NCBI GenBank assembly: GCA_021784815.1
Contig: JAJYHK010000016.1
Coordinates: 1 to 51,984, forward strand
Reading direction: 5' to 3'
DNA from: a bacterium
Lineage (GTDB): Bacteria; Patescibacteriota; Minisyncoccia; Phycocordibacterales; Phycocordibacteraceae
Length of the DNA: 51,984 bases
Shown: in pieces, positions 1 through 51,984 of the stretch
Numbering within the stretch: position 1 is the stretch's first letter
Layout of the letters: every line of letters begins with the position of its first letter
Program-made: the position numbers and the translations under genes
Notes under the pieces: generated by a model
What the model saw: only the letters and a program-made list of their open reading frames with translations
What the model was told of the DNA's origin: nothing
Database searches by the model: none

Positions 1-1164
1 CTTCGCGTGCTCGAAGAACTCCACTACCATTGCCATCCCGGCGATAAATCTCGCTATATCGCTGATATACGTCAGGCGCTAATCCAAACCGGCCTTATCG
101 ATGAGCATGCGGTGCAACGAGAGTTGCGATTGAAGGCCGCCTTTAAGGAAACAAGATTCTATAAAACGGGGATCGTCTTTGCGAACGATCGGAAAAAACG
201 TAGCTATGACCATGTGCGCTCCTTCGACCAGCTGGGCGTAAAACGCAAGAACGTGAGCCATGCCGTGTTTTCCGGTTCAGGTATGGAGGAGGGCGTTTTT
301 TCGGATAAGCAGCTGCTCAAGGTGACGATTGCTGCGGATGCCAAAGATATAAAGGTTGTCGATATTGAAGCGCACGTCGTACGGGCGGCCCTTGCTCGGA
401 ATGATTTCTTCTCTTTCTCCAATTTGAAGAATTACATCCCCGCCATCTCCTCTTTGGAAAGTTTCATCGCAGATCCAGGCTATATGGCTGGGCTCAGTAT
501 CACTTTCCGCGGCTCAGAACACGATCTCCGATCTTTAAACAACAGGACGAAATTCGCTGGGCTCGTCACGCTCCTTGCAGAGCTTGAGAAACAGATGACA
601 GAATTGCATACGGAATACGAGGGCACCGAGCAATTCGTGCCTCAACCCATTCGCGTCGTTTTTACGGATAAAAAAATCAAAGTGCGTATACCGAAAGAAG
701 AGTCTCGCGACGATGGGCGCCGGGCCTATCTCGAAGACAAGTCGTGGTACGTCTTTGATACGCAATACGGCACTAGTGAAGAAGAGGCCTTGGTCGATCT
801 GATAGGTCGATATGTAAGCGACCTAGAAAAAGAATTTCGTGAGGTCTACTTGGTCCGTAACGAGCAGCAACTTAAGATATATAACTTTTCTGACGGGCGT
901 GGATTTGAGCCGGATTACCTTCTTTTCCTTGTCGACAAGAAGGGCGAACACCGCACCTACCAACTTTTTATTGAGCCGAAAGGGCAGCATCTACGCGAGC
1001 ACGATCTTTGGAAAGATCAGTTCCTTGAAGAGATGCATGTTCGCTTCAAGGACAAGATATTTACGGGTGAGGCGAAAACCGGCTACCGCGTCATCGGAGT
1101 GCCATTCTATAACAGCGAGGATGAAAACCAGTTTGTAGAAAAAATGCTCGCGGCAATCGCCTGA
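1..1164 (+). CDS. Type III restriction-modification Res subunit, C-terminal part (5' partial)
   Basis: Frame is open from base 1; LRVLEELHYH motif at the helicase C-terminus and a PD-(D/E)XK nuclease motif FEPDYLLF...FIEPKG at the C-terminus. Confidence 0.8.
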   Translation, partial: LRVLEELHYHCHPGDKSRYIADIRQALIQTGLIDEHAVQRELRLKAAFKETRFYKTGIVFANDRKKRSYDHVRSFDQLGVKRKNVSHAVFSGSGMEEGVFSDKQLLKVTIAADAKDIKVVDIEAHVVRAALARNDFFSFSNLKNYIPAISSLESFIADPGYMAGLSITFRGSEHDLRSLNNRTKFAGLVTLLAELEKQMTELHTEYEGTEQFVPQPIRVVFTDKKIKVRIPKEESRDDGRRAYLEDKSWYVFDTQYGTSEEEALVDLIGRYVSDLEKEFREVYLVRNEQQLKIYNFSDGRGFEPDYLLFLVDKKGEHRTYQLFIEPKGQHLREHDLWKDQFLEEMHVRFKDKIFTGEAKTGYRVIGVPFYNSEDENQFVEKMLAAIA

Positions 1165-1249
1165 GTCGGCTTGTCGACTCCAATTTCCCGCTTGATTCGG
1201 GTAGTTTTCCGATCGGGCGCCCGCCCCCGGCCCTTAACCCTGAAATCAC

Positions 1250-2383
1250 ATGGAAAAGACCCTTACCTACGCCGAGTACCAGGCTCGGCTTGAAAATGTG
1301 CGCACTCCCGAGGACGCCGCCGCCCTTGCGGAGGAGTTGACCGCCTCCGCGCTCGCCGCCATCCCGAAGGCCGAGCCGGAGGAGGAAGCTACGACCCCGA
1401 AGGCGAAGTACAAGCGCCGTCTCGGCATCCCCGCAATCGATAAGGACGATCTTGCCTTCGAGCCGTGGTACGACGTGGTTGCGAATGACAACGAGGCGAT
1501 GGTCATCTCGCTCTACGCCAAAGGCCTCACCACCCGCGACATCTCGCGGTATATGAAGGCGCACCACGGACTCGACATCTCCCAGCCCGCTGTATCGGCG
1601 ACCACGGACAAGGTGTTCCCGCTCGTGAAGGAATGGCAGAGCCGATCTCTCGCCGCAATGTATCCGATCCTCTATCTCGACGGCATTCACTTCAAGGTGC
1701 GCGACGCCGGGAAAATTGCCTCAAAGGTCGCGTATATTGCGCTCGGCATCAACCCGTACGGCGTCAAGGAAGTGCTCGGCATCTGGGTGACCGATACTGA
1801 GGGTGCGAAGTATTGGATGCACGTCCTGAATGACATAAAGAATCGTGGTGTCGACGACATTCTGATTGCGTGCGTTGACGGCCTCAAAGGATTCCCCGAG
1901 GCGATTAAGACCGTGTATCCGAACGCGGACGTGCAAGTGTGCATCGCGCACCAGATCCGGAATACGATGAAGTTCCTACCGTTCCATCATCGCGAGGCCT
2001 TCTGCAAAGACCTCAAGAACGTGTACACGGCGGCGAGCGCCGATGCCGGGCGCGAAGCGCTTGAGGAGGTGAAAGAGAAATGGCCGCAGTACCGGCCATA
2101 CCTCCGCAGTTGGGAAGATCGGTGGCCCGAGCTCGCCACGTTCTTCGAATATCCCGCACCAGTTCGCCGTATGATCTACACGACGAACATGATCGAGAAC
2201 TTGAATCGCCAGTTCAGGAAAGTCACCAAAACGACCAACGTGTTCCCGCACGATGATTCGCTCGTGAAGCTTCTGTGGCTCGCGCAGACTGACTTCTCGA
2301 ATGTGCGCTCCGTAGCTCTCCGCAACTGGAGCGAAATCATGGCGCAGCTTTCTGTCCTCTTTGAGGATCGCGTGCGCTTCTAG
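1250..2383 (+). mobile_element. IS256-family (Mutator-like) DDE transposase
   Basis: Motifs LYAKGLTTRDI, LYLDGIHFKVR, ACVDGLKGF, QVCIAH and IYTTNMIENLN; DDE triad intact; exact element ends not resolved. Confidence 0.92.
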
Positions 2384-2419
2384 GTAGCACCTATTAACCA
2401 ACGGCCGGGCAGGGCGCCC

Positions 2420-2448
2420 GCCGAACGCCGCCGAGAGCGGCGTTCGGC
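2420..2448. terminator. GC-rich hairpin between the convergent transposase and HTH genes
   Basis: Perfect 12-bp stem GCCGAACGCCGC/GCGGCGTTCGGC with a 5-nt loop. Confidence 0.6.
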
Positions 2449-2454
2449 TTGACC

Positions 2455-2673
2455 CTATAGGAAGTACTCGACTTTCTTTCCGTACAGCTTCGCGAAACGC
2501 TTCAGCTCGACGATGTCTACGCGCTGTTGCCCGCTTTCAATGTTCGATATGTGCGACTGCGGCCGCCCGATCTTTTTCGCGACTTCCGTTTGGGTAAGTC
2601 CCGCCTCGAGGCGCGCCTTCCTAAGACGTTCGACGAATATCGCATATTCCTTGGTATGGATGCTCTTCGCCAT
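2455..2673 (-). CDS. XRE-family helix-turn-helix regulator
   Basis: RLRKARLEAGLTQTEVAKKIGRPQSHISNIESG, an HTH_3 pattern. Confidence 0.9.
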   Translation of the reverse strand: MAKSIHTKEYAIFVERLRKARLEAGLTQTEVAKKIGRPQSHISNIESGQQRVDIVELKRFAKLYGKKVEYFL

Positions 2674-2841
2674 ACCGATAAGCGTCTATCCGAAAACTCA
2701 ATATCCAAACTTTAGATACTTATGCTACGATTCCGGTATCTGTCACCCTGTCGACAACCCCCTTCGCAAGGTCGGGGAATAAGCTAGGGTGCAGGGCACC
2801 TTGGCCCATGCCAGGGCTTACCCGATCACCCAGATACGTCC

Positions 2842-3459
2842 ATGAAAACCCTAACGACAGATGCAATCCCGGAAGCGCCGACGCCCGAGAAATATTCATT
2901 CGGCACGACATGGGGGTGGCAAGCCTCCGGCCCCATGTTCATCGGACTCGTTTCCGCGTACTACCTCGTCCTTAATCTTTGGGCCGTATTTGTGAGCAAG
3001 GATGGCGAGCAGTTCAATTGGGTGTTACTGACGATCCTCTTAGTCCTACTTGTATGGGCCAGCCAGATAACCAAAATCGAAAAGGGGTGGAGCCTTGCTC
3101 TCAAGGCTAAATGGGTCAAATGGGACTCCATTAAATGGAAAGAGGAGGAAGCGAAACGTACGCTCAACCCGGACGTATACGAAAGCGATCGCGCCTATAC
3201 GAATTCGGCGTCCACTTTCTACTTCTACCAAGCCTCCCGCGTCCTTTCCGTTCTCGTGACGCTCGGGGGAGGCGCGGTGCTCGCGGTGGTCCTATGGAAC
3301 GGCGCTTCCAACTTCCTGAACGGTAACTCTCCCGCGATGAACGTGCTACTTCTCCTGCTGGCCGTGATCGCATGGCAGCTCGTACGGATCAGCGCGATCA
3401 TGTCCTCGAGAAAAAGCGCGAGCGCGGACGATTTCCTCTCTGAGCTCGGGAAGAAGTAA
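2842..3459 (+). CDS. Hypothetical membrane protein
   Basis: 205-aa ORF with about four hydrophobic segments. Confidence 0.65.
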   Translation: MKTLTTDAIPEAPTPEKYSFGTTWGWQASGPMFIGLVSAYYLVLNLWAVFVSKDGEQFNWVLLTILLVLLVWASQITKIEKGWSLALKAKWVKWDSIKWKEEEAKRTLNPDVYESDRAYTNSASTFYFYQASRVLSVLVTLGGGAVLAVVLWNGASNFLNGNSPAMNVLLLLLAVIAWQLVRISAIMSSRKSASADDFLSELGKK

Positions 3460-3475
3460 GTATTGCACCGTTTGA

Positions 3476-4204
3476 TCAGAAGTTCTCGAAGATTTCTTTG
3501 AGCTTCTGCAGATGCTTGGTTTTCAGCACCTCGTCCGGCTTGATAGCGTCTCGGTCGATGTAGAGGGACGGATCGATCTTGAGCGAGGAATGCGCCAATG
3601 GAACATCCTCGTGCCCGAAGCACTTCCGCGCGGCGTCGAGCGCTTCGTTGTGCCACCGAATATGACCGTCGAGGGACGAGAAGAACTTGGCGTAGTGGAA
3701 GCCGAAATCGATTTCGCACCTGGCAGAGAGCTTTATGGTCGCTTCTCTGAGGGCGAGAAGTTTCCCATACGCTTCGACGAACCATTCGATCGATTCCTGG
3801 AATCTTTTCTCCGTCTCCATGTCCCTAAAGACGAGTCGGTGGTTCCGCTCCTCAAACGGAGAAAGACTCTCCACGGAGAGGTCGCAATACGCCGGGTATC
3901 TCATGAACTCTATAAGGACTGGACACGCTCGCAGATGCGCAATCTGCGCATCGTTAAAGAGCATCTCGCCCTCAATCCCCATGATGCCCGCCTGTCGCGC
4001 ACCTTCAACCAAGGTATTCCACTCGCGTCTGCTTTCGGTGTCATTCTTGGATGGTTTCCAGTTCTGAAGCGCTTCCTTGTACGCGGCCGTAAGAGGCTCC
4101 TTGCCAGTTCGGTACGCCTCGATATCGTTTTTAATAAGGAGGAGAAACCGCTCGCGAGCGGTGAGGTTGCTTCGGCTGATGAGATGGTTTAGTTTCTTGT
4201 CCAT
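3476..4204 (-). CDS. Hypothetical protein, last gene of the methyltransferase operon
   Basis: 242-aa ORF starting 2 nt after the upstream stop; protein-like composition. Confidence 0.7.
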   Translation of the reverse strand: MDKKLNHLISRSNLTARERFLLLIKNDIEAYRTGKEPLTAAYKEALQNWKPSKNDTESRREWNTLVEGARQAGIMGIEGEMLFNDAQIAHLRACPVLIEFMRYPAYCDLSVESLSPFEERNHRLVFRDMETEKRFQESIEWFVEAYGKLLALREATIKLSARCEIDFGFHYAKFFSSLDGHIRWHNEALDAARKCFGHEDVPLAHSSLKIDPSLYIDRDAIKPDEVLKTKHLQKLKEIFENF

Positions 4205-4206
4205 GG

Positions 4207-4410
4207 TTATTTCCGTTTCTTAAGCACTTCCTCGAGGAACTCGATCCGTTCCTTGAGATCGACCACCTCGATTGTCCGCGCGAGGGCGAGTGCGAGACGT
4301 GACATCACAATCGCCCGCCGCAGAGTCGTGCGGCGCTCTTTCACTTCGGTAAGGGTGTCCGAGAGGATCAGAGCGGCTTCTTCTGCACTCATGTATTTCT
4401 TGTCCGTCAT
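4207..4410 (-). CDS. Small helical/coiled-coil hypothetical protein
   Basis: Tightly packed in the operon; ends DLKERIEFLEEVLKKRK. Confidence 0.65.
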   Translation of the reverse strand: MTDKKYMSAEEAALILSDTLTEVKERRTTLRRAIVMSRLALALARTIEVVDLKERIEFLEEVLKKRK

Positions 4411-4413
4411 ACG

Positions 4414-4803
4414 TCACATGCCTTCGACGATCTCCATCCACATCCGAGTCTCGGCCGCCTTGCCGGTCTTCGTGACCTCGCGATAGAGGGCGGCGACCAC
4501 GTTCGGCGTGAGCTTCTTGGCCCAGCGGCTGACGCCCTGCATGAGGCCGCCCTGCTCGTCGATGCGTTTGTTCCAGTCGGTGAGGGTGCCGAGGTCTTTG
4601 ATACCGAAACGTTTGGCGAACTCGCTCTGGGTCCGAATCTCAAGCAAGGACATTGCGACCTCGTCGTCGATGCCGAACTTCTCGACAACGTGGCGCGGCT
4701 GGCCGCGCAGGATAGACGGCATAGAACGCCACATGAGGTATGCCTCATATTCTTGCTTCTTATACACGGAGAGCTCCGGGTGTTCATAGGTGGCATCGTC
4801 CAT
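4414..4803 (-). CDS. Hypothetical HTH-like protein (resembles phage terminase small-subunit/HTH proteins)
   Basis: ATG at 4803 just after the MTase stop; TQSEFAKRFGIKDLGTLTDW looks like an HTH. Confidence 0.55.
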   Translation of the reverse strand: MDDATYEHPELSVYKKQEYEAYLMWRSMPSILRGQPRHVVEKFGIDDEVAMSLLEIRTQSEFAKRFGIKDLGTLTDWNKRIDEQGGLMQGVSRWAKKLTPNVVAALYREVTKTGKAAETRMWMEIVEGM

Positions 4804-4810
4804 AGGCGGT

Positions 4811-5569
4811 TCATAGCACTTTCTCGGCTTTCTCTCCGGTGAGCTTCTCCCAGCGAGCAATAATCGCCTCGCAGTATGCCTCCTCAAGCTCAAGCGCATA
4901 GCAGGAGCGGCCGAGATGCTCGCAGGCGATAAGGGTCGAGCCCGAGCCCGCGAAGGGATCGAGTACGATGTCATTCGGTCTCGTGCTGTGGTAGAGGAGA
5001 CGGCGCAGGAGGGCGGGCGGCTTCATCGTTGGGTGGAGGGCGTTCTTCCGGGGCTTCGGATAGAAGAGCGCGGTCTTGTCTCGGGAACCGTAGAAGGCAT
5101 GGGTGCCGTGCCATCCGTACACGATAAGTTCATGCTGGGGGTGGTAGTCTTTACGGCCAACCACGAAGCGATCCTTGAGCCAGATGAGGAGGCCGGACTT
5201 CGTATATCCGGTGTCGTGAAGCGCGTTCAGGAGCTCGCGGAGCTTGGTGTCGCCGTTGAAGATGTAGAAGGCGTTCTTGGGAGCGAGGAAGGGCTTGGCG
5301 GCGGAAAGCCAGTCCTGGGAGAAGCGGTGGTAGTCGTCCGCGCCACTGTCGCCCTTGATCGGGATGAACTTCTGCGTGCCACCCTGGTTGATGGCGTCGA
5401 GGAACTCGCGCTTGCCGTCGACGTAGTCGACGCCATACGGAGGGTCAGTGAGAACGAGTGTTGCCTTATCGCTCCCGAAGAGCCGCTCGAGGTCTTCTCT
5501 CTTTGTCGCATCTCCCTGGAGGAGACGGTGGCGACCGAGCCGCCAGAGATTAGGTGAGTTTTTTGGCAT
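4811..5569 (-). CDS. N6-adenine/N4-cytosine DNA methyltransferase (beta class)
   Basis: TDPPY catalytic motif, HPTMKP, and SAM-binding LDPFAGSGST. Confidence 0.93.
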   Translation of the reverse strand: MPKNSPNLWRLGRHRLLQGDATKREDLERLFGSDKATLVLTDPPYGVDYVDGKREFLDAINQGGTQKFIPIKGDSGADDYHRFSQDWLSAAKPFLAPKNAFYIFNGDTKLRELLNALHDTGYTKSGLLIWLKDRFVVGRKDYHPQHELIVYGWHGTHAFYGSRDKTALFYPKPRKNALHPTMKPPALLRRLLYHSTRPNDIVLDPFAGSGSTLIACEHLGRSCYALELEEAYCEAIIARWEKLTGEKAEKVL

Positions 5570-6911
5570 GGTCGTTCGTGTAATGCTCCCAGCGCTTCAC
5601 GATGACGTCGCAGAAGGTAGGATCGATTTCCATGAGATACGCCTTGCGCTTCAGCTGTTCGGCGGCGATGAGCGTTGAGCCGCTCCCGCCAAAGAGATCG
5701 AGCACCACGTCGCCCGGCGCGGAGCAACGCTTCAGGGGCTTCTCGGCGAGGGTCACTGGCTTTTGCGTCGGGTGCTCGTATTCGCGGGTATTGTCCCGCT
5801 TCACTAGCCAGAGCTGCACGATGCTCATGAGGTCGTCGTATATGCCTTGCGAATTCACGTCCTGGTTCAGGATCTCGCTCAGATTCTTGATGACGTCATT
5901 GACCGGCGGGCTCCCGCGCGTGCCGTACACGCATGTCTCGATGACCTTGTTGAACGCGACCTGGGGCGTCGGGTCGAAGTTGTTCTTCACCCAGAGACAG
6001 AGACGGCGGTTGGTGACGCCGAGCTTTTCATAGAGCGTTTGAAGCATCCAGACGTACCGCTCGTCAGACCAGTAGAAGACGTGGGCGTCGGGATGCGCGG
6101 AGGCAAGTGCGTTTTTAAGCGAGGCCTCCAAGAATGCGCCATATTCAGCGTCTTTCTTTTTGTCGTGCACGTATTTGTCCGGCGTGTACTTGCCGTTCGT
6201 GCCGATGCCGGTGCGGTAGTCGAGACCGATGTTGTACGGAGGATCGCAGTACACCGTGCGGGCTTTCGCGCCGTTCATGAGTTTCTCGATCTCTCCTGCA
6301 TCGAGCGCGCTCTCGCACATAAGGCGATGATCGCCGAGCTGGTATATGTCGCCCCGCTTCGTCTCCGGCGTCGTGATTTTCGTGAGCTCAGCAGGAACGT
6401 TGAAATCGTCGTCCACGACCGTGAGTACGTCGTCGAAGAACCCGTTCAGCTCGTCTGGCGTGAAGCCCACGTCGAGAAGCATGCCGGTATCAAAGAGCTT
6501 CAAGAGCTCCTCGTCCCAGCGACCCTGATTTTTGTTGAGGCGAAGGTTCAATTCCTTCTCACGCTCAATGTCGGGGAGGTTGACGTACACCACCGGAATT
6601 TTGGTCAAGCCCATGGACGCCGCGACTTTGAGCCGAAGATGCCCACCAATGACGATGTTCCTGCGTTTCGCTGCTCCGTTGACTATGATCGGGTCGCAGA
6701 AGCCGAAGCGTTCAATGCTCGTGCGTACGTCGGCGAGAATATTCTCGTCCCATTTGCGCGGATTGTAGGCGCTCAGTTTGAGCGCCCCGACGCTAACTTG
6801 TTCTATCTTGAGATTCTCTGGCGCGACGCGACTGGAAGCTCGGCGAGCCTCGTTTCTTCCCCGTGCGCGTCGACCTTTCGGCTCAGCGTGAGCCGCAGTC
6901 GAGTTTGCCAT
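5550..6911 (-). CDS. ParB/Srx N-terminal domain fused to an N6/N4 DNA methyltransferase
   Basis: YNPRK...SIERFGFCDPIIV...GGHLRLK (ParB-N); CDPPYN, HPTQKP and DLFGGSGST (MTase). Confidence 0.93.
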   Translation of the reverse strand: MANSTAAHAEPKGRRARGRNEARRASSRVAPENLKIEQVSVGALKLSAYNPRKWDENILADVRTSIERFGFCDPIIVNGAAKRRNIVIGGHLRLKVAASMGLTKIPVVYVNLPDIEREKELNLRLNKNQGRWDEELLKLFDTGMLLDVGFTPDELNGFFDDVLTVVDDDFNVPAELTKITTPETKRGDIYQLGDHRLMCESALDAGEIEKLMNGAKARTVYCDPPYNIGLDYRTGIGTNGKYTPDKYVHDKKKDAEYGAFLEASLKNALASAHPDAHVFYWSDERYVWMLQTLYEKLGVTNRRLCLWVKNNFDPTPQVAFNKVIETCVYGTRGSPPVNDVIKNLSEILNQDVNSQGIYDDLMSIVQLWLVKRDNTREYEHPTQKPVTLAEKPLKRCSAPGDVVLDLFGGSGSTLIAAEQLKRKAYLMEIDPTFCDVIVKRWEHYTNDHAKKLT

Positions 6912-7383
6912 AACGAAAAAGCAAGCTGGTAACTTTAATGCCTGCTCTTCAGTTGGCGCCCCGGAGAAATCGCCCCCTCATGTGTCGCGCCCACCTCCTC
7001 TTCGGTCGATATAGCCCGCCGCCGGCTCTGCGTTCTCAGGTATCAACAGTATATATCTGAACACAAACCCGTTCAGATAGTCGTGTGCATAACTTAACCG
7101 TGGAGGAACGCGCTTGACGCGGCTACACGTCTGAAATGCCAAAATAATCACGCTACGATAATTACCGATAGTCAATGTCTTCGGGACATGTGGCCAGCAT
7201 ATACCACGATACTTTTGTGCGGGGAGTGATATTGCTTGCATGTCGCCAATCCTTCTAAAGAGCCGGAATTTTGGCATTGTTTGGCATTTCAACCCCCGAC
7301 CGAGCGGGGTCGATCTGATATGGTGAAAGTCGCCAAAAGGTCCTTGAACTGTCTCGCACTACAAGGTTCGAGACCGAGCCGGG

Positions 7384-7520
7384 GCACAGCAGTCAGCAGC
7401 CTTATTTTAGACCGTGGGAGTTCGTTTTGGTTCGGTTCCGCGCGTCTACCAGGGGTGGGCGACCGTGGCGGGTTCGATTCCTGGAAAGAGCACAGCAGTC
7501 AGCAGCCCTATTTGAGACCG
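7384..7520 (+). repeat. About 31-bp imperfect direct repeat GCACAGCAGTCAGCAGCCyTATTTkAGACCG (7384-7414 and 7490-7520)
   Basis: Two copies with 2 mismatches, seen directly in the sequence. Confidence 0.8.
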
Positions 7521-7595
7521 CCCGGCCTCGAATTTGGTGCGGTACCGTTCGGGGTGTTTGCGGCAGAAAGCGCGATTTCGGTCGCGCTTTCTGCG

Positions 7596-7709
7596 TTAGT
7601 TCTCGAGCGCGATCTTCCGCTCCTTGAGCACGATCCTGCCCTTGAGGTGCGAGAGGAGCTCTCGCTTCTCGGGCAAGGTGCCGTTCTCAAGCAGGTACTT
7701 TGCGTACCG
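7596..7709 (-). pseudogene. Probable C-terminal remnant of a recombinase-family (large serine recombinase) gene
   Basis: RYAKYLLENGTLPEKRELLSHLKGRIVLKERKI resembles, from recall, C-termini of CPR recombinases; truncated next to the att-like repeat. Confidence 0.45.
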
Positions 7710-8025
7710 TCCCTTGCACGGCACGGTCGCAGACCGAGCCGGGGCACAGAGTGAGGGAAAGCTATAACAGCATAGAGCCGGTATAGTTTTGATGAGCGAA
7801 GGTCCTCGGTATGTCCGCATACTGGGGCGCGCGATACGAGACAATATAAGATAAGAGATTGTATCGCTGTTGATCCCAACGCGGTTACGCGACGTACTTC
7901 CTCAGGACGATCGAATCCGCCCATATCCCAACCGCACGTTTCGCGAGGCAAGGGGATACCTCATGCCGTAAAAAGGTGTATGATGCGCGCAGTCCACCAG
8001 CAACGTTTTCTGCAAAGGAGGCATC

Positions 8026-8565
8026 ATGGATCTTGATCTTTCACACTTCCTTACTGAGAGGTGGTCGCTACTGTTGCCGGAGCAAATCGTCCGTGCCGCA
8101 TACGTGCAGTTCAGACGGGTCATAGTAACCACGCACATGGAGGCTGAGTCGGGAACTATGCTGCACTTGGCGGCAAGTGTCGTACCGGATATTCCAATTG
8201 TTTGTCTGAAGGATCCGACTTTCAATCCGGAGTACGCGGAACACCTGCGCAAGGAGCTCAGACTCAACCTGCATGTCTATGAGTACACGGGCGACAAGCT
8301 TAAGGCGCTTGTGTTCCACTGCAAACAGTTTGGTGCCGAAGCTATGATACACGGCATTCGTCGAGATCAGACATCAAACCGGCTACACAAGCGCATGGTC
8401 GAACGCGGCAAACTCGACGGGCTATACCGCGTGCACCCGATTCTTGATTGGACGCAAGCCGATACACAACTCTATTCTGAGCGGCATAAGCTGCCGAAAC
8501 ACCCGACGCTTATGCCGAAAGCCGACCGCACCGAATGCGGGATCCATTGTTTTCTCAGGACTTGA
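8026..8565 (+). CDS. PAPS reductase (CysH) family protein, short and divergent
   Basis: GIRRDQTSNR, RVHPILDWT and C-terminal ECGIH; SD sequence AAGGAGG at 8015-8021. Confidence 0.8.
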   Translation: MDLDLSHFLTERWSLLLPEQIVRAAYVQFRRVIVTTHMEAESGTMLHLAASVVPDIPIVCLKDPTFNPEYAEHLRKELRLNLHVYEYTGDKLKALVFHCKQFGAEAMIHGIRRDQTSNRLHKRMVERGKLDGLYRVHPILDWTQADTQLYSERHKLPKHPTLMPKADRTECGIHCFLRT

Positions 8566-8595
8566 AAAGCGCCCCGGCAAGGCCGGGGCGCTTTT
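8565..8595. terminator. Bidirectional-type intrinsic terminator
   Basis: AAAAGCGCCCCGGC-AAG-GCCGGGGCGCTTTT. Confidence 0.8.
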
Positions 8596-8804
8596 ATCGT
8601 TATCAGAAACCGGCGGCGAGTTCCGCAGGCTGCCGCAGGGCCATTTTGAGCGCCGAAGGGATATGCACGGCGGTGCGCTGGTAAGTGGTTGCATCTACTT
8701 TCATCACTAACGTGTGTTTCTGCGCCGCCTGTATGAGTCTAAGCTCTCCACAAGAGAGTTCCTGTATACCGCCCCCGTCTCACTGCTATAGTACGTTCAT
8801 CGTT

Positions 8805-9149
8805 ATGAACGATGTTATCTATGCATTCTTCGCGGGCGGTACGATAACGGCCGCGGTTACCTGGCTCGAGTTCTCCGGACGCCCCGTGCTTTCGGCCATG
8901 GCGCTTCTTTTTCCGGTGTCGACCTGGCTCTCATATCTCTTTATCGGCCACATTTCCGGCCCCGAGGCAGTGTCGCGCAACGCGCTCTTCGTGATGCTTG
9001 GTACGATTTTCGCATGGATGCCCTACATGTACGTCATCCACTACCTTGCGCCGCGTATCGGTTCGGGGAGGGCGATTCTCGCAGGTATCGCCACGTTTCT
9101 CGTACTCGCTTTTTTGTTTACGATGATTTACGGCAAACTAACCGCATAA
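8805..9149 (+). CDS. Small four-TM membrane protein (GlpM/DUF3147-like)
   Basis: 114 aa, hydrophobic; extended -10 TGcTATAGT upstream. Confidence 0.65.
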   Translation: MNDVIYAFFAGGTITAAVTWLEFSGRPVLSAMALLFPVSTWLSYLFIGHISGPEAVSRNALFVMLGTIFAWMPYMYVIHYLAPRIGSGRAILAGIATFLVLAFLFTMIYGKLTA

Positions 9150-9150
9150 C

Positions 9151-9612
9151 CTAAAAATTGCACACAGGAAGGTTGCCCCACCAGCCGTTTGTCGCCATAG
9201 CCGTTACCGAGTAGCCTGTCTTGCAGCACGAGTTGGTTGCTTGGAGGCAGACATACAACCCATATTGCTTACCGTCGGCTGGGTAATAGCGATCACCAGC
9301 AATGAGACTAGGAATCCTAGGAATGTACTCGGGAATAAGCTCGCTGCGTAGTTGCGTGCCATCCGGGCCCGTGTCATTGAGCTGGATATCGCCATTCCCG
9401 GTCGGTGGCGGAAACTCCGGATAAACGCCGTGATCTGTGTAATAGGCCTGGATGGCGGTTTCCAGAGACTTTATGTCGGAAATGCGCGCTGCGTCTGCTC
9501 CTTTCGCGCGCGCGGTGCTTAGAGAGGCAAGCACGACCGACGAAAGGAGCCCGATGATGGCAATCACCACAAGAAGTTCTATGAGCGTGAACCCGCCAGC
9601 GCGTACCCGCAT
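9151..9612 (-). CDS. Type IV pilin / type II secretion pseudopilin
   Basis: Prepilin cleavage motif G-FTLIELLVVIAIIGLLSSVVLASL; C-terminal cysteines. Confidence 0.92.
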   Translation of the reverse strand: MRVRAGGFTLIELLVVIAIIGLLSSVVLASLSTARAKGADAARISDIKSLETAIQAYYTDHGVYPEFPPPTGNGDIQLNDTGPDGTQLRSELIPEYIPRIPSLIAGDRYYPADGKQYGLYVCLQATNSCCKTGYSVTAMATNGWWGNLPVCNF

Positions 9613-9744
9613 GCTGTCACTACAGTATACTATAATTTTGTTCCTGGGTATATGAAACAATCTTTCTTTTATAACGCGTTTCTTATCTTCGTGCCTGTTG
9701 CTCGGAAGTCGGCGGCGCGGTACTGTGATGCTGCGTTATCGTTC

Positions 9745-9829
9745 GGGCATGTGGCGGAATTGGTATACGCGTACGTCTCAGAAGCGTATGGAGCAATCCT
9801 TGGGAGTTCGAGTCTCCCCATGCCCACCA
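9745..9829 (+). tRNA. tRNA-Leu(CAG)
   Basis: Cloverleaf GGGCATG...CATGCCC-A-CCA, anticodon loop CT-CAG-AA, long variable arm. Confidence 0.95.
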
Positions 9830-9844
9830 GCCCAGACAGGCGAT

Positions 9845-9920
9845 GCGCGGTTAGCTCAGTTGGTAGAGCAACCCGTTTACACCGGGTAGGTCGGGGGTTC
9901 GAGTCCCTCACCGCGCACCA
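9845..9920 (+). tRNA. tRNA-Val(TAC)
   Basis: Anticodon arm ACCCG-TT-TAC-AC-CGGGT, T-loop GTTCGAG, encoded CCA. Confidence 0.95.
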
Positions 9921-10616
9921 ATGGAATTGCCAATTCTCTACGAAGACGCCGACCTTGTCGTAATCGACAAGCCGTCGGGACTCATGACGCACGCCGACGG
10001 GCGCTTGGAATTGGAAACGGAAACGGCAGAAAGCTGGTTTAAAGAGAAATATCCGGAGGTCATCCTCGAGCGACCGTATGTCCATCGGCTCGACCGGGAA
10101 ACGAGCGGCGTGCTCGTGTTTGCAAAAAATGAAAACGCGCACGAATTCCTGCGCAAAGCCTTTACCGACCGCGACGTGCGTAAGACCTACCTCGCGCTCG
10201 TGTACGGCGCGCCCCAAGAGCGCGAGGGCGTGATTGATTTCGATATCGGCCGGTCGCGCAAAGACTTTCGCTTGAGGAGCGCGCAGCCGAAAGCGAAAGG
10301 TCGTCTCCGAGAAGCGCTCACGCGCTATAAAGTGCTCGGCGAAATTGGGCAGGGAAGCAAGAAATTCGCGCTTCTTGAGGTGTCGCCGGAAACCGGTCGC
10401 ACCCACCAGATTCGCGTGCACCTGAAAGCGATTCACCACTCGGTCGTATGCGATCCGCTCTATGCGCCGAAGCATCCGGCGGTGCTCGGGCTTACACGCC
10501 TCGCGCTGCACGCGCACAAGCTTGATTTACCGCTGCCCTCTGGTGGGCGCGTGGAAATCGTCGCGCCCGTTCCGGGCGATCTCAGGCCAGCCTTTTCAAA
10601 AGCAGCTTCGTTCTAA
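9921..10616 (+). CDS. RluA-family pseudouridine synthase
   Basis: DKPSGL, HRLDRETSG and TGRTHQIRVHL motifs. Confidence 0.95.
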   Translation: MELPILYEDADLVVIDKPSGLMTHADGRLELETETAESWFKEKYPEVILERPYVHRLDRETSGVLVFAKNENAHEFLRKAFTDRDVRKTYLALVYGAPQEREGVIDFDIGRSRKDFRLRSAQPKAKGRLREALTRYKVLGEIGQGSKKFALLEVSPETGRTHQIRVHLKAIHHSVVCDPLYAPKHPAVLGLTRLALHAHKLDLPLPSGGRVEIVAPVPGDLRPAFSKAASF

Positions 10617-10731
10617 AGCACACGAAAAGGCCGGATTCGCCCACGAGCACATCTCGGGCGTAACGTAAAACAGCGGGCTTTTCGCTCGCCGTTTTGCGTT
10701 TCTGAGCCGCGCGTGGTACCGTGTGCGGGTC

Positions 10732-11214
10732 ATGGACAAGGTACTTACGACCATCAACGTCGCGGGACGCGCTAAGCTTGGGATTCGCCCGGGCGACACC
10801 GTGCGCGTCATTCAGAACATCATCGAGCTCAAGAAGGGTCGCGGTGCCGATAAGAAGGAAAAGACGCTCAAGAACACCCGCAAGCAGGCATTTGAGGGCC
10901 TCGTGATTGCGGTTAAGCACGGTACGGAGCCGGGTGCGACCTTCACGGTGCGCGCATCTCTCTCGGGCGTCGGCGTCGAGAAGACGTTCCCGCTCTACTC
11001 GCCAATGATCGACTCGATTGAAATCGTAAAGCGCTCGAAAATGCGCCGCGCGAAGCTCTATTTCATCCGCGAGAAGGCGGCTAAAGCGGTCCGCCGTCAG
11101 CTGCGCAATGCGCGCATGGTGCACGAGAAAAGCGAGGAAGAACTGCCTGAGAGAGAGCCTACGGAGGCAGCTAAGGAATCGACAGAGAAGATCGAGGAAG
11201 CGGTTGCCGCGTAG
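10732..11214 (+). CDS. rplS: 50S ribosomal protein L19
   Basis: [29 protein letters not shown] and RRAKLYFIR; start may be 10723. Confidence 0.95.
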
Positions 11215-11224
11215 TTCGGTGGGG

Positions 11225-11258
11225 AGCGCCCGTTCCGCTTTGCGGAACGGGCGCTTTT
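11225..11258 (+). terminator. Intrinsic terminator after rplS
   Basis: 14-bp perfect stem followed by T residues. Confidence 0.75.
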
Positions 11259-11278
11259 CGTTTATAGTGCCTTCGATT

Positions 11279-11363
11279 GCGCAGGTGGCGAAATTGGTAG
11301 ACGCACTACCTTGAGGTGGTAGCCCCCGTTAAGGGGATGGAGGTTCGAGTCCTCTCCTGCGCA
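11279..11363 (+). tRNA. tRNA-Leu(GAG)
   Basis: GCGCAGG...CCTGCGC-A; anticodon arm CTACC-TT-GAG-GT-GGTAG; CCA not encoded. Confidence 0.95.
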
Positions 11364-11576
11364 CAAAACGAAAGAGTCGGAGGTGAAGAATGATTGCGCG
11401 AGGAGCGTCCCGAGACGAAAGTGTACCTCATTGACTTTCCTCGCTCCTTTTTGCGCTCGCGCGGCTTGTCAACCGCGGAGCGGACGTTCCGGAAGAGACG
11501 TCGCGCCATGGGTGCGTGGCGTAAAACGGAAGTCGTGTTATAAAACATGCACTTGCGGCGCACGCCGGAAGAGTAT

Positions 11577-11653
11577 GGCGGCGTTAGCTCAGTTGGTAGA
11601 GCTCTCGGTTGTGGTCCGAGCGGTCGTGGGTTCGAATCCCACACGTCGCCCCA
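11577..11653 (+). tRNA. tRNA-His(GTG)
   Basis: Anticodon arm CTCGG-TT-GTG-GT-CCGAG; G-1:C73 identity pair; encoded CCA. Confidence 0.95.
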
Positions 11654-11661
11654 AGTCATAT

Positions 11662-12108
11662 ATGCAAACTGAACCGAATAAGAAGTTTGTCATGAAGTGC
11701 CGGGCGATCATCGTGCACGAGGGGAAGCTTCTCGTAGTGAGTCATCCGCATGATACGAGTTTCTATGCGCTTCCGGGCGGGCACTTGGAGTGGGGCGAAA
11801 CGCCGCAAGCATGCGTGCGCCGAGAGGTTGTCGAGGAGCTCGGCGTCGAACCGGAGCTCGGGAGATTGCTGTACGTAAACACATATCTTGAGAACAGCCG
11901 GAAACACGTAACGGAGTTTTTCTTTGAGGTACTCAATAGCGCAGATTTCGTTCATTTGGAAGGCCGTGAGCGTACCCACGCTTTTGAATTACAGGCGATA
12001 CGATGGCTCGCGCCCGAAGACGACGCGAAAATTCTGCCTGAACAATTTGGCGCCGATTTTCGCGGAAGAAGGATTTTTTCGGACAGTACCCGATATATAG
12101 GCAAGTAG
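11662..12108 (+). CDS. NUDIX hydrolase
   Basis: Nudix box GGHLEWGETPQACVRREVVEELG; start placed after tRNA-His. Confidence 0.9.
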   Translation: MQTEPNKKFVMKCRAIIVHEGKLLVVSHPHDTSFYALPGGHLEWGETPQACVRREVVEELGVEPELGRLLYVNTYLENSRKHVTEFFFEVLNSADFVHLEGRERTHAFELQAIRWLAPEDDAKILPEQFGADFRGRRIFSDSTRYIGK

Positions 12109-12266
12109 TCCGTGATTTTCTAAGACGCCGCCGGTACCCGTTTTGTTCGTGCCGCGATCTCGATACTCAGCACGTGGGCTTGCGTGAACGGCGCGTGAAT
12201 GCACGGGGATAGCGATCGACAACGTTATGTGGTACTGCTTATTTTGGAAGCGCGCTAAAGAGGAGA

Positions 12267-12521
12267 ATGAGTATGTCGTGCGAACCAGAAGGCACTAAGG
12301 CGACGCCTTTCCCAGACCGTTCAGGAGAATCTGCAGCGGCAGCCCAGCGTACGGTGAGCGGACAGACGGGTGTATTCGCCCGGACCGGCATCTGCCCACA
12401 ATGCGGCAGGGTTGTACCCGTTGAGGAAGATCCTCCATTTACGGCACTTTCGAGCCCGGATGCGCGGAAATGGCACCGGGCGTGCGATTGCAAAGGGTTA
12501 GGGATGATTGTCGGACCATAG
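12267..12521 (+). CDS. Small hypothetical protein, possibly zinc-binding
   Basis: GAGGAG upstream of the ATG; CPQC...HRAC motifs. Confidence 0.35.
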   Translation: MSMSCEPEGTKATPFPDRSGESAAAAQRTVSGQTGVFARTGICPQCGRVVPVEEDPPFTALSSPDARKWHRACDCKGLGMIVGP

Positions 12522-12587
12522 GACGGCGGTGTGCGCGGGTGGGAGCAATCCCGGCCGCGCACTTATTTTTTGTGCTAGCATGCCGCC

Positions 12588-12998
12588 ATGAAAAATTTCT
12601 TTGCGGAATTTCGCGCGTTTGCGGTGCGCGGCAACGCGATCGATCTCGCGGTCGGCGTCGTCATCGGCGCGGCATTCAATCAAATCACCACGTCGCTGGC
12701 CAATAACGTCCTCACGCCGCCTATCGGTCTTCTGCTCGGCGGCCTCGATTTTTCCAAACTTGAAGTCTCGCTCGGCGGCAAGTCGGTCATCGCCTTCGGA
12801 CTATTCCTACAAGCGGTTCTCAACTTTTTCATCATCGCCTTTGCGCTTTTCTTGCTCGTAAAGGTGATTAACCGTCTCCAAGCGAACCGCAAAGAAGAGG
12901 AAAAACAGGAGGCACAGCAGCCAGCGGAGAGTCCGGAGCTCAAGGTGCTGCTCGAGATCCGCGACGCGCTGCACTCCCGGAACGGGGAACGAGCGTAG
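12588..12998 (+). CDS. mscL: Large-conductance mechanosensitive channel
   Basis: EFRAFAVRGNAIDLAVGVVIGAAF and LLEIRDAL. Confidence 0.96.
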   Translation: MKNFFAEFRAFAVRGNAIDLAVGVVIGAAFNQITTSLANNVLTPPIGLLLGGLDFSKLEVSLGGKSVIAFGLFLQAVLNFFIIAFALFLLVKVINRLQANRKEEEKQEAQQPAESPELKVLLEIRDALHSRNGERA

Positions 12999-13036
12999 TG
13001 CTGCCGACGCCGTGGTACCATGCTTGAGCAACTTCC

Positions 13037-13687
13037 ATGAAGAGCCTGTTTTTTGGAGTCCTTATTCTGGTGGTAGTGGGCGTCGGCGGTCTCATCTATC
13101 GCAACGCGGTTCAGCACCCAAACCAAAAAGTAGCCTGTCCGGTTGATGCTGAAATCTGCCCGAACGGTGCTTCGCTCGCTCGGGTCGGGCCGTCGTGCTC
13201 CTTTCCAGCGTGTCCGCCGCCGAACGTCACGCTCTCAAGCGCGAATGTTTCCTACGCCGTCCCCGCAGGTTTTAACAGCATCACCGGTTCGTCTGATCCG
13301 TCGGTGATCGCCGAGTACGACCTGGCGAACGCATCCTCCACAGGGGCTGGCGCGTCCCTTTTCATTCGGAAGTATTCGATCGCCGCTTCTTCGACCGCGC
13401 TTGCGACTATTGAGCAGACGGCGGTAGGTTACCCATCGGGTCAACTCGTCAGCCCGAACGCCTTTACCTCGACAGTCATCGGGTTCCATCGATTCACAAT
13501 CGTTACGATAGAGCGAGCCAGCGGGGCCATCGATACTGCATATTATCTCAACCGCGGCAGCGACGTGCTCCGCTTTGATGCGGTGGACTATAACGTCGCG
13601 AACTGGAATGATCCGAGTCTGCGTCTTTCCGCGTTGCCGGCGCAGCAAGGGCTCAAGTACCTCTTGTCCACGCTGCAGGGCGACTAA
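13037..13687 (+). CDS. Membrane-anchored exported protein with a Cys-rich motif
   Basis: N-terminal TM segment; ACPVDAEICPNG...GPSCSFPACP. Confidence 0.75.
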   Translation: MKSLFFGVLILVVVGVGGLIYRNAVQHPNQKVACPVDAEICPNGASLARVGPSCSFPACPPPNVTLSSANVSYAVPAGFNSITGSSDPSVIAEYDLANASSTGAGASLFIRKYSIAASSTALATIEQTAVGYPSGQLVSPNAFTSTVIGFHRFTIVTIERASGAIDTAYYLNRGSDVLRFDAVDYNVANWNDPSLRLSALPAQQGLKYLLSTLQGD

Positions 13688-13761
13688 TTTTCTTACCGGA
13701 AAGGTTATAGTTCATGTGGCGCTGGCCTCCGGCGCGTTGCTATGAATCTGACTAACCTTCC

Positions 13762-14547
13762 ATGGACCAAGAGCACATGCACACACTCAGCGATTCGGGG
13801 ATACGGGTGGCGGTTGTCGTCGTGCTCGCCACGCTTGCGGTCTTCCTTGTCGCGGAGACGATCTCGATCGGTCGGGGACTGACTACGCCCACCAGAGCGC
13901 CCGCGGATACGATTACCGTGACTGGAACCGGAACGGTCGCGCTTCCGCCCGACATTGCGTACCTTACCTTCACGGTGCAGAACCGCGCGGCTGATGTCGC
14001 TGCGGCGCAGGACGCGACGACCAAGCAGGCGAACGCGGCGATTGCCTACGTGAAGCAGCAGGGCATTGCGGACAAAGACGTAACGACGCTCTCATACAAC
14101 ATTACGCCGCAGTACAAAACGGCAATGTGTCCCATCGGGGTGTACTGCCCGGTGTCGAACGAGGTCGCTGGTTACCAGGTTTCCGAGTCGGTGCGTGTGA
14201 CCGTGCGCGATCTCTCGAAAGTAAGTCTGCTCCTTTCGGGACTCGGCCGGCAAAACGTGCAGAACGTATCCGGTCCAGAGTTCGGCCTCGCGGACCCGAA
14301 TGAGGGGACGGATGCGGCGCGTGCGAAGGCCATCGACAACGCAAAAGCAGAAGCGCAGACGCTTGCCGTGCAGCTTGGCGTGGGTCTTGGCCGCATCGTG
14401 TCCTTCAATGAGAACACTGCGCCATACCGGGTGTACTCGACGATGGGCATGGGCGGGTCCGAAGCGGCTGCAGCGCCGCAACCGGAGCTCCCGGCCGGGC
14501 AGAACACCTATACCGCAAACGTCTCGATTACATACGCGATTCAGTAA
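13762..14547 (+). CDS. SIMPL (DUF541/YggE) domain protein
   Basis: ITVTGTGTVALPPDIA, ARAKAIDNAKAEA and C-terminal ANVSITYAI. Confidence 0.92.
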   Translation: MDQEHMHTLSDSGIRVAVVVVLATLAVFLVAETISIGRGLTTPTRAPADTITVTGTGTVALPPDIAYLTFTVQNRAADVAAAQDATTKQANAAIAYVKQQGIADKDVTTLSYNITPQYKTAMCPIGVYCPVSNEVAGYQVSESVRVTVRDLSKVSLLLSGLGRQNVQNVSGPEFGLADPNEGTDAARAKAIDNAKAEAQTLAVQLGVGLGRIVSFNENTAPYRVYSTMGMGGSEAAAAPQPELPAGQNTYTANVSITYAIQ

Positions 14548-14662
14548 GACGGAGGCTCGACGCAAGACCCCATTGCTGCGTCGGGGTGGGCGGGTTGTCG
14601 GTATTGCATCGAGTTAGGCAAGGTACCTTCGATACACCTGCCCGAGTGGCTCGAGCGCGGCG

Positions 14663-14691
14663 TTGACGGCTCCCGGTGCTCGTAGTATCAT
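14663..14691 (+). promoter_or_regulatory. Sigma70-type promoter for secE-nusG
   Basis: TTGACG-17 nt-TATCAT. Confidence 0.6.
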
Positions 14692-14744
14692 GCTCGCAAC
14701 GAAAAGCCCGCCGGGCTTTTTTATTTATCCGTCATTTTCCGCTT

Positions 14745-14930
14745 ATGAACGCACTCACTTCGTATCTGAAGCATGTCCGCAACGAGTTCGTGCATATCGT
14801 GTGGCCGACGCCGCGCACGGCGCTTGCGCACACTCTGGTTGTCATCATCATCGCTGTTGTTATAGCCGCTGTTGTTGGTGTGGCTGACTACGGTTTCAGT
14901 AGCGCGGTCTCGCATATCGTCGGCGGATAG
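14745..14930 (+). CDS. secE: Preprotein translocase subunit SecE
   Basis: YLKHVRNEFVHIVWPT plus a single TM segment; directly before nusG. Confidence 0.9.
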   Translation: MNALTSYLKHVRNEFVHIVWPTPRTALAHTLVVIIIAVVIAAVVGVADYGFSSAVSHIVGG

Positions 14931-14941
14931 TCCCCAGCATT

Positions 14942-15583
14942 ATGGAGGAGAACAACAGCGAGATGCGCGACGAAGTGAGCCTTCCGGAAGAGGCGGGTAT
15001 GGCAGACATTGCGCCAGGAATAGTAAAGCACGTCATCGACGAGACCAAGACGAACCCCGAAGATGCGCGCTGGTACACCATCCACACGTACGCCGGATAC
15101 GAGAACGCGGTCGAACGCAACCTGAAGCAGCGCATCGCGTCTTTGGGCATGGAGAACAAGATTTTCGACGTGATCGTGCCGACGGAAAAAAAGATCCGCG
15201 TGAAGGGCGGCAAGCGCATCGTCGAGAAGGAGAAGATCTACCCGGGCTACATCCTCGTGCGCATGATCGTGGACGATGACTCGTGGTTCGTGGTGCGCAA
15301 TACGCCGCGTGTGACCGGCTTCGTGGGCTCGGGCAACACGCCCGTGCCGATGGAACAGGCGGAAGTGGCGTCCTTGATGAAGCGTATGATCGCCGATGCG
15401 CCCAAGCACCACATCGACCTTATGAAGGACGACCCGGTCGTCATCGCGGATGGACCGTTCAAGGATCTCGAAGGGAAGGTGGGCGACATCGACGAGGAAC
15501 GCGGCAAGGTGAAGGTCATGGTGAGCATGTTCGGCCGCGAGACCCCGGTCGAGCTCGACTTCCTCCAGGTGCGCAAGCTCTGA
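14942..15583 (+). CDS. nusG: Transcription termination/antitermination factor NusG
   Basis: WYTIHTYAGYE, YPGYILV, VRNTPRVTGFVG, KOW motif and MFGRETPVELDF. Confidence 0.97.
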   Translation: MEENNSEMRDEVSLPEEAGMADIAPGIVKHVIDETKTNPEDARWYTIHTYAGYENAVERNLKQRIASLGMENKIFDVIVPTEKKIRVKGGKRIVEKEKIYPGYILVRMIVDDDSWFVVRNTPRVTGFVGSGNTPVPMEQAEVASLMKRMIADAPKHHIDLMKDDPVVIADGPFKDLEGKVGDIDEERGKVKVMVSMFGRETPVELDFLQVRKL

Positions 15584-15624
15584 ACCTGGCGTTTTTTAGC
15601 AATCTCTTGTAAGGTACTCGCACT

Positions 15625-16044
15625 ATGGCAGTAGTCGTAAAAAAGATTAAGCTTCAGATCCCGGGTGCTAAGGCCACGCCGGCGCCGCCGGTAGGTACTG
15701 CACTTGGACCTGCGGGCGTGAACATCGGCCAGTTCGTGACCCAGTTCAATGACGCGACGAAGGATAAAGCGGGCACGATCATCCCGGTCGAGCTCTCGGT
15801 GTACGACGACCGCTCGTTCACGTTTATCATGAAGAGCCCACCGGCCTCGCGCCTCATCCTTAAGGCAGCCGGTATCGAGAAGGGCGCGAGCAAGGTGCCG
15901 CAGCAGAAGGCCGGAGAGATCACGAAGGCGCAGGTTATAGAGATCGCCGCCGAGAAGATGGAGGACTTGAACGCCGGCACGCCCGAGGCGGCCGCTCGCA
16001 TCATCGAGGGCACGGCGCGCTCCATGGGCGTGCACGTGAAGTAG
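15625..16044 (+). CDS. rplK: 50S ribosomal protein L11
   Basis: [18 protein letters not shown] and GTARSMG. Confidence 0.97.
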
Positions 16045-16159
16045 GGTTCTTTTGTTTCTGAAATAAAAACACCCGCGGCGCCGAAAGACGCCACGGGTGT
16101 TGCATTTTTCCTCTCAAGTACGTACGGTATCCTCGGACCCATTCCTTTGGAGGTATGTG

Positions 16160-16768
16160 ATGGAAAAGAAAGAGACGCTCGCTTGGCTCCCCGAGACCGA
16201 CCCAGCGGTCTCCAGAAGAATGTTTCAGTACAAGCTAGATCGTTCGTATACGCGGCCGTCCCAGCTCGACATCGAAGCACAGAAGGCGATCGTTATATCG
16301 AAACGCAGCACCTGTCTATTCTACGAGGTCGGCGCCACGCTCTTCTACATGAAGAGCGGCATCTACCATCTCTCTGACGGTTATAATGGCGCCTCGCGAG
16401 GCGACGTGGATCCGCGCATCGAGGGCTGCGCGCGAATCGTGGGCGGAAAGCTGGAGGAAGGGAAGGGCTTGTGTCGCGGTTCACACGCAGAACTGAATGC
16501 TATCGGCAACTGTCCGGTGGATCCGGCGACGTATGAAAACGTGGGCATGATGGTTACGCTCCATCCCTGCTACGGCTGCGCTAAGCAGATCGTCAATCGT
16601 GGCATCAAAACGGTGTATTACATCTGGGAATACGGTCGCGAGGATTTCGTAACCGACTATCTGACTCGACTCGGCGTCGATGTTAAGAAATATTCTTCGA
16701 CGTTCTTGCGGCGCTGGATCGAGCGCAATGGATACGATCCGATCGGTTTGCGGCATCAGGAACCGTAG
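16160..16768 (+). CDS. dCMP deaminase (ComEB-like)
   Basis: RSTC, GYNG, and zinc motifs HAELNAI and PCYGC; GGAGG upstream. Confidence 0.88.
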   Translation: MEKKETLAWLPETDPAVSRRMFQYKLDRSYTRPSQLDIEAQKAIVISKRSTCLFYEVGATLFYMKSGIYHLSDGYNGASRGDVDPRIEGCARIVGGKLEEGKGLCRGSHAELNAIGNCPVDPATYENVGMMVTLHPCYGCAKQIVNRGIKTVYYIWEYGREDFVTDYLTRLGVDVKKYSSTFLRRWIERNGYDPIGLRHQEP

Positions 16769-16780
16769 TTGCCGGAATAA

Positions 16781-16813
16781 AACCCCCGCGGCAATCGTTT
16801 GCCGCGGGGGGTT
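16781..16813. terminator. Bidirectional terminator between the deaminase and thyX
   Basis: CCCCCGCGGCAA-TCGT-TTGCCGCGGGGG. Confidence 0.75.
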
Positions 16814-16818
16814 CTGTT

Positions 16819-17760
16819 TCAGGCGTGTGCGGGCTTGAGCGCCGATCGAAGCTCCTCCCACTCGCGCTTGTTGAGCCCGCTCGTCTCCTGGGTGACTGCT
16901 TCGCCTGCGAGCATGCGCCGCAGGGCGCCGAGCATGGCCGCCGAGAAAGTGAAAGCGCCAAGGCGATACTCCTTGAATGCCGCAAACGCGAATGGCACCC
17001 AAGCCTCCACTGTCTGCAGCAGCACGTCGGCGTACGCGCGAATTTCGTACTGCGCGTGCGGGTCGGCACGCAGAGAGAGGAAGTGGAACAGATTGTGCAG
17101 GTCGATCTTCCAGTACCACTGCGTGTAGGTGTTGAGCGTCAGGTTCATGCGCGCAAGCTCGCGCGCCAGCCCCTGCCGGTAGGGATCAATGGGCGACCCG
17201 TCCGGGTTTTCATTGAGCATCTCGACGTAGTGGTCGTAGTTGCGCCCCGCGTCTTCGGCGAGAAGCCGGAGCACTTCAGCGGCCTCGGGGCCGTCGAGCA
17301 CCGCGCCGCGACCTTGGCGGTTCGTGGTCGACTGCGCCGCGAGGTGTTCCGACGCCGGAATGTAGAACTCTCGGTCGAGGATCGAATACCGCGCCGAGTA
17401 CTCGTTCACGTTTGCCGTGCGGTGCCGGATCCACTGCCGCGCCACGAAGATAGGCAGCTTTACGTGGTACTTGATCTCGCACATCTCGAATGGCGTCGAG
17501 TGGCGATGCCGCATGAGATAGCGAATCAGCCCGGCACTCTCCGATACGCGCTGCGTGCCGCGGCCGTAGGAGACACGTGCCGCCTGCACGATGGCGTCGT
17601 CGTCGCCCATATAGTCGACGACGCGGACGAAGCCATGATCAAGGACTGGCTGCGCGGTGTGCAGGATTTCTTCCAGGGCCGGAACGGTTGGCCGCTTCGT
17701 CGCGTTGTGCTCACTCCGCGCCGCGGCGATTTCGGCCAGTTGGTCGGGTGTAAGGGTCAC
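16819..17760 (-). CDS. thyX: Flavin-dependent thymidylate synthase
   Basis: AARVSY, HSTPFE, ThyX motif [14 protein letters not shown] and HAQYEIR. Confidence 0.96.
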
Positions 17761-17904
17761 GAGCCACTCCTCTGGCTGGTTTCGGAGCTAAGTTCTCCGA
17801 AGGCACGATACGCGGAATTGCTCTGGAAGGCAATCAACGACAGGGTTTTACATTGCCTGCTTGAGACGGTACATTTTCCCTGGATCAACCAGGAGGATAC
17901 GCCT

Positions 17905-18513
17905 ATGTTTGTGGCTATCGAAGGTGGCGAGGGGGCCGGTAAAGATCTCCTCACCGAAAGGCTTCGACGCGTATGTAACCCGAGTACCACGGTGTTTACC
18001 AGGGAACCGGGAGGCACCCCAACCGGAGAGAAGTTACGAGCGGTTTTACTCGATCCCGAAACAGACATGGGCGCTGAAGAAGAGTTGCTCGTTTTTATTG
18101 CCGCTCGCACGGCGCTCGTTCGACAAGTCATCCGCCCCGCGCTAGCTGAAGGCAAAACGGTGATCTCAAATCGTTTTGCACTTTCAACCTTGGCATATCA
18201 GATCTATGGACGAGAGCGCAATGACCTGCTCGAATTTCTCCGTCAGCTTTCAGAGCGTGCTACCGCTGGCCTACCACCGGTGCACTACGTGCTGCTCGAC
18301 GTTCCGCCCGAAATCGGACTGCGGCGCGTTAAACAACGTAATGACGGGGAAACGCGCTTCGATGCAGAAAAGCAAGCGTTCCATGAGCGCGTGCGCGCAG
18401 GGTACCTGCAACACTATATGGACACCAACTATGGTATGGCCATAGATGCGCGTCAATCGCCGGAGGAAGTATTTGAGCAGGCGATACAGCGCATACGACA
18501 GTGGCAGCAATAA
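17905..18513 (+). CDS. tmk: Thymidylate kinase
   Basis: EGGEGAGK, TREPGGT, NRFALSTLAYQ and FHERVRAGY; AGGAGG SD. Confidence 0.93.
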   Translation: MFVAIEGGEGAGKDLLTERLRRVCNPSTTVFTREPGGTPTGEKLRAVLLDPETDMGAEEELLVFIAARTALVRQVIRPALAEGKTVISNRFALSTLAYQIYGRERNDLLEFLRQLSERATAGLPPVHYVLLDVPPEIGLRRVKQRNDGETRFDAEKQAFHERVRAGYLQHYMDTNYGMAIDARQSPEEVFEQAIQRIRQWQQ

Positions 18514-18578
18514 TACTGAACGTTCCTGCGGTGGCTAAGGCTATCGCAGGAACTTCTCTTTTATGCGAAGATGCGCGC

Positions 18579-19001
18579 ATGGAGCTCAGGGTAAAGAAGG
18601 TGCGCAAGGGGGCTAAACTGCTGAGTCAGCCGTATGCGGGCGATGTTGGCTATGACCTGTGCGCCGCTGAGGCGGTTATGGTGCCGGCAGGGGAGCGCGT
18701 CATCATTCCCACCGGCCTTGCGCTTGAGCTGCCGGAAGGACGCGCCGGGCTCATTTGGGACAAAAGCGGACTTGCGACCAAATACGGGCTCACGGTGCTC
18801 GGCGGCGTGGTCGATGCAGGGTACCGCGGCGAAGTGCTCGTGTGCCTCGCGAACACAAGCGACGAGCCGCACGCGTTTGCGGCAGGCGACAAGGTCGCGC
18901 AACTCATCGTGCAGAAAATCGAGCTGCCGACTATTGTGGAGCTCGATGAGCTTGCCGACTCAGAACGCGGCGCGCGCGGCTTCGGTAGTTCCGGCGCTTA
19001 A
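18579..19001 (+). CDS. dut: dUTP diphosphatase
   Basis: GYDL, KSGLA, GVVDAGYRGE and RGARGFGSSG. Confidence 0.96.
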   Translation: MELRVKKVRKGAKLLSQPYAGDVGYDLCAAEAVMVPAGERVIIPTGLALELPEGRAGLIWDKSGLATKYGLTVLGGVVDAGYRGEVLVCLANTSDEPHAFAAGDKVAQLIVQKIELPTIVELDELADSERGARGFGSSGA

Positions 19002-19065
19002 CCGGACTATGATCTGAGACCCGTACATGCTCGCTTTACTTTACTCAACCGATAATTTCGGCACC

Positions 19066-20319
19066 ATGTACGACTTTATTCCGAAAGAAGATCCAGAAGT
19101 GTTTGCGGCGATCGCGGGGGAAGAGCAGCGACAGGCAGAAGGCTTGGAGCTGATTCCGAGCGAAAACTACGTCAGTGGCGCGGTGAAGGAGGCTATGGCG
19201 TCCTCGCTCACGAACAAGTACTCGGAGGGCTACCCGGGCAAGCGCTACTACGGCGGCCAGGAGTTCACCGACCAGATCGAGCGCCTCGCGATCGAGCGCG
19301 CGAAGCAGCTCTTCAATGCTGGCTTCGCAAACGTGCAACCCTTGGGCGGCGCCAACGCGAACATCGCAGCATACTTCGCGCTCCTCGAACCGGGCGACAC
19401 GGTGCTCGGCATGGACCTCTCGCACGGGGGGCATCTCACCCACGGCCATCCCGTGACCTATCTTGCGAAGCTCTTCCGCTTCGTGCGCTACGGCATGAAA
19501 GATATCGAGACCGGCGAGATCGACTACGACGCGCTCGCCGAGACCGCGCGCAGGGAAAAGCCCAAGGCAGTACTCGCGGGCTTCTCGGCGTATCCGCGGC
19601 AGCTCGACTGGCAGAAGATCGCGGACATTGCCCACGAAGTGGGCGCGGTCGCCATGGCCGACGTCGCGCACATTGCGGGGCTCATTGCCGGCGGCGCGCA
19701 GCGAAATCCGTTCGACTACGGCTTCGACCTCATGACGACGACCACGCACAAGACGCTGCGCGGGCCGCGCGGCGGCCTCATCCTCGTGCGCGGTGACGAA
19801 GATCTCGCGAAGAAGGTCGATAAGGCGGTGTTCCCGGGGCTCCAGGGCGGCCCGCATATGCACCAGATCGCGGCCAAAGCGATCGCCTTTGGTGAAGCGC
19901 TTCGGCCAAGCTTCAAAACGTACGCGCAACAGGTCGTCGACAACGCGCGGGCGATGGCGGACGTGTTCAAAGAGGGCGGGGTGCGGCTCATTGCCGGCGG
20001 CACCGATAATCACCTCATTTTGGCCGACGTCTTCGGTTCGCTCGGGGTGACGGGCGCGGAGGCGGAGCGAAGGCTCGACGAAGTCGGTATTACGCTCAAT
20101 AAAAATATGATTGCCGATGATCCGCGTAAACCGATGGATCCGTCCGGCATCCGCTTCGGCACACCGGCGCTCACTTCGCGCGGGTTCAAAAAAGAAGAAT
20201 GCGCACAGGTCGCATCGCTCATGTTCCAGGTGCTTAAGACGCCCGCAGCTATCGGCGAAGCGCGCGGCGCGGTCCGCACCCTTGCGCTCGCGCATCCCAT
20301 TCCGGAATCGTACGAGTAG
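19066..20319 (+). CDS. glyA: Serine hydroxymethyltransferase
   Basis: LIPSENY, YSEGYPGKRYYGG and TTTTHKTLRGPRGG. Confidence 0.97.
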   Translation: MYDFIPKEDPEVFAAIAGEEQRQAEGLELIPSENYVSGAVKEAMASSLTNKYSEGYPGKRYYGGQEFTDQIERLAIERAKQLFNAGFANVQPLGGANANIAAYFALLEPGDTVLGMDLSHGGHLTHGHPVTYLAKLFRFVRYGMKDIETGEIDYDALAETARREKPKAVLAGFSAYPRQLDWQKIADIAHEVGAVAMADVAHIAGLIAGGAQRNPFDYGFDLMTTTTHKTLRGPRGGLILVRGDEDLAKKVDKAVFPGLQGGPHMHQIAAKAIAFGEALRPSFKTYAQQVVDNARAMADVFKEGGVRLIAGGTDNHLILADVFGSLGVTGAEAERRLDEVGITLNKNMIADDPRKPMDPSGIRFGTPALTSRGFKKEECAQVASLMFQVLKTPAAIGEARGAVRTLALAHPIPESYE

Positions 20320-20385
20320 CGGACTCCTGGTCGCTGTCTTTTGAAGGGTCGCCGTTTTGGCGGCTTTTCTGTTACCATGCGCGAA

Positions 20386-22029
20386 ATGGAGGAACAGATT
20401 CGCCGAGCGATCGAGCGGGTGCTTGAGGAGACTGGCGCGCCGGAGACGATGCTCTCGGTGGAGCGTTCTGCTGACCTCGCGCGCGGCGACTACGCAACGA
20501 ACGCTGCGCTCGTGGCGGCTAAGACGCTTGGCAAGAGTCCGTACACGTTTGCGGAAGATCTCGCATCGCGCATCAAGGGTGCGCTTGGCGATAAGGCGGC
20601 GCGCGTGGAAGCGGCGGGGCCCGGGTTCATTAACCTCACGCTCTCGAAGGATGCGCTCGCGCACCTCATTGCCGAGGCTGACGCGCAGGGCGAAGATTGG
20701 GGGAAAGGTACCGCAGAAAAGGGGAAGCGCGTCATGATCGAGTACAGCAACCCGAATGCCTTCAAAGAAATGCACTTGGGGCACCTCATCGGCACGGTGG
20801 TGGGGGAATCCTTGTCGCGGCTCATCGAGAACCAGGGTGCGACGCTCGCGCGCGACACCTTCGGCGGCGATGTGGGACCGAACGTTGCGAAGGCACTCTG
20901 GGCGCTCAAGAAGAACAGCGTTGATCCGGTTTCCGCGAGCGACATCGGCTCCGCCTACGTACAGGGCGCGCGGGCATACGAAGAAGACGACGAGGCAAAG
21001 AAAGAAATCGACGAAATCAACAAGGCGGTCTACGCGCGCGATCCCGCGCACGCGTCGCTCTGGGAGAAAGGTCGGGAGATTTCCATGGCCGCCTTCCGCG
21101 AGCTGTGGAAACGCCTCGGCACGCGTTTCGATTTCGAATTTTTTGACAGCGATACGGCCGAGGCTGGCATGCGCCTCGTGCGCGACGGGCTCGCCAAGGG
21201 CGTATTTAAAGAGAGCGAAGGAGCGATCATCTACGACGGCGAGGCCAAAGGCGTACACACGATGGTCTTCGTCACCTCGCACGGGACGCCTACATACGAA
21301 GCGAAAGACATCGGGCTCGCGTTTTTGCGCGAAGAGCGTTGGCCGAGCGACGAGGTCATTATCATTACCGGCAACGAGCAAAACGGTCGCTTCAAGACCG
21401 TCTTCGCGGCGCTCGCAGAGCTCGCGCCGACCATTGCCGCAAAGACCAAACAGATTGGCACAGGCTTCCTTCGGCTTACGTCCGGGAAGATGGCCTCGCG
21501 CGAAGGCAACGTCATTACAGCGGAAGAATTTTTGCGCTCAGTGATTGAGAAAGCAAACGAAAAGAACGACGACCCGCTCATTGCCGAGCAGGTCGCGGTC
21601 GGCGCGATCAAGTTCATGATTTTGCGGCAGTCGCCGGGGCAGGACATTGTATTTGATCCGGAGAAGTCGCTATCGCTCCAGGGCGACTCAGGGCCGTACC
21701 TGCAGTACGCGCTTGTGCGCGCCGCGAAGATCCTCTCGTACGCTTCTGAAGATGCGGGCGGTTCTGAAGAACCAGAAGATCCCTACGCTATCGAGCGGCT
21801 CATCATGCACTATCCTGAAGTGGCCGCGCGTGCGGCGCGCGAGCTTGCGCCGAACCTTCTCGTGACGTATCTCCTCGAACTCGCCGCTGCCTGGAACTCG
21901 TTCTATGCCACCGAGCAGGTGCTTGGCTCGAACGAGGAGACGTACAAGATCCGCGTAACGCGCGCATTCGCGAACACGATGGCGAACGGCCTTGCTCTCC
22001 TCGGCATTCCCGCGCCAGAAAGGATGTAA
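20386..22029 (+). CDS. argS: Arginine--tRNA ligase
   Basis: SNPNAFKEMHLGH, KMASREG, GDSGPYLQYA and C-terminal PERM; start may be 20377. Confidence 0.96.
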   Translation: MEEQIRRAIERVLEETGAPETMLSVERSADLARGDYATNAALVAAKTLGKSPYTFAEDLASRIKGALGDKAARVEAAGPGFINLTLSKDALAHLIAEADAQGEDWGKGTAEKGKRVMIEYSNPNAFKEMHLGHLIGTVVGESLSRLIENQGATLARDTFGGDVGPNVAKALWALKKNSVDPVSASDIGSAYVQGARAYEEDDEAKKEIDEINKAVYARDPAHASLWEKGREISMAAFRELWKRLGTRFDFEFFDSDTAEAGMRLVRDGLAKGVFKESEGAIIYDGEAKGVHTMVFVTSHGTPTYEAKDIGLAFLREERWPSDEVIIITGNEQNGRFKTVFAALAELAPTIAAKTKQIGTGFLRLTSGKMASREGNVITAEEFLRSVIEKANEKNDDPLIAEQVAVGAIKFMILRQSPGQDIVFDPEKSLSLQGDSGPYLQYALVRAAKILSYASEDAGGSEEPEDPYAIERLIMHYPEVAARAARELAPNLLVTYLLELAAAWNSFYATEQVLGSNEETYKIRVTRAFANTMANGLALLGIPAPERM

Positions 22030-22234
22030 CTTGCGCGGGTAAGGCGCGTGTAGTGGCTCTCGGTCGGAATCGGAGTGAAAGGAGAGAGACTTACAAAAAA
22101 GACACTAGCGGCAACTTCTCTGAGGCTGGCGCGCGGTCGGGCAACGCGTTACTCACCGGCATCGTTTTGCACGCGCACGGTTTGCATAATGCAGGCGAAT
22201 GCTTTAGCTTCAGACATGTCCGTCCCAATGGGGG

Positions 22235-22582
22235 GTGGGCATGATAATGGGAGAAAGGTCTTTGGTGAAAACAAGAGACGTTGTAGTCGCCTTGTGTACT
22301 GAACTCAAGGTGGCCCCTGGAACCATTTTCGGGCGCGCATACAACTGGGCGCACGACGGTGCATACAACCACGACATTGTGGGTAAGGCCATCGCTGCAT
22401 ACAACAGGGGCCTGTCTGCGGGCGAGATCGTCATACCGCATTGGGTTGTCGAGTATTGCAGCGCGGACCCAAAGGAGCGCGATGCGCTTCGCGGAAAAGC
22501 ATCGGTGCGGACTTCCTCTGGTCGCCGGCACCCGCGCAAGCTGGGTTATGTTCACGCAGGACCTCGCATTGCTTTTGTATAA
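22235..22582 (+). CDS. Orphan hypothetical protein
   Basis: 115-aa ORF in the argS-ileS gap, followed by a hairpin; start uncertain. Confidence 0.35.
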   Translation: MGMIMGERSLVKTRDVVVALCTELKVAPGTIFGRAYNWAHDGAYNHDIVGKAIAAYNRGLSAGEIVIPHWVVEYCSADPKERDALRGKASVRTSSGRRHPRKLGYVHAGPRIAFV

Positions 22583-22591
22583 CGTCCGAGT

Positions 22592-22624
22592 CCGGAGTTC
22601 AGACCGAACCGGTCTGAACTCCGG
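22592..22624. repeat. Perfect 15-bp inverted repeat
   Basis: CCGGAGTTCAGACCG-AAC-CGGTCTGAACTCCGG. Confidence 0.9.
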
Positions 22625-22658
22625 GTAAGGGCGTTTTTCTTTTTGCCCGCCCACGCCC

Positions 22659-22707
22659 CCCAAAGATAGCTGTTTCAAGATGTCATCTTGAAACAGCTAT
22701 CTTTGGG
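22659..22707. repeat. Perfect 24-bp inverted repeat with a 1-nt spacer
   Basis: CCCAAAGATAGCTGTTTCAAGATG-T-CATCTTGAAACAGCTATCTTTGGG. Confidence 0.95.
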
Positions 22708-22756
22708 ACGCAACATTTCTTGTGCATTTTCGAGGCAGGCTCTAGGATACCTAGGT

Positions 22757-25700
22757 ATGAAGGAGGTGCCACAAAAATCAGAAGCTGCCAAGCGCGAGGA
22801 GGAAACGCTCGCGTTTTGGGAGCGGAAGGAGATTTTTAAGAAAACGCTTGAAAAGCCGGCCCCAGAGGGCTCGTTCGTCTTTTATGAGGGCCCGCCGACG
22901 GCTAACGGCAAGCCGGGCATTCATCACCTTGAGGCGCGCTCGTTTAAGGACGCCATTCCGCGCTACAAAACCATGCGCGGCTATCGCGTCGAGCGGCGCG
23001 CAGGGTGGGACACGCACGGGCTCCCGGTCGAGCTTGAGGTAGAGAAGGAGCTTGGGTTTACGGGCAAGCCCGACATTGAAAAGTACGGGGTCGCGGAGTT
23101 CAATCGCAAGTGCAAGGAGAGCGTGCTCCGCCACATCGACCTTTGGGCGAAATTTACGAAGCGCATCGGCTACTGGGTCGACGAATCGAAGGCGTATTTT
23201 ACCTTCGATCCGTTCTACATTGAGACGCTCTGGCACGTGCTCAAGCGCGCCTCGCAGGGCGACCGGCTCGTAAAAGATTACAAGGTGGTGCCCTGGTGTC
23301 CGCGCTGCGGCACGGCGCTCTCCGCGCACGAGCTTGCGCAAGGTTATGCCGACGTGAAAGATCTCGCGGTCACGGCGAAATTTAAGGTAGTCGACGGCGC
23401 GCGCAAGCTCGGCGCGGCTGAAGGCGCATACTTACTCGCCTGGACGACGACGCCCTGGACCCTGCCGGGCAATGTCGCGCTTGCGGTCGGACCGGATATC
23501 AAGTACTCGCTCGTGCGCCGGGCTGACGGCTGTGCGGTCGTCGCGAACGCGCGCCTCGAAGCGCTCGGCCTCCAAGACGCGAACGTCATACGGGAATTCT
23601 TGGGCAGCGAACTCGTCGGTCTCTCGTACGAACCGCTCTTTGACTACGCGAAAGGCCTCGCAAGCGAAAGCGAGAGATCGAAGTTCGAGAAGGCGTACCG
23701 GGTGTATCCGGCGGATTTCGTTACGACCGAAGACGGTACGGGCATCGTGCATACGGCGGTTATGTACGGCCAGGAGGACTTCGACCTCGGTTCGAAAGTC
23801 GGCCTCCCAAAGGTGCATCTCGTGAATGCCGAAGGGCGGTTCATCGAGGGAACGGGCAACCTTGCCGGCCGCTCGGTTTTCGACGAGACGCTCGCGGTCG
23901 ATGTCATCAAGAACCTTGCTGAACGCAACTTGCTCTTCTCGAAGGAGAAGTACGAGCATAGCTATCCGTTCTGCTGGCGGTGTAAGACGCGGCTCATCTA
24001 CTATGCGCGCGATTCGTGGTATCTGCGCATGGGAGACCTGCGCGACGTGCTCGTCGCCGAGAATCGGAGCATTCATTGGGAGCCCGCGTACATCCGCGAC
24101 GGCCGCATGGGGCAGTGGCTCAAGGGGGTGAAGGACTGGGCCATCAGCCGCGAGCGCTACTGGGGCACGCCGCTGCCGGTGTGGCAGAGCGCCGACGGTG
24201 CCGAGCGGCTCATCGTGGGCAGCATCGAGGAGCTCAAGCGCCACACGAAGAGGAGCGGAAACACGTACTTCGCCATGCGCCACGGGGAGTCGCAGAGCAA
24301 TGTCGATTGCGTGTGCAGCGGCGACCCGGAAAAACAGAAAAGCAACCACCTCACCGATCTGGGTAAAGAGCAAGTACGCGCCGCCGCCAAGAAACTCAAG
24401 AGCCAAGGGGGAGTAGACGTCATCATTGCGTCGCCCTTTGTGCGCACCGCCGAGAGCGCGCGCGCGGTTGCCGAGGTACTCGGAAAGCCAGAGAGCGAAA
24501 TCGTTTTTGACGACCGTTTGCGGGAAATCGCAATGGGGAAGTTCGAAGGGAAGCCGCTCGCCGAATATCACGCGTATTTCTCGACTGCCCGTGATCGCTT
24601 CACAAAGACGCTCGAGGGCGCGGAGAACATGCTCGACGTGCGTCGTCGCGCTGGTGAAGCGCTCTATGAATACGAAGAAACGTACCAGGACAAGCGCATC
24701 CTTATCATTGGGCATGGCGATACGATTCGCGGCTTGCGTCTTGCGGTGTCCGGAGAGCCTTCGCTCGCTGCTGCGTGGATCGGCGAACCGGATCCCGTAA
24801 ACGGCACCGTCGTGCCGCTCGATTTCGTACCGCTCCCGCACAATCGCGATTATGAGCTCGATTTGCATCGGCCGTACGTTGACCAAGTGGCGCTCGTGAG
24901 CGAAAAAGGGACAGAGCTCGTGCGCGTAAGCGAGGTGATGGATGTGTGGTTCGACTCGGGAGCGATGCCGTTTGCGCAGGGAGCGCATGAGCGTAGCTCG
25001 CAGGAGCGCACGGCGTCCCTGGATAGCTATCTCGCGAAAGTACCGTACCCGGCTGACTTCATCTGCGAAGCGATCGATCAAACCCGCGGCTGGTTCTACA
25101 CCTTGCTTGCGGTCGGTGTTCTTATGGGGCGCGGCACAGCATACAAGAACGTCATCAGTCTCGGCCACCTGCTCGACGCGCAGGGGCAGAAAATGAGCAA
25201 ATCGCGCGGCAATGTCATCGACCCATGGAAAGAGATGGACACGTGGGGCGTCGATGCACTGCGCCTCTGGATGTACTCGGTTTCTCAGGCGGGCGACGCG
25301 AAGAACTACGACGAGAAAACGGTGCGTGAAGCGGCTAAGGTGCTCTCGTGGATTGAAAACAGCGCCAATTTTTACGAGCTCTTTAAGGACGGAGCGACCG
25401 GGGAAACAAAGGAACAGCCGCTCGATCGCTGGATGCGCATGCGGCTTAAAGAGACAGCAGCGGCGATGACCGAGGCACTCGATGACTATCGCTTATTCGA
25501 GGCCGCGCGTGCATTCGCGAAGCTCGCCGAAGATCTCTCGCAGTGGTATGTGCGGCGCATTCGCGACCGCGCGCGCGACGGCGATGCCGCAGCGCTTGCG
25601 TGCTTGCGCGAAGCGCTCCACACGACCGCCCGACTGCTTGCGCCCTTGGCGCCCTTCTTGGCCGAGCATGTCTGGCAGTTGGTGAAGGGCGGGCGTGATC

Positions 25701-26173
25701 CGATAAGCGTGCATCTGGCGTCGTGGCCGGTTCCACGCCGCACACTCGTTGTCCGGATCTTCGGCTCGAAACAGGACACCGCCCTCCTTGAAGGCATGGT
25801 GCGCGTGCGCATGCTCGCATCCGATGCGCTCCAGATGCGACAGAAGGCGGGTATTAAGGTTCGCCAGCCGCTCGCACGTCTCTCAGTTCCGGATCTGCTG
25901 TCGAAAGAGCTCGCCGCGCTCCTTGCGGAAGAGGTGAATGTAAAACATGTCTCGACCGGACAGGCGGTCATCGAGCTTGACACCAAGCTCACCGAAGAAC
26001 TCGTGCGCGAGGGTGATGAGCGCGAACTCGCACGCGCGGTTGCTCAGGCGCGTAAGGCAGAAGGGTTTGAACCGCGCCAAAAAGCGCGCACCGAAATGCG
26101 CGAAGACGGCCCGTATGCGGTCGAGCTTTCGACGGGACCGGCGCGCTTTGCGCTCGTGCGGGATGCGCCATAA
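22757..26173 (+). CDS. ileS: Isoleucine--tRNA ligase (type 2) with an inserted histidine-phosphatase domain
   Basis: [51 protein letters not shown] and KMSKS; internal RHG phosphatase domain. Confidence 0.95.
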
Positions 26174-26732
26174 GTATGCAGTACGAGCGCTCGTGCTCTC
26201 GCGCGCGCCGGCGGGAGAGGCGAGCGAGTTTCTTGCACTCCTTACCGACGAAGTCGGGCTTGTACGCGCGCGCGCGCAGGGAACCCGCCGGCGCGGCGCC
26301 AAGCTCGCAGCCGCGCTTGCAACGTTTGCGCAGAGTTCGGTGGTCCTCGTGCGCGGGAAGGAAGGATGGCGCATCGCCGGCGCGATTCTTGAAGAGAGCT
26401 GGTTTAGCCGATTGCCCGACGCCGATGCGCGCAGTAGAGCTGCGCGCATCGGCGCGCTCGCGCTCCGTTTGATTCCCGGCGAAGCGCCTGATCGCGCACT
26501 TTTGCCGATCGCGCTCGCATACTTCGGCGCGCTCGCGGGCGGACGCCCGGAAGAGCGCGATGCGGCGGAAATCCTTGCGGCGCTCTACGTGCTCGCGTCG
26601 CTCGGGTTCGAACAGGGCGCGCCTGCCGCGCCGGACGAGCTCTTTGCATCCCGCGCGCTCGCGCAGGTTGCGCAGAGCCGCGCGGCGTACGTAGCGCGCG
26701 TGAACCGCGGCCTCGCTGCCTCGGGACTTTGA
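26163..26732 (+). CDS. recO: DNA repair protein RecO (short form)
   Basis: [11 protein letters not shown]...[19 protein letters not shown]-fold pattern; overlaps the ileS stop. Confidence 0.8.
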
Positions 26733-26796
26733 GCAGGAGGAACATACCGTAGCGCGGCAGGCTTTGCCTGCCGCGCTACGGTATACTAGAGGTCGT

Positions 26797-28680
26797 ATGC
26801 TGCGGAGCAACGAAGACGACACTGGATTCCTTGAGCGTGCGCGCCAAAAGCTCTATGCGCGCACGGTGTCTATTCCGGAAGAGCATGCGGACCTGTCGCC
26901 TGCCGGACGGCGTGCGCTCCCGCACGCATGGCAGGATGAGCCGCTTCCGGTGGTGCACCACCGAGGTCGGCGCAAGGTGCGTCTCGCCGTGGCCTTCCTC
27001 ATTGTGTCGATCGTCTTCTTTTTGGTTGCTGCCGGTATCGCGGGCTATTTCTTCTATTTTGGCGGCGACACGGTTTCGATTAGCCGCATCGACCTCGCGA
27101 TGCAGGGCCCGACCACCATTGCGGGCGGTGATACACTGCCGCTCTCGCTCACCATTACTAACCGCAATCCCGCCGAGCTGCAGAATGCGACGCTTGAGAT
27201 CGATTTTCCGCCCGGTACGAGGAGTGCAACCGATGTGACGCAGCCGTACACCCACGACGTCCTCCAGCTCGGCACCCTCGCGAGCGGCGGGTCTCTCGAC
27301 GAGAGCGTGCGAGCGGTCCTGTTCGGTTCGGTCGGACAGAACCTCTCCATTCCGGTCATCCTTACCTATGGCATCCCGGGTTCGAACGCCACCTTCGTTA
27401 AGAAGACCTCGTACACGGTTTCCATCTCGTCGACGCCGCTCTCGGTTTCGGTCGACACACTCTCAGAAACCACCGCAGGCGCGCCGCTCACGCTCACACT
27501 CACTGTCCGTTCGAATACGAACGTGCCGCTCAATAATGTTGTTCTTAACGCCGCGCTGCCGTTCGGGTTCTCGGTCGCGAGCTCGTCGCTGCCGATGAGC
27601 GGCTCGAGCTTCCTCTTGGGCACCTTCCAGCCGGGGGCGAGCAAGACGATTACCCTTGCGGGGACTCTCATGGGGCAGGATCAGACCCAAAGCACGTTCC
27701 ATTTTACCGTGGGGACGTCGAATACGCCGGGAGATGCGACCATGGCCGTGAGCTACATGACGCAGGACGCGACGGTCACCATCGCGGCGCCTTTCATTAA
27801 CACATCGATCGCGGTTAATGGCGATTCCTCTGGCACCGAAACGCTCTCGCCGAATGCTGCTCAGAGCGTGTCGGTCTCCTACACGAACACGCTCTCGACG
27901 ACCGTCACGAATCCAGTAATTTCCGTGGCGCTCTCCGGTTCCGCGATCGACTACAACAGCGTGCAGACCTCAAACGGTTTCTACGACTCAACGACCCACA
28001 CAATTACGTTCAGCAACACGACCGATCCGTCGCTCAGCTCGCTTGCGCCGGCCGCCTCGGGGCAAGGATCGTTCACCTTCAACACGCTCCCCGCGAGCTC
28101 ATATGGGGCTTCGCCCTCGGTGACGTTCACGACCTCGGTTTCGGGCACGCGCGTCGGGCAGTCGAACGTGCCGGAGCAGGTCACGGCGAATCAAACGCAA
28201 ACGCTCAAGGTCGCGACGGCGGTCATGCTCTCGCAGGACACGCTCTACGCGAGTGGCCCGGTCGCCAATACGGGGCCGGTGGTGCCTTCGGCAGGACAAC
28301 AGACCACGTACACGATTCGCCTATCCGCACAGGACTCGGGCGCGCCGATTGCCGGCGGCACCGCGACGCTCACACTCCCGGTGTACGTCTCGTTTACGGG
28401 GAAGACGAGCGGCTCCGGTTCGATCACCTATAACAGCGCATCGCGCACGGTGACCTGGGATGCGGGCGACATACCGCAGGGCACGACCGCGCAGGCGTAC
28501 TTCCAAGTCGCGATTACGCCGTCGACCTCGCAGAAGGGATCTGCGCCGGCGCTCACCTCAAGCGGTTCCTTCTCGGCGTATGACCGCTTCGCCGGCGTGC
28601 AGGTTTCGGCCTCGGCGAATCCGGCGACGACCGCTGAGGTCGATTATGCGCCGGCAAACCAGGGCGGCGAGGTGCAGTAG
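26797..28680 (+). CDS. Membrane-anchored Ser/Thr-rich protein with repeated Ig-like (DUF11-like) domains
   Basis: Single N-terminal TM segment, then beta-rich repeats. Confidence 0.8.
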   Translation: MLRSNEDDTGFLERARQKLYARTVSIPEEHADLSPAGRRALPHAWQDEPLPVVHHRGRRKVRLAVAFLIVSIVFFLVAAGIAGYFFYFGGDTVSISRIDLAMQGPTTIAGGDTLPLSLTITNRNPAELQNATLEIDFPPGTRSATDVTQPYTHDVLQLGTLASGGSLDESVRAVLFGSVGQNLSIPVILTYGIPGSNATFVKKTSYTVSISSTPLSVSVDTLSETTAGAPLTLTLTVRSNTNVPLNNVVLNAALPFGFSVASSSLPMSGSSFLLGTFQPGASKTITLAGTLMGQDQTQSTFHFTVGTSNTPGDATMAVSYMTQDATVTIAAPFINTSIAVNGDSSGTETLSPNAAQSVSVSYTNTLSTTVTNPVISVALSGSAIDYNSVQTSNGFYDSTTHTITFSNTTDPSLSSLAPAASGQGSFTFNTLPASSYGASPSVTFTTSVSGTRVGQSNVPEQVTANQTQTLKVATAVMLSQDTLYASGPVANTGPVVPSAGQQTTYTIRLSAQDSGAPIAGGTATLTLPVYVSFTGKTSGSGSITYNSASRTVTWDAGDIPQGTTAQAYFQVAITPSTSQKGSAPALTSSGSFSAYDRFAGVQVSASANPATTAEVDYAPANQGGEVQ

Positions 28681-28791
28681 CGGAGCTCCTTGGGAAGCGC
28701 AAACTGCTTCGTTGCGCCGTATCTATTTTGCACGAAGCCGAGCGTCCGCCGCTTGCAATTGCGTGCCCGGTGCCGCACTCTGAAGAGCATC

Positions 28792-30129
28792 ATGGCTGAA
28801 CCAGGACTGATGGAGAAAATCGTGTCGCTCGGTAAGCGGCGGGGGTTCATATTTCCGGGCTCGGAGATCTACGGCGGCCTCGCTGGGACCTTTGACTATG
28901 GCCCCATGGGCGTATTGCTCAAGGAGAACATCCAGCAACTCTGGCTCGCGCTCTTTCGTGATAGCCGCGATGACATGTACGGAGTCGATGCTGCCATCCT
29001 CATGAACCCGAAGGTCTGGGAATCATCGGGGCACGTCGCTGGTTTTTCCGATCCGCTCGTGGGGTGTGAGAAATGCAAGCGCCGTTTCCGCGCGGATCAC
29101 CTCGACGATCCGCGCCGCTGTCCGACGTGCGGGGGTACGCTCTCGGAGCCCCGCGCGTTCAATATGATGTTCAAGACGCACGCGGGCGCGATGGAGGACG
29201 AATCGGCGATCGTGTACCTGCGTCCGGAAACGGCGGGTGGTATTTTCGTGAACTACAAGAACGTTGTGGATTCGATCCATCCGAAACTGCCGTTCGGCAT
29301 CGCGCAGATCGGGAAGGCATTCCGCAATGAGATCGCGCCGCGCGACTTCATTTTCCGGCTCCGCGAGCTCTCGCAAATGGAGGTCGAGTACTTCGTGAGG
29401 CCCCCCGAGTGGGAAGCGGCATTTGATGCATGGCGCGCGACCATGCATGCGTATGCGGATGCGCTCGGATTGCCCAGAGATGCCGTACACGAATTCGAGG
29501 TGCCGGCCGAGGATCGCGCCCATTACAGCAAACGCACCATCGATTTCGAATTCGATTATCCCTTCGGCCGCAAGGAGCTTTGGGGACTCGCATACCGCAC
29601 CGACTTCGACCTTTCGGCGCACCAGCGTGGCTCCGGCGTTTCGCTCGAGTACCTCGAAGACGAAACGAAAGAGAAATTTATTCCGCACGTCATCGAGCCG
29701 TCGCTCGGCGTCGATCGCACGGTCCTTGCGGTGCTTGTAAGCGCGTATCGCGAAGACGAGCTGGGCGGAGAGACGCGCGCATACCTTGCGCTCTCGCCCC
29801 GCATCGCGCCGGTGAAAGCGATGGTGTCGCCGCTCTTGAAAAACAAGCCCGAACTCGTCGCAAAGGCGCGCGCGGTGTATGCGGCGCTCAAGCGGGAGGT
29901 GCCGCAGGTTGCTTGGGACGACAACGGCAACATCGGCAAGCGCTACCGCCGCCAGGACGAGATCGGCACGCCGTTTTGCCTCACGATCGATTTCGATACG
30001 CTCGGCCAGGAGAATCAAACAGCGCCATGGCTTACAGACACGGTCACCCTGCGCGACCGCGACAGCGGCGCTCAGGAACGTCTCCCCATTACCGATGCCG
30101 TTGCGCGCGTGAAAGAAGCGATACGATAG
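28792..30129 (+). CDS. glyS: Glycine--tRNA ligase, alpha2 (archaeal/eukaryal-type) form
   Basis: KRRGFIF, YLRPETA, AQIGKAFRNEI, PHVIEPS and IGKRYRRQDEIGTP. Confidence 0.96.
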   Translation: MAEPGLMEKIVSLGKRRGFIFPGSEIYGGLAGTFDYGPMGVLLKENIQQLWLALFRDSRDDMYGVDAAILMNPKVWESSGHVAGFSDPLVGCEKCKRRFRADHLDDPRRCPTCGGTLSEPRAFNMMFKTHAGAMEDESAIVYLRPETAGGIFVNYKNVVDSIHPKLPFGIAQIGKAFRNEIAPRDFIFRLRELSQMEVEYFVRPPEWEAAFDAWRATMHAYADALGLPRDAVHEFEVPAEDRAHYSKRTIDFEFDYPFGRKELWGLAYRTDFDLSAHQRGSGVSLEYLEDETKEKFIPHVIEPSLGVDRTVLAVLVSAYREDELGGETRAYLALSPRIAPVKAMVSPLLKNKPELVAKARAVYAALKREVPQVAWDDNGNIGKRYRRQDEIGTPFCLTIDFDTLGQENQTAPWLTDTVTLRDRDSGAQERLPITDAVARVKEAIR

Positions 30130-30277
30130 ATATAGAGATTCGATGCGCACGCAAGCGCCCCGATCCCCTTGCGGAACCGAGCGGCAATAGAAGCGGACGT
30201 TGTCTGCCGGCTACCCTCCTGCAAGGGAGGCCAGGATTCTTTTTGGGCGCCTATGAGACGCGTGCTACTATGCCGCC

Positions 30278-31348
30278 ATGGAAAAAGAGATCCGCGTGTC
30301 CGTCACGCCGCGCACGATACTCGCGGTTGCGCTCATCGCGGGCGGCGCCTACCTGCTCTGGCTTTTGCGCGATCTTACGCTCCTTGTGCTCACGGCGATC
30401 GTTATTGCATCGGCGATCGAGCCGGGTATCGCGTTTTTCATGCGTCGCGGCCTTCCACGCTTTCTTGCGACGCTCGCCATGTACCTGTTCGTATTCGGGT
30501 CAGTGTTTGCGCTCGTGTACTTTTTCTTTCCGCCGATCATCGCAGACATGGTGAGCGCCATCGCAGCACTGCCGCAGTTCCTTAGTTCGCTCAATGTCCC
30601 GGAGTCGCTGCGCAATCTTACCAATCTCTCGACGATCGGCGGCGCGAACGTCCAGCACGAGAGTTTCTTTCAAACGCTCCTCGCACTCCAGGGAGCGTTT
30701 TCGGCGGCATCCGGCGGCGTGGTGCAGTTCGTCGCGGCCTTCTTTGGCGGCATCCTCTCGTTTGTCCTCGTTGTCGTCCTTTCGTTCTACTTCGCGCTCC
30801 AGGACACTGGCGTCGATGATTTCCTCCGTCTCGTCACGCCGGCAGAGTATGAAGAATATGCCGTCGATCTCTGGCGCCGATCGCAAAAGAAGATCGGCCT
30901 CTGGATGCAGGGGCAAATTCTGCTCTCTGTCATCATCGGCGTGCTCGTGTATCTCGGGCTGCTCATCATCGGCGTGCCGTACGCGCTCTTGCTCGCGATT
31001 TTCACTGCGCTTGCGGAAATCATTCCAATTTTCGGATCGCTCCTCTCGGGAGCCGCCGCGGCTTTCGTGGGTTACACCCAGGGCGGTCTCGCGCTCGCGG
31101 CGATCGTCGTGGGCCTCTACATTGTCGTAAATCAGTTCGAATCGAACCTCATCTATCCGCTTATCGTGAAGAAGGTCGTCGGCGTCCCGCCGCTCTTAGT
31201 TATCGTCGCGCTCATCGCCGGGTACACCATCGCCGGGTTCCTCGGCGTGCTGCTTTCGGTTCCGATGGCGGCGATCTTGCTCGAGCTCCTCTCTGATTAT
31301 TACAAGCGCAAACGCCGTCGCATCGCCCGCCACAGCTCAGCAGCCTAG
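30278..31348 (+). CDS. AI-2E family transporter
   Basis: Multi-TM; WMQGQ, EIIPIFG and QFESNLIYP. Confidence 0.9.
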   Translation: MEKEIRVSVTPRTILAVALIAGGAYLLWLLRDLTLLVLTAIVIASAIEPGIAFFMRRGLPRFLATLAMYLFVFGSVFALVYFFFPPIIADMVSAIAALPQFLSSLNVPESLRNLTNLSTIGGANVQHESFFQTLLALQGAFSAASGGVVQFVAAFFGGILSFVLVVVLSFYFALQDTGVDDFLRLVTPAEYEEYAVDLWRRSQKKIGLWMQGQILLSVIIGVLVYLGLLIIGVPYALLLAIFTALAEIIPIFGSLLSGAAAAFVGYTQGGLALAAIVVGLYIVVNQFESNLIYPLIVKKVVGVPPLLVIVALIAGYTIAGFLGVLLSVPMAAILLELLSDYYKRKRRRIARHSSAA

Positions 31349-31360
31349 CGTGTCTGTACT

Positions 31361-32809
31361 ATGCCCCGATTCATCTCTACGGCTATTCCGTACGTAAACG
31401 CACAACCCCACCTTGGCCACGCACTTGAATACGTGCAAGCCGACGCATATGCGCGCGCGCTGCGTCAGGCGGGCGAGGACGTGTTTTTCCTCACCGGTAC
31501 CGATGACAACGCGCTCAAGAACGTGCTCGCGGCGGAGAAAGTCGGGAAAGGGATTGCGGAGTATGTGGCGGAAAATGCCGAGCATTTCGTCGACCTCGAT
31601 CGCAAGCTCGATGTCGGCTATGACGATTTTATCCGCACCTCTTCCGATCCTCGCCACCGGCCGGGCGTAGAAAAGCTTTGGAAGGCAACCAAGAGCGAAG
31701 ACCTGTACAAAAAAAATTACCACGGCTACTACTGCGTCGGCTGCGAAGAATTCAAAACGGAGAAAGACCTCGTAAACAGCGAGTGCCCGGAACATCCTGG
31801 CCGAGCGCTTGAAGAAGTTGCAGAAGAGAACTACTTCTTCCGCCTCTCGGCGTACCAGGACCAGCTCCAAAGGCTTGTTGAGAGCGATATGCTGCGCATC
31901 GTGCCGGAAAGCCGCAAGAACGAAACCATTGCGTTTATCAAGGGCGGACTTGAAGACTTCAGCGTTTCGCGCTCTGCGCTGCGCGCGAAAGGGTGGGGGG
32001 TTCCCGTACCCGGAGATCCCGACCAATACCTCTATGTGTGGTACGACGCGCTTGCCAACTACATCACCGCATTGGATTACGCGAACGAGGGTGAGAAGTA
32101 TCAAATCTATTGGGCGGCAGCCGACGCGGTGAAGGTGCACATGATCGGCAAGGGTATCAACCGTTTCCACACGCTTTATTGGCCGGCGATGCTTCTGTCT
32201 GCGGGCGTGCCGCTGCCCTCGACAGTATTCGTGCATGGCTACATCACGAGCGGCGGACAGAAGATGAGCAAGACGTTGGGGAACGTGGTCGATCCGGCAA
32301 GCCTTATCGAACGCTATGGGAGCGAGGCGGTCCGGTATTTCCTGCTTCGGCACGGCAGCTCGACGGAGGATTTCGATATTACCGACGAGAAATGTCGCGA
32401 GTGGTACACCGCGCACCTTACGAACGGTCTCGGCAATCTCGTTGCGCGCGTGATGAAGCTCGCGGAAGAACATCTGCCGCACCCGATCGCGCTTACGGAA
32501 GCGGACGAGGTGTTCGATTCGGCGTTCCTCGAGAGAATCGAAGCGTTCCGCTTCAACGACGCGCTTGACTTCGTCTTTGAAAAGGTGGGGGCAGCCGATG
32601 CGCGCATGGCAGAGCAGAAGCCGTACGCGCTCATTAAGAGCGGCGATGCGGTCGAGCGCGAGGCCGCGCGCAAGGAGATCGAGGCGCTCGTGCACGAGCT
32701 TGCGGCGATCGCGACCCACCTCACGCCCGCCATGCCGCGCACGGCGGCGGCCATCCTCTCGGCGGTCCGCAAAAACGAGAAACCGGAAAACTTGTTTCCG
32801 CGGCTATGA
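31361..32809 (+). CDS. metG: Methionine--tRNA ligase (no C-terminal Trbp domain)
   Basis: IPYVNAQPHLGH, YVWYDAL, KMSKTLGN and C-terminal LFPRL. Confidence 0.96.
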   Translation: MPRFISTAIPYVNAQPHLGHALEYVQADAYARALRQAGEDVFFLTGTDDNALKNVLAAEKVGKGIAEYVAENAEHFVDLDRKLDVGYDDFIRTSSDPRHRPGVEKLWKATKSEDLYKKNYHGYYCVGCEEFKTEKDLVNSECPEHPGRALEEVAEENYFFRLSAYQDQLQRLVESDMLRIVPESRKNETIAFIKGGLEDFSVSRSALRAKGWGVPVPGDPDQYLYVWYDALANYITALDYANEGEKYQIYWAAADAVKVHMIGKGINRFHTLYWPAMLLSAGVPLPSTVFVHGYITSGGQKMSKTLGNVVDPASLIERYGSEAVRYFLLRHGSSTEDFDITDEKCREWYTAHLTNGLGNLVARVMKLAEEHLPHPIALTEADEVFDSAFLERIEAFRFNDALDFVFEKVGAADARMAEQKPYALIKSGDAVEREAARKEIEALVHELAAIATHLTPAMPRTAAAILSAVRKNEKPENLFPRL

Positions 32810-33027
32810 TGAAATACGTCGTGAGCGATCAAGATGAGGTCGCGATCGGTCGCGGCGTGTTCCATAAAGACCTCGCACGCGGGTTTAAGGGCCGGGTGAT
32901 TGCGGCGGGCTACTGCGCGATCGACGCTGCGAACGTTGCGGTGTCGGGCAAGAGCGAGGGTTTCGGCATTGCGGCGCAGCCCGAGGACGCAGTTCGTCTG
33001 GAAAAGCTCCTCAGAAAGTCGCACTAG
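32806..33027 (+). CDS. Small hypothetical protein
   Basis: ATGA overlap with metG; stop 8 nt before tatD. Confidence 0.6.
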   Translation: MMKYVVSDQDEVAIGRGVFHKDLARGFKGRVIAAGYCAIDAANVAVSGKSEGFGIAAQPEDAVRLEKLLRKSH

Positions 33028-33035
33028 TCCTGCGT

Positions 33036-33839
33036 ATGGACATCCGCTTTTTCGATGCGCACTGCCATTTGCAGCTTGATGCGTACAAGGAAGATCGTGA
33101 GGCGATTGTCGAGCAGATGCGCGCGCGCGGCATCGGGGCGATTGTTGTGGGCGTGGATTATCAGACCTCGTTTGCGGCGGTAGAACTCGCGCGCGAGCAC
33201 AAGCATCTGTATGCCTCAATTGGCCTGCATCCCAATCATACGGATGAAGTATTCGATCAAGCTCGGTATCGCGCGCTCGTACAAGACCCGAACGTCGTTG
33301 CGGTGGGAGAATGCGGGCTTGACTTTTTCAGGCCCGAGAAACTGGATGAATCCGTAAAGGCGGCGCAAAAGGAACTGTTTCGTGCGCAGATGGCGCTCGC
33401 CGCCGAGGCCGACAAGCCGCTTATTATCCACGCGCGGCCAAGCAGAGGGACGTTCGATGCGTATGACGATCTCATCGCGCTTGTGCGGGAAGCGCAGGCC
33501 GCGCACGGTGCAGCCGTGCGCGGCGACGTTCATTTCTTCGTCGGAGCGCCGGAACAGGCGCGAGAGCTTGCGGCGCTCGGATTTACCATTTCGTTTACCG
33601 CCGTCATTACCTTTGCGCGCGATTACGATGCGGCGATCCGCGGCGTGCCGCTCGCAAGCATTCTCGCCGAAACCGATGCGCCCTACGTGGCGCCCGCAAG
33701 CCGCCGCAGCGCGCGTAACGACCCGCTCGCGGTCGAAGAAGTAGCGGCAAAGATCGCCGACATCAGGGGCGAAGATCCTGAAGAAGTCCGGACAGCTCTC
33801 GTGGCCAACACGCGCCTGCTTTTCTCTCTGCCGGCGTAG
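33036..33839 (+). CDS. tatD: TatD-family deoxyribonuclease
   Basis: DAHCH, IGLHP, VGECGLD and ETDAPY. Confidence 0.95.
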   Translation: MDIRFFDAHCHLQLDAYKEDREAIVEQMRARGIGAIVVGVDYQTSFAAVELAREHKHLYASIGLHPNHTDEVFDQARYRALVQDPNVVAVGECGLDFFRPEKLDESVKAAQKELFRAQMALAAEADKPLIIHARPSRGTFDAYDDLIALVREAQAAHGAAVRGDVHFFVGAPEQARELAALGFTISFTAVITFARDYDAAIRGVPLASILAETDAPYVAPASRRSARNDPLAVEEVAAKIADIRGEDPEEVRTALVANTRLLFSLPA

Positions 33840-33898
33840 CAAACCTGCCCTGACGGTGCCTTGCAGCTGCGTATAAAGCGTGCTAGTATGCGCATACT

Positions 33899-34372
33899 AT
33901 GGCGAGAAAAGGCGAAGAGACGCGCGATCAGGACGAACTTGGGGCGGGCGAGCTGCGCGTATACGAACTGGGCTTTCATATTGACCCAGAGCTTCCGGCC
34001 GAGGAGATAAAGAAGGCTTATCAGGACATCCGTAAGGCGATTAGCGGGAAGGGCAGCGTGGTTGCTGAAGGGGAGCCATTCGTGGTGCAGCTTGCGTATA
34101 CGATTTCTCGCCAGGAGCCGGCTGGTCGCCGCGATTTCAATTCCGCTTATTTCGCCTGGATTGCATACGAAATGGCCGCGGCAGATCACGATGAAATCCT
34201 CTCTGCCACAAACGCCGACAAGCGCATTTTCCGCTTCATCGACGTGCTCACGACCAAGGACGCCGTGCGCCATGCTGCAGAGATGCGGGAAATTGCACTC
34301 AAAGCGCCCGCCGCGGCGCGCGAGGAGGACGACGACGAAGTCGAGGCTAACCTCGAGACCGCAGCTGCCTAG
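33899..34372 (+). CDS. rpsF: 30S ribosomal protein S6
   Basis: YELGFHI and LAYTI; conserved rpsF-ssb-rpsR order. Confidence 0.85.
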   Translation: MARKGEETRDQDELGAGELRVYELGFHIDPELPAEEIKKAYQDIRKAISGKGSVVAEGEPFVVQLAYTISRQEPAGRRDFNSAYFAWIAYEMAAADHDEILSATNADKRIFRFIDVLTTKDAVRHAAEMREIALKAPAAAREEDDDEVEANLETAAA

Positions 34373-34375
34373 TTT

Positions 34376-34828
34376 ATGTATCTCAACAAAGCGCTTCTCT
34401 ATGGCAACCTTACGCGCGACCCCGAGTTGCGCGCGCTGCCGTCGGGACAGCAGGTTGCCTCGTTTGGCCTCGCGACCAACAGGAGTTACAAGGATCGCAA
34501 TGGACAGAAGCAGGAGGCGACTGAGTTCCATAATGTTGTCGCCTTTGGGCGTCCGGCCGAGATTATCGCGCAGTACATGAAAAAAGGCCGCCCGATCTAC
34601 ATCGAAGGCCGCATCCAGACGCGCAGCTGGGACGACAAGGATTCCGGTAAGAAAAATTACCGCACGGAGATCGTCGTAGAGAACTTTCAGTTCGGCGATG
34701 GCGGTGGCGCGGGCGGCTCCCGCGGCGCGGGCGAGGCCGCGCCGGCGGCAGCAAGCGCACCGGCTCACGAGCCGCAAGACATCCAGTATCCGGATGAGGA
34801 AATTAATCCTGAAGACATTCCATTTTAG
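34376..34828 (+). CDS. ssb: Single-stranded DNA-binding protein
   Basis: LNKALLYGNLTRDPE, IEGRIQTRSW and C-terminal EDIPF. Confidence 0.97.
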   Translation: MYLNKALLYGNLTRDPELRALPSGQQVASFGLATNRSYKDRNGQKQEATEFHNVVAFGRPAEIIAQYMKKGRPIYIEGRIQTRSWDDKDSGKKNYRTEIVVENFQFGDGGGAGGSRGAGEAAPAAASAPAHEPQDIQYPDEEINPEDIPF

Positions 34829-34862
34829 CTAATTATCCGCAGCAGCCAGTAACCTTTGCATC

Positions 34863-35069
34863 ATGGCCCATCAATCCGAGCGTGAGGAGATCGAGATCAA
34901 GAAATATATCGACTACAAGGATATCGCGTACCTGAAGCAGTTCACGAACGCGCACGCGAAGATCCTGTCAAAGAAGCGCACGAACATTCCGGCGCTCAAA
35001 CAGCGCGAAGTCACGAACGCGATCAAGCGCGCGCGCTACATGGGCTTTTTACCCTACGTGGCAGCGTAA
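34863..35069 (+). CDS. rpsR: 30S ribosomal protein S18
   Basis: IDYKD, QREVTNAIKRAR and LPYV. Confidence 0.95.
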   Translation: MAHQSEREEIEIKKYIDYKDIAYLKQFTNAHAKILSKKRTNIPALKQREVTNAIKRARYMGFLPYVAA

Positions 35070-35090
35070 ATAAACCACACGAACAAAACG

Positions 35091-35120
35091 AACGGCCGAT
35101 TCTCCGGAATCGGCCGTTTC
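35091..35120 (+). terminator. Terminator after rpsR
   Basis: AACGGCCGATTC-TCCG-GAATCGGCCGTT. Confidence 0.75.
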
Positions 35121-35204
35121 GCGTTTTCCCCAGTTCTCAGTGGACCGGGGCGAGCGAGTGTGCCTTCATGCTACGCTCGCAGGTGTAAGCTTGGTCTCGC
35201 AATT

Positions 35205-38200
35205 ATGTATAAAAAAATAGTCCTTGTCTGTACTGTACTCGCATTTTCGGTGCCGTTTGCTGCTTCGGCAGCCCTAAGCCAAGACCAGATTTCAGCGATT
35301 CTGTCCATCTTGCGCGCGTTCGGTGTAAGCCAGAGTGTCATGGCGAATGTCGAAGCGGCGCTGAATGGCCAGCCGGGAAATGGGGGAACGGGCCAGACGT
35401 GCCTCGATCTCAGTTATAACCTGTACGCAGGACAAACCGATAACAGCACCGAAGGTGAAGTCTCCAAGCTACAGCAGTTCTTGGGTGTGATACCGACCGG
35501 TTACTTCGGGCCGCTGACCGAGCAGGCGGTGGAGCGGTATCAATCGAGCCACGGCATCGTCTCCTCGGGGTCTCCAGATACGACTGGGTACGGATTTGTC
35601 GGACCTCAGACGCGCACCGCGATGGCGTGCGCTTCTCCAAGCGATCAAAACAATAACCAAAATCAGCCGACACAGCCGACCGTCACTCTTACCGCCTCGC
35701 CTGCAGTCATTACCGCAGGGCAGTCGACGACGCTCGCCTGGAGTTCGACAAACGCGACCTCGTGCACCGGCACCGGCTTTTCTGCGAGCGGCACCTCGGG
35801 CTCCGTGTCCGTGTCGCCGTCGGCGAACACAACCTACTCCATGTCCTGCTCTGGGGCGGGCGGCTCGGCACAGGCGCGCGCAGCTGTGATAGTAACCACC
35901 GAAAGCACGCAGCCCGGCATCGTCAACAACCCTATCACCGATGTCCGGCATATCATCCCGGCCTTCAACCCGGCGCTCGACGCCGTGCAGGCCCCGAGCG
36001 GTTTCGGCACGGGACAGATCTGGCACGTCGGCCCGACTGAGCAGTACAAGAGCTTCGGCGCTATCGCGGGTCAGCTTAAGGATGGCGATATTGTAGAGAT
36101 TGACGCGGCCACCTATAAATGCGGCACCGACCAAAGTATCGTCTGGTACGCCAAGTACATTACGGTCGTGGGCGTCGGCGGTCGGCCGGTCTTCGATGCT
36201 TCCGGCTGCGACCTTTCGGGAGACAAGGGCATCTTTAATCCGCGCGGCGACAACTATATCATCGCGAACATTGAGTTCATGGGCGCGCACGGCCCGAGCG
36301 GCAATGACGCCGGTATCCGCTCCGATATGGGCGGCTACGTCTATCTCACGGACGACTACTTCCACGACAACCAGAATGGCCTACTCTTCACGCCAGGCGA
36401 CGGAGCGACGACCAACCTCGTGATCGACCACAGCGAATTCAACCATAACGGTAGCGGTTCCGGGTATACCCACAACATATACGTCAGTCTCGAACCGCAC
36501 AGCTTCGTTTTGCGCTTCAGTTACTCGCACGATGCAGTCGTGGGTCACGAGGTAAAGTCGCGCGCTGACAACAACTATATCCTCTACAACCGCATCGCCG
36601 ACGAATCAAGCGGCACCGCAAGCTACGACATCGACCTGCCGCAAGGCGGCCTCTCTTACATCATCGGCAATGTCATCCAAAAGAGCCCGCAGGCTCAGAA
36701 CGGCTCGAACATCACCTTCTCCGTCGAGGCCCCGATCGCGCACACCAACCCCATCCAGGAGATCTATATCGTCAACAACACGATCGTGAATGAGGACAGC
36801 ACCCCGAGCTACCGCCACGCGCTCTTCATCACAGACAACGGTCTTACCGCCGCGCGGTTCGTTAATAACCTCGTGGTCGGAATCCCGCAAAGCCAGCTCT
36901 TCACGGGCACGGGCGCGGCGAAGGTTCAAGCGTCGAACAACGTCGTCACCGATACGCCAGGCTTCTATGACGAAGCAAACCGCATCTACCTACTCACTGC
37001 GAACTCGCCGGCGGTAAATGCGGGGATCGATCCGGGCACGGCGCGCGGCTTTTCGCTCGCGCCGCAGTACGAATTTGCGCTGCCGCACGACGGGATACCA
37101 CGGCCCGTCTCAGGCGCGCTTGACGCCGGCGCCTACGAGTACGTCGCGGGCCAGACGGTTACGCCCGCACCGACCGTCACCTTCACCGCGGCGCAGACCA
37201 GCATTGCCTTCAACACGCCCGCGACGCTCACCTGGAGCACGACGAACGCTACCTACTGCACCGCAGAAGGCTCGTGGCAGGGTTCGCAGGCGACGAGCGG
37301 GAGCTACACGAGCCCTGCGCTCACCTCGAACGCGACCTTTGCGCTCTCATGCACCGGCCCGAGCGGCACGGTGAGCGCAGCGCCGATAACCATCACGGTG
37401 AACGACTCGGCGCAAGCACAAGCGCTCGGCACGTATACTTGGAAAGATATTTCGAATTCGGCATTGGTGAGCCAGTGTCCGGACCCCTCGAAATTCCCGG
37501 GCATTAGCGGGTCGGAAGGATGCGTCGGCGACCTGGGTATGACCACCGGCGTCTACGTGCCCGACACGAATAGCGTGTACTTCATGGGCGGTTCTGAAAG
37601 CTACCACTACTACGGGAACGAGGTCTACGCCTTCAATCTCAATACCATGCAGCCGGAGCGGGTGACCGATCCGACCATTCCTGCCGATACGACCGAGTAC
37701 TTCGACAACTCCGCGAACATCTACACGCCGCCGTATACGCTCGCTGCGTGTTCGCGCGCGCTGAATCTTAAGGACGGATCTATTGCGCGCGCGGTCGACG
37801 GCGTCGTTGGCGAGGCCGCGTGGGATCCGATCATCAAGAAGATCGTCGTTGGCCCGGGCGGATATCAGCGCCAGACGGGCTGCACGAACCAAGGAGGCAA
37901 TGCAACCGACCTGTGGACCTTCGACCCGTTTACGAAGACGTGGGCACAGGTCGCGCCGCCGGATCTCGCATTCCAGACCGTGAGCAACGTGCCGTTCTTT
38001 GTTGATCCGGTAACTGGCCTCGCGTACAGCGGCGGCGGCAACCGCAACGTCTCGCCGGTAGGAGCCTATCTCATCGACCTCTCGTCGACCTCGCCGACCA
38101 AGGCCATAGTCGACAACACTTGGCCGTTCTCCGCGACCGGCGCGGTTGCGGTCGACACGACGCACCACTACGCGCTCCAACTCATACAAGGCTCGCCAGG

Positions 38201-38897
38201 CTCGGTTGGCCTCTACGACCTCAATGGCCTCTCTCTGACCAAGTACGGCACTAACGGGCAAGGGGGAACCGACGGGGTAGTGGGAGGCCCGGGTCCTGAG
38301 TTCAAGCCGGACACCTCCTGGACGGTTACGGGGGACACGACCATTCTACAGGCGTTCATGCCGTCGTTCACCTACAACCCGAAGCTCGATATGTTTGTCG
38401 CATGGGCTGGTACGGACAAGTTCTACTTCATTAAGCTCGACTACGCTACGAAAACGGCGAACATCATCTCCAAGCACATTCCCGGCGGCCCGACGACGTA
38501 CGACGGCTACGGCGGTCTTGCGGGGCACCTCATCTACATCCCGAGTCTCGATGAATATCTCGTGTTTACCGGTATCAGCAACGACTTCTACTTGCTCGTG
38601 CCGCCCAGCTCGAGTACGGCGATGAACGCGGTGCAGAACGGCGTCCAGCTCGCATCCGGACTCATGTCATTCCCGTCGCTCAATCAAAGCCTCTCTCTGA
38701 ACTCCACGGGCATCCAAGTGAACGTGCTCCAGCAGATACTCAAGCGCTTGGGGCTCTTTGTGGGTAATACGACCAACTACTTCGGTCCGAAGACTAAGGC
38801 CGCAGTCGAGCTCTTTCAGCTTCGCAACGGCATCGACCCGATTGGCATCGTGGGCCCGCAGACGCGCAAGGCGCTTGGCGCGCTGCTTCTAGAGTAG
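35205..38897 (+). CDS. Large secreted protein: PG-binding, Ig-like, right-handed beta-helix, Ig-like, propeller-like and PG-binding domains
   Basis: Signal peptide; GYFGPLTEQAV and YFGPKTKAAV PG_binding_1 motifs; Asn-rich beta-helix region. Confidence 0.85.
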   Translation: MYKKIVLVCTVLAFSVPFAASAALSQDQISAILSILRAFGVSQSVMANVEAALNGQPGNGGTGQTCLDLSYNLYAGQTDNSTEGEVSKLQQFLGVIPTGYFGPLTEQAVERYQSSHGIVSSGSPDTTGYGFVGPQTRTAMACASPSDQNNNQNQPTQPTVTLTASPAVITAGQSTTLAWSSTNATSCTGTGFSASGTSGSVSVSPSANTTYSMSCSGAGGSAQARAAVIVTTESTQPGIVNNPITDVRHIIPAFNPALDAVQAPSGFGTGQIWHVGPTEQYKSFGAIAGQLKDGDIVEIDAATYKCGTDQSIVWYAKYITVVGVGGRPVFDASGCDLSGDKGIFNPRGDNYIIANIEFMGAHGPSGNDAGIRSDMGGYVYLTDDYFHDNQNGLLFTPGDGATTNLVIDHSEFNHNGSGSGYTHNIYVSLEPHSFVLRFSYSHDAVVGHEVKSRADNNYILYNRIADESSGTASYDIDLPQGGLSYIIGNVIQKSPQAQNGSNITFSVEAPIAHTNPIQEIYIVNNTIVNEDSTPSYRHALFITDNGLTAARFVNNLVVGIPQSQLFTGTGAAKVQASNNVVTDTPGFYDEANRIYLLTANSPAVNAGIDPGTARGFSLAPQYEFALPHDGIPRPVSGALDAGAYEYVAGQTVTPAPTVTFTAAQTSIAFNTPATLTWSTTNATYCTAEGSWQGSQATSGSYTSPALTSNATFALSCTGPSGTVSAAPITITVNDSAQAQALGTYTWKDISNSALVSQCPDPSKFPGISGSEGCVGDLGMTTGVYVPDTNSVYFMGGSESYHYYGNEVYAFNLNTMQPERVTDPTIPADTTEYFDNSANIYTPPYTLAACSRALNLKDGSIARAVDGVVGEAAWDPIIKKIVVGPGGYQRQTGCTNQGGNATDLWTFDPFTKTWAQVAPPDLAFQTVSNVPFFVDPVTGLAYSGGGNRNVSPVGAYLIDLSSTSPTKAIVDNTWPFSATGAVAVDTTHHYALQLIQGSPGSVGLYDLNGLSLTKYGTNGQGGTDGVVGGPGPEFKPDTSWTVTGDTTILQAFMPSFTYNPKLDMFVAWAGTDKFYFIKLDYATKTANIISKHIPGGPTTYDGYGGLAGHLIYIPSLDEYLVFTGISNDFYLLVPPSSSTAMNAVQNGVQLASGLMSFPSLNQSLSLNSTGIQVNVLQQILKRLGLFVGNTTNYFGPKTKAAVELFQLRNGIDPIGIVGPQTRKALGALLLE

Positions 38898-38920
38898 TGC
38901 GCAGAGGAAGCTGTGGGCTA

Positions 38921-38958
38921 GTAAAACAGCCCCGGCCGCGCGGCCGGGGCTGTTTTAC
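38921..38958. terminator. Bidirectional terminator (perfect 38-bp palindrome)
   Basis: GTAAAACAGCCCCGGCCGC/GCGGCCGGGGCTGTTTTAC between convergent genes. Confidence 0.8.
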
Positions 38959-38964
38959 ACGCTC

Positions 38965-39543
38965 TTATCGCGCCTTTTCGACGCGTTCGGTGTACGTGCT
39001 GTCCTCGGTGTTGATCCGGATAATGTCGCCGGCATTAATGAAGAGAGGGACGTTCACGGTGGCACCGGTCGCGACTTTCACCGGCTTGTTGCCGCCGGTC
39101 GCGCTGTCGCCTTTCACGTTCGGAGGCGCTTCGATCACCTCTAAGTCGACCTTCACGGGGATGTTGATCGTGATCGGCGTAGCTTCGAAGGTCGTCACTT
39201 CCGTGGTGGCATTCGGCGCGAGCCACTGCACTTTGTCATGCACGGTCTCCTCGGGGAAGGAGAAGCGGTTCTTCGGATCCGCTTCCTCGCAGAACCAGCT
39301 TTCGCCGCGGTTGGTGTAGAGGTACTTCGCGCTCATCTTGCCAACATCGGCCTCGTTCGCGGTCTCATTTTGGTGGAAAGAGGTCTCGATGACCTTGCCG
39401 GAAATAAGGTTGCGCAGCTTGGTCTGGTTCACGGGCTTACGCATCTGCATGCGGAATACGTGGGACGAGAGTACCTCATAGGGCTCGCCGTTATAAATGA
39501 TCACGGTTTTAGGGACGATTTCGTTATACGAGAGGACGGCCAT
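38965..39543 (-). CDS. efp: Translation elongation factor P
   Basis: PPNVKGDSA, KPVKVATG and VPLFINAGDIIRINT. Confidence 0.93.
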   Translation of the reverse strand: MAVLSYNEIVPKTVIIYNGEPYEVLSSHVFRMQMRKPVNQTKLRNLISGKVIETSFHQNETANEADVGKMSAKYLYTNRGESWFCEEADPKNRFSFPEETVHDKVQWLAPNATTEVTTFEATPITINIPVKVDLEVIEAPPNVKGDSATGGNKPVKVATGATVNVPLFINAGDIIRINTEDSTYTERVEKAR

Positions 39544-39617
39544 AGCTTGAAACTAAAAGCGCTCGAGGGCGGTTATAAAAAGTGCCGCATGGGGCGGATG
39601 AGCGTATGATACAAGGC

Positions 39618-40199
39618 GTGGTGGCTTTTTCAACTATCGAGGATGTTTCGGCCCTTTCGGACGCCGAACTGTTGGCGCGTTCGTGCAAGGAGCCGGAGCT
39701 CTTCGCGCGGCTCGTTCGCCGCTATGAGGCGCCCTTTTTACGCCGTGCGAAGGCCATTCTTTTCGATGGCGAAGAGGCAAAAGAGGTGGTTCAGGACGCC
39801 TTCACGAAACTCTACGTGTATGCCGATCGGTATAAGCCGCAGGAAGGAGTCTCTTTCTCGGCGTGGGCGTACACCGTGCTCAATCGTGTCGCCTATACCC
39901 GCTACCAGGCGCTCCGGCGCCGGAATGCCAAGCGAGCCCCGCTTGAGCCGGAGCACTACGAATCGCTGCCCGACGACCAGGCGAACTTCTTCGAGGGTCT
40001 CTCGATCCGCAACGAAGTGCTTGCCGGACTCGCGAAGCTTCCGGAAGCCGCCGCTCGCGTCCTTCGGTTGCAATTCTTCGAGGGGAAGACCCAGGAAGAG
40101 ATTGCTGAGCAAGAGGGTTTGTCCGTTTCTGCGGTGAAGACACGGGTGCACCGCGCAAAAAGACTTTTTAAGAAAACATACACTAAGCACCATGACTGA
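39618..40199 (+). CDS. ECF RNA polymerase sigma factor
   Basis: EVVQDAF, FSAWAY and region 4 EIAEQEGLSVSAVKTRVHRAK; start may be 39606. Confidence 0.92.
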   Translation: MVAFSTIEDVSALSDAELLARSCKEPELFARLVRRYEAPFLRRAKAILFDGEEAKEVVQDAFTKLYVYADRYKPQEGVSFSAWAYTVLNRVAYTRYQALRRRNAKRAPLEPEHYESLPDDQANFFEGLSIRNEVLAGLAKLPEAAARVLRLQFFEGKTQEEIAEQEGLSVSAVKTRVHRAKRLFKKTYTKHHD

Positions 40200-40518
40200 A
40201 TCGTCGGACATTGAGTATATCGTCATGCGACGGGTGCGCAGGGTGCGTGCGTTGCGTCCATTCTTGTCCGGGACGGCGTTTGCTGCGCTCGTGCTTACGC
40301 TTGCGCTTTGGGCGATTGGTAGGGAGGTGTGGGTTGCTCGCGTGTTTGAAAACGGACCCCATTCTTGGGTGGGACACACCGAATATCTTGCATACGCGTT
40401 CGAACATACGCGCGTCATCGTCCAGGCACTCACGCTTACCGTGCTCGCGGCAGGGCTCTACCTCGCGCGCGCTGCTGCGCGCCGGCTCGTGCACGGGCTT
40501 GAGGCGGCTATCGCGTAG
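40192..40518 (+). CDS. Small two-TM membrane protein, candidate anti-sigma factor
   Basis: Overlaps the sigma factor stop; two hydrophobic helices. Confidence 0.6.
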   Translation: MTESSDIEYIVMRRVRRVRALRPFLSGTAFAALVLTLALWAIGREVWVARVFENGPHSWVGHTEYLAYAFEHTRVIVQALTLTVLAAGLYLARAAARRLVHGLEAAIA

Positions 40519-40876
40519 CGACGGCAGGCGAAACGCATGACCCTCGCGTGCACTGACGGCCATGCGTTTCGGGAGGCTCCCATGCCGTATACCGTACTAC
40601 TCCTCAGCCGGTTCAGGAACACTCGGATTGCCCCGAACGGCCGGGACTGGTTCGGCAAGCCCAAGCTCTTCTTCAATCATGCGGTAGGTGAGCGTCGGCT
40701 CTCGCGGGCCGCTCAATTGCCGAGAGCGGCATTCGAGTTCTGTACTGTCTCCACACATACGCATATGGTTGATTATTCCCCGACCGCTCGACCAACTGCG
40801 GCCGTTTACGGCCATAATGCCGCACGCGTAGTGAGGCGCCCATGAACAAGGAAGTCGTCAGTGGGGGCGCTGGAGG

Positions 40877-41923
40877 CTAGCTCTGCGCAAGCTTCTCGCT
40901 GATCTGCTTACTGAGCGCCTTGGCGACGTCTTTGTGCTCGCGGAGGAACGTGCGGGTCGCGTCATAGCCGACGGCAAGCTTCTCGTCTCCCATTTTGTAG
41001 GTCGCGCCGCTCTTGGTTATGAGGTCGTACTTCTCGCCGAGCGCGATTAACTCGCCCTCGTGGCTAATGCCTTCGTTGTACAGGAGGTCGAACTCGGTCG
41101 TCTTGAACGGGGCGGCGACCTTGTTCTTCACTACCTTCACACGCACGCGCCCGCCGACTACCTCCTCACCTTTCTTGATCTGCGCGATGCGGCGGATATC
41201 GAGCCGGACCGAGGTGTAGAACTTAAGCGCTTTGCCGCCCGGGGTCGTCTCCGGATTGCCGAACATGACGCCGATCTGCATGCGGATTTGGTTAATGAAT
41301 ATGACGATCGTCGAGCTCCGCGAGACGATGGCGGTGAGCTTGCGGAGCGCCTGGCTCATGAGCCGGGCCTGCTTGCCGACATGCTGCTGGCCCATTTCGC
41401 CCTCGATCTCGTCTTTGGGGGTGAGTGCCGCGACCGAGTCGACCACGATGACGTCCATGTTGCCGCTCCGCACGAGACTCTCAACAATATCGAGTGCCTG
41501 TTCGCCGGTGTCCGGCTGGGAAATGAGGAGTTCCGAGAGCTTCACGCCGATGCGCCGCGCGTACTCCGGATCGAGCGCGTGCTCGGCATCGACGAACGCG
41601 GTAATGCCGCCTTTCGCCTGCGCCTGCGCGATGACGTGGAGCGCAAGCGTCGTCTTGCCGCTCGACTCGGGGCCGAAGATCTCAATGATGCGTCCACGGG
41701 GGAGACCGCCCACGCCGAGCGCACTGTCGAGGCCCATCGAGCCGGTCGGGATCGAGGGGATTTTCTCAGTCTTGCCTTCTCCGAAAGTGGTGATGGCTTC
41801 GTCGCCGAATTTGGTGCGGATTTCCTTGAGCGCGAGCTCAATCGACTTCTGACGGCTGTCGCGATCGGTGGCGGCTTCGCCGATTTCTTTCAACGGTTTT
41901 GCGATTTTCTTTTTTACGGGCAT
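40877..41923 (-). CDS. recA: Recombinase A
   Basis: [32 protein letters not shown] and GGKALKFY. Confidence 0.98.
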
Positions 41924-41933
41924 ACGAGAGTGG

Positions 41934-42263
41934 TTAGTTAGTTTGCGGCACAAAGATCTGTCGGGTCTCGGTAACGGTCCTGCCGAACCGATCCGTGGCG
42001 GTGAAGGTCAGTATAGAGCTCCCTTGAGGGAGGGCGATGGTCTCTGAAAAGGACCCGTTCGTATCGGGAATGACCGGCGCACCGTCGATCGTGAGCGCGG
42101 TTGTGTTTGCGGCCTTGCCGGAGATGGTGAGGACGCCGGTTGCGATCGCGGTGTCATTCGTGGGGAAGGTGATGACGAGTTTTGGGCCGCGCAGGAGCGG
42201 CCAGCCTTCGATGAGGCTGTAGCCGAGGACGATGGCGAGCACGATGCCGAGGGCAGCGCGCAT
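41934..42263 (-). CDS. Small membrane-anchored Ig-like domain protein
   Basis: N-terminal TM segment; GPKLVITFP...ATDRFGR; packed between ftsK and recA. Confidence 0.75.
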
Positions 42264-42264
42264 A

Positions 42265-44481
42265 TCAAAAAGCGTCCTCCGGCGGTTCGTTGTCCGCAGG
42301 AACGGCCGCGTCGCCGCGCGAGAGCACCTCGCGGGGCTTCGAGCCATCGGCGGGGCCGATGATGCTCTTAGCCTCGAGTACGTCCATGAGGCGGGCGGCG
42401 CGGCTGTAGCCGATCTTGAGTTTGCGCTGGAGGTAGGAGGTCGAAGCGCGGCCGGCCTCTTCGACCGTCGCTCGCGCGTCCTCGTAGAGGTCGTCGTCGA
42501 CATCATCGTCATCGAGGTCTCCACTCACGAGCCCGATGACGTCGTTAGGTTCCACGTTCGTGCCGCCACCGAGATCGATGCTCAAGAGGTCTCCGGCGTT
42601 GTGGTTCTTTATGTAGCTCGCGAGTTTCTTTACTTCGGTCTCCGAGATGAACGCGGTCTGGAGGCGCACCGGTTTTTGCATATCGCTGCTGAGGTAGAGC
42701 ATGTCGCCGGCCCCAAGGAGGGTCTCAGCCCCGGAGCTGTCGAGGATGGTGCGCGAGTCGATCTGGCTCGCCACCTGGAGCGCCATGCGGGTCGGCACGT
42801 TTGCCTTTATAAGGCCCGTGATGACGTTTACGCTCGGGCGCTGGGTCGAGAGGAGGAGGTGGATGCCGACCGCGCGGCTCATTTGGGCGAGGCGCACGAC
42901 TGAGGCTTCGAGTTCGCGCGGGTAGGTCTGCATGATATCCGCGAGCTCGTCGATAACGATGACGATATATGGCATTGCTTCGGGCAGGTCATCGCCGCCT
43001 TTTTTCTTAGCCGGTTCATAGACGCTTGCGTGGTAGCTCGCGATGTCGCGTACCTGCTCCGTCTCGAGAATGTTGTAGCGGCGCTCCATTTCCTTTGCTG
43101 CCCACTTGAGCGAGAGGATTGCTTTCTTAGGGTCGGTAATGACCGGCGTGAGGAGGTGGGGGATGCCGTTGTAGAGCGTGAGCTCGACGCGCTTCGGGTC
43201 GATCATGATAAAGCGCAACTGGTTGGGATCGTTGCGGTAGAGAAGCGAAGCGACGATCGCGTGGATCGCGACTGATTTACCCGAGCCGGTCGCGCCCGCG
43301 ACGAGGCCGTGCGGCATCTTGGCAATATTCACGTAATGCGGCATGCCGGTGATATCGCGGCCGATAGCGGCAAGGAGCGGCTTGGTGCTGCTCGTCCATT
43401 CGGGGGCGGCAAGGAGTCCGCCGAGACCCACCATCGCTTTGACCGAGTTCGGCACCTCGATACCGACAAGCGACTTACCCGGGATCGGCGCTTCGATGCG
43501 TACCGGGTGCGCGGCGAGCGCGAGCTCAAGGTTGCTCGCGAGCGAGACGATCTTGGAGAGGCGGACGCCCTCGGCGGGCTTTACCGCGTAGCGCGTGACG
43601 GTCGGGCCGACGGAGACCTCGTCCATCTCGACACTGATGCCGAAGTTCTGGAAGGTGCGCTTGATGATGTTTGCGTTCGCGCGTATGTCGCCGGTGCCCG
43701 GCTTGCCTTTGTCCGTCCCGAGAATCGAGAGCGGCGGCGCCTCGTACTCTGCGCTGAAGTTCGTGATGCCCTGCGAGCGTTCGACCCCCTCGCTACGATT
43801 AAAAACGGTGACGACCGGTTCACACTCAGGCGTCGCCGTCACGAGTGCGTGTGCCGGCTCGTCTTCGTCAGGTGTTTCGTCCGGCTCTGTGTGCGGTGCT
43901 ATGCTGGTGTGCACGGCGAAGTCTCTATCTTCCTGCTCGTTTGCATCCCCGTAATCGCGGCGCGCCCGGAGCTGTTCTCGGAATCGGCGCGCCCGCTCGC
44001 TCAGGAATACGCCAACCGCCTCTATGTCGCTCACGATAGCAAGGCCGATCGCTATGATCGCGACGAGCAATACGAGCGCGCCCCAGAAGCCAAAGAAACC
44101 CTCGAGCGCGCTGCCGGCCCAAGTGCCCGCCTCGCCGCCGAAACGCGTACCGGGAAAGATGCCGGCGAAGGAGAGTACCGCGGCGGCAATAAGGATGATG
44201 CCCGAGGTGGCGAGCGGTTCAAAGAGCGTCAGGCGCAGTCCCGCGTAGACTCCGACCGCAATGAGCGCGAGCGGCAGTGCAAAGGCGCCGACGCCGACGA
44301 CCGCATAGCTCGCCTGGTAGGCGGCCGTGCCGACCGGACCAGCCGCACCAAAAATGGCGAGGAGGAAGAGGACGCCCGCTGCAAGGAGCACTACCGCAGA
44401 GGCGTAGCGGATGAGCGCGTCATAGCTCCGCACTTCTCGCTCCTTACGCGCTTTTGCGTTTTTCCCGTTCTTGCGACTCAT
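42265..44481 (-). CDS. ftsK: DNA translocase FtsK/SpoIIIE
   Basis: N-terminal TM segments, GATGSGKS, MIDPKRVEL, IDELAD and gamma domain STSYLQRKLKIGYSRAARL. Confidence 0.97.
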   Translation of the reverse strand: MSRKNGKNAKARKEREVRSYDALIRYASAVVLLAAGVLFLLAIFGAAGPVGTAAYQASYAVVGVGAFALPLALIAVGVYAGLRLTLFEPLATSGIILIAAAVLSFAGIFPGTRFGGEAGTWAGSALEGFFGFWGALVLLVAIIAIGLAIVSDIEAVGVFLSERARRFREQLRARRDYGDANEQEDRDFAVHTSIAPHTEPDETPDEDEPAHALVTATPECEPVVTVFNRSEGVERSQGITNFSAEYEAPPLSILGTDKGKPGTGDIRANANIIKRTFQNFGISVEMDEVSVGPTVTRYAVKPAEGVRLSKIVSLASNLELALAAHPVRIEAPIPGKSLVGIEVPNSVKAMVGLGGLLAAPEWTSSTKPLLAAIGRDITGMPHYVNIAKMPHGLVAGATGSGKSVAIHAIVASLLYRNDPNQLRFIMIDPKRVELTLYNGIPHLLTPVITDPKKAILSLKWAAKEMERRYNILETEQVRDIASYHASVYEPAKKKGGDDLPEAMPYIVIVIDELADIMQTYPRELEASVVRLAQMSRAVGIHLLLSTQRPSVNVITGLIKANVPTRMALQVASQIDSRTILDSSGAETLLGAGDMLYLSSDMQKPVRLQTAFISETEVKKLASYIKNHNAGDLLSIDLGGGTNVEPNDVIGLVSGDLDDDDVDDDLYEDARATVEEAGRASTSYLQRKLKIGYSRAARLMDVLEAKSIIGPADGSKPREVLSRGDAAVPADNEPPEDAF

Positions 44482-44563
44482 GACGGATTCATTGTATCAC
44501 CGAGTGATTTACTCTGTTTTTTCAATGCTTGCGGACATGGCGCGACCCCGTATACTGTCCGAT

Positions 44564-45403
44564 ATGGCTATGAGACAAGATCGGTCGGCAAACAAAAATA
44601 CGTCCGATACACGAATGTCTGAGACACGAACGCGAGAAGGAAATGGTAGTGATTTTGTCCTAGAAAAAAACATATTTTCAAATATTTTTGAAAAGGACAT
44701 ACGGCGTATATTCATATACAAGAAGGCGGAGCGCCTTGCGAAAGCCATTCATATGGTCTCGCCTGCTTTTGCCGACTCCGCTTCGTTGCGCAACCGCATT
44801 GACGCGATCGCGGTGGGTCTCATTGATGCGGCGGTCCGCTCGAGCGCGGCCGCGCGTACGGCGCTGTCGCGCGAGCTCTTGGCACTTTCGAGCGTGTTGT
44901 CGATCGCGCAGGCGAGCGGACTGCTCTCCATAATGAACGCCGACCTCATTGCCCGGGAGGCGCAGACGCTGCTCCAGGAAGTCGCCGCTTACGAAGAGCC
45001 GCGGCTTTTTTTGGATGAGGCGCCGACGATCGCGAGCATCGCGAAGAACGCGCCGCACGATGCATCGCGGCATGCGCCCCAGCGCGTGCATGGCGAACCC
45101 CGCGCCGCGCTACAGGGGCGTGCCTCTGGAGCGGCAGGTGCCGCCACCGTCCCTCCGGTGGGCGTGCCGCGCCCGGTGCCCGGCAGTGCTGATAAAGGAC
45201 ATTTCGAAGCGCATATTAAGGACAGACGTGATGCGGTGCTTGCGGTCATCCGAGAAAAGGGGGAGGCGAGTATAAAAGACATTTCGACACGATTCAGAGA
45301 CATATCAGAGAAGACGATTCAGCGAGAGCTTGTGGCGCTCGTGCAGTCGGGGGTTCTTGGTAAGCGCGGCGAGCGTCGCTGGAGCGTGTACTACGTGGCC
45401 TAG
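44564..45403 (+). CDS. N-terminal four-helix-bundle-like domain plus C-terminal winged-helix (DeoR-like) DNA-binding domain
   Basis: YKKAERLAKAIHMV helical domain; SIKDISTRFRDISEKTIQRELVALV wHTH; start chosen 7 nt after TATACT. Confidence 0.8.
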   Translation: MAMRQDRSANKNTSDTRMSETRTREGNGSDFVLEKNIFSNIFEKDIRRIFIYKKAERLAKAIHMVSPAFADSASLRNRIDAIAVGLIDAAVRSSAAARTALSRELLALSSVLSIAQASGLLSIMNADLIAREAQTLLQEVAAYEEPRLFLDEAPTIASIAKNAPHDASRHAPQRVHGEPRAALQGRASGAAGAATVPPVGVPRPVPGSADKGHFEAHIKDRRDAVLAVIREKGEASIKDISTRFRDISEKTIQRELVALVQSGVLGKRGERRWSVYYVA

Positions 45404-45703
45404 AGGTTTAAAAGGACAAAGACAAACCCGTTTCGGTTCATCGTAAAAGACACTGTCGACGCTCGTCTTTTGCTCGAAAATGAGCGTCCCGCTCGCTTAG
45501 CCGCAGCCGCTAGGCGCAGGCCGTTTTAGGCGGCGCGACGATTCAGCGGCGCCTTGTGCTGAAGGCGAGGCGCTCTCGTCGTTAGCGGGTAAGTTTTGAC
45601 GAGGCCGCCCGTCTCTGCTAATGTGCCGCGTGTGATAGCGACTGGGGTATAGGGGCGACTACGCGGCCGGTAACGGTCTCTTTTTCGTACCAAAACCTAG
45701 TTG

Positions 45704-45712
45704 TTATCCACA
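45704..45712 (+). promoter_or_regulatory. Consensus DnaA box
   Basis: TTATCCACA, a single intergenic copy. Confidence 0.45.
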
Positions 45713-45756
45713 TGGAGGCCAGGGAAGGGGAAGTTCACGCAAGCTATACTTTACCC

Positions 45757-46069
45757 AGTCCTTACGGGGACTTCCGATTCTCGGAGGGGCACTTTGATAA
45801 CTGAATAGCGCCGAGCACCACTTTTACGGCGCGACGCGGGAGTAGGACGCCGGTCGTCATGCTTTCGTTAATGAAGAGCCATTTTCACGAGAGGTGAAAG
45901 TGGCGTTAGGTCGTGCGGTGAAAGTGGTGCTCGGCACCAACCTTGCCAGCTAGCCCATTCCGCGCTGGTCGATACCGCGCGGGGTGGGATAGTGTGAACC
46001 TGAAACGGTGCGATGTGCGAATACGAAATTCGGATTATCACGGGCTCTTAAAAATACTTATTAATTGGT
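45757..46069 (+). ncRNA. Candidate structured 5' leader RNA of the S-layer-like gene
   Basis: TATACT at 45745-45750; boxA-like element; 18-bp stem 45810-45827/45918-45935 and further hairpins. Confidence 0.55.
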
Positions 46070-49000
46070 ATGCAAACGGTAACTAACAAAGCGGTCGCTA
46101 AGATCGCTGCGGTGGCGACCGGTCTTGCGATGGTCGCGTCTATCGGCTTCGCTCCTATGGCGAACGCCGCGACGCTCACCAGCTCGCAGATCCAGTCGAT
46201 CCTCTCGATGCTCTCCGCCTTCGGCGCGAACAGCTCGACGATCGCCAACGTCCAGGCTGCTCTCACAGGCCAGCCGACGACGGGCGGCACCACCACGGGC
46301 GGCTCTACTTCGGGCACGACGTCCGCATCCTGCACCTTCACGCGCAGTCTCACAACTGGCGACTCGGGCGCGGATGTGACCTGCCTCCAGAAGGCGCTCA
46401 TTGCTAACGGCTACGCTATCCCGGCCATCACGGCAGGTACGGCGAGCTACGGCTACTTCGGTGGCCAGACCAAGAAGGCGGTGATCGCCTGGCAGAAGGC
46501 GGCTGGCGTCTCTCCGGCGTTCGGCTACTTCGGTCCCATCTCGCGCGCGCACTGGAACCTCGGCGGTGGCTCGACCACCGGCACGGGAACCGGTACGGGC
46601 ACGGGTAGCGGCACAGGCACGACGACGGGTGCTGGCCTCTCGGTCTCGCTCTCAGCGACCAGCCCGAGCAACTCGGTTCTCGTCGCTGGTCAGGCTATTG
46701 GTGATCTCGCGGACTTCACGTTCACGAACTCCAGCGCCTCGCCGGTCAGCGTGACGGGCCTCACGTTTAACCGCATCGGTGTCAGCAATGACTCCACGAT
46801 GACGAACGTGTACCTCTACAACAACGGTACGCGCATTGCCGACTCGGCGGGCGTGAGCAACGGCCAGTTCTCCTGGAACAACACCTCGGGCCTCTTCACG
46901 GTTCCGGCAAACGGCTCCTACACGGTGTCGGTTCGCTCGGATATCTCGTCGGCAACGGGTACTGCTGGCCAGCAGATTGGCGTGAGCCTCGTCTCCGTCG
47001 CGACCAGCGGCACGCTTGCTTCGAATGTGAGCTTCCCGATTATGGGCGGCTACCAGACGATTTCGTCGGCTACGCTCGCTACGGTCAGCTATGGTGGCAA
47101 CACCACGCCTGGCGCAACGACGATCAGCCCACAGAATGACTACCCGGTTTGGCAGAACACGATCTCGGTTTCCACCAACCCGGTGAAGCTGACCTCGATC
47201 ATGTTCACCAACCTGGGCTCGATTGACGGGCAGTACCTCACCAATCTTCGCCTCTATGTGGACGGCGTACAGGTTGGCTCGGCGGTGCCGTCGATGTCGA
47301 ACAGCCGCACGGTCACCTTCGACCTTTCGGCGAATCCGGTGCTGCTGTCGACGCAGAGCCATGTCGTGAAGGTTCTCGCTAACATCACGGGCGGCGCGGA
47401 TCGTACAGTGCAGTTTTCGGTGCAGCGCGCGTCTGACGCAATGTTCGTGGACAGCCAGCTCAACCAGCCGGTTACGCCTGAATACAACGGCGGAACCTTC
47501 AAGATGGTCAGCTCTGGTGTTATCACGATGAACTCGGTTTCGGGTACGAGCGGTGTGTCGGTTTCTATCGACCCAGCTTCACCGAACCAGAACATCGCGG
47601 TCGGTGCTACGAACGTAGACATGGCGAACTTCGACATGCTCGCCTCGGGCGAGAATGTGAAGGTCAGCGACCTCTACGTTTACGCATCTACAACGGCTAG
47701 CGGCGGTCTTCAGAACGGCAAGATCATGGTCAATGGTGTCCAGGTAGGCTCTACCAAGAACATTGGTAGCAGCGTATCGGGCGACACTGACTTCTCGCTC
47801 GGTTCCTCACTCATCCTTCCGGCTGGGCAGACCACGGTTGTAAGTGTCTACGCGGATGCAAAGGATACGAGCGGTGGCAATCTTGCCAACAACTCGACCG
47901 TTCGCATTTGGTTGGCTGCGGGCAGCAGCAATGCCCAGGGTCAGTCGTCGCTTAATACGACGAATGTCCCGGGTTCTGCTACAAGCGGCAATCTGCTCAC
48001 GGTAACCAACTCATCGCTCCTGGCGACGAAGTACACCGGTTACGGTAATCAGTCAGTTGTTCCGGGTGCGCAGAATGCGAAGATTGGTTCCTTCACGCTC
48101 TCGGCAGGTTCTACGGAAGGGGTGACGGTCAACACGATCGGCATCACTATCCCGAATCATTCGGGAGACCTCACGAACCTTACGCTCAAGAACGACGCGA
48201 CGGGTGCGTTGCTTGGCACCGTCATCACGACGCCGTCCTCGAGCAACTCGTTTGCGGTGAACCTCGACATCCCGGCTTCGCAATCGGTGACAGTTGATGT
48301 CTATGCAAACGTACTCTCGAATGCCACTAACGGTGACCAGATCACGGCAGAAGTCGATACGACGACGACGGGTTCTGGAGACGTAACCGGCACTCAGGCT
48401 ACGATTGGGTCGGCAGTTTCGCTCCAGACCATGACGGTCGGTGCGGGTAGCCTTACGGTTACCACGGGCGCGAATAATCCAGTGAGCACGAACTATGTCG
48501 CTGGGTCGACGATGGATCCGGTCGGCGAGTTCAACTTCGCGGCCCAGAACTCGTCGTACACGGTGCAGAACCTCGCGGTCCTCGTCCCGAACAATGCGGC
48601 GACGTCGGTCACGAGCGTGACGCTCCAGTACACGGATGTGAATGGCGCAACGCAGACGGTCTCGCAGCCGCTCCAGGTTGTTGCGGGCGACAAGTACGCA
48701 ACAGCAACCTTCTCGGGTCTCACGATGTACGTCCCGGCCAACGACTCGTCTAACGTAGACGTCTTCGTCGGTATCCCGACGATCGCTTCGGGGGCAACCT
48801 CGGGTACGCCGATTAGTGTGACGCTTGACAGTGGTGTGTCTGACACGTACTTCCGTGCAGTCAACAGCGCTGGTAACCAGCTCACCTCGATTAGCGGCAA
48901 CGTTGCGGCTGGCAGTTCGTTCTACGTCCGCAAGTCCATCCCAACCTTCGCGGTCGTACCGACGAACCTCACGGTTCCGGCTTCCGGCTCTCCGCTCTAC

Positions 49001-49477
49001 AAGTTCAGCATCACTGCTGACCCTGCCGGCGCGGTTGAGTGGACGCAGTTGACCTTCAACGTCTCGGCTTCGGGCATGAAGGGTGTCTCGGGTCTCTACC
49101 TCACTGATGATTCGACGGGCAACAGCCTCCTCGACTCGACGGTTGGTACGACGACAAGCGGCACGGCGGTGATTAACCTCCTCAACAACAACCCTGCAAC
49201 GCATCCGCAGTACCAGCAGGTTGCCGCAGGTGCAACCAAGACTTACGATCTCTATGGAAACGTAAGTGGCTTCACCACGGGTTCGACGCTCACGATCAGC
49301 CTCGCGTCTGATTCGACGGCGTCGAGCACGAACAATACTGCGGCAGCCATGGCTGCAAGTAACAACGTTGTCTGGTCTGACCGCTCGGCGAATAATCACT
49401 CGATTACGACCCACGACTGGACCAACGGCTATCTCCTCAAGAACTTCAGCAGCTCGGCAGTCAGCTACTCCAAGTAG
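46070..49477 (+). CDS. Large secreted Ser/Thr-rich S-layer-like protein with a peptidoglycan-binding domain
   Basis: Signal peptide; CTFTRSL...GADVTCLQ...GYFGGQT; repeated beta-sandwich-like units. Confidence 0.88.
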   Translation: MQTVTNKAVAKIAAVATGLAMVASIGFAPMANAATLTSSQIQSILSMLSAFGANSSTIANVQAALTGQPTTGGTTTGGSTSGTTSASCTFTRSLTTGDSGADVTCLQKALIANGYAIPAITAGTASYGYFGGQTKKAVIAWQKAAGVSPAFGYFGPISRAHWNLGGGSTTGTGTGTGTGSGTGTTTGAGLSVSLSATSPSNSVLVAGQAIGDLADFTFTNSSASPVSVTGLTFNRIGVSNDSTMTNVYLYNNGTRIADSAGVSNGQFSWNNTSGLFTVPANGSYTVSVRSDISSATGTAGQQIGVSLVSVATSGTLASNVSFPIMGGYQTISSATLATVSYGGNTTPGATTISPQNDYPVWQNTISVSTNPVKLTSIMFTNLGSIDGQYLTNLRLYVDGVQVGSAVPSMSNSRTVTFDLSANPVLLSTQSHVVKVLANITGGADRTVQFSVQRASDAMFVDSQLNQPVTPEYNGGTFKMVSSGVITMNSVSGTSGVSVSIDPASPNQNIAVGATNVDMANFDMLASGENVKVSDLYVYASTTASGGLQNGKIMVNGVQVGSTKNIGSSVSGDTDFSLGSSLILPAGQTTVVSVYADAKDTSGGNLANNSTVRIWLAAGSSNAQGQSSLNTTNVPGSATSGNLLTVTNSSLLATKYTGYGNQSVVPGAQNAKIGSFTLSAGSTEGVTVNTIGITIPNHSGDLTNLTLKNDATGALLGTVITTPSSSNSFAVNLDIPASQSVTVDVYANVLSNATNGDQITAEVDTTTTGSGDVTGTQATIGSAVSLQTMTVGAGSLTVTTGANNPVSTNYVAGSTMDPVGEFNFAAQNSSYTVQNLAVLVPNNAATSVTSVTLQYTDVNGATQTVSQPLQVVAGDKYATATFSGLTMYVPANDSSNVDVFVGIPTIASGATSGTPISVTLDSGVSDTYFRAVNSAGNQLTSISGNVAAGSSFYVRKSIPTFAVVPTNLTVPASGSPLYKFSITADPAGAVEWTQLTFNVSASGMKGVSGLYLTDDSTGNSLLDSTVGTTTSGTAVINLLNNNPATHPQYQQVAAGATKTYDLYGNVSGFTTGSTLTISLASDSTASSTNNTAAAMAASNNVVWSDRSANNHSITTHDWTNGYLLKNFSSSAVSYSK

Positions 49478-49537
49478 TCTGATTCTCAGCTAGCGAATTC
49501 CTGAGCGATAGCTCCAGCTAGGGGATTGGCCCTAGCA

Positions 49538-49567
49538 GCAAAACCGCCTCGAAAGAGGCGGTTTTGC
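49538..49567 (+). terminator. Intrinsic terminator after the S-layer-like gene
   Basis: GCAAAACCGCCTC-GAAA-GAGGCGGTTTTGC; a second 16-bp hairpin follows at 49579-49615. Confidence 0.85.
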
Positions 49568-49666
49568 GTTTTCTTGGTAAGCCCCGCAGGCCGGTTACAC
49601 CGGCCTGCGGGGCTTTATGTACAGGGTCTCGCCCTCGCTCTCGACCGGTGGTATGCTCAGGGCGAC

Positions 49667-50413
49667 ATGGAAACACTTAAGAAAACAGGCGTTTGGGTGA
49701 GGGGTCTCGTGGTGCTCGCGGCGCTCGCCGCTCTTGCGGCGTGGATCCTCTTCGGGAGCGGGTCGCGGGTTGCGGCGTACCCGATAAACCCGCGCGACCA
49801 TATTGCCTCGTGGACCTTCAAGGGCACGTATACCGGCTATCCGACCTTCGTCGCTAAAGCGAATGCCGATCTTGCGAAGCTGCGCGTCGACATGCGAGAA
49901 AAGAAGTACGACAACTACGACCTCTACATCGGCATGGGAGAGGACTACGATCTCTTGGGCAATGGCCGCGCGGCCTACAACGCGTACAACCACGCAATCG
50001 ATCTCTACCCGAACCAGGGACTCGCGTACACCGACCTGGCGGCACTCATGAGCCAGCTCGGCGCGCGCTATACGGCCGCCGATGCGTATGCGCGCGCCGA
50101 GGCGGTCCAGCCTTCGGTACTGACCTACCATGTAGAGCAGCTCGACTTCCTTACGAACTACTTCGCCACCGACACGCCGCGCGTCAGCGCCGCGTTCGAG
50201 GATGCGAGCAAGCAGTTCGGCGACATTTCGCAGGTGCTCCAGATCGAAGCGCCATGGCTCGCGAGCCTCGGCGAGTACGGCAACGCGATTCAGGCGTACC
50301 AGCGCGCGATCTTGCTCTCGCCGGGTCGCCACGTCTCTGGCATGCAGCGTGCCATTACGCAGCTGAAGGCCAAAGAGGCACAGCAGGCAGCGGCCTCATC
50401 GACCAAAGCATGA
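49667..50413 (+). CDS. Membrane-anchored TPR-like protein
   Basis: N-terminal TM segment; AYNHAIDLYP and AIQAYQRAILLSP TPR patterns. Confidence 0.8.
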   Translation: METLKKTGVWVRGLVVLAALAALAAWILFGSGSRVAAYPINPRDHIASWTFKGTYTGYPTFVAKANADLAKLRVDMREKKYDNYDLYIGMGEDYDLLGNGRAAYNAYNHAIDLYPNQGLAYTDLAALMSQLGARYTAADAYARAEAVQPSVLTYHVEQLDFLTNYFATDTPRVSAAFEDASKQFGDISQVLQIEAPWLASLGEYGNAIQAYQRAILLSPGRHVSGMQRAITQLKAKEAQQAAASSTKA

Positions 50414-51984
50414 CGATACTCAAGCGCATCTTCCCGTGGCTCCTGTTGGCGCCGGTCTTGCTCCCGTTTGCCGTCTTTAATGGCGTCATCTACCCCTACC
50501 TCGTACCCAAGACGCTCTCGTTCTATGCGGTGAGCTTGGCGACGGCAGCGGTATTCCTTGCGCTCGTGACCGGCGGCAAAGCGTTCTACTGGGCGCGCCT
50601 TAAGAAGAAAGAGATGTGGATTCCGGCGGCGCTCCTCGCGGTCGCGTACGTCACGAGCTCGCTCGGGCTCGGGTTCTACCACTCCTTCTGGAGCATCTTC
50701 GATCGCGGCGACGGGCTCCTTATGCTCACCTGCGTGGTTGCTGACTTCTATATGCTGCTCGTCTATGCGGACACGGCATTCTTCAAGAAGATGCTGCGCG
50801 CGGTCGCCGTCGTGGCCTCGCTGGTCGCGCTGTACGGCATTGGCGAGTGGCTCGTGACCGGCGGGCGCATCGGCAGTTTGCTTGGGAACGCCGCGTTCTT
50901 TGCCGGGTACCTCGGCATCGCGCTCTTCGCGACCTTGGCCGCCGCGCGCGGTCTCTCGCAGGGCTGGCGCCGTGCGGCGTACATGGGTGCCGCGCTTCAG
51001 GTGGTGGCGATCGTGCTCACCGCGACGCGCGGCACCATGCTCGCGCTCCTCGTCGCCTTCCTGCTCGTGCTCGTGCATGAGGCAGTGGGTGGTGTAGGGA
51101 AGCGTCGCGCATGGTCGGCCGGTATCCTCGCGGGGCTTGTTGTGGCAGGTGGGCTCTTCTTCGCGCTGCGCACTGAGCTCGCCAAGGTGCCGTTTACGCC
51201 GGTGCAGCGCGTCGCTACGGCATCGTTCTCGTCGCCGGATATCGCGAGCCGCCTGTTTATCTGGAACCACATGCTCGGCGAGATTGCGAAGCGACCACTC
51301 GTCGGCGTGGGTGCCGAGCATATCGACTATCTGTTCAATAAATTTTACAACCCCTCGCAGATCCAGGAGCAGTGGTTCGATCGCTCGCACAACGCCTTCC
51401 TCGACTATGCGGCGCAGTACGGCATCTTCGGATTCCTGCTCTACGTGCTCCTCATCGGCTCGTTCTTTGTGGCGGCGCGCCGCTTCTCGAAGCGGCGCGA
51501 TCGTTGGACCGCGTCGGCGCTTATCCTCCTTGCCACGGTGTATGCGGTGCAAAACTTCTTCGTCTTCGATACGATTACTTCCTTCTGGCTCTTGCTCGCA
51601 CTCCTCGCGGTGGCGCTTGGCGCATCGCTCGAGCATGAGCAGGCGAGCGCGCTCGCGTTCCCCGTCTGGGTGCGCGGGGTAAGTTGGGCAGTCGGCCTCG
51701 GGCTCGTCGCGCTCATTGTCCCGGTCTCGATGCGGCCGGCCATTGCCGCCTACGACCTTGCCCATGCGTACGGCTACCAGCTCTCCGACGTGCAGAAGTC
51801 GATTGCGTACCTGAGTAACGGCTTCTCGCTCGGCACGTACGGCAACCTCGAGTATGGGTACGAAGCGTACGCGATGTACGCCGACGTACAGTCGAAGCAG
51901 CTCTCGGGCGACAAGCTCACCGCCGCCTACCAGGAAGCGGAGGGAATCCTGGCTCAGGAGTTCGCCCGTACGCCCTACGATGCG
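50410..51984 (+). CDS. O-antigen ligase / oligosaccharyltransferase family protein (3' partial)
   Basis: Translated by hand (absent from the ORF track because it runs off the end): SLLGNAAFFAGYL, LTATRG, SRLFIW, RPLVGVG and FDRSHNAFLD. Confidence 0.88.
   Translation, partial: MTILKRIFPWLLLAPVLLPFAVFNGVIYPYLVPKTLSFYAVSLATAAVFLALVTGGKAFYWARLKKKEMWIPAALLAVAYVTSSLGLGFYHSFWSIFDRGDGLLMLTCVVADFYMLLVYADTAFFKKMLRAVAVVASLVALYGIGEWLVTGGRIGSLLGNAAFFAGYLGIALFATLAAARGLSQGWRRAAYMGAALQVVAIVLTATRGTMLALLVAFLLVLVHEAVGGVGKRRAWSAGILAGLVVAGGLFFALRTELAKVPFTPVQRVATASFSSPDIASRLFIWNHMLGEIAKRPLVGVGAEHIDYLFNKFYNPSQIQEQWFDRSHNAFLDYAAQYGIFGFLLYVLLIGSFFVAARRFSKRRDRWTASALILLATVYAVQNFFVFDTITSFWLLLALLAVALGASLEHEQASALAFPVWVRGVSWAVGLGLVALIVPVSMRPAIAAYDLAHAYGYQLSDVQKSIAYLSNGFSLGTYGNLEYGYEAYAMYADVQSKQLSGDKLTAAYQEAEGILAQEFARTPYDA

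Follow-up and report, generated by a model that had tools for sequence, protein, structure and literature searches.

A short asymmetric DNA word arrayed in and around the gene of a candidate wHTH regulator in Patescibacteria

Looping repressors, among them LacI with its O2 operator in lacZ, GalR with an internal operator in galE, and DeoR, use auxiliary operators that lie inside coding sequence. Arrays of sites are bound by omega of pSM19035, which uses 7-bp heptads of both orientations, and by ParR at parC, TubR at tubC and AspA; these proteins act as autorepressors and also as centromere proteins. The winged-helix repressors of the BlaI/MecI and ArsR types are small and autoregulated, and iteron-binding Rep initiators carry two tandem winged-helix domains that go with iterons of 17-22 bp. 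Regulator sites also overlap DnaA boxes at origins, as is the case for the 0A boxes of Spo0A in B. subtilis oriC and for CtrA at Caulobacter Cori. The LexA regulon of Patescibacteria has reportedly been the subject of a comparative study. Our literature search, limited to sources other than subscription journals, returned nothing on the protein family described here, on its DNA word or on DnaA boxes in Patescibacteria.

Here we analysed a wHTH gene that lies in a window of 51,984 nucleotides (by "window" we mean the whole stretch of DNA analysed) and is embedded in an array of copies of a short word. The word is most likely the recognition site of the wHTH protein itself, as judged from where its copies lie. 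Our preferred interpretation, to which we assign a probability of roughly 0.55, is that the protein is a lineage-specific, probably oligomeric repressor that would bind the array, regulate its own gene and control one further locus.

The repeated word at the wHTH locus

The features of the locus are as follows.

42265..44481, minus strand: ftsK, divergent neighbour of the wHTH gene (Pfam FtsK_SpoIIIE 2.1e-60, FtsK_alpha and FtsK_gamma)
44529..44556, plus strand: putative promoter of the wHTH gene, TTGCGG - 16 nt - TATACT, read from the sequence
44556..44564, minus strand: motif copy TGTCCGATA and candidate operator, joined to the -10 box at its last base
44570..45403, plus strand: wHTH gene, an open reading frame of 277 aa from the conserved ATG
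44601..44624, minus strand: weak copies CGTCCGATA (44601) and TGTCTGAGA (44616), in the N-terminal tail
44656..44664, minus strand: motif copy TGTCCTAGA, under codons D-F-V-L-E
44691..44699, plus strand: motif copy AAAAGGACA, under codons F-E-K-D-I
45193..45281, plus strand: 3' cluster of TAAAGGACA (45193, D-K-G-H), TTAAGGACA (45216, I-K-D-R) and TAAAAGACA (45273, S-I-K-D-I)
45410..45452, plus strand: downstream non-coding copies AAAAGGACA (45410), an overlapping AAGACA (45418) and TAAAAGACA (45444)
45704-45712, plus strand: perfect DnaA-box 9-mer TTATCCACA, 32 nt before the TATACT -10 (45745-45750) of the next gene

The wHTH gene is present in a single copy in the 771,135-base genome, and its neighbours are ftsK, itself a member of a conserved recA - small gene - ftsK block, and the gene of a secreted protein. 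FtsK is encoded upstream on the opposite strand in 77 of 80 orthologous loci (tblastn) and beside the diverged homologues of the wHTH gene in 10 of 12. The protein had no match in 4 of the 83 same-genus genomes, where the whole region is probably unassembled, because they gave no match to FtsK either. Most homologues start at the residue matching 44570, while the in-frame ATGs at 44537 and 44564 are not conserved as starts. Since a generic sigma-70 scan did not flag 44529..44556, we assign the putative promoter from conservation; the pattern TTG[CA]-N16-19-TA[TG]A[ACT]T lies upstream of the wHTH gene in 58 of 72 orthologous loci. Among sequencing runs, those listed as covering the locus were 8 DNA entries from 4 studies, and none was an RNA run. 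A search of Rfam gave no family in 45380-46100 and only tRNAs at the second locus described below.

All ten 9-mers listed in a preliminary description of this DNA were found at the coordinates given there, and its consensus TAWMRGACA is close to the refined word, (A)TA(A/T)AGGACA, which is asymmetric and has a repeat unit of 9-10 bp; the copy at 44616, TGTCTGAGA, misfits the refined core. Besides the copy fused to the -10 box, the transcript has three or four within its first 130 bp, and the final 200 bp of coding sequence contain another three or four; the 5' and 3' clusters are ~500-590 bp apart. Both genomic occurrences of the 13-mer AARGACATTTCGA are in the 3' cluster.

The word is rare in the genome and strongly concentrated here. 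Of 42 copies of WWAARGACA in the genome (both strands), 6 fall within 44691-45452, all on the plus strand, and none of 2000 dinucleotide-preserving shuffles of 44529-45452 reached 6 copies of WWAARGACA (mean 0.02) or 8 of ARGACA (mean 0.46). Among all 1-kb windows of the genome, the locus also ranks first for both ARGACA and WARGACA, with 8 copies, and the next independent loci hold 5 and 4 copies, respectively; the density peak predicted at this place thus stands above a composition-matched background. A motif-blind control was unremarkable, the commonest 7-mer of the 924-bp locus being present four times and 957 of 1640 windows reaching at least 4. The windows that reach this number do so with GC-rich words.

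On the 640-kb contig of genome G001, two loci, the wHTH gene and a second one around cca/xth, held 9 of the 16 hits of the motif's PWM at 14.5 bits or better and 7 of the 8 at 16 bits or better. KOPS-like guide words for FtsK were rejected as an explanation, as the word is restricted to two loci instead of being distributed genome-wide.

Conservation of the word and selection on the DNA

The gene was compared in 73 orthologous loci, which are kin and not independent observations because the strong orthologues (79/83 sampled) all come from one very large GTDB genus. Within the gene and its close flanks, ARGACA occurred at 7.24 per kb (567 sites in 78,342 nt), as compared with 0.76 per kb (377 sites in 493,867 nt) in the remaining DNA of these loci, a 9.5-fold contrast, and the median number of sites per locus was 8. 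As the preliminary description had predicted, the copies recur in orthologous genes, and they do so at fixed positions. Six of the ten (44556, 44656, 44691, 45193, 45216 and 45273) map to positional classes kept in the 73 loci: the FEKDI site was occupied in 68 loci, the DFVLE site in 46 and the promoter region in 58, and the 3' cluster held at least two plus-strand sites in 68 and at least three in 52. The remaining copies are more restricted. CGTCCGATA at 44601 is also present in one other locus, L001, as is TGTCTGAGA with a shifted offset from the FEKDI anchor, and among the listed orthologues neither was seen outside L001; in most orthologues (55/73) the N-terminal-tail region instead carries GAT A[AT]A GGA CAC on the plus strand. 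The copies at 45410 and 45444 are lineage-specific, with a plus-strand copy at most 150 nt after the stop codon in 8 of 73 loci.

Because many copies lie in coding sequence, they could in principle be no element at all and only codons of conserved K-D, K-G-H and D-F-V-L-E residues together with chance matches in AT-richer patches. This was how we read the in-gene copies at first. Three of the four intragenic plus-strand copies in the window are indeed E/I-K-D codons in one phase, these residues are conserved in the family, and the unremarkable motif-blind control fits this explanation as well. The claim of the preliminary description that the copies occur in different reading frames is accordingly weak within the window, where those three share the codon phase AAR GAC A; it holds well in the orthologues, whose copies number 30, 230 and 143 in phases 0, 1 and 2.

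Codon usage in the orthologues overturned our first reading. At the FEKDI site the codons GAA, GAC and ATA were used at 100%, 100% and 85%, versus 56%, 54% and 43% gene-wide, and at the DFVLE site V was GTC in 93% (33% gene-wide) and L was CTA in 71% (8% gene-wide). GGA made up 95-98% of glycine codons under the motif, with 95% at the KGH glycine, versus 39% gene-wide, and ATA-AAG-GAC codons dominated at the sites of 45216 and 45273. Overall, the loss of codon entropy was 0.66 bits at 14 conserved codons under the motif versus 0.24 bits at 86 other conserved codons, a difference that was matched by 5 of 20,000 random codon sets. Under the copies, synonymous positions are thus fixed, whereas at other invariant residues they vary freely. 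Moreover, some copies lie under codons of the disordered linker and tail, all three phases are used, further copies are found in non-coding DNA and in another gene (cca), and the word is retained in homologues of 29% identity, all of which argues against codons and chance as the explanation and makes it extremely improbable.

The diverged homologues comprise 12 loci from other genera and families, with 27-31% identity or a match over the wHTH only. Summed over them, 76 ARGACA sites fell in 15.4 kb of gene and close flanks and 32 in 28.3 kb outside, and homologues of ~29% identity carry the same word in the same gene. In a 201-genome sample of the class, 9 genomes from 5 families had a double-motif hit within or next to the gene of the homologue (places compared by hand). 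From this sequence evidence, the array is a real selected DNA element and not a by-product of the protein; the earlier argument that protein constraint alone does not explain it is upheld by the synonymous sites fixed with otherwise rare codons and by the persistence of the word in diverged homologues.

The position of the promoter copy points to a function of the element. The motif core was fused to the -10 box of the wHTH gene in 59 of 72 loci, 48 times as TATACTGTCY and 11 times with ARGACA directly 5' of the -10, and so, at the level of sequence, these loci have the site overlapping the regulator's own core promoter that characterizes an autoregulated repressor. Spacings between neighbouring copies peaked at 11-12, 33 and 57 nt and took many other values; the copies are not in strict helical register.

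We also considered whether the word acts in RNA, with a 5' UGUCCU pairing with a downstream AGGACA or with an RNA-binding protein reading the mRNA. Copies at the 5' end read as the reverse complement of those at the 3' end, and a pair at -31/+7 would enclose a 32-nt loop. This pair showed no covariation, however: where +7 was AAGACA, -31 was a mismatching C in 14 loci and a pairing T in 4, and the T fraction of ~22% was about equal in the tally of loci where +7 was AGGACA. Copies of either orientation, found in promoter spacers, ahead of -10 boxes and where convergent genes end, likewise speak against an action in RNA, which we regard as very improbable.

Fold and family of the wHTH protein

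AlphaFold2 predicted a disordered segment (residues 1-30), helices (32-141, pLDDT >90), a second disordered segment (142-212) and the wHTH (213-277), in agreement with the earlier proposal of a four-helix bundle joined to a wHTH by a flexible linker. The most invariant parts of the protein are the predicted recognition helix SEKTIQRE and the wing GERRWS, which persist at ~29% identity. Their constancy parallels that of the word, and two distant homologues gave a hint that the flank of the GGACA core changes along with the wing or recognition helix. The family is large, with 2915 clusters at 50% identity (E 1e-10 or better), and its members are mostly annotated as hypothetical; matches in the ESM Atlas were confined to the protein's own family.

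Comparisons with described families gave weak likeness at most. HTH_DeoR (PF08220) scored 20.4-20.5 bits against a cut-off of 21, and all 88 aligned members matched it weakly (best E 7.3e-6), but the DeoR architecture of an N-terminal HTH and a C-terminal sugar-phosphate-binding domain was not found, the HTH being C-terminal and the bundle without a Pfam match. ArsR/SmtB models gave 16.7-16.8 bits against cut-offs of 55 and 97, with HTH_5 weak in 7 of 88 members, and Penicillinase_R of BlaI/MecI (PF03965) gave 15 bits against 22.6, with the domain order reversed. The layout of an iteron-binding Rep was absent as well, the protein having one wHTH and a helical bundle and its repeat unit being 9-10 bp. 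Searches of solved structures by sequence returned nothing below E 0.03 (best PDB 1p6r), and Foldseek gave no match at E 0.001 or better. The top structural matches of residues 39-147 were 2rld, 2gsc, 8ub7_B and 4dwl_A, with Z of 14.1, 13.0, 12.5 and 12.2, which may be generic for bundles; PF05635 was neither among the Pfam matches of the window protein nor among the families listed for the 88 members (25 of 54).

The proposal in the preliminary description that the array is a centromere-like or chromosome-organizing site was not supported. Pfam found no ParB N-terminal domain in the wHTH protein, and the genome has a separate canonical ParB-like gene (G000:C3:11928, 92.3 bits). Likeness to TubR and AspA was a weak fold match (Foldseek E ~0.04), and no partner NTPase (TubZ or ParA) was found next to the gene. 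Furthermore, in four genomes with large contigs the gene lies at neither origin nor terminus, and copies of the word overlap promoter cores.

A second locus, the probable role of the array and described systems

The earlier note of a DnaA box downstream of the gene was confirmed, the box lying ~300 bp on; a perfect plus-strand box at most 700 nt after the stop codon was present in all 73 orthologous loci, at a fixed spacing from a TATACT-like hexamer. From this arrangement, the box is part of the next gene's promoter and not of an origin at the wHTH locus. An origin or terminus there is also unsupported by position, the gene being 53-86 kb from dnaA and the skew of the window weak.

The second conserved target of the word lies around cca/xth, where copies bracket a DnaA box in a promoter, lie inside cca and abut a cluster of DnaA boxes. 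This locus was absent from the earlier reading. The arrangement TAAAGGACA-N3-5-TGTGGATAA-N0-2-TGTCCTTTA occurred in 46 of 71 cca loci, copies lie between a conserved box and the -10, and TGTCCT is fused to TTATCCCCA beside further boxes. In the genome of the window the composite site is at G000:C17:46370-46415, and an unannotated transcript is proposed for the gap between cca and xth. Within cca, the S-K-G codons TCT AAA GGA were used at 73/95/84% versus 21/52/24% gene-wide. Next to a tRNA gene, two or three DnaA-like boxes form a run that the word directly adjoins; at least two boxes within 150 nt were found in 28 of 60 loci, with the word beside them in 26 of the 28. Class-wide, the composite AGGACA-N1-9-TGKGGATA was not enriched (14 of 201 genomes versus ~10 with control hits). 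Because a xerC/D-like gene lies by the second locus, we also considered a dif/Xer site, and rejected it: the inverted arms are at least 14 nt apart and hold a DnaA box, and the locus is inside the plateau of minimal GC skew.

The association with DnaA boxes raises the question of whether a different factor, such as DnaA, a DnaA partner or another regulator, reads the word, the wHTH gene being simply the one that this factor targets most heavily. At the second locus the word brackets DnaA-type boxes or is fused to them, and by direct comparison it shares 5 of 9 positions with TTATCCACA. On the other hand, arrays lie in the coding sequence of the wHTH family in several genera and families, both loci lack a link to any other candidate gene, and the DnaA-box cluster adjacent to dnaA (C17:3-4.2 kb) holds no high-scoring copy. 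For a DNA-binding protein with sites in its own gene, autoregulation is the common case, which further counts against another reader, and we consider this possibility unlikely.

In the four genomes with large contigs, the wHTH gene was 53-86 kb from dnaA on one side and the second locus 24-60 kb on the other. The cumulative GC skew of G001 has its minimum in a broad plateau (60-95 kb) that holds both dnaA and the box cluster of the second locus. These data could suggest that the arrays are nucleation sites from which a multivalent protein organizes the origin-proximal part of the chromosome, sets its position or gates DnaA at a DnaA-box cluster that resembles an origin, with transcriptional effects being secondary. 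Multi-copy arrays in both orientations at exactly two loci flanking dnaA, the word beside runs of DnaA-like boxes, the skew plateau, the weak fold likeness to the centromere binders AspA and TubR, and ftsK as a constant neighbour are consistent with such a role. However, the flanking geometry is a single observation, because the four genomes share a genus and a conserved gene order, and GC skew does not separate dnaA from the second locus. The canonical ParB (92 bits), the lack of an adjacent NTPase gene and the overlap of copies with promoter cores also argue against nucleation, and we regard it as quite improbable.

Because copies overlap promoter cores, we favour transcriptional control. 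Both the assignment of the wHTH protein as the reader of the word and its action as a repressor are what we infer, and so are its oligomerization and any looping of DNA. In the mechanism that we propose, several wHTH domains, joined via the helical bundle, would occupy sites cooperatively, and binding at the copy fused to the -10 would block RNA polymerase, leading to autorepression. The intragenic copies would be auxiliary operators that raise local occupancy, and they may bridge the 5' and 3' clusters or serve as roadblocks. From the two or three copies between or beside the DnaA box inside the cca/xth promoter, the same protein would repress that promoter too, possibly in competition with DnaA. 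The copies inside cca, 1.4 kb from the nearest promoter, are unexplained by simple repression.

A wider and rather doubtful extension is that the protein is a previously unknown, DnaA-linked chromosome regulator of Paceibacteria, which would assemble on the two arrays flanking dnaA and gate replication initiation or DnaA-dependent transcription. Gating would then occur by sitting on or beside DnaA boxes, the array in the protein's own gene would let it set its own level, the cca/xth site may be the true origin or a locus that titrates DnaA, and the constant place beside ftsK and recA would tie the protein to the cell cycle.

Regulation in ultra-small Patescibacteria is almost unstudied, and this family now gains a candidate DNA word along with a target set of two loci. 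In the tail and linker, the K-G-H and K-D peptides look like translated binding sites, as perhaps does the invariant stretch DFVLEK..FEKDI, and a DNA element that shapes a protein in this way matters for the interpretation of "conserved residues". Where it is interleaved with DnaA boxes, the word offers a starting point for studies of replication and of DnaA control in organisms not yet grown alone.

Among the described systems, LacI, GalR and DeoR resemble this locus in having one operator at the promoter and further ones hundreds of bp away inside a gene, and, by analogy, in an oligomeric protein that would engage several sites together. They use two or three palindromes, whereas here there are ~8 copies of a short asymmetric word; these sites are part of the sequence that encodes the regulator itself, whose peptide they shape (K-G-H and K-D codons), and the wHTH protein lacks the effector domain of those repressors. 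Omega, ParR, TubR and AspA are alike in their short direct and inverted repeats that overlap the regulator's own promoter, and TubR and AspA are winged-helix proteins too, with the weak Foldseek likeness (E ~0.04) given above. In contrast to those systems, the array here is chromosomal, a neighbouring partner NTPase is absent, the genome has a separate ParB, and the repeats are scattered over ~900 bp of coding DNA instead of forming a contiguous upstream block. The best sequence matches of the C-terminal domain are to BlaI/MecI and ArsR-type repressors (1p6r, E 0.03; Penicillinase_R, 15 bits), all below family cut-offs, but here the wHTH is C-terminal, the reverse order, and its partner is a four-helix bundle without a Pfam family. 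For that bundle, the top structural matches are Avd and 'S23 ribosomal protein' bundles (2rld, 2gsc, 4dwl and 8ub7), with zero sequence signal; Avd forms homo-oligomers. Finally, as with Spo0A and CtrA, the short word of a second factor is interleaved with DnaA boxes, although here the box cluster is only a candidate origin and the wHTH protein is not a response regulator.

The wHTH gene, its setting and its product

The genome that contains the window comprises 771 kb in 19 contigs with 58% G+C, and the window is its contig C19. An open reading frame facing ftsK on the plus strand ends at 45403; since the start of most homologues aligns with the ATG at 44570, the gene was taken as 44570-45403, encoding 277 aa. 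The features of this region are as follows.

42265-44481, minus strand: ftsK (Pfam FtsK_SpoIIIE, 2.1e-60)
44551-44564: fusion of a -10 box and the motif, TATACTGTCY type
44570-45403, plus strand: wHTH gene
45596-45690: small conserved unit directly after the wHTH gene (TTGACG-17 nt-TAATGT, ~60 nt starting GTGATAGCGACTGGGGTATAGGGG, hairpin GGCCGGTAACGGTC and a T run)
45704-46069: promoter (box TTATCCACA, TATACT) and long leader of a large secreted protein gene
46070-49477: large secreted protein gene

Of 80 close loci, 74-77 keep the order ftsK, wHTH gene, large secreted protein gene, as do 10 of the 12 diverged loci. A small gene between recA and ftsK (41934-42524, a 196-aa ORF) is also conserved, in 70/80 loci.

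AlphaFold2 (88 sequences) predicted disorder at residues 1-30 and 142-212, four helices at 32-141 (pLDDT >90) and a winged helix at 213-277, in agreement with the preliminary description of a four-helix-bundle-like domain joined to a wHTH by a flexible linker. The recognition helix (SEKTIQRE) and the wing (GERRWS) are invariant and are retained in homologues of ~29% overall identity. The sole Pfam match was HTH_DeoR, just below the cut-off, and no relative with a solved structure was retrieved by sequence; the helical bundle most resembled the Avd/'S23' four-helix bundles, at Z 12.2-14.1, a range flagged by the tool as possibly generic. A separate ParB is encoded in the genome.

At E <= 0.001, 1587 of the 8000 candidates scored were relatives of the protein, the best with 54-73% identity. 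Strong matches came exclusively from the GTDB genus of the window, which is very large (79/83 sampled genomes), and weaker homologues with the full architecture were found in two sister genera (30/33 and 4/4 genomes). Homologues were present in 66 of 201 genomes of a class sample (E <= 1e-8) and in 7 of 301 of a phylum sample (E <= 1e-10). When 1.84 billion representatives were searched with a profile, 2915 clusters matched at E <= 1e-10, of which the best 150 were mostly 220-320 aa.

Word copies in and around the gene

All ten 9-bp strings listed previously were found in the window where they had been placed. Counting both strands, the genome contains 42 copies of WWAARGACA, and six of them, each in plus orientation, fall within 44691-45452. 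When the locus was shuffled 2000 times with dinucleotides preserved, no shuffle yielded as many as these 6, nor as many as the 8 copies counted for ARGACA. The density peak anticipated for this locus was also seen: the locus, with 8 copies, ranks first among the genome's 1-kb windows, and the next independent 1-kb loci hold 5 (ARGACA) or 4 (WARGACA). Judged against its own frequency, the word is thus commoner here than expected by chance. The window by itself was insufficient to decide the matter, because a motif-blind control was unimpressive: no 7-mer is found more than four times in the locus, and 957/1640 windows reach that count with GC-rich words.

At 73 orthologous loci, ARGACA was found at 7.24/kb in the gene and its close flanks (567 sites in 78,342 nt) versus 0.76/kb in the remainder of the same loci (377 in 493,867 nt), with a median of 8 copies per locus (range 4-14). 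Measured from the F codon of the conserved FEKDI peptide, copies recur at -130 (minus), -94 (plus), -31 (minus) and +7 (plus), and on the 3' side, all in plus orientation, at ~+450 to +470, often as two copies 11 nt apart, and at +499 and +556; these positions are occupied in 46/73 to 68/73 loci. The 281 variable-region copies gave a-T-A-[A/T]-A-G-G-A-C-A, close to the TAWMRGACA proposed before. Upstream, the promoter pattern TTG[CA]-N16-19-TA[TG]A[ACT]T was present in 58/72 loci, and in 59/72 the motif core is joined to its -10 (48 as TATACTGTCY, 11 with ARGACA abutting its 5' side). In 48/72 loci an ATG stands 5-22 nt past the -10, so that the mRNA leader is probably short or absent.

Because strong matches are confined to one genus, the 73 loci are kin, and the diverged homologues are stronger evidence. 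At 12 diverged loci, with 27-31% identity over the full length or a match over the wHTH only, ARGACA occurs at 76 sites in 15.4 kb of gene and close flanks versus 32 in 28.3 kb outside, and the linkers contain K-G-H, I-G-H or K-G-Q encoded over AAAGGACA. In the class sample, hits of the double motif AAGGACA-N2-30-AAGGACA fall within the gene of the homologue or next to it in 9 genomes, which represent 5 families, with the places matched by hand.

Our initial reading was that the copies are mere codons of conserved residues. It looked plausible because the copies at 44691, 45216 and 45273 are E/I-K-D codons in one shared phase, and those at 45193 (D-K-G-H) and 44656 (D-F-V-L-E) also overlie conserved residues. 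Codon usage in 73 orthologous genes from 80 loci overturned this reading. V-L in DFVLE is written GTC in 93% and CTA in 71%, versus 33% and 8% gene-wide; E-K-D-I is GAA-AAG-GAC-ATA (GAA 100%, GAC 100%, ATA 85%); and the glycine of KGH is GGA in 95%. Most orthologues carry an extra D-K/I-G-H in the N-terminal tail, GAT A[AT]A GGA CAC (GGA 98%), a copy that the window lacks. Codon choice is free at the invariant Y61, L114 and E141 (288-aa numbering). Among 100 conserved degenerate columns, the loss of codon entropy was 0.66 bits at the 14 under the motif versus 0.24 at the other 86, a difference reached by just 5 of 20,000 random column sets. The plus-strand intragenic copies of the orthologues fall in the three phases 30/230/143 times, which upholds, across the orthologues, the earlier argument that, as the frames differ, protein constraint is insufficient. 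A role of the word at the RNA level is also unlikely, since the -31 and +7 copies show no covariation and copies stand in promoter DNA in both orientations.

Conservation of synonymous sites extends to the 32 nt that separate the -31 copy from the +7 copy (window 44665-44690; local consensus AGCATATTTAAYAACATATTTGAA), where the isoleucine codon at 44672 is ATA in 72/72, and the element may therefore be a ~50-bp block instead of two separate 9-mers. A second constrained patch, outside the motif copies, covers the L-S-S-V-L-S codons at 44885-44900, where S119 is AGC in 66% versus 17% gene-wide and L117, S118 and L121 are also biased.

DnaA boxes and a second locus at cca/xth

The DnaA box reported past the wHTH gene is TTATCCACA at 45704, and a perfect plus-strand box lies no more than 700 nt past the stop in 73/73 loci; one was also found in 7/12 diverged loci. 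It initially looked like chance because the genome holds 8 perfect boxes with about 6 expected. The box lies ~32 nt upstream of a TATACT -10, followed by a hairpin and the boxA-like CGTACTTTGATAACTGAATAG, and we therefore assign it to the following gene, as part of its promoter and leader region. This leader contains the hairpin AGTCCTTACGGGGACT, the boxA-like CACTTTGATAACTGAATAG (45790-45808) and a second conserved block (45935-46005), an arrangement that suggests DnaA-box-dependent activation and antitermination of the long gene. The unit at 45596-45690 is kept in most orthologous loci and could specify a short RNA or act as an attenuator; structural support was obtained for its terminator hairpin only (5 pairs, 2 with compensatory changes), and an Rfam search gave no match.

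When the genome was scanned with a weight matrix made from the 281 copies, 5 of the 9 best matches fell at 43007-46402 of another contig, C17. The two hot spots recur in four large-contig genomes of the genus, and on the 640-kb contig of genome G001, 7 of 8 matches of at least 16 bits fall at the two loci. The second locus contains tRNA genes, cca (CCA-adding enzyme), xth (exonuclease III) and a xerC/D-like integrase. In a comparison of 71 cca loci, three word copies occupy fixed positions inside cca, whose S-K-G is TCT AAA GGA in 73/95/84% versus 21/52/24% gene-wide. Right after the xth stop, 46/71 loci have TA[A/T]AGGACA (1-2 copies)-N3-5-TGTGGATAA-N0-2-TGTCCTTTA (1-2 copies). Read on the xth strand, this composite is TTATCCACA, then ~30 nt with two word copies, then a TAGTAT- or TACTAT-type -10, a putative promoter directed into the gap of 400-550 bp that separates the convergent genes cca and xth. 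The gap probably encodes an unannotated RNA of about 250-350 nt, for which an Rfam search gave no match. It contains a boxA-like TTGTTCTTTGATTGC and a 3' GCCGCCC...GGGCGGCTTTT hairpin (G000:C17:46037-46414, in the window's genome; L081:5037-5414 in locus numbering; also L089-L168). Palindromes like GTTCCACGTGGAAC or GTTTCACGTGAAAC, often paired, lie just past the cca stop in many genomes (L089-L168).

On the 5' side of cca, beside a tRNA gene, TGTCCT is joined to TTATCCCCA and followed by 1-2 more DnaA-like boxes. At least two boxes within 150 nt were found in 28/60 loci, with the word alongside in 26 of the 28, and the strict cluster pattern matched once in the entire G001 contig, upstream of cca. 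In the window's genome, 42950-43060 of C17 (L081:1950-2060), between a UPF0102 gene and the tRNA gene and ~39 kb from dnaA, holds the DnaA-like boxes TTATCCCCA, TAATCCACA and ATATCCACA with partial ones; it is the joint densest DnaA-box window of the genome, level with the dnaA-adjacent region, and is a possible origin or DnaA-titration site.

In the window's genome dnaA is on another contig; in the four large-contig genomes the wHTH gene is 53-86 kb from it, and the second locus is 24-60 kb from it on the opposite side. In G001 the cumulative GC skew bottoms out in a wide plateau at 60-95 kb; dnaA, at 66 kb, and the second locus, at 90-92 kb, both fall inside it, and the wHTH gene, at 7 kb, lies outside. 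By dnaA distance and GC skew, the window locus is thus neither origin nor terminus. A chromosome- or replication-organising role, which widens the chromosome-organising idea of the preliminary description, appears quite improbable.

A candidate repressor and its relation to known systems

We consider it somewhat better than an even chance (about 0.55) that the wHTH protein recognises the word and acts as a repressor, setting its own level and controlling a single further locus. This reading is favored because a copy sits on the -10 box and, at the second promoter, copies lie between the box and the -10; because the word is faithfully associated with the wHTH gene family; and because the DNA-reading surface and the word are constant in parallel. 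That another factor, not the wHTH protein, reads the word is a less likely alternative, and we are doubtful of it. For the wHTH protein as repressor, the abundance of intragenic copies, together with the helical bundle, suggests binding that is multivalent and cooperative and that might perhaps bridge the 5' and 3' clusters; copies are most often spaced 11-12, 33 or 57 nt apart, though without strict regularity.

The listings and abstracts covered by our literature search held nothing on the wHTH family or the word. Precedents exist both for short repeat arrays that overlap the promoter of the regulator itself and for operators within coding sequence. What is unusual here is that the array runs through the coding sequence of the regulator, with a visible effect on the peptide encoded, and that word copies are interleaved with DnaA boxes.
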